Shown: positions 1-40,649 of the stretch, piece after piece | Position numbering within the stretch: the stretch's first letter is position 1 | Layout: every line of letters begins with the position of its first letter | Assembly (NCBI GenBank): GCA_000934665.2 | Contig: JYFJ02003515.1 | Span: forward strand, 1 to 40,649 | Reading direction: 5' to 3' | DNA length: 40,649 nucleotides | Source of the DNA: Catajapyx aquilonaris | Taxonomy: Eukaryota | Notes under the pieces: model-generated | The model's database searches: none | What the model was told of the DNA's origin: nothing | Seen by the model: the letters and a program-made list of their open reading frames with translations, nothing else | Made by a program: the position numbers and the translations under genes

Positions 1-180
1 GGTGCTATCAGCTTACTCGAGTCATACTCCTCCTGAGGACCAAATATGGTTCTCCCGCCTTCTTGGCGCCCGGTTAAATTGTTTTGTTTACTTACATGTC
101 TGCCAAATGGCTAAAAAGGGGGGGCTTTTCCTCTCATAAAGAATCATTAGTGTCGCTATATTTTGGAGACAATTTCTACC

Positions 181-318
181 GGTGACACTACTATCCGATG
201 CCCCAACTGTTCGCTAGAGGGTCTCAGGGACACGGGACATGGGGCCTGGGCCGAGGCATGCCCTATTTGGCAGAAAAGGAAACTCCAGTTGGCCCGCAGA
301 ACCGATTATGGCTACTGA
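181..318 (+). pseudogene. C-terminus of ORF1 (gag-like) of R1/LOA-like non-LTR retrotransposon copy A
   Basis: Manual translation from 181 gives IRCPNCSLEGLRDTGHGAWAEACPIWQKRKLQLARRTDYGY*, a CCHC zinc knuckle. The stop (316-318) lies just past the ORF2 ATG at 308, so the two ORFs overlap. Confidence 0.75.
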
Positions 319-2129
319 CTTCCCGGCGTTGACGATAGGACAGTTTAACGCGGGAAAGGGGAAGGTGGCAACGAGTTTGGGGGTGGAATGGGGAGCTGCA
401 AATGGCCTGGACATTTTGTGTCTGCAGGAGCCCCACATGCACACAGTGCGGAATAAGCGACGTTATCGGACTTATGCGAAGCCGCATTGCGGGGTGGCTC
501 TCGTGTGTTATAATAGGAATTTACGAATTACACATTTGGCTTCTTACTCCGGGGGCACCTTGGAAGCCTTTGCCGTAGGTAGCGGGCCGGGTGAGTTCAC
601 TCTAATTAACCTGTACTTGCCTCCCAGCGAGCGGATCTCTATACTTGCAGAGCTTGATACGGTCTCTTTGCTGAATACCCTGGGTCCGCGGAAGACACTG
701 GTGGTCGGAGATTTCAATGCCCGACTCAGTTTCTGGGGGGACCACATGGATAACAAGAGGGGCAGGGAGGTGTTGGAATGGTCGCTTAAGGGGGATTTTC
801 GGTTGTTGAATGACCCGAGCCAGGGCCCGACCTTTCGTTCCGCAAACGGAGAGAGCTTCATTGATCTTTCGTGGGCTCACGGTATTCCGGTGCAGAGCTG
901 GGGTCAGGTGGATGAGCCATTATACAGTGAGCGCTCTGCGATAGTGACTTGCCTCGGGGACAGTGACCCAATTCCCTCTGGAGGGATGGTCCTGTTTGCG
1001 GGCCGACTGGGTCGAGTTCGAACAATTGGTCGGATCGCGAATACCGGCGTGCATAGAGCTGACGGACCTTACCCGCGAGGACCTGGAGATGCGGGCCGGG
1101 GAGTTCCAATCTCTTTGCCTGAACACGGCTAAGGATTGCATCCCAAAAAGGACGGTTGCTGCGCGAGGGCGTAAATGTCGATTCTGGACCCCCGAATTGG
1201 ACAGGTAGCGCAGAGAGGCGAGACGGGCGCGTCGCAAATGGCAGGCCTCCGGAGGTGGCGGTTCGGGGAGGGAGAGAGGTTCGGAGAGGGAGAGGTCATG
1301 TCTTCTCAAGTGGAGAGCAGCTGCTAGGGAATATAAGGACTCCATAATCCTCCATAAGAGGAAGAGTTGAGAGAGTTTTTGTGAGACGGAGTCATCTAAG
1401 GATCCTTATTCCCTGCCCTACCGAATTATCCGAGATTCCTTCGGACAAAGGGTTGCCGACTCCGGGGGGTTGGAAGGCATTGTGGGCATAGGGATGGGTC
1501 AGCTGGATCAAGCCCTGGTCACGAAGTATTTTCCGGCAGATGATGGCTCTTGGGATCCCTCGGTACTGCTGTCTTATTTGGGAGATGGCTCGGTGGAATA
1601 TTTGATTACTAAAGATGAGTTGCGATCGGTGGTCGAGGACATTAATCCCAATAAGGCCTTGGGCCCTGAGGATCTCCCATTAGCCTGCCTTAAGCGAGTT
1701 TTTTCAGCGGCGGGGACTTACTGGCTGGCCCTGTTGAACTCCCTGTATCGTGGCCACTGCTTTCCGGAGGAGTGGAAACGTTCCCGGGTAGTCTGGATCC
1801 CGAAGGATCATGAGGGGGCGGTGAGGCCCATTTGTTTAGCTCCTGCTTTGGGGCGCGTGTGGGACAGAGTCTGTAACAAACGCCTGACGCATTGGCTGGA
1901 GACGAACCATAAGCTCCATCCTCGGCAGTTTGGTTTCCGGCCGGGTCGGGGGGTGGTGGAGGCCGTTGAGGGTCTGGTCGAGGCGATAGAAGGGGCCTGG
2001 GGAGATGGGAAACATTGCCTGTTGATAAACTTGTATATAAGTAATGCATTCAACAGCGTTCCTCACCAACGGGTTTTGCTGAGTCTGATAAATAAGGGCT
2101 GTCCGAAGGACTTGACGGGGGTGATTAGA
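308..2129 (+). mobile_element. R1/LOA-like non-LTR retrotransposon copy A, decayed ORF2: APE endonuclease, linker, N-terminal half of reverse transcriptase
   Basis: APE motifs GQFNAG, DILCLQEP, NLYLPP, VGDFNA, GPTF..GESFIDLSW. Linker FWTPELDR. RT motifs NKALGPEDL, FPEEWK..VVWIPK, RPICL, QFGFRPGRG, ISNAFNSV. Frameshift near 960-990, stop at 1206-1208; homology ends at about 2129. Confidence 0.9.
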
Positions 2130-2567
2130 TTGGAGTCGTATGATTACATATACCTCTCTGGACTATTTCACGAGCGACTCTATGAAGAACCAACCCATGG
2201 GTGCATATGGCCGTTACAGTGCGTTTGAAACCCTGTAGACAGCCACACAAGATAATACCCCTTGCATTATCTCGCTATGTGGGTTGGAGGTGTATACATT
2301 CGATGACAAGGTGTGTTACCCTATGAGCATCGTACATCTCCGTGGTGACAAGGTGTTTGGTGCACCCTCTGAGCATTATTTGCGAGCAACAAGTAGTGAC
2401 TTGATTTTGGGTATTGTTGTATAGCCTGATAACCCAAAAAAACTGGTTTAGGGGGACCCTTTGCACCATGGGAGTCGCATACAAGATATAAACGAATGGA
2501 GACCAGGAGCCATTTCATTCGCTGTTGAAGCCTAATCGTCTCAACATCCTCATCTCCACAGACCAAG

Positions 2568-3450
2568 ATGGCCAGCGGAAGTCATCACCAGGTTTTCAAC
2601 ACCGTTGTCTCTGCTACAACGATTGCCGTGTCCATCCTCGGACATCAAATGACCGCTATAATCGACAGTGGAGCAGTATCCTCGACCATAGAACACTCCA
2701 TGCTGACCCAGCTGCCTGTTGACCAACGGCCGACGATCAGCCCTGCCCGTTCCATCCGACTCATGGTCGCTGACGGAAGGATGGTTCGATGTCCGTTAAA
2801 CTGGCCCAACCACTTTCGAATTTCGAAATTTCAACGATGCCAATCGTTTGTGCTACGTTTGTGCTGATTTGTGCTCGAATATGGGCGTTTGTGCTGGTTT
2901 AGTTTCAGAGCTATCGCGATTTCAATTTGGTTGGGCCAGTTTAACGGTAGCCCAACCACGTTAAACTGGCCCAACCAAATTCAAAGTGCTATAGCGTTGA
3001 AACCAAGCCAGCACAAACGCTCATATTCGAGCACAAATCAGCACAAACGTAGCACAAACGATTGGCACCGTTGAAATTTCGAAATTCGAAAGTGGTTGGG
3101 CTACCGTTAAACTGGCCGAACCAAATTGAAATCGCGATAGCTCTGAAACTAAACCAGCACAAACGCCCATATTCGAGCACAAATCAGCACAAACGTAGCA
3201 CAAACGATTGGCATCGCTGAAATTTTGAAATTCGAAAGTGGTTGGGCCAGTTTAACGGACATGATGGTTCGCCCACGTGGACTCGTGTCGCTGCCTATCA
3301 CTATTGGGACAATGACATTCCCTTTGACATTGCACGTGGTGACAACATCCATGCTGCCTGTCGTCCTAGCAACCGACTTCCTCCAAACCTTTGAAGGCTT
3401 GTTGGACTACCATCGACTCCTGCTGGTTGGACGAGTGCCTAATGGAGGCC
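2568..3450 (+). pseudogene. Ty3/Gypsy-type retropepsin (aspartic protease) fragment, interrupted by a MITE
   Basis: IAVSILGHQMTAIIDSGAVSSTI (catalytic DSG) ... MVADGRMVR, resuming in the same frame after the insertion as PRGLVSLPITIG...VVLATDFLQ (ILGxDFL-type motif). Confidence 0.8.
2789..3262. mobile_element. 474-bp foldback/MITE-type non-autonomous DNA transposon (Mutator/Foldback-like by TSD length)
   Basis: Terminal inverted repeats atgtccgttaaactggcccaaccactttcgaatt...aattcgaaagtggttgggccagtttaacggacat, extending about 155 bp. Exact 9-bp target-site duplication gatggttcg at 2780-2788 and 3263-3271. Confidence 0.9.
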
Positions 3451-3970
3451 CCACCTACTCCTGCCGCCGCCAGTTCGAAGAAAGCTTCCAAGTCTTGACG
3501 CTGGTGAAGCCTCCTGTCCATGTGCCAACTCTGCGCGACTACTCCAGCCGACGAGAAAGAGGAAGACGATCCTCCAGAGAACGCCAACGGTGTCTCCATT
3601 CCCCCACCCCTGTGGTGGAGGTATCAAGTTCCTCATCGGAGGAAAAAGAACGTCCAGCGATCACTAGCCAGTGAAGCATCTGAGACACTACAACGACAAC
3701 CTGACGTTTCTGGATGACGAGAAGGCGTTTGCTTTTGTTTTGCGGCCTTACGAATGTGTGAAACATTCCATTCTGTTGAATTTTCTTTATGCATTGAGCG
3801 GTGATACCAGTGAGCATTCCGCAAAGTGATTTTTCCTAATGACATCTTGTTTTGAGGCCACATGACGCCGTCTGAGAACTTTTGCCGGGCGTAATTTTCA
3901 TTTGCCGTTATTTTCATTTGTGCATTTTCGGACTTTTACCTTTATGGTGAGCCCAACTATCTCTTGTACA

Positions 3971-4450
3971 TGTTGTATATAGTGACAGTGATGACGTTAT
4001 CGTGCATAACTAAGTGTTGGAGGGAACCTCCTTCGGACTCATTACCAACAAACTGCGTAATGTCCGGTCCACACCGGCCCTTATTCTTGGTCGGGAGGTG
4101 TGTGACAGTTTTGTTTTGAACATTCTATTTATTTTCCTGTCTGTTGACCCACTATTGATTTGTTCCCCTTTCTCACATTATATCCCATCATACACCAGTA
4201 TGCACATGCCCATAATGCCTTGCGGTGCTGCCCTATAAAACAGACACCACCGCCCTGATTCGAGGCCGTTCTGCTCAGCCCCTTCGGGGCAGACAACTGG
4301 CCATTCCCTATCCCAACCTTGCCATCCCTTTTTCCTCTCCATAACAAGGACCGCAATAAATGTTGTCTTGAGCAGAACCCACTTGTTGTTGCTGTTATGT
4401 GTACAAAGGAACTTTTGTCACAGCGGCACACATGGGCGTCGAGTACAACA
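3971..4450 (+). mobile_element. LTR-like sequence (possible 3' or solo LTR of the adjacent Gypsy remnant)
   Basis: Starts tgttgta and ends tacaaca (inverted TG...CA termini), 480 bp, TATAAAA at 4234-4240 and AATAAA at 4355-4360. No TSD, PBS or PPT found. Confidence 0.5.
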
Positions 4451-4670
4451 GAGGAAAGACGGAAAGGGATTATTTCTGCAATATTCCATTCCGGGAAAGA
4501 ATAAGGGCATTCGACTCCCTGTTATTTCTTTTACGGGGATCCCTGTAGGTACGGCTGACCCGGTCCGCGTGTTGGGCATTCAGTTCGATTCTACAGTAAA
4601 TTGTCCTGGATACGTCATGTACGTCAGGCGACGGCGAGGGCAAGGGATACGGCCTCCCGCATGTGGGGTG
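4451..4670 (+). pseudogene. RT C-terminal/thumb fragment of an R1-like non-LTR element
   Basis: VRVLGIQFDST, then after a frameshift LSWIRHVRQATARA, matching the YLGV.LD.KL.W..HV...KA pattern that follows RT domain 7. Confidence 0.65.
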
Positions 4671-5672
4671 GCCTTGACGCCTTGAAAGATGTGGGACATG
4701 CTACGGGGGCCTTTAACTGGCCGGTTTGGCTGAAAAGGAAGGATCAGTTGGTCAGGAGAACCGACTATGGTCAGCAACCGTGCATGCAAAGTTGGGCAAT
4801 TTAACGCAGGGGGTGGGGCTAACCCTACGAACCTGGCCCTAGAGTGGGGTGCGGCTAAGGGGCTGGACGTGTTGTGCGTTCAGGAGCCTCACGTGCCCAG
4901 TTTGAGGCATAAGCATAATCGGTGGACCCACACTGAGGGTGACCCGGTTGCGTTGGTCACGTACAGCAGGAACACGAGGGCGGTGAGCTTGGTGACCCTG
5001 TCCAGCCCTCTCATAAAGGCGTACTCAATTCGTAGTGGGAGGTTGGAGTTAGTGTTGGTGCACGTGTATCTCCCCCCCCCCCCCCCNCGGGGACATTGGG
5101 TCGGCCTTGGCACGACTGGACGAGGTTCTGGCGGCCTGCCCTGGGGAGTTGTGATTGCCGGGGACTTTAACGCCCGGCTTGACCTGTGGGGGGACCACCG
5201 GGATTCGGAGCGTGTGGAGGCGGCCCTTAAGTGGGCCACCCTGGCGAAGCTGCGGCTGGCAAATGTCGCCCCCTGCCTCCCGACCTATCAACATGGATAT
5301 CATATAAGTTGGATCGACCTCGCGTGGTTTAGGCGGGTGGAGAGTGGTGGCTGGGAGGTCTCAGCAGAGGACCTGTGTAGTGATCATCGAATGATTTTGT
5401 TCTGGGTTGAGAGGGATGAGGCGGCCACGGACTCCCTGCATTGGGCGTGGAGACGTGCGCACTGGTCCGACTTGGGAGCAGATGCTAGCCTCGTGGGCGG
5501 AGCGACGGCCTGATCCCGCATCGTTGGGGGTGGGAGAGCTCGAAGCCCTTGCCGAGGACTTTCAGGGGATTTGCTGGGAGGCAGCGGTTGATTGCATTCC
5601 CAGGAGGCGGGTGCGGCCTCAGGCGTACAGCTTCTGGTCACCCGTGTTGGCCAGGTTCCGCAGAGTCACTAG

Positions 5673-6942
5673 TAGTAGGGTCGCTTAACGTCGAATTTCG
5701 CGTCAATGTGGACACACCGGACAAAAGCAACAAAAAAATTTCCCAGGTACTAGTTACGTGCTTAGCTTTCAATTTTTGATAGGAGCCAACTCCTCCGCAG
5801 GCCATCTTGGATTTCACAGCGGCCATTATGAAATATATGCAAATGCCTGAACAAGCTCGGTTATTGCAGGAGTTTCAAGATAACTACATTCCCAATGAAG
5901 ACAAACATTTCCATCATCATGAAGAGGGACTTGCCACACAGACGAAATTCAAGGAACAGTCTATAAGGCTATATACAGTCATAAATTACTTTGGAAATCC
6001 GTTTACAGATGACAGTGACGAGTTATTGACTCTTGACACACGAAATGTTTTAGATGAGAGGGTAGTCAATACGGTGCGGACAGTTCAGAGTGTAGGCCAG
6101 GATCAGTATGACAAGTATTGCAAATCCGTTATCAGTGGTTGTACTCACTCCATTCATGAACCAATTAAGAAGAATTCACATCCTTTATTCACAACTCCTA
6201 CGCAAAAAATAAAGACAAAAGATAAGAGAAACCTATCATTACTTAAGACTGATGTTTCTCTAACTGTACATAGTGATGCAGCATAGGGACAGTGACATGA
6301 CTACATTCTTCAGTCATGATAATCATAATTTCCCCCCCTTCACTCTCTAGCGATGGAAGTCTGCGCTTCGGAAAGAAGTCAGATCTTATGAACATTCTGA
6401 ACAAGGATTCGCCAAATGATCCTCTTGAATATGTTGACGTGAAACTTCTCGATGGAGCCGCTGTTGTGCATATCCTCCCCCCAACTCCCAACATTGTCAC
6501 ATTTGATGGTCATGCTGATGATGTATTCATTCCACACATCAATAAACTATTAGAACTTATTAGAACTTGGCACTCCACCCTTACACAGAACTTGATATTG
6601 ATGATCAATATTTTCAACTACTAGAACGCTTAACCGTGATTTTGTATGATAAGAACTGTGAACTGGACAATGTGAATGAAGCCAGGAAGCTGTTCTGTCA
6701 GAAGAGTAAGTCAATGGAGGCCCCAAATAGGTATATTTCGACACCAAGCTTGTGATCCTAAGTGATTTAGAAGAAATCGATAATTTGCCTATATTTCAAA
6801 ATGGCCGCTGTGAAATCCAAGATGGCCGACGGAGGAGTTGGCTCCTATCAAAAATTGAAATCTAAGTACCTAACTAGTACCTGGGAAAAATTTGGTGCTT
6901 TTGTCCGGTGTGTCCACATTTTCACGATAAGCTGCTCCACTC
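5673..6942 (+). mobile_element. Internally deleted Academ-like DNA transposon carrying transposase/XPG(PIN)-like fragments
   Basis: About 140-bp inverted repeats (5705-5843 vs 6785-6920). Left terminus begins TAG; candidate 3-bp TSD tag (5670-5672 / 6943-6945). Internal peptides GNPF..DELL, PPSLSSDGSLRFGKKSDL, LLDGAAVVH, LERLTVILY...VNEARKLF resemble the Academ-associated XPG-like region. Host linker is continuous across it. Confidence 0.75.
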
Positions 6943-7705
6943 TAGGTAGGGCGCTGCGACGTAGTTACTAGGCCGTACGGGGTTTGGACCCGCATAGAGA
7001 GGAGCGGAGGCTGCAGGCGTCAATCGCGTCGAGAGTACAACAGGGCCCTTAAGGAACATAATATTGCGAGTTGGCGGCGCTACTGCGAGGAGGCGTCGGA
7101 AAAGGACCCCTTTTCGGTTCCTCACCGCATACTTCGGGCAGAGGATAGAGACCTCCGGAGGGGACGAGACGGGGGGCGGCGGATCTGGACAGCCTTGATC
7201 GCGAGTGGGTGGAGCGCCACTTTCCTAGGGATGATGGGTCTTGGAACCCCGCGGCCTACGATGGATCGGGCAGTGAGGAGCCCCGATCTTGCCGCAAGGG
7301 CTGCGTGGGAGACTCGGCGCGCGTTGAGGGACAACGGGGGCTGTGCCTCCTCCCTGGGCACAGACGTGGCCGCCTTTCCCTCTTGGCGACGATATCGGGG
7401 TGAGATTTTGCATTTGTCCCCAGACATGAGCCCGGTGGACATGGAGTTGTACACAGATTGATCCCTATTTGCCGGAGGGGAAGGTACCGGCGGTGCCGTC
7501 GTGTGCTTCGACTCTGACGGGACGGAGCGTTACAGGGAGGGCATCTCCTATGAGGATAATACGTCGATCTTTCAGGCGGAGCTGGGGTCGATCGTGAGGG
7601 GCCTGGAGTGGCTGGAGGAATCGGGCGGATGGACCACGGCCCACCTAGTTTCGGACTCAAACTCAGCCCTCCAGGCTCTTTGCAGCCCTAGCAGTACACA
7701 GGCCT

Positions 7706-10113
7706 GTGAGCCACACGACTGGGAAAAAGTCTGCAACTTAATCCCAATCAGAAAGGGTTTACCGAGGGTCAGGAGCTGTCCAGAAACATAGGGGTGTTAA
7801 AAGAAATGATAACGCAGGTGAAGGCTACCAGGCAGGAGTTGTCGATGGTGAGCCTGGATCTTCAGGCAGCCTTCGATTCGGTAGATCAACACCTGTATCA
7901 GGCAATGTAGTATGCTAATCTCCCGGACGGGTTCCGTCAGATCGTTCGCGATCTATACCAATTCACATGGACCCCGTTCAAAGTCAAAAAGAAAATTAAA
8001 AAGATTACATTCAAAGGGGTGTTAAACAGGGTGACCCGCTCTCCCCGCTATTGTTCAACATTTGTCTCGATGGCCTGTTGAATGCGGTGTGTGATGCCGA
8101 TGAAGGGGTTTGGCGGGGAGAAGCCTCGGCGGGTGCCTTAGGCTTTGCAGACGATATGGTGCTGTTGGCACCTACGATTAAAGACATGAAGTCTCTTTTG
8201 GCTATCACTAAATCATTTTTAGATTGGTCGGGATTACGGCTCAACGTCTCTAAATGCGCCCAGTTTGGGGTGGAAGGATTTGGCAGAACCTATTTCATTA
8301 AAGATTGTAAATTGATGTTCGAGGGCTCAAGGATCCCCTGTGTGGGACCGGAAGATAAATTCAGATATTTAGGGGCCAAAATCTACCCCTGGAGAGATGA
8401 CAAGTTTGAAGACGTTTATGAAACGCTTCAACGGGGAATCGAGATTATTGGGAAAGCCAAATTGAAGCCGAGCCAAAAACTAGGAATCTTAAAAACTTGT
8501 TTGATTCCCAGATTTATATACAGATGTACTGTGCACATACCCCCTACCCAGGGACTGTTACATGCGATGGATAGCGTTGCTGCTAAGTTCGCAAAGCAAT
8601 GGGTCCACTTGCACCACAGTACGACCAATGGGATGCTGTACTGTTGGCAGAATGACGGTGGTCTTGGGATCCCACACCTTCAGAGTGTTGGTTCCCCGAG
8701 TTATTGTCAGAAGACTTGAAAATATAAAAGAAGGCGAGGATCCTCTTTGGGACTCGGTAGCTGACAAAGACAAAGTCGACCGGTGGATAGGAAAGTGCCA
8801 CCAAATAGCTGGCAAGGCGGGGTTTGACTTTCGTCAGTATCACTTAGAACGATGGCAGGGACCGAGAGTCCAGGGTTGTTTTGCGAGGCATAGTGGTGGG
8901 AACGCGACCTTCCATTGGTGGTTGAAAACGAAACTTGGGGTTCCCACCGGTATTAAACCTGGTAGGTGGTGTGCGGCATTGCGCATTACAAATTAGAATG
9001 AATACTTATCCGACTAGAGAGGCGATGGCGCGTGGGCGCGGGCCAAATCCAATAGGAAATGCAGGCGATGTGGATGGGGTGTAGAATCTATCGGGCACAT
9101 CTCTGGCTGGTGCTTCCAATTGAAGGATCAGAGGATTAGAAGGCACAACAGGGTGCAGTAGGCTATTGTGCAAGCCTTGAGGAAGAAAGGGCTTAGAGTA
9201 GATGAGAATATACAGATACGGGTTGGCTGGCGTCAAATACATACCAGATGCGGTAGTGTATGATGGGGTGCAGGAGAAATTGTATATCCTGGATGTTACG
9301 ATTCATGGTGAAACGGGTGATGCCCTGGCTCTGGCAAACTTAGAGAAAGAAAGAAAATATTTACCGCTTATAAAAGTCCTGGATGAAGAATATGGAGCGG
9401 TAGAAGTTAATTTGTGGGGCCTAGCGTATGGGATGACTGGAATAGTGCCTAACGAGACTAAAAGGAGACTAAACGCTCTTGGTATTGGCACAAAAAGGCT
9501 TCATCAGAATCTTAGTAGAGGGATTACGGAGTACACTATAAGTTTGATGCAGATGTTTATGGATATGTAGGATCGGAGGAAAGAAATATTGGAGATTAGT
9601 GGGTAGGGTTTACACGTGGGTGTTCCCCTTTGACCCCTTGTCCTATCTATGGCCGTGGGGCCTCTCTCTCCCTTCCTTACAGTCCAGTCCGTTCTACCCG
9701 TCATATATATGCCTTCTATTTCACATCCTGGTCCCAACACAAGCCGAAATCGATTCAAGGCTCGGACATGATCCTATCGACGAAAAGAGAAACTTTTGCC
9801 CATGTTTATTGCTGAGTCGATAGGACAAGGAATGTGTAGCTGGGGGGCTGTGACCAACCATGTCTGGCCCAACCAGAAGTAAAATAGTTTTTGATGTTAA
9901 GTTATTTTATTTGAAGTTTATTTTCTGTTTTCTTTGAGAGTATATCGTTGTTGAAGATGTAGAGTCTAATTTGTAGTTAGAACCTTGTGTTGTCTTTCCC
10001 CCTTTCCCTTTTATGATTTGAGGTTTTCCTCAGTTATTGTTATGCTGTAACCTGCAGCTAATCAGGGAAAATCCAGAGTAAGAGCCGCCCTTCAATGGGT
10101 AGGCGACAGTCCG
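7706..10113 (+). mobile_element. 5'-truncated, decayed R2-clade non-LTR retrotransposon (RT, CCHC knuckle, restriction-like endonuclease, ~540-nt 3' UTR)
   Basis: RT motifs NQKGF, LDLQAAFDSV, QGDPLSPLLFN, GFADDMVL, GLRLNVSKC, FRYLG, LKPSQK, DGGLGIP. Knuckle CRRCGWGVESIGHISGWC, then RHN, IPD..ILDVTI, KERKY (RLE). ORF stops at 9570. Several stops and frameshifts. Confidence 0.9.
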
Positions 10114-10140
10114 TAGTCAAATGCCTCGTCGCCTAATTAG
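10114..10140 (+). other. 27-nt 28S rDNA-derived R2 target sequence at the R2 3' junction (not an rRNA gene)
   Basis: tagtcaaatgcctcgtcgcctaattag matches the conserved 28S sequence immediately 3' of the R2 insertion site (TAGCCAAATGCCTCGTCATCTAATTAG) at 24/27 positions. No other rDNA was recognised in the window. Confidence 0.85.
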
Positions 10141-10323
10141 CCTTTTGGCCGCCAAGGTCCAGGTGATGCTTAGCGCCATGGAGGGGCGCACCACCATTAG
10201 ATGGGTTAAGGCCCATGCGGGAACTGCCGGGAATGAGGCGGCCGACCAGTTGGCGGGTGAGGCGGACAGGATGCACAATGATTGCCAGCACGTGGTCAAA
10301 TTGGTCAAGTTGCGTGACGCTGC

Positions 10324-10638
10324 AACAAACGCGATAATTGACTCCCTCATTGAACGTTAGTCTTTCAGTCCCTCTCACAGCAAACACGGAGCACTGGAGT
10401 CTCATTGACAGAGAGGAACAGACTGGACTCGGAATCAGTAAGTGACCCAAAGTGACCTCAACATGATTGTGTTTTTAACAAACGCGATAATTGACTCCCT
10501 CATTGAACATAGTCTTTCAGTCCCTCTTCCCCGCTCTCTCACAGCAAACAAAAACTTCGTCTTCTCCGGAGCACTGGCGACAGAGGAGACTCCGAATCAG
10601 TAAGTGACCCAAAGTGACCTCAACATGATTGTGTTTTT
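10324..10638. repeat. Imperfect tandem duplication, two units of ~155-160 bp
   Basis: Units start at 10324 and 10477 with aacaaacgcgataattgactccctcattgaac and both end gaatcagtaagtgacccaaagtgacctcaacatgattgtgttttt. Confidence 0.9.
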
Positions 10639-11519
10639 ACACATAACTCAATGTGAAAATCTTGGGAAACTTGGCTCACAAGTAGGTAGGCTATAGCAGT
10701 TGTGCATGTGGCGCCGGTATTCAACATCATCTTGCCGGAAGACTTCGGGGATGAAAATGAGCCATATGAAATTTGCCATTCAAATTGAAGACTGCACAGG
10801 TATAGAAATCCCAGTTAATTTACCTCATTAAATCCGCCAATCATAAAATCGTGTAATGAAGACACCAGATGCCAGTCACATTCTGCCTGACACCATATGC
10901 ATGGCAGTTAAAAAAAAGTTTGATGTTAGTAACTTTTAAAAATCTCCTGAGTGTAATTATAATGCGAAAATCCCAATTAAAATTAGCAATTACTCGTAAT
11001 ATAGGGTACGTTGTATTGAGCGACCCTTGAAAAAAAAAACAAAATATTTTATTTGATGCCCAATTTTATGCAAAATTGGGTCGAGTCATCAGCCGTCTAT
11101 ACAACACAGTCCGAAGCTGTGCCTTACAGAGTGAGTGTCAGTGCGTGCTTCAAGCGTCGGCAAGGATTGAGCAGAATATTTGGATGTCACACTGCCTCGT
11201 AAAACTGTAAAAGTGTACCGCAGCCGCACGACATTGTTGCTCACAGAGTGGGCAATATTTCATAGGATTTATTGAGAAGCTCTGTTTCAAGGTGGTGTTT
11301 CAAGGTGAGTGGCATGGTTCTCCAGCCATTTTCATATGCAACAATCTGTCACCTGACTCAATGTCACTTCTCCCAGCATTCACACGGTCGTAGTCGCATT
11401 TATCTGCTGGACAACTGTACCACATTTCATGAGAACATATGCTAAAAAGAGGCCCCTCGCATCGGCTGCACTTTTCCGGGTCGCGTATTTCCGAACCGTA
11501 CCACATTCTAACCCCATGT

Positions 11520-12345
11520 GCTCAGGGTTCAGATAGTGGAAAGTTGCTCGGACCGGTTCTGGCATACTTATCAGGTTGGCACTGGTCCTGGAGCTTTTAC
11601 ATTAGTCTCCGCATACGTGTCCCCAGGTACCTCCTTGGACGTGGCTTTGGAAAGCATTGAGAAGGGCATGACGCGAACGGGGAAAGCAGTCATATTAGGG
11701 GATTTTAATGCTCGCTCCCCGGTCTGGGGGGGGGGGGGGGTGGGAGACTATGGAGTCGGATCGTGGTTTAAGGATGGTGGATTGGACCACGGAACGGGAT
11801 CTCCTAATTGTAAATGACGTGAGGGAGGGCCCCACGTTCCTGACTGGCAATGGCAGTAGCCATATTGACCACACGCTCGCCAAAGCAATGCAACTTAGCG
11901 ATTGGAAGATTGACTCCGAAGAACTATGGAGTGACCATAGGCCCATTACTTTTGTTGTAGGTGATGTACATCTCCCGGAACCGGGGCTAAAGTGGTTAGT
12001 CGACAGGGCCGATTGGGTGGGGTTCGGGACGGCCATTAAGGAGTGGACGCTGCGAAATGCGATCTCTCCTGATCTTTCTTTGGGGGAGGTGGAAGGGTTA
12101 GCTGAGGATCAGCAAGGGGAGTGTGAGCGAGTGGCTCGGCAGTTCATCCCCAGCAAGCGCAGGCAATCCAGGGCTTCGTGGTCGTGGTCTCCGGAGCTGG
12201 CACGACTCAGAAAATAGTCGAGGAATCTCAGGAGACGGTGGCAATGCACTAGGGGCCGGACAAGAAAAGCAGGCGGGGACAGGGATGCCTGGAAAGCTTA
12301 CGCTGATGTCCGCAAATTGTATAAGGAGGCTCTCAGGAGTCATAA
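11520..12345 (+). mobile_element. R1/LOA-like non-LTR copy C, fragment of APE endonuclease and linker
   Basis: LVSAYVSP, ILGDFNARSPVWG, GPTFLTGNGSSHIDHTL, WSDHRPITF, RADW, WSWSPELARLRK; frameshift at the poly-G run near 11730. Confidence 0.85.
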
Positions 12346-12525
12346 AATTGAGAGTTGAAAAGGAACTGTCGTATTTTTCTTGGCTCCTTCAGGGCATCTC
12401 TCTTTAGTTGATTTGGGACATATTTGAATTAATTGAATGCCAGGGACTTGCGGTTTTAACCGCCCGCTCTTCAAGCGGTTTGGATTAGAAACAGATGGCG
12501 TCACAAAATCCCTCAACGCCAGAAC

Positions 12526-13200
12526 TGAGTTGCAGGGGCGTGCGGAGGAGTTTCAGAACACGTGCTTGCAATCTGGCAGAGATAGCATCCCCAGGACTAG
12601 AGCGGAGACCCGCGCACATGCATGTCAGTTCTGATCCCCGGAGTTGGGGAGATTGAGGAAGGGTGCCAGAACAGCGCGCCGTAAATGGCAGGCTTCTCGG
12701 GGCTTCGGAACGGAGGCGGAGAGAACAAGGCTTCTTGTTTGGAGGCGGGCATCCAGGGCCTATAAGGACGCCATCATTCTCCATAAAAAGAGTAGTTGGG
12801 AGAAATTCTGCGAAAGGGAATCTTCTAAGGACCCATACTCCCTCCCTTACCGAATAATAATTAGAGAATCTTTCGGTCAGAGCATCAGCAGCTCGGGTGG
12901 AATGGAAGCAGGGGCGGGTACGGGATGGGGAAACTCGATCAGGCTTTAGTACGAAAATACTTCCCGAAAGACAACGGATCATGGGACCCTTCGGTGCTCT
13001 CGTCTTATCTGGAGGACACGTCCGAAGAGCTACCTCTCACGATGGATGAACTCCAACTAGTGACAGAGGAAATTAACCCCTGTAAGGCGCTTGGACCGGA
13101 GGATCTCCCTCTGGCCTGTCTGAGGCGAGTCTTTTTAGCCGTTGGACCTTTTTGGCTCGCCCTCCTCAATCTTCTGTTTCGGTCGCATTACTTCCTGGAT
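12526..13200 (+). mobile_element. R1/LOA-like non-LTR copy D, linker to RT start, close relative of copy A (about 1080-1765)
   Basis: Shared blocks with copy A: SSKDPYSLPYRII, LDQALV.KYFP.D.GSWDPSVL, INP.KALGPEDLPLACL.RVF, WLALLN. Confidence 0.85.
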
Positions 13201-13278
13201 GCGGAACATCTGCAGCTCCATTGCATGCTGCCTTTGGTCGTTGGAGCTCGCCATAGACTTTTAGTAGCCTCCGTCCGT

Positions 13279-13342
13279 CCGTGGGGTCTTTTAGGACTTT
13301 TAATGCATTTTAATTCCTTTGGGGTCCGAAAAGACCCCACGG
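13279..13342. repeat. Short inverted repeat / hairpin
   Basis: ccgtggggtcttttaggac (13279-13297) vs gtccgaaaagaccccacgg (13324-13342): 19-bp arms, one mismatch. Confidence 0.8.
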
Positions 13343-16099
13343 CACGGTTCCTGGGTTAATTGTTATTTCAGGGTTATAATTCTGCACCCAAGACCTCACG
13401 CTACGCTCCCATAATATTTCGGAAAAGCTTCGGGGGATAGAGTTGGCCGTGCGTCAAGACTTCCGATGATCCCAGCGAGGCCTCCAAATCGCGCTCCGGA
13501 AGAAACAAAAATACGTACTACAAGACTTGCAAATTCGTCGCGCGAACGAAAAGTTTGCGAGGAACTTGTATACAATAAAACAGTTCCTCGCCAAATGTGC
13601 TCATTGCACTTCATGGATTTATGATGTGGGGAGCGCAGAGGTTTTTTTCAGTTACATGCTGGGACTGCGATGGAAGTCGCCGATCTTCAAGCGATTAGAA
13701 TTAGAATACTCTAGATGCCACTTCGGCGAGTTTACAGTGTCTATGTTGACGGTTTTGAACCCTTATTGGGTTGGGGGGATGAAAGGCTATCCCGGGCCGT
13801 CTCCCCCTTAAATTCTTAAATTTCAATGTCCCCATATAAGTAAGCAGGCAGGGCAGGCGTGCTCTGTTGGGGCGTGCACTGGGAATTGACCTCTGCATGT
13901 CGGGAAAAGGGTCACGGGGTCACAGGGGGTAGGTCACGCTTGATGCCTTTTCCTGGCGTGCAGAGGTCAATTCTCGAAATTCCATCCGATCGCCTTCGAA
14001 TTTTATGGGTAGAGAGACCACACCAAGGGATGAAAGACCCAACAAGCGTGACCTGCCCCACATGACAAGATTACTGTGCGATTACAGAAGATTCAGCTGA
14101 AGGTGCAGAAGGCAAAGAGGGTCAAGGTCCAATCATTGTTGAAGTGCCTGTCGCAGGAAAGGCTACAAAGATCACTTTTCCGCCATGCAGGGGAGCGGGG
14201 CTACTTTTGGTTGACAGGACAAGAGTGCTGAAAAGAGCCTGCGCCACTTCAGTTGCGTTATCGACTGGCTACCAAATTGATTGAAATTTTCAAATAAATT
14301 CCATATATTTTAATCAAGTAAAAATACTGTCCATTAGAGTAATGTACACTACCAGGGCATGAAAAATAATCAAGGGATATGGATTACGAAATTCGACTAA
14401 AATAATATAATTCTGCACAGCAGGTCTCCATACATTAGCGGCCCTTTTCCTCGTTGCTATTCATACGATAACACAAATACAATTAAATAATTTTCAGCAC
14501 ATTTATATGATCATAACCTCCATTATGACATGAACTCCTAGGAAAGTGCCAGTAAGGTGACATGACGCCGCAAGTACCCAAAAATAACAGCCTAGTGAAC
14601 TAAGAACGAAGAACAACCATGCATTACACATTCACCTCATCAAAATTGCAGATGAAGGTAGAGGTCTGGTTAATCTTAATTAAACCAGAGAAATACATGC
14701 TTTCTTCGCGTGGCTTAATCTGGCACGAAATCTTTCGTGGTTGAATAAGTGAAGAAAAAGGCATTGCATTCCTACTGCACTGCGATTTAATTGCACATCT
14801 CTATTAGCTCCAGTACAATAATGCCACAATATTATGCAAAGGCATGTGGATAGTAGTATTGAACAACATGTAGGATTCATTTTTATTACCCACAACCTCC
14901 AGATAAATGATGAAACTTTCAGCAAGACAATAATATATCGTCGGACATATGTTTAAAAGAATTAATACTAATTAACTACTCATTAATACAAAAAGAATAT
15001 TCTCTGGTATGGAAACAATGTCAGTAGAATCAGAAGACGAGGACATAGACATGTCATGCGCCTGTGGGAGCAATCAACCAATAGATACATCACAAGGTGC
15101 TGTTGACACAAGAGGACGGACTGCTGAAACACAGGTAACGGCTTGAGATATTTTGTTAATAATAATAATAATAACAACAAGTCTGCACATCAATTAGTCT
15201 TCTTTTACAACGCTAATGACCCTACCCACGCCAACAACGCAATAGAAACAGTTTCATTAGAAAGGGCAGTATAATGGTCAAGATCTTGCATCCAGTGGAC
15301 GGATTCTCACACCTGCATGTCATACTAGAAATGCTCAGTTGACACCTTAATACTCACATGAGATAGGAGCCATCATTAAAGAGCTCACTATGTGGCTTTC
15401 AAATTACGCCTTACGACAACCAAACACGTGTTCAAAAGAACTCGTTTAAAATGTAATCACGTTGTTCATATTTCTCATAATCATTGCAATCACGACGCTC
15501 TTTTCTATAACATCACCGCCACGATTGCTCAAGGAATTTAAAAGTAGGATTAGGTGACCCTAAAACCCTACAACACTAATACTCATGAGCAGGTTGTGAC
15601 CCCATGATTGGAACAATGACAATGGCAGGTGGATGCAACCTCACCAACCACCAGTACTACTATTTTCATGTGGAGAAATACATCACTGTGACTTGTAATA
15701 CATACTGTGATAACACACTGACATTGGATGGGCAGATCACGTCAAATGATCCAAGAATATGATAATAGGTCAACCGACTGCTGCAGCCAATCACTGTGTG
15801 CTAACATATTCGGTACAGAGAAGCCGAATACTTGAGCCATTTTCACAAGCTTCTACAATAATAACAGCCGTCACATGCAGGCCGACGCGACGCGAGTAGA
15901 CAGTGATAATAATATAATAAAGCGACGAACTGCAGAAGTAAAATTTGCAATAATGTCCAGAGAACCTGATCAGAGGCAGCCAGGGCACCGATATCACTTT
16001 TAAATAATTTCATATTTTTCCAACACGCAGACCGACAATATCATTAATATACCGGTTTATTAAATGTGTGGATCAGACAATCTCAATCTGAAGCAGTGA

Positions 16100-16400
16100 A
16101 CACAAGCTAAGATCATTAATCAAGGACGACATCCGAACCCTCCAAAGAATGAGCCAGATGATCGGGTGGCGACAAGAGCTGTCTGCAAGATTATATGAAG
16201 ACGGACGCCTGGTTAATCGTGATTAAAACAGAAATAAACAACCCAAAGATAATTATGGCGAGTGTCAAAAAAGTGCACGGCCTATTCACTGCCCAAGCAA
16301 CAAGGAGTAATTACGAAGGGATGCGGTACTGTACGATTAATATGTTTACGATAATGTCACTTGGCATGAGCACTACCCAAATGTTGCAACTAGATTAATG
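16100..16400 (+). pseudogene. Highly degenerate LINE (RTE/CR1-like) RT fragment
   Basis: Broken frames give KDNYGECQKSARPI and QQG...GCGT, resembling RT subdomains 1-2 (K....C.N.RPI; QxGF..G.GT). Weak. Confidence 0.35.
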
Positions 16401-18059
16401 ATACCATCTTGAAACGAGACTTCGTATGGGATGAATCCATAATAACGTCTTAACCACAGTCCTATTTAACTACAAAATAATCTCACAATTCTGAAATGGA
16501 TTTTCAGCAGGTGAAACCATGACACGAGGGCGCTACAGTATAATACCGGTTGGTCAGGAACGACATGTTACCGTGTAGTAGGACATCATCATGGCGTGTG
16601 TCATCTAACCGTCTCCCTTCTCAATCAAGCTGTGCACCAATGTTGGTAGAATTGTAATGCATGGGGCATTGTTGCTGTAATTACGTTAATTGTGATTGTT
16701 TGTCTCCATGCATTCTCTGTATCTGTAGTTTCACTTTGTGAATCGTTAAGGTTACCTTGTTGTGACACAAATATGTTGTAGCAACGTAGACAAAACCGAT
16801 GTGATGAATAAAAGTACTTTGGGTCAGGAGAGTCAGTCGGTCGGCAGCCAGCGGTGCGAGAGGTTCTGCCCTCCGGAGCTGGAATTTTATGAACACTTGA
16901 TTACAGAGCTTGGTACAGAGAGGCAAAAACCTCAACGAATGACATCGTCTTTGGACTAGGAAGCATGGATTGTTGCGCCTTTCGCAACCTCTACCCCGAC
17001 AATGAGCTGCTCACTGAATACACCGCAATATTATCTTCATTCGTCTGTTTTGATAACAAAATCTATTTTGAGGCATGGTTATTTTGGCCCACGAAGAAAA
17101 TGTGAAAAGAAGCACTCCTATACATGGAATGTTTGCGGGGTATACCAATAACATAATAAAGTTACATACTGGGACTGTGTGATGCGACTTTTTTTTTTTT
17201 TTTACCAAGCTAGAAGTAAGAAGCACGTCTCATGCTGCTCTTGCACAATGGCCGCTCTGAGTGATAGTTCCGTATTCCAGAAATACGGAAAGTACTACTC
17301 GTCTAATATTCATCCCGACACAATAACATTCAGAAAATGACGCTGCAAATGGCAAGTCTTGTAGACACGAATGGGCAGCATAAACCGCTTTAATAGCGCT
17401 CAAACACAGTGTATCAGTGTTGAACAGTGATCTAGTCCTACAACTCTCGATTTATATAATTTGCTATTTGAGTGTCTTATTTTTTCCACGCCCCGTTCTC
17501 GATATCTTCACTCCTTTATGTCCTCCACCCGATCAAATGTGTGTGTGTTTTTTTTAAATAACCACTGTATCAAAACACCAAATTTTCCAGCTGTACCAAT
17601 TCCTGACCAATGCGCACAAAAAGATGTTTCTCTAAATTTATTTATTTATTTTTTGCCTTGCGAATGTAACATGTTACCTCTTGTCTTTTTTCCAAGCATT
17701 CATAAATTTTTCTGTCATTCTCCTGTGTGTGTGTGTCCCCCCATAAGGGCCTATGGCCCTCTTACCGGGGTATGGAAATAAAAATAGTCCTACAACTGGC
17801 TTACATAACAATTTAGGTGTAATACGGACGCCTCTCAGGTGAGCAGTCCAGCTTCTACCCCTATAGAGAAAGAGCACCTTATCCGCACCAAGATGAGCAC
17901 TCAGAGCAGACGTAGCCGTGGTCGACGTAGGAGAAAGTATATTGGCGGTCCTTCCTCTCCCGTCCCTTGTGATAGCGTCACCCCTCACCCTATCCCAATG
18001 TGAGCAACAAGGGGATGACTGTTTCATCAATGAAGACGGCACATAGATGTGGAGGATCC

Positions 18060-18310
18060 AAAGATTATCCAATCACTGTACCGTCGCAACAGGAGAAAGG
18101 CCACCTGATTGATTCTACAAGGCGGAAGCTCTTGTGATGATACTCAAGACTCAGGGCCTCTCAACGATCAATGCAGCAAGTGAGGAGATCAAGTCAGAGG
18201 ACGATTGAAAGACAAAGTCCCGCTTGCATCACCAAGAATAATTCCTGGCGCTCTGCGCTGCGGAGTGGAGGAGCATGGTAACATCATGCAAAAACCAGAA
18301 ACATATGGTC
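18060..18310 (+). pseudogene. Possible degenerate LINE ORF2 post-RT fragment
   Basis: LKDKVPL...IIPGALRCGVE resembles the K.RL....I.P..LYG.E.W motif of RTE-like ORF2. Weak. Confidence 0.25.
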
Positions 18311-21300
18311 CAGCTGAAGCAGGTTTCCAACAACCAAGAGTGACTGTATTCAACACAGAGTCCAATGCATTATTATTGAGTGTGCAGTTAGCTGGTATTA
18401 ACACTTACACCAAAAACATGGTTGGAGTCCAAAAATACCCAAAGTGCCATCTGCAAGAAATCGAAAGGAGTCGATGGAAAGATTATGACTTCCTTCTGAA
18501 CGCAAAGAGAGGAATAAAAATGAAGGATAGTGACGTATCGGAACCCAGTAAGAGCTAACGGCCAGTAATGGATATCAGGAACAACAAGATCCGCACAGCG
18601 ACATTATTTTGCTCAAGTTATGCTTCAGAAGAGAGCAGTTCAGTGCGATCCTCCAGTGTTCCAAATGCCAGAAGTATGTAGCCGAAGTGCACTACTGGCC
18701 ATGTACAGTACAATCTTCATTAAGAAAAGGACATTCTGAGTTGAAAATATCTTTAGCGTAATAGTCATTTGTAGAATAAACTGGGAAGGGGGCACAGACA
18801 ACACGAACTGCCTTAGAGGACAGAACGCACCTCTGGAAGGCATAATCCCAAATACGCCAACACAGCTACAACAGACCATGCCGAGCAACGACGCAGTCCA
18901 TGAACTGAGTTGACCAGAAAGGTGGCTCCTCCCCACCACCAACGAATTGTCACATATAATGGTAATTAATTACAGTCAGCATTTTTGAAAAAAACTAATT
19001 AAGCTTTTTAACAATCATGACGGCATTACACTTCTCAATAACACGTAGTATTCATCAGAAATGCACATACGCATATAACGGCTAAGATCTTGCATCCAGT
19101 GGACTGATTCTCACAACTGCGACTGTCATACCATAAATGCTTAGCTGGCACCTTAAGACGCAAATGAGGTAAGAGCTATCATTACAGAGGAAATTGTTTT
19201 GGGTGTGATCAAATCACGCCTTACTTATTACTACTGCCAAACACGTGTTGAAAATGTAATCACGTTGTTCATATTTTTCCAAAATAATTACCAAGCTCTT
19301 GTCTATATTTAACATCACCCCCACCATTCGAAATCTTACTCAATGATTTTTTTAAATAGGATCAGAAGACACTAAAACATTATAAAACTCATGTACATGC
19401 TGTGACCACCTCTGCAATTATCTAAATTATCCTTATACGGAGAAACTCATTATTACAGTAGTTTTCAAATGAACGGGCAAATATAATAATGGGCAAGATC
19501 TTGCATCCTGTGAACGGATTCTGACCCCTGCGATAGGCAACTATTTCAGGTGCAACGCACGAATTATCCCAGGTATATCAATCTTAGGACGAATCGAGAT
19601 ATTTGATGGAGCATGCCTCTACGGCCCATAAAATACAGGTCACTTGCAAGACAAGGCATAATAATATACAGGAAGACGAGAGAGAAATCCAGCTCTTGAT
19701 GATACCCTACAGCCAATCCACACACTCGCGGTCATTACTCGCACATTTCGCTGGCAAGTATTGCCCGATTGATTTGTCAGATTAAGATTGTGCAATCATT
19801 TCTCTATTATATGCACACTACTCCACATATGTGCGCAGCATGTGTGCCCTTTGTGAAAAATCTGCAACGGATCATTTCCTGTCTGTTATATTAATGTGCT
19901 AAGAAAATGCATTTTTTCCATAGCTACATTATTCACTCTTGATGTAGGTCAATAAAAACAAACAAGTGTTCCTTTTTGAAACGGTTCACTCCCATTGTTG
20001 CATGAGCCACATGTGGTCATTTTAAACGTAATTCGTGGGTTGCTTGTTCGCCAAGTGCACCGAAGCCACTTTCCAACCAAGAAGACCCCGCGAGTGACAC
20101 GAAAACTACTGCCTTTAGGAGTCGCTTACCCAAGTCAAGATGATGGCGGAAGCGGCCACCAATAAGACCCTGCAATCACCATTGCGTATACATGTCGTCA
20201 ATTGCAACAAATAATTAGTCACACAACTGGCTGGCGGCAAACGTCTATGGCATAGGCACACAAAATCCGATGCAACTCTGTGACAAATGCCTCAATTTGG
20301 CTGGAAAATATTGCGTATGCATATGCGAAGCGAAGGGTGGCATGGGCCAAGGCGGCTGCACGTGCACCCCATACTCTATGTATGGCACAAAAGCTGAGAT
20401 TTGCAGAGCACCCTGCCGACGGCGAGGGCCTGCCGTCTCCCAACTTTTTGCTCGGGGGTATACAAGGTAGAACAGAGGAAGACGTGAATTTTTCGGGTCA
20501 CGATTTATTGGTGACTCGAATCGTGATGATTTTGTTACATTATTTTGATAATATGATAATAATTAATGGTCTCAAAAACACACACTTTGTTGTAAAAACA
20601 ATGTCAGAACTTACTAAAACGTGTATGAAATTTCAGCAGGGTGTTATATAAAAAAAGCTATTTTCACACACTAAACATGACGCCTAGGATATCAAGTCCA
20701 CGAGGCGCAGAAACGGTTACGTCCAACTTCAGCAACGAAAAGCTACTACAATGACCGACAAGGACCGCAGCATGTGGCCACAACCTCACCAGAATTATTG
20801 TCCTCATAACATGGAGAAACTCCGTTGTGACTAGGAAATGCAGGGGATAATTTACCGAGACAGTTGACGGCAAAAAATCCAACAATATATAAGTCCACCG
20901 ACTGCTGCAGCCAATCACTGTCCGCGCCACGGGGTGCAACCTTGTTCAGTACAGAGAGCCGACTACTTCTATAACTGAAGACACGCTGATCGGGAAAGGT
21001 ACTTAAGGTACTGCTACGCCTTTTGCAACCCCTTCCCCGTACGTGAATTTCTCAATGGCTATTACACTATGTGTGTTTTAATAACAAAATAATCCTTTGG
21101 TGAGAAGCATTCCAAAAGTACCGAAAAATGTAATATAAAGGACACGATGGTTATTTAAAGTGGAATGGACGAGCATGCTTACCCTAATGATTTGCCATCA
21201 GGCGGAGTGGAACACATCTCACACTGAAAGTGTAAAAAAAAACTGCTATAAATTCGTGTTGATAGGTATTGTACAGTGATATTATACGGGGTAAACAACA

Positions 21301-22919
21301 GCAGCACTGATTTCATCCTTTATCAGAGACGAGAACACAATATATTGTGCAAAGTGAATCACGGTCAGACCTACACAAGGCCCCACCGCAAACACCTTCC
21401 CCTCGGAGACTACCAATTAGCACGGCCTAAGATGCCTACGATTCCGGACATGATGCTGGATTATTCCGAAAACGCCATTTGCATTGAAGGGCGTTACTAG
21501 ATATTTGGATGAAATTAGGATACCTTGTTTCAACAGTGTGATTATAAGGGCCCTGAGGAACATCCCTGCCAGTTTGTCAACAATACACGCCAGTAACACC
21601 ATTTTATTCAGCTTTCTGGTTTCGGTTCTGAAGAGTAGGCGACTGAGAAGAAAACCAAATCATCACTCATACAACTACTTCATGTAATTGTGTGTAACAA
21701 ACATCAATCAAATAGTGCAAATCGGTGCAATGCTCTTTTCCATAACATCACCATTAAAAAAATAAGATTTTAAGTGACGCTAAATCATTATCATATTTAT
21801 GTACTAGATGATGTGCCCCTTGAATCAGAACTAGCACAAAGACCACAAGTGGCCACAACCTCTCCAATAGCCAGAATTATCCTCCTGTGGAGAAACACAT
21901 TACTGTGACTTTGAAAGTGCAGGTGATAAGACCTAGACACCCAATGGCCAAGACAAAACAAGTGACGGCATATATCGACTAATATTATTAGTCTCCACCG
22001 ACTGTCCGAGCCACGAGATGCAAGCTTCTTTGGTATACAAAGAGCCGATTACTTTAACTGACGACAACTATTTCGGAATGTACGAGGAACTGCTGCCCCC
22101 TTTTGCAAACCCATCCAGGGACGAGCATCACACACAGATATGAATTCATCCCAGAAGAATCTTAGAAAAAAGGCCCGCTTGCAGCCGGTGACCCAAACAC
22201 AGCTTCTCACTTCCAACAACGACGAGCGTAATTTGTGGATGCAGAAAGGGAAGTCACATGAAAACATCATGCATACACGAGCAATCCAGAGCAGAAAGAC
22301 TCTGCAATACATATCGTTGGTTTGTGCTGGAAAAACTTAACTTGACCGTAAAACAAGCAGGACAAGAATATGGCCGCCCTCAATGCACACGACACCGCCA
22401 GGTTCGCCGGTTTGTGGACAAAGAGACGACCAGCTATAGAAATCTTCGGGCGAATCGAGACACTAGATGGAGCGCGCGCATAAATCTAAGCCCATAAAAT
22501 ACAGCTAACTACAAAACACAAAAACATATATAAAGTAAGATGATAGAAAAATCCAGCTCGAGAGGACACCCTACTGCCAATCCACAAACCCGCGGTCATT
22601 ACCCATACATTTCGCTGGCAAAGTATTACCCAGCGGAAAATGCCTAAGAGCTCTCTGATCTCCGCTATAGAGATGTACTGGCAAGGCTCCTCTTCGGAAG
22701 GGCACTCCAGAAGTGGTAAGTCATTATCTCAACATTCTGGAATAAACTCCAACGGATTGAAGGCACCACGCGACCTTAGTATGCACCTTAAAACAATTTT
22801 AAATAGTAATAAAAACATTTCTTACAGTGTGATCTATTGTGTGACAGTATTTTGCCATGCTTGTATTGTGTTGCATCACCCTGCCTACCTTGAGTCTTCC
22901 CCTTGATCACGTGCTTGAC

Positions 22920-23235
22920 CTCGATCCCGTCTCCCATCTCGCATGGCACCTACCCTATATAAGCTTGAACGCTGTGTCTTCCTCCTACCTACACCCTTCC
23001 ATAACCCTTCCTATTTTATATGTCACTCTGTGGTAGGAAGGAAACCAAGTAGGAATGGTTATGGAAGGGTGTAGGTAGGAGGAAGGCTCGATCCCGTCTC
23101 CCATTGCACCTACCCTATTATAAGCAGCTTGAACACTTTCCGACTCGTGACCAGTCGATACTGAGCCTTCCTCCTACATACACCCTACAATTATAACAGT
23201 GCACCTTAAAACCATTTCAAATATAAAAGACATTG
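22920..23235. repeat. Local duplication-inversion with 36-bp hairpin arms
   Basis: 22978-23013 is the reverse complement of 23050-23085 (1 mismatch). Direct repeat ctcgatcccgtctcccat..gcacctaccctat at 22920 and 23087. Third arm copy at 23163-23185. Confidence 0.85.
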
Positions 23236-25920
23236 GGACTCGTGGCTACCATATTGTCGTTTGTGGACAATCTTCAAGTTCGTCCCAGCACTCCTCCGTG
23301 AATAGTTGACAATTAGAAAAATTCCCAAGACAATTGGAAGGTTTTAAATACATTTTTAATGCAAAAATGAGGCCTTGGTGGTCAGTTGCCCTCCACTTCA
23401 CTAACTAAGGGTTAGTCCTACAACTGGTTTACTCAAAAATCCACATGCAAAAATGTGGAGCCGGAGTACACTACTGGACATGTGTAACGCATTAACAAAA
23501 TGACATTCTTCATTATTCCACTGTTCAAGCACCAATCGGGCCGATTCAAGACACTTCCTACCTGATCCATCATCTTGGAAGTATCATCCAAAATTAATTT
23601 GCCCCCGTGATGATGTCCGAGGTCCAGAGTAAAACTGAGCAACTCTACCTTTACTTATTAATATTTATAGTTGAAAATGTAGGTTTTTGCCGATATTTAT
23701 TAAAGACGAACCATTTCAAATCTCTGGTTCCGTGAAACCTAGGACGACCATTCCTTTTTTTGTTTTATAGAGGTGGTTTTGAAGACGATTTCAACCCTAC
23801 CGTACCTTACACTTTTCATTTGTACCGTAAGTTTAAGCTTGAAAAATGAAAAACCGCTCGTTGGGGGCGGTCCTTAATTTTGGGGAAAGGCTGGGTATGA
23901 TAAAAATCACGCCTTACTACCAAACACGTGTTCAAAATGACGTAAAAATGTAATTACGTTGTTCATATTTCTGAAAATAATTAGCTACAATTACCAGCCT
24001 TTTCTATTACATCACCCCCACCATTAGAAAATTTCTGTTTTATAGGATAAGGCGACCCTGAACCATTATAAAACTCATGTATACATGCTGTGACCCTTGC
24101 ACGAAGACTGCCACAAGAACCATTGCTAATGGCCATAACCTCTCAAATCACACCAGAATTGGCCTCATGTGGAGAAACTCATTACTGTCACTTGGAAGTA
24201 GTCTATAAGTGATAATACCGAAACACCTGATGAGTCACAGACAGATCAGAACCAAAATTAATAAATCCACTAATTGATCCAAAAAATCCTGCAGCCCATC
24301 ACTGCCAGTGCTAAAAGGTGCAAGCTTCTTTGGCACAGATAGCCGACACAGTATTAGCTAGGGAGGTACTGTTGCGCCTTTTGCAACCCATTTCCCAATC
24401 ATATACTCAATTTCGCTTGGAGACAGCAGAACAATGGATGAGAGCATCAAGGGGGGGGGGGGGGGGGNTGGTTTGCAGCCAGTGAACCACCACAGAGTTT
24501 CCAACTTCCAACAACGCCAATGCAGAAAGTGAAGCTGCGTTAAAACATCATGCATACATGAGCAATCCAGAGCAACTCGTGGAGAAAGACTCGGCACTAT
24601 ATCTCGGTGATTTATATGCAAAATAACTTCACTGGTGCTTTTCCATGCAAATGGGAATAAGGGCTCATTAGTGCCATTTTCACGCACCCCACACATTACC
24701 ACAACAGTGTAGAATCATAGTAAAGGGTTGCTTATTGTTGTCTTGAACGACTTACTGTATGACCGCATGTTGTGCCATCGAGTTGAATCCAATCTCGTGC
24801 TCTCAGCCGAAAACGCCCTGCAACGCCTCGTAACCATTAATTTGAATATATGATAAGTATGATATTATGGGTGAAAATCATTTTTAACACCCTTTCACTC
24901 CTATAACAGACAAGATCACACATAATGGAAATAAAAAGCAATATCAAAGTCCGACAGGCGGGCTGACAATGGATTCAAGTAAATTGTAAAGGTTCGCACG
25001 ACTTCTCAATGACAAAATGGGAGGATTATATAAAAGATGTTTTGTCAAAAGGTTCACCATTCAACGTCGCCAAAATTGTGCACAATAATAAAGTAAATGG
25101 TCCCACATAGCTGAGGTCGCCATAATAACTCAAATACATAAATGACAATTCTGGATATGAAGAATGTTATTACTGGTGCAGGTTTTTACTTGCTGCACAG
25201 CATGTACAGTATTATTTGGTTCCGACGCTAATACGCCCTTAAAAATGGCATGAACGTGCGGCAGTGTGTTACATTATTGTGTCGTGATGTTGGCGGTGGG
25301 CAGACCACGTGTCGATAGAAGGCGGCGGCAGTCATGGAAATAATTTTAAGCAACACCAGAGGCCGGCTGTGGCGAGCGGATGAACCACTCTATAGATACA
25401 GAAACTAAGCGTCGCAAGATATGTCACCTAAGATATGGTCAGGTGGTAAAATAATTTATGTGGAAATATGTATACACCACCACACGTTTACTTTTTTTTA
25501 AATGAATCTGTCATATCAAATAATTTGTTCCGGTCTGTTACCAATTGACAACCGTCATATTCAGGACTATGCAAAACCACTTTTGTGCAACGGAGCACAT
25601 TTACCACCATATCAGGACACAGCACTATGTAGGAGCCATCCATCATTTACGACACCACAAAAGGAACATTTGATTGCTATGGCCAGACGGTCCAACATAT
25701 TAGAACATACTGTATCACACATAAGCATGAACACGTGTCCAGAAAAGGCTCCAGAAAGGACGACCTGATTAAAATACCAAGAACAGAGAAGAACGTCAAT
25801 CTTAAGCTCCAGTACGGATAATAATGAAATACTCAGAATAATTCTAGCCATGCAGCTAAGATGTATTGAGCAAATAAATAAAATAATAAATAAATAAACA
25901 ACTAAATAATAATAATAAAA

Positions 25921-27212
25921 TCAATCGTTAATTGTTCCCAGATGACCATCTATATTACGTCTTGACGCGCGCCGTTTGGACTCTAGCTGGCTCTCATTGA
26001 CTCGGGGTCCGCTCATCCTCCTTTCGCTGAAGGTGGTGGTGAGCACAGTCTCCGAATAGGAAGGTCTACGGATCAATTCCTGTGCCCACTGCTCCTCCGC
26101 GGGCGTCGGCACCTTTTTGGAAGACTTTTGTTCAGCGACTACCGGGCTGGGTCTGGCAGCCTCTTCAGCAGAGACTCTGCGGGGGGCTTCGGCAGTCTTG
26201 TGATTCCGAGAGGGCTCATTCATTGAGTTCATGTCTACCCAGTAATCCCTATCCTTTTGCATGGCCGCCTTTGCCTTGACCAGCTTGTCCCTGTTGGCCT
26301 GCAGGGCCTTCTTCTTCTGCAAGGTGGTCTGAAGAAGATCCTGCGCCTGGGTATTGACATCCTGGAGGTTGTCCAAGCGTTTCAAAAGGTTAGGCCTCAG
26401 GTACTTTTTAATGTTGTCGTGTACCACCATCAAGTCCCGATGATGGCATCCGTTTATTTCACGACGGTCTCTGTCGGAAGTGTGGGGCAGATTAATACGG
26501 ATAATACGGCTTCAATAATGAGACACTCAAGCAGAAAAAGGCCACCCAAAACAAACCTTAGGAACTTGTTCCTTAGTTCATAAGTTTCCTTCGCATTCTT
26601 TTCCTTGAATTTCTCCACTTCGGCTAGCAACAACTGAATGGTGTTATCCCGCTCATTTGACATCTTCCAGCAACTAGTGACGGTAGCGAAATGTTAGCAA
26701 CTACACAGGTGGCAAAGAAAAACCAGTGGCCTACCTGTAATTGTCCATGTCTAAGAACCTCCTCTCGAAAAATGCATTATTCTTCTCTTTACGGAAGGCA
26801 TGGGTCAACTTCCGCCTTTCTACTTGAAGCTCTGCCAGAGTCACTAGACGTAATTTTTCCGCCTCAGATTCCTCCTCCTCCATCTTCCTAACCAGCTCAT
26901 TTACCTCGGCGATCTTGTCCTCGACACGTTTCGTGGTACAATCCAGGTAGCTGGAAGGGATTAGAGAACATTTACAATGTAAAATCTGAAACATGGCTTT
27001 TGTGCAACTCACGTCTCATTGTCCGCGCGAGTCATCTTGAGCTGTTTATGCAACCACTCGTTCTCTATCTTGCTTTCCTCTGTTTCAGACCTGGCGATGG
27101 CAACCTGTTCGGTCAGCCTCATAATGGTCTTCTGCAAGTCGATCACAACGTCTACATTTGGCATGTTCCTTAACATGGATTCTTTCAAGGCGGCTTCCTT
27201 TTTCTTCCACAT
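25921..27212 (-). CDS. Four-exon coiled-coil protein gene, 360 aa, CCDC166/DUF4515-like
   Basis: Exons 27212-27013, 26950-26735, 26673-26557, 26470-25921, with three phase-2 GT..AG introns (62, 61, 86 bp); CTAAT/CTAAC branch-like motifs in the first two. Spliced length 1083 nt is open throughout and the ATG has A at -3. LQKTIMRLTEQ..ENEWL..R.DN.TY, DNY and NKFLRD fit the pattern I recall for CCDC166. An additional upstream exon cannot be excluded. Confidence 0.8.
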
Positions 27213-28809
27213 TGTCGGCGTCTTAATGGGTTTTTTAAAAAACAAAGCACCCCCTTTTAAAAAATTACCCGCTTCGAAACCACTCTTGTGTTTCTCTAAA
27301 CAGTCAAAGAATTTCCATGGATATCGCCAACAAATATTTGTTAGCAATGACAATGTCAATAAATGCCACGGATTTCATGTCATCTTGTTTGTTGTATGAT
27401 CAGCCAACTTGCATGGGTGTACTGTACGGATGGCACATTACATGTAAAACCTTTTATACTGTTACGAAACCCAAACCTAGTGTCTTTGGCACAGATCCAT
27501 TACCCGCAAGGAATTGCAGCAGGTGACTTAACAAATACAGTGAATGTAGGATATCAAGTAGGCTACTGTATATGTGGTTATAATTGCACCGCGATATAGT
27601 TACATCGACAAGTCATACATCATGATCAGATGATCATTCTTGCTGCATGACTCCGCATGACTCACTTTTTATTCACCTCTCCCCGAAGAAGCAAATAAAG
27701 ACGTTCCGAAACTCATGAGGTAGACGAAAATCCGAAATCACAACTTTTTGCTACTGTTTTTTACGTACTTTTACAGATTTTAAACAACCTATGTAGTTAT
27801 TCTACCAGTCACGATGCGTCAAATTGCTCCATGAAATTATGTAGCAATATCCATGCACTATAAATGTGGAATCAAGTCTAAGGGTAGGTTATATCAATTC
27901 AAACTGGGGATAAAATTTCATTATGTCATATTATGGATTATAAACATGTGCACATGATTTAATATCTTCCCTTACATGTTCTCATACTACAGGCAGTGAT
28001 GTAGTGAATAAATAATTCCATAAGAAGCCATGTCACTACTTCACCTTTTTACGACTACTGCGTCTACAGAACACTTTTCATGTAACCTCATTGCTAAAAA
28101 AGACGGTTCTTAATTATTTATATCACGCTCTTCTGCGATTCCGATGCTCCACGACTTGTCTACTTTGCTTACAATATAACACCTGCATGGCTTCCATCCA
28201 CTGAATTTCGTCCATCGTCGTCTTCAGAGAGATTCAATGCATAGTTATAGTTAAGCAGTGTTATTCATGATATTTGTGTATCGATCGGATATAAATTAGT
28301 TTCTCGCCTAACAAATCACGCTGTTTTTTTATTAATTATTATTTATGCCACTTAATTCAGGTCATATCCGACATCGTGTGGATTCAGACATTGCATGATA
28401 ATGAATTATAGTTGCGTCGCAATATTAAAGACCAGTTACATACGTATCTCTCTTTGTCTCCTATCCCAAAGACCTGTCCGGCTTGGGTGGCCCTACGAGT
28501 AGACGAAGCTACCGCCGGCATAGCTCTTGGAGTCACTGGAGATACGCAACCCCCTCCCCCCCCCCCCNCCCCCCCCCCCCCCCCCCCAGCACCACCTCCA
28601 CGATCAGGTGGAGATACCATCGGGCGATGTACTGCGGGCACCTAACCAAGGGCGAACAGCGCCGAATTCCAGGAATGTCACCGTCAATTAAAGTCGCATT
28701 CAATTGCATTACTTCAATAATCAATTTATATGCTTTTTTTGTTGTGATAGATTCTACCCATTGCATATCTGCTACATGACACTGTTTGGTAGCTCTGACC
28801 AGTATAGCT

Positions 28810-28967
28810 CCGTATTCCAGAGATGCACGATCCCAAATGGCTGAGAATTCTGTGGTTACTGCATTAACAGAAATCCGAGAAAGTGCATCTACATGAGGCA
28901 TAGATTTACCAGGTTTGTGTATTATCTGGAAATTATACTCTTGAAGAGTGAGTGACCAGAGTCTTTC
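28810..28967 (-). pseudogene. Ty3/Gypsy pol fragment, RNase H C-terminus
   Basis: ERLWSLTLQEYNFQIIHKPGKSMPHVDALSR matches RW.L.LQEY.F.I.H.PGK.N..ADALSR. Confidence 0.85.
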
Positions 28968-31900
28968 CTAAGCACTTGTTATCCCGAGTCAAACACTAAT
29001 ATTAGAATGGATATTTACATGATACAGGCATATACGGTGCATGGATGTCAAAAATACCTTTTCGTGAAAACATCATGCTCCACTACGATTCCGATGCTCT
29101 CAATTTTTTCGGGATTTACCACCTAACTGGCACGTGCTGTTTAAGCTTCAGCTTGTTGACATTGTTGGATTGGTAACCACTCATAGGGAAACACCAGCTA
29201 TGAAGGGCTCTTCCTGCATTTTAGAGGGATATCTACGAGCTGCCAGACAGACACGGCTCATTCTTGAAGACATTGAGGAGGCCTTCAGCACATTACTTTT
29301 CTTGGGGAAAAAATCCAGCGTTGAACCTGTCCTTTTCCTAACTTGGCCAAGACTGGTGGAGTGTGTGCTTGTAGAGTAGGATAGCACTCGTACTGTGCTA
29401 TTAAACCAAATCCTAAAATTATGCACGACGGAGCTGGTTTCTACAAGGTCCCCCATAATCTGGGAAAAACCGCTAAGGAACATGATGAACGAATCACGCC
29501 CGGCAACAACCAAAGTCTGATATTTTTCATCAAATGGTAACTACCCTACAGGACTCACGCTAGATTGTCAGAGGAAGGCTACCTGAGGCGAAAACAGCAA
29601 AAGGGCTCCGCATTAACGAAGACGACATGATCCTTGTCAACTGAGCGCAGTATTCTGTATGACATAAGAGGAAGTATTTCATCCCATTTGAAATTAGGAA
29701 GGTCAGTTACTTACAAAATTGTTGAAAACACTATAGTTACCTGTTAATCATATCAACCAACTACTTGGTCCGTGATTCATGATGAATCACCCAGTTATAC
29801 ACTTGTAAAAAAGAGATTGCGGAGGATGTTGCCAATGCTTTTATTGGGTACGAGAAGGAGGCGAGAAAAAAAGAAGCGGGGGAAGAAAGGGAGGAAAGGC
29901 GGCAAGATCGAGAGATGCTACAAGGAGTGCTGCAATCATTTGCAATCCAGCAATCGGCCCTTATGGCTGCTCTTTTGAATAAATCTCACAACATTCCTTT
30001 ATTAACCACACATTACATTCCACAAAGTCATTCACAGGAATCCAACCAGTACATGTTTTCAGATTCTGTCAACTTCCAACGCGGTGACATTTTTGCCTGT
30101 CGACCTTTTGCGTCCCGAATTGTCTTAACAGAAACAAACCGTTACACTTCAGGGAATGAAAGAGGAATAATAAACCAACGCCCGCGACCATTACTCTGTA
30201 CGTATCTGACACATGTGGAATTGTTGTCCATGCCTTCTGCAGCTTCAACCCAATACTTGCAGTATGTGTCCAGCTAAGAGCGCCATCATTCAAAACACCA
30301 TAACCTGACCAAACTCATTCATGTTATTATAGAAGGTGCTCCATTACGAATCCGATTGTAAGTGCAACATATCCCGCAAAGACAAAGGAGACGCACTACC
30401 TAGATTATTACTTTTATTATAAAATGAAACTAATGACAAGTCAAACACAATATCACTTCGGGTTTCAAAATCACATCTACTTCGCAGACTGAATGCATTA
30501 ACTTATCCTGTAAACATTTAAGTGAAAGGTTTGTTTGCAGAAAATTACAGATTTAGGAATTGCAAGTCGGCAGTAAACAAAACATATTGTACACCCTGTG
30601 AATCGAGGCCCAGGTTTCCTTCGACCAAGAGTAATATTGTATTATACCTACTCCGTACATTTACATGCATTACCACACAGTGCGCAGATGTGCGTCTGCA
30701 TGGAGGCACCAGGGATAAAGACACCTAGGGGAAAAGTGATTTATTTTTAAAAGACCCATCAGTCCGTTTAAACACGTTTATTATTGAATGCTTTATTGAA
30801 TATCATTAAGTACATTATTATTTGTAGTTTTTGAAGAATTTAATAAATCCTTGACTATAAAATGCCGGATGAATTATACAGGGTATGGTAGTGACCTCAA
30901 AGCGCGCCGCTTTGACTTTGTCCATGCATTATTGAAGAATGGCCCAATGCACAACGGACAGAAAGAAAGACCCTCTGATGACGTATCGAAAAAAGCTTAT
31001 TCTTGTAACAGTGATTGATTTGAAATGGACTCATCAGTATACTGTATATATACAGTAAATAATAATACAGTAAATATACAGTAAAAATTCGCAAACTCCA
31101 GGGAGGTATGGAAGTATTGTTCTACTGCATGATGTATGGAGTGCATAAACAATGTCTTTTCAAAAGCGCGCGACTTACCCTTAAATTCAGCTAGTTAAAA
31201 GAGCTACTGAAAAAATATTTGGCCAGGTCATTGTGGATCGCGTTACATACGAACAGTGGGTGGAAGTTGATATGAGCATTTTTCAAGGCCATCACCCGAC
31301 CAGGTGAAACGAGACTCGTGGGGTCCTTCTCCAGAATCCCATCATAACCAAATTCGTGATGATGCTGCATGAAGACACGGCATCTGAAACAATTCCACAA
31401 AGCATCACATTTCCTCCACCAGTTGGTTGGCTTGACCTTAATGGATGTCATCAGCAAGACATTAAAGTGTGTTCCTCTCCCTGGTGACTACGTAATCCGA
31501 AAAACCGACAAAACAGGAAACCGTCTGTGAATACAAATCTGGCTTATTGGGCACTGGCACCAAATTGTAAAATGACAAATCTGCAACACAATCAGCAAAA
31601 TACAAAGGCATATTGAGTAGATTACTACAAATTGCAACACACTTGTTGGCGTAAAGATAGATGGCACATATGTCCCTGACCATTACACTAATGTACGCGT
31701 ACAATGTAATTTGAAAGTTACAGAAAAGGGTGCCCAAGAAATATATTTGTATTAAACACCTACAGCTTCGAATCACTTTGAATACACGTGTTCTAAACAG
31801 TGGGAAGGAGCCAAAATGACTAACCCCACATCGAAATCACAAGATACAACGGTGGGTCACATTGATATAGAAGCGAAGAGAAATAAGAAGAGAGGAAGGA

Positions 31901-32407
31901 CTGGTGTCACTCTTTCTTTGGCATCTTCCCAACAAAGATCTTGCCGGCTTCGATGCCCTGCCAGTAGTCGAATAGTTATCAAAAGAAATTCAAATACATA
32001 TAACGGGTGATATATTGCAACAATATTGAAGGGATTCTCACACGTGCAACTGTCAAGTCTCACATCAGTAGTTGGCACCTTAATATTCAAAATACGTATT
32101 TTTTTAAAGGAATTGGACTCCCTACTGCGACTGAAACACATGCCCGCTAAAAGGCTCAATTGGATGTAAAGTGCTTCAATATCATTTCTCAATAATTACA
32201 CTTCAGCCATGACTACTTCAACACTTGAGTGCTGCTGCTATGGGAGCTCACTATATTTACTCATGCAGAGACCACAGGCATATTGCAGCACAAACTGCCG
32301 CATGAGAGAGCACTTCTGTTTCATAGTGCAGCCAGGCAGATCCAATCTGACAAAGATATTTTAATATATCGAGAGCCAAATAACACTTTGGTGGAGAATA
32401 TGTGGAA

Positions 32408-32408
<1 letters not shown>

Positions 32409-32484
<76 letters not shown>

Positions 32485-32780
32485 TTATTTAACTCCCAAA
32501 GCCTAGGCCGTATGGGAGGGAGGCACACACAATACATTGTTAAGTTGGATATCACAAAAATTCAGTTTTTGTATCACGTCACAAAAAATTTTATAAACCT
32601 GCACAATCTGCCGTTCTTGAATATCATTAAATAACATAAAGATCCTGTACTGGGGGACTCTAGGAATAAACTCAAGTAGTCTTTTCCTCTCCCATTTAAA
32701 ATATGTGGAAGTACAGCAAGGCTTTCCGGTGGACCAAGTAGCCTAGCTTCTTGTTGACCCAATGGACAAGCTCAAGAGGG
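32409..32780 (-). mobile_element. 3' end of a LINE with (TTA)n tail; (TAA)~25 microsatellite at 32409-32483
   Basis: Minus strand ends ...tgtgtgtgcctccctcccatacggcctaggctttgggagttaaataaa(tta)n. A similar terminus (gtgtgtgtcccccataagggcctatggccct...gaaataaa) occurs at 17725-17785 on +. Confidence 0.55.
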
Positions 32781-32874
32781 TTCAGGAGGACTCACACAAC
32801 AAAGCGCTGACGGATCTCGAAGCCAGGAGGTCCGTGAAGTTTTCCGAACTCATGTCAGCAATGGAGGCATCAAC

Positions 32875-33255
32875 ATGGTGCTTCAGTCCCAGTTGACGGC
32901 GGTGACCAGCAATCTGCATTTCCTTCAAGATCATATGGAAAAACTGGAGAATCAATCCCGACGAAGCAATCTGGTTGTATACGGGATTCAAGAGGGTGAA
33001 GCAGAATCATCTTTACATCCTTCCTGGCGGAACACGAACTACACCCAAACCCCCTGGCTGTTCATTCACGCCATTTCAGCTTGTGATTCAACTTCTTGTA
33101 TTCGTACACAGGGGAAGGTGAAACCCTACAAGACAAGACATGACGTTGCAATCGCGATGAAGCTGTTTTATTCTAAAGTAATCCCTATTGTGGAATATGG
33201 GTTGCCTGTCTGGGGTATCAGTTATCTAACCGAAGTAGAAAAACTACCAACATAG
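32875..33255 (+). pseudogene. Mosaic ORF of three TE-derived fragments (LINE ORF1, XPG/H3TH-like, LINE ORF2 post-RT)
   Basis: LENQSRRSNLVVYGIQE (L1/CR1/L2-type ORF1 motif), LFIHAISACDSTS...GK (HA.SGCD.TS..GK), KLFYSKVIPIVEYGLPVWG (ORF2 motif). Confidence 0.6.
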
Positions 33256-36200
33256 TTTCTAAGGAAATTTTCAACTGGAAACAGGGATCAATAACTCGAA
33301 GTAAGACTTCTCAGACAAACAGCGAAATTTGTAAAGACTGAATAAAATTTCGGAGCTCTCCGATGCAACACTTGTGCACAGAGTGTTATCTAGCGCAATA
33401 AAGAGCCACACAACACTTTGGTGGAGAATGTAGCAGCAAACAAGGCAGCAGCATATTTTGCATTGCAGTCTTCAGTCCTAATTATGAATCAGGCATAATA
33501 ACCTATGATGTGCCTGAAATTACCCATACAGCTATTAGAATTCCAAAGTTGCATGTACACTGGGATAAAACATGAGGAAAAATTAATCTCCATTATTTTA
33601 TATGGCGAGGGAGGACCCTATCTGCTCCTCTCCGCGGGAGCGCACTTATACTATTACAATTACAAGTCTAAACAAGATATCTCATGATGACTGTAGATGC
33701 TAAAATATTGCGCATCAAAAACCTGTCCATTAAGGTGTTACGACGTATGTGGAAAACTTGTTCTTGTAACCATCCAGGTCTGTAACAGATAACTGTAACA
33801 TGAATGTAAGATTGAGTCATCCAATGACTTGTTTTCAGTCCCTGTCACCATCCCAGTACGGGGACACCAATTCAAATCAACATTTATTTTTTTTCTCTCC
33901 AAAAGAGGACACAGTTCATTACAATGAATCATGGTGAGACTTGCAACTCGAGTGGGAAGCCACATTTTGTGTCCGACTAAAAACTAAAAACTTCCAACTT
34001 GAGGAAAAAATCCACCGATGAATGTTTCCTTTTTCATACTTTCTCGGCCAAGACTGGTGGAGTGTGTGTTTGCAGAGTAGGATAGTACTCGTACGGTGTG
34101 TCTGTACTATTGAATAAAATGCTAAACTTATGCATGACGGAGCTGGTTTCTACAAGGTCCTCCATAATCTGGAGATGATAAATCGTGCCCCCGACAACCA
34201 TTGTGTGATATTTTTCAGGAAATGCTTACTACCCTGCAGGACTAATATCAGATTGTCAGGCTACTTGAGGTATTCAGCAAGCAAAAACGTCAACAAGACC
34301 ATGCACGACAGATTCATTAACGAACGTGACATGGTCCTTATCAACTGAGCGAAATGTTCTGTCTGAAATAAGAGCAAGTATTTCAGCCCATGTGATTGCG
34401 GGTACAGGATCTTGAAAAGGAAATATAAGCTGATTTTCCATGTCCAGAAGGTTGCCATGAAGTAATCCGAGGTACTCTACAGACTGCCTCCTCCGCAGGT
34501 AATTCCCATCCACATCTCCATTTAAGAAAAAAAATGAGATCGTAAGTGGTCGGCATAGCAAACAGGTGAAGTACAGTAATTAAATGTCTTTGAAATTAGA
34601 AATGTCAGTTAATTACAAAATTGTTGAAAATTCTATAGTTACCTGTTAATCATGTCAACTACTTGGTGCATGATGAATCACCTGTTATACAGTTGTACTT
34701 AACAGGTTTGGTATAGCAGTGGGGTATAATTTTCGTTTGCAATGTCCAGGGTGGCATCCAATCACAGAAGGGGGCGGCCCTGGCAATGACTAATATTGGC
34801 CAGGAAGGGACCATCAAGCAGGTCATGTTCCGTACTGTGTCCGGCTAAGAGTCCTATAATAATCATCATTCATGAAACCGTCACCTGACCATACTCCTAT
34901 CAATCAATACTCCTATATGAAGCTGATTGTAGATGAAATAAATCCCACAAAGATACAGCACATGTACATTGCTGTAACTGATAAAATGAAAAGACTATCA
35001 TAATGTTAAACTCAATTATCATTTCGGGTTTCAACATCACATCTACTGTACTTCGCAGGCATGTCTGAAATGCATTGAAATTATTGTAGTTTACGAAAAG
35101 TGTCATCCATTACCTTGTAAGCATTTCAGATAAATGTTTGTTTACCCAATGAATATAGGCAGTAACCAGAAAAATATTGTACAGTCATGTTTTGTGACTG
35201 ACAGACTCAGATTGCAAGTTATTATATTTCCCAGCGGGATGTAACAACTTGATTAGTATGAACTAGAAAGCCTGGAAGAAAAAGAAGTCTCTCTAGCTGC
35301 TCTCTAGTGTGAACCAGTTTGGTGGGCACAACACTAACTATAAGCGAGAACTTGTGTCTCAGAATATTATACTCTCCTTTTCCTTGTAACTTAATACATT
35401 TTCAAAGATCTGCTTGATATCGAAAATGTGCACGTTGTACATGATATTTCCCTAAAAACTAACCCCTGAAAATTGAGAAGGGCAAGGAGATACTAAGAAG
35501 GTCTCTTTCCCAGATAATGAAATCTGATGCTAAGAACCATACGTTTGATTTTACAAGGAGCTGCACGGACTGTGAGCTCCTGACAGACTCACCAATGTCG
35601 GAACTGTAGATCATGTAGACTGTAGGAGGCCGTTCGAATTGGACAATCCATCATGGCGTCAGTTTAACAAATATCCACCCTACTGGGAAACTTGGGAGCT
35701 GAAGATAAGGACGAGGATGGAAGAGGCCCTCTCTGAACCAGACTGCCAAGCAAACTGAGCACGTTGATCGCCTTCACAAAGACATGAGGAGTGGTCCACG
35801 AAAGCTGGAGATTTAGAAACTGGATGGCAAATATTGCTCGTATGTTATTTTTCTTATTCGCTTATTTCTCGTATGTCATAGATATGAACTGCATTTGGAT
35901 TTCCCTAAATGATCTTATACACAACAGAAGAAGACATGAAATCTACACGAAACCATAACCTTGTGGTGGCTGAGCTCACTTGCACATACATAATAATTGT
36001 GTCCATAAATCGTCAAAAAATGGCGTTGTCGTCGGCTGTGGTTGATAGTGGGGTCATTATTTTATTGTTGACTATTTTCGGAAGAATTGGTGGGAATAAC
36101 TGTCTCCAAACCAGTTGGTTATTGCTCGCCATGGTGGAAAGCTAACCAAAATGCTGCTAAAAGAACTAAAGTAATCTTTCTTTGCATGTGAACAACAAAA

Positions 36201-38585
36201 TATACCTGATATTAACATTGCTATTCCAAGCAGGTGTTGGGGTGCGCATGTAAGTAGCTGTTTGGCCTTCTCACTTGCATCGTTTACGGCTTACGGTCTG
36301 GCCAGACTCCGTAACACGATGGAATGGTTGGTGCAAATATGCAAAACCATGGATACTTTGACACTAACAAGTTAGTGACAATCACAAGTGTAGGAAGTTC
36401 AAGTGCAGGGTAGGACAATAATAGGCCCTTGCCCTGCCCTTGCGAAGTCCTTGCATCCAAAATTAACTTATTCAAGTGATTATGTCCCAGATGCACTGTG
36501 AAATAAAATAACGCATATTGACGGATTGCTATGATAACAATATTATTTGTTACGTCAGATTACACACCTGATAAAGGAAACAGGGGGACAAATAAAACAG
36601 CCATGTCCCTATAATAGATGTCGGTCGTGTAATAATCAAGGTATGATAACCCTGACAGGGTTTCGAAGTTGAAGAAATAGCTACAGCAGCACTTTTTCTG
36701 TTAAGCTGTATTTCCACACTCTTAAAATAATATTGAAGTGCTGACTCTTCCATCACTAGTATTTTCCCACAAGGACGCTGGCCATCTCAGGAAGCAGCGA
36801 GTATTATGATGCAGCAGGCCCACGACGAGGGAAACAGAAGTAGACAAGTAATGGAAGGCACCATACTAGTAACATCTGTGGTGTAAAGAAAACAATACTG
36901 TACAATAATTTTTCACAGACAAAGGTGGTCATCAAATTAAGAAGGCGGCCATGAAACATGCTATCCAAATCGTGACCATCGCAAAAATCTCCAAAAGAAG
37001 AACTACCTGACAGAGCAAACACCATTAATTATTATATGTATAGGCCTCAGAGGTGGGCGGGAGTTGGACATACATAATGTATTTTGAAACATTATTTTGT
37101 AACCAGAAATAGTGACAAGATCCGTTGCAGCTTCTGCTGATGTCGTGTTGAACAATATCTACGAAAAGCTACTGCCGCTATGTGCCTAACTGAGCTAGCA
37201 AACAATTATTTATCAATTTTCTGACACCATATTATCATTGGGCTCAATGTAGTTCATTATAACCACCCTTTTTGGCTAATAATCAATTAGACTTTTCACC
37301 ACAAATCATTACTACCGCTACCTCAATAACACATACAATAATTGTCATTTAAGAAAGGAAAACATAACGGGTAAGCTATTGTTAACCTCCCTACTCAGAC
37401 TGTACCACATGCATCTGAACCTATGCAACACAGACCACTCATTCCAATGACGGCGGCTTCAACCAGCTTTGGTAGACGCAAACCAAGTCAGCTTTATGTT
37501 ACCCTGAATGTGGCAGTCAGCTCAGTTTTGCATAACCCCTAGAACCCCAGCATAAACCTCAAAGTTGCAGCGTGACAAGCATTTAGGTGGAGAAGGACAG
37601 TACCTAAATAATTCCAGGGTTTGCAAAACCAATGCCGTGGGTATTTTTCGACTGTGCAGCCATATATTGTAAATTAATTTTTATGAAATCCTAAATCTGA
37701 GTGTAGGAAAGATTTTCTCATTCACAAGCCGCCGGAAAGAGATCAATAATTGAGGACACCTTCTATTAAATCGTAGCTGAACTCGGGCAAACGTGTGACA
37801 TCAGAACTTGAAGATGAGAGAGCCAAACCCTCCGCAGTTGATAAGAGGTCACTTGAATTATAACTATTGAGCATGACCAGTTGATGATTGTGCTGAGAAA
37901 GTATGCATCACACAACCCACAGACCATCATGAGGACCCTCATATTAACAGAGGAAAGACTGACAATTAATAGTACATAAATCAACCAGCAATTAAGTGCA
38001 ATGTACATAACCAACCAGAGAAATGCTACATAAACTGCAATGTACCCCACTTTTCCCCATACGATAAATACAAGCCAAATATCCAAAAATGAAGAAGAAA
38101 ACAGTGGAACTGCAGTTGAATTAAATCCTATTATAATTAGCAGAAGCTTTTAATATATTCACGAATTTGACAACTAACTGGGCGCCTTTAATGACCCACA
38201 TATTAAGCACCATGAAGATATTAATTTCTTTATGAGAACCTTCTCCAACAGTTGCACTGTGAACCAGGCTAAATTAGCCCTTCAGAAAATATATGACGAT
38301 AACACCATCCCAACAAAATCGAGCAATAATCCATGTACATGGTCACCCAAGTACGTACTACTGTACCAGTGCCATGGTCTCCCAGCACATTATTTGAAGT
38401 CCAATGTGGGGAAGGCACAAATACACCATAACACCCAAGATACTAGCTCAAAACCCACCTTACCAACACCGACTCGACCTCTCACGTCTCTCCTGACGAC
38501 TCACATATTCAGAACATATGCAGCTATCAATTGTTGAACACTTCAATTAGGCTAGTAATGTACATTTGTATGTTTTCAAACGCAC

Positions 38586-38848
38586 CTCAAAGGTGACTGT
38601 GTCCATATAGCCTACTAACTACAAGAACTTCGCCTATGTTGCCAAAGAATTACATGTTGAAAACCGGAAGTTCTGGTTCAGCTGCAGAAGTACATGCAGC
38701 AACAGAGAAATGGCAGTGCCGTATCACGATTGTATTAGTTGATGGATCGGGACCATACTCATTATTAGGAGTGGCAGGTCGAGAACATGTTCTGAGGTAC
38801 GGACAAGGGGCTCATTACGACGCAATGGGAAGTTGTTTCATAAATTAA
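38586..38848 (+). pseudogene. OTU-like cysteine protease domain remnant
   Basis: KGDC (GDGNC-like Cys box, upstream of the ORF and separated by a stop/frameshift), YMLKTGSSGSAAEVHAA..W.CRITI and HYD match the OTU pattern M...G.WG...E..A...HYD. Confidence 0.6.
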
Positions 38849-39387
38849 AATATTGCAAAAGATCCTTTTGCATTAGTAAAAGGCTCTTCATCCACCAATA
38901 GAATAAATTTTCAACTGCGTTATTTAGGTGCCAGCAAGAGTATTGCTAAAACAGGGGCTCATGCTGTCCACCCAGCACCACTGATTACTTCAGCCAATGT
39001 AAGACTTGCGATACTGTAACATAACAGTACGGGAGTATGTAAGTCCTATACCACGCACTGTCACTATTCAAGAGAGAGGGTGACTACGCTCTCTTTCAAG
39101 ATTAAGATCAATGACGAGGACGGATTCACGTTGGTGAACAACAGGAAGAGGAGTTGGCTACAAGAGGTAACTGAGACGCGACCTCAGGCATGTCCATTCC
39201 ACTAACGGAGGTGGTACAACCACTGACAACAGCTACTGCTAGTGGTAAGCACCTTGGACGTCGTAAGACGACAAACCGAGGGAGGTCAAAAACCACAGAT
39301 AAGGACCGAAGGGAGCAACTGAAGGAGGAAGAAGCCCGACATTCAGATAAGTACCCTGAGGCAACAAGCTAACTCACCCGGAGCAAG

Positions 39388-40330
39388 ATGCGGGAAACAA
39401 ACACTCGTTACCATGCCAGTCTCCCTGAGAAAATTTGTGAACAAATTCGTCGTTATCATGCACGTCAGCCGGATGGTCAGGAAAACAATAACTCCTTACG
39501 ACACGCTGAACATATTAAGGGAAGCTTCACGTCGATATCACAAAAATATCAAAGGTACTATTTAAATCATACTGAAAGAAGTAGACGCTCGCGACATGAA
39601 CTATCAAGTGTTGCTAAAAGGCTGAAGGAAAAATATAGAAAAATTGGAAGTAAAAGCCTCAAGTGCTTAGGCAACGAAGAAAATACTAAAAATTATGGCT
39701 AAGCTTACAAAAGAATCAATCGGCCAAAAGATTGATTGCAACATCCATTTTCAAGTGGGTCATGGTCAGTAGAGGAAATATTTTGAAAAAAAAATCATTA
39801 CAAACTGACTAACGTTCAAGCCAGTGTTAATGTTTTCTTGACAAAAATTAAAGCGTGTGACCCTGAAGCAAGTGCCCGCGACAAGCTCTTTGTCACTCTT
39901 GGGAAACCCTGAAACCTACCAAGCCGAGAGGCATACTTCTATGAACAAGCTTATCGAGTTTATGATTTGTTAATGCCAATTCCTATAAACCTCGCTGGGG
40001 AGGCTGACATATTTGCAAGGTCTGTGAACCTTAGAAATTCCGAGAGGCCGGCCTGGACCTGGTCTCAGCTCAGCGATCATTAGATGAACATGATCTACAG
40101 CACATTGGGAGACGTATTCGAATTCATTATTGGATGCCCAATTACTTGTCTCTATACACTTACAGCAGGAACAGCGCTCGGTAAAAAGCGACTTACAATT
40201 TCTAAACAGTATAAATCCTCATTTTCTATCATTGAGAACACTATAAGCACATTGTACATGGTGATCGGACTTTGCAATAGTCTAGATACCATTATCGCTG
40301 CCCTTAAAAAACACCAACATTAGCATTTTA
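39388..40330 (+). mobile_element. Decayed N-terminal region of a putative Helitron/Helentron-type RepHel protein
   Basis: Basic RYH/RYY repeats (39388-39702), EAYFYEQAY...PIPINLAG (39928-40000), and adjacency to an OTU domain. No HUH or helicase motifs inside the window; assignment rests on recalled similarity. Confidence 0.4.
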
Positions 40331-40557
40331 CAAAATGTAGCAGACAAATGTCGGACTTAACGTTGAACCATTGCGTATAAAGCTAACTAAAACCTTCGTT
40401 TTTTGACCAAGCTGCATAACGCCGAGGAAGGTTTCTTGCTATCACAAGCTTTCCGCCGAAACGCGCTCTCAATTACCGGAACAGGTTTCACTGGATTGAC
40501 CATGTCCAGAGAATACTATCCAAATGCAATATAGCACTCGTCTCCCTCCCGGACATA

Positions 40558-40649
40558 CGAGGGTCGTCCAATAAGTTCTGAGCCTAAGGTAGATGGCGCG
40601 GGCTGATAATGATGTCCTTCCACCTGAAGGTAGTGACACTCATTAGAGC
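40558..40649. mobile_element. Left end of a Tc1/mariner-like element, cut by the window edge
   Basis: TA followed by cgagggtcgtccaataagt, typical of mariner TIR starts (TA|CGAGGG...AAGT). Partner TIR not visible. Confidence 0.55.

Follow-up and report, generated by a model that had tools for sequence, protein, structure and literature searches.

We found that the window, by which we mean the whole 40,649-nt contig analyzed here (C1822 in G000, a 286-Mb assembly of 20,583 contigs whose other members carry C-numbers), contains a real, single-copy, dead R2 fragment at about 7694-10113, that its 3′ end is followed by host 28S sequence, and that the RNase H halves on its two sides are discordant. 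A second contig, C2180, has the same R2-28S-R1 order. We consider it probable, at roughly 60%, that the locus is an eroded R2-28S-R1 stack outside working rDNA and that the tail is an ordinary downstream flank. The fragment belongs to a new, extinct R2 family, and the locus is a real yet ordinary fossil in R1/R2 debris. The features that enter into this argument are listed in Table 1.

Table 1. R1, R2, and 28S features of the window, in order of position (aa numbers refer to the intact R1 ORF2 of C2180)
Feature	Position	Strand	Remarks
R1 piece: ORF1 end, APE, first RT part (to aa 596)	184..2114	+	aa 3-596 = 299-2114
R1 piece: ORF1 end and APE (aa 3-305)	4717..5670	+	Pfam Exo_endo_phos; blastx 51-54% to intact R1; blastn; aa 3-305 and aa 306-416 together = 4758-7262
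Element with 140-bp inverted ends (91% alike), interrupting R1	5705..6920	.	self-blastn
R1 continuation, aa 306-416, then jump over whole RT domain	6948..7262	+	
R1 lineage A, aa 836 to about 974, first RNase H part	7273..7693	+	ends at linker codon 5
R2 ORF, 5′ truncated (RT, thumb, CCHC, RLE)	7694..9570	+	motifs, homologue alignment
R2 3′ UTR, 543 nt	9571..10113	+	single copy in assembly
Host 28S rDNA, 28 nt from R2 nick	10114..10141	+	27/28 to C2180 28S piece
R1 other lineage, aa about 978-1030, second RNase H part	10142..10300	+	starts at linker codon 8; single copy
Two more broken R1 ORF2 pieces, aa 76-348 and aa 261-482	11521..13203	+	
R1 3′ end, then match to 28S R1 target of C2180	13664..13836	+	8/9 match at 13828-13836

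The original prediction had recognized an R2-type RT/CCHC/RLE element here. Its identity held up, but its intactness did not. In a six-frame reading, the RT motifs QKGF (7749), QGDPLSP (from 8018), FADD (8144), and YLG (8366) are followed by the CCHC motif (9060-9113), RHN (9141), and the RLE motifs PDAV (9244), LDVT (9289), and EKERKY (9343), with a stop at 9568-9570. The order of RT, CCHC, and C-terminal RLE is kept (7749-9360) and is colinear with R2 homologues; Pfam gave no RLE match for 9202-9567. The frame is broken by three in-frame stops (7707, 7908, and 9159) and five frame changes, and the fragment is truncated inside the RT, with the N-terminal zinc finger/Myb region, the 5′ UTR, and the ribozyme missing. 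When compared with PDB, the RT-thumb frame (8000-8716) best matched the R2 chains 9nl3, 9dou, and 9nl2 (E values of 7e-39 to 3e-37), then R2Bm (8gh6; 6e-20) and L1 (about 1e-11). These scores place R2Tg above R2Bm as the closer match, in a setting where the deep forks of the RT tree are weak (58/71). Named matches among the best 120 of 501 protein homologues include R2DM-labelled proteins. The RT phylogeny, which the original prediction had proposed as a check, was built from 54 rows, namely the window, 36 of the 120 best homologues that are either named or close, and 17 RT segments from the same genome, each at least 150 residues long, out of 29 candidate loci; its references hold no named Utopia, NeSL, or R4. 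In this tree the window R2 pairs with the R2 of C4531 (98/98) among R2-like rows, away from the 16 other own-genome RTs, which sit on long branches.

The 28S tail begins at the R2 nick position of the Rfam LSU consensus, as had been predicted. The exact canonical 27-nt match that had been claimed for it did not stand: the tail agrees with the consensus at 24 of 27 positions, with three differences in the first 27, and is better described as 28 nt of a host variant. A 27/28 match of this kind is expected by chance in the window with a probability of about 1e-10. A genome-wide search with the 27-mer pattern found two places, the window and C2180 (control, 0). In the 28S remnants of the window (10114-10141), C2180, and C8716, G-C pairs stand in place of the consensus A-U and U-G pairs in the stem after the R2 site. 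Because the stem stays paired and the variant is common to three remnants on different elements, it is probably the host's own 28S, to judge from the sequences. We found no 28S upstream of R2 in the window, in agreement with the original prediction, and no Rfam match in the window at gathering score; a scan of 9560-10200 gave a chance match only. The absence of both upstream 28S and an Rfam rRNA match suggests a displaced fossil rather than an rDNA-resident copy.

At the 5′ side, the boundary had been placed at 7702, with a possible 4-bp gcct duplication (7702-7705/10140-10143). Neither survived the alignment of R2 homologues, 29 HSPs of which begin at 7695 while 33 reach 7674, into the flank. 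Where the window has Q-Y-T-G-L, one homologue has R-L-Y-T-G-L, and the C4531 R2, also aligned from 7695, reads Y-A-G-L-W-A-R-R against Y-T-G-L-stop-A-T-R, with the W opposite the stop. Since R2 homology runs from 7695 and the match of the left repeat family stops at 7693, the junction lies near 7693/7694, although its position is uncertain within 7692-7701. The R2 frame begins by 7695, and gcct at 7702-7705 therefore lies within the coding part of R2. A join of the flanks there puts RNase H out of frame, and the two junction regions have three different 4-mers in common where about one is expected, which is chance-level sharing. A TAGC duplication (7689-7692/10138-10141) was also rejected; the join is in frame, but it leaves a linker of 24 residues, compared with 27 in 7/7 R1 lineages checked.

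The R1 pieces were mapped on the intact R1 ORF2 of C2180 (1181 aa), an APE-RT ORF2 that lies behind a CCHC ORF1 in an element inserted into 28S downstream of the R2 target; the name R1 reflects this site and architecture rather than a phylogeny with named R1 sequences. All R1 pieces between 184 and 13836 are on one strand and deletion-broken (the left piece, for example, passes from aa 416 to aa 836), and they have 32-68% protein identity to the intact element. The nine nucleotides at 13828-13836 read as a second 28S remnant of the window. When the left APE piece was used to look for an intact relative, the best matches reached 66-72%, over a fragment only, so that the R1 sequence at 4717-7262 may go with either the left or the right RNase H piece. 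Around the element at 5705-6920, R1 homology breaks off at aa 305 and picks up at aa 306. This element is probably a DNA transposon; it is 1.2 kb long, has two ORF pieces without a Pfam match, and is repeated elsewhere, since read depth rises at its ends. Separately, an imperfect tandem duplication of about 155 bp (10324-10639) cuts off the right R1 piece, and an aspartyl-protease-like piece (weak Pfam match) lies beside a 174-bp inverted repeat of 98% identity (2529-2867/2789-3262).

We then come to the RNase H domain, which R2 had been said to split. RNase H pieces do lie on both sides, with DSNSALQAL (7654-7680) on the left and WVKAH (10202), GNEAAD (10229), and the Pfam RNase_H match on the right, but the comparisons speak against a single element. 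The left piece has 90-94% DNA identity to C4189, C8545, C4536, and C1455, and 91-93% to a repeat family, and matches 12 other contigs, five of which reach the junction; 5/5 continue with sequence unlike the window's right piece. The left half agrees with C8545 at 166/178 positions and the right half with the same family's continuation at 59/114 (Fisher p 2e-16), and when anchored on codons the left identity to the lineage-A family is 28/30 versus the same 59/114 on the right. Seven unrelated R1 lineages agree among themselves at 52-71/114, a range that contains the value of the right half. As far as the assembly shows, the two halves seem to stem from different R1 lineages. A DNA search of the assembly with the right piece returned one match, the piece itself. 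Empty-site copies of the host element were found neither by DNA nor by protein search, in the assembly or in read-derived contigs; the protein search gave nine other matches at 44-58%, with only the best candidates scored. We note that the five lineage-A copies have deletions in common that the window does not have. They consequently count as one lineage, and the chimera may lie on their side instead of that of the window. Decayed and internally deleted R1 RNase H pieces are also amplified in composite repeats elsewhere (loci L041-L055 on C4189, C8545, C4536, C1455, C300, C8213, C10126, C6758, and other contigs), some of which run from the RT YADD motif directly into RNase H.

Other loci in the genome preserve the same neighbors. 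On the minus strand of C2180 (11200-32100; L036-L039), non-rDNA sequence is followed by an R2 3′ fragment, a 28S stretch of about 75 nt that fills the interval between the R2 nick and the R1 site, and an R1 tandem array of two full units and part of a third; the whole arrangement is outside rDNA. The units are of different lineages with the 28S target motif between them, and the first has an open ORF1 and the 1181-aa ORF2 with RNase H. The R2 of C2180 differs from that of the window, with 57% protein identity around the CCHC and a 3′ UTR of 187 versus 543 nt. On the minus strand of C4531 (2900-7700; L033), an R2-like piece and 23 nt of upstream 28S precede a near-full but broken R2, a G run, and an R1 APE piece; this sister R2 keeps the canonical upstream-28S 5′ junction. 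C4952, C14009, and C4630 carry short internal RT pieces without ends (72-81% protein identity), and the other RT pieces are fragments with 41-81% protein identity. A search of the genome with the RLE region found the window and C2180 only. Both R2 copies with a 3′ UTR (2/2) continue into 28S from the nick and then into R1 sequence, over 28S lengths that differ, and a 28S gene that carries both insertions natively has this R2-28S-R1 order. A further 28S remnant (C8716:4850-5035; L091; Rfam LSU, 58.9 bits) lies between two R1-type target motifs and has a degenerate R2 site. A first, stricter look through the assembly recovered no intact rDNA and one weak match, so R2 copies inside rDNA are invisible there. 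Inside the C2180 28S piece there is also an element of about 290 nt with a 12-bp duplication (L037 9686-9951), which we take to be RTE-like; the window has a 90% identical copy of its 5′ part on the minus strand (28446-28629).

We also considered whether the locus could be a misassembly that joined unrelated repeats, which would suit the fragmented state of the assembly. A single 2741-nt contig, assembled independently from reads of three runs, agrees with the window at every position of 7613-10353 and spans both junctions, and read depth over the R2 insert, counted at 88% likeness in the same runs, is flat at 29-38 and equal to that of the flanks. Together these support the assembly and the single copy. 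The three runs are from one sample that is possibly the source of the assembly itself, and read-derived contigs, which drop rare variants, carry lineage-A letters rather than the window's at 7535-7604. The lineage-A letters are probably a collapsed bubble. We regard misassembly as the least credible of the explanations considered here.

To account for the locus as an eroded stack, we propose that R2 would have inserted at its normal 28S site and R1 at its own target, which lies some 60-74 nt further downstream. From there the block may have left rDNA as DNA, through rearrangement of decaying rDNA and R1 arrays; alternatively, a co-transcript could have been copied by R1 machinery. Deletions or 5′ truncation would have removed the 5′ half of R2, the 28S past +28, and most of the downstream R1, and the same losses would have brought the R2 piece to lie after part of another R1. 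The 28-nt tail would be downstream flank and no part of R2, and the apparently split RNase H would be pieces of two R1 lineages lying almost in register by chance. We infer this course of events, and the way in which the block left rDNA, from the arrangements on C2180 and C4531, the one-strand, deletion-broken R1 pieces of the window with their 8/9 R1 target, and the discordant halves. The failure to find an empty site, a second copy of the right piece, or, in contigs assembled from the three runs, a joint that skips the R2 insert also favors an eroded stack, as do the incomplete non-rDNA R2 copies, the fusion of an R1 5′ part to an R2 3′ part, and the R1 tandem arrays that the accessible text of PMC2718515 describes. 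What this reading leaves unexplained is the near-register of the two halves, which are 8 nt from perfect register; for unrelated pieces we estimate a chance of about 1%. If the cut is placed at 7701/10142, the linker is in frame and has its usual 27 residues, so that 7694-7701 is also readable as host sequence or microhomology. The common deletions of the lineage-A copies weigh here as well, and a 13-kb stack that holds only 28 + 9 nt of rDNA has no intact rDNA in the assembly to be compared with.

The same near-perfect register speaks for a one-off ectopic retrotransposition, which we consider possible but doubtful. Here an R2 RNA reading 28 nt into 28S would have been reverse transcribed from its 3′ end at a break in the RNase H of one R1 copy and truncated at its 5′ end. 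The truncated end would have joined through microhomology of up to 8-10 nt, or 8 nt of the target would have been deleted, in either case without a duplication, and the host would already have been a chimera of two R1 lineages or would have become one in the same event. The blunt 7701/10142 join would restore the 27-residue linker of R1. The parts of PMC2718515 available to us report that truncated R2 5′ junctions show microhomologies of 1-5 nt and that R1 insertions outside 28S brought along as much as 14 nt of downstream 28S, and the accessible text of PMC6795142 reports R2 templates with read-through 28S. The original prediction had offered such a copy of a read-through RNA as one of two readings, and its R2 with a 28S-derived flank outside rDNA stands; the insertion event itself needs the chimeric R1 host. 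Two lineages that are about 52% alike would have to cross over no more than about 8 nt from the insertion point, an event for which we estimate a similar chance of about 1%, so that the stack and single-host readings each entail a coincidence. The lack of an empty site in the assembly and the read-derived contigs also counts against ectopic insertion, as do 7695-7703, which read Y-T-G as in R2 homologues, and C2180, which has the same order without a split host. In an unlikely variant, the read-through RNA, 28S portion of 28 nt included, would have been copied where an R1 tandem array had broken off target, and the same event would have joined the RNase H of one lineage to the corresponding position of another and deleted about one array unit. 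If this were true, R2 would be a homology-guided rearranger of R1 arrays and the locus a natural record of R2 3′ transduction. The other proposal of the original prediction, a retargeted R2 lineage that escaped rDNA and fixed its old target as a constant 3′ end, is highly improbable and is largely refuted in the assembly. The copy is outside rDNA, its tail starts exactly at the nick, and non-specific R2 families and 28S-like 3′ UTRs exist according to the consulted text of PMC5035012. However, the copy is dead and is single both by DNA search and by depth, and the constant 27-nt tail in diverse flanks that a check of all 3′ junctions was to reveal came down to two places; at the second, which lies behind an R2 of another family, 28S runs on to the R1 site. 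The window's tail agrees with the host 28S variant at 27/28, the one further R2 3′ end recovered has about 75 nt of 28S and a much shorter UTR, and the sister R2 of C4531 has a canonical upstream-28S junction.

Taken as an eroded stack, the locus adds one extinct R2 family and another case of displaced R1/R2 debris, and it matters little beyond that. Scraps of 28S beside dead R elements can preserve host 28S where an assembly misses rDNA. If an ectopic insertion were proven, the locus would be a natural case of R2 taking downstream 28S to an off-target site, and it would bear on what off-target events look like when R2 proteins are used to insert genes.

Non-rDNA R2 copies, R1/R2 fusions, and carried-over 28S are already published kinds of observation; a literature search, with most subscription papers outside its scope, returned no paper on this locus. 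Among the nearest cases are those of Drosophila, where the accessible portion of Stage and Eickbush (2009, PMC2718515) describes incomplete R2 copies outside 28S in five species, an R1-5′/R2-3′ fusion outside rDNA, and R1 tandem arrays separated by the 28S target. The window resembles them in its incomplete R2 outside rDNA and in the joining of an R1 5′ part to an R2 3′ part, and the R1 arrays with 28S target in between and the short downstream 28S on displaced elements are likewise alike. According to the same portion of that paper, the Drosophila copies are 1-2% from rDNA copies, whereas the window R2 is old, and the three read runs contain nothing related to it above 88%; the carried 28S is described for R1 and reaches 14 nt, compared with 28 nt behind R2 here; and, unlike the elements described there, the R1s of the window and C2180 carry RNase H. 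R2/R1 hybrid SIDEs and R2 template jumps are described in the available text of Eickbush and Eickbush (2012, PMC3414825), and the window is like these hybrids in being an R1/R2 chimera with foreign sequence joined to the R2 5′ end. As in R2Tg (PDB 9dou/9nl3) and R2Bm (8gh6), the order is RT-CCHC-RLE and the 3′ end lies at the 28S nick; unlike them, the window R2 has lost its N-terminal and 5′ parts and its frame is broken.

Elements that have changed or lost their target offer a further comparison. The consulted parts of Kojima et al. (2016, PMC5035012) report two non-specific R2 families, R2NS-1_SMed and R2NS-1_CSi, seven R2 families with 28S-like 3′ UTRs, fish R2 included, and dead avian R2 remnants flanked by fragmented 28S, and the accessible texts of PMC7650587 and PMC12247875 describe BLAG as non-site-specific R2-like elements and non-site-specific sponge elements, respectively. 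The window is like R2NS, BLAG, and fish R2 in having an R2-type element outside rDNA with 28S-derived 3′ sequence. As far as those texts go, R2NS and BLAG are multi-copy, with some copies more than 98% identical to the consensus, and in fish R2 the 28S-like segments belong to the UTR and have diverged, whereas the window has one dead copy and a segment that matches host 28S at 27/28. The many copies in unrelated flanks that mark R2NS and BLAG are absent here, the 3′ UTR having one match, on one contig, in the whole assembly by DNA search, with depth equal to the flanks; a fixed, diverged 28S-like UTR segment of the fish type is also absent, the other R2 end having a longer, continuing 28S. By this comparison, and on the portion of PMC5035012 consulted, the avian remnants with fragmented 28S would appear to fit the window better than R2NS, BLAG, or fish R2.
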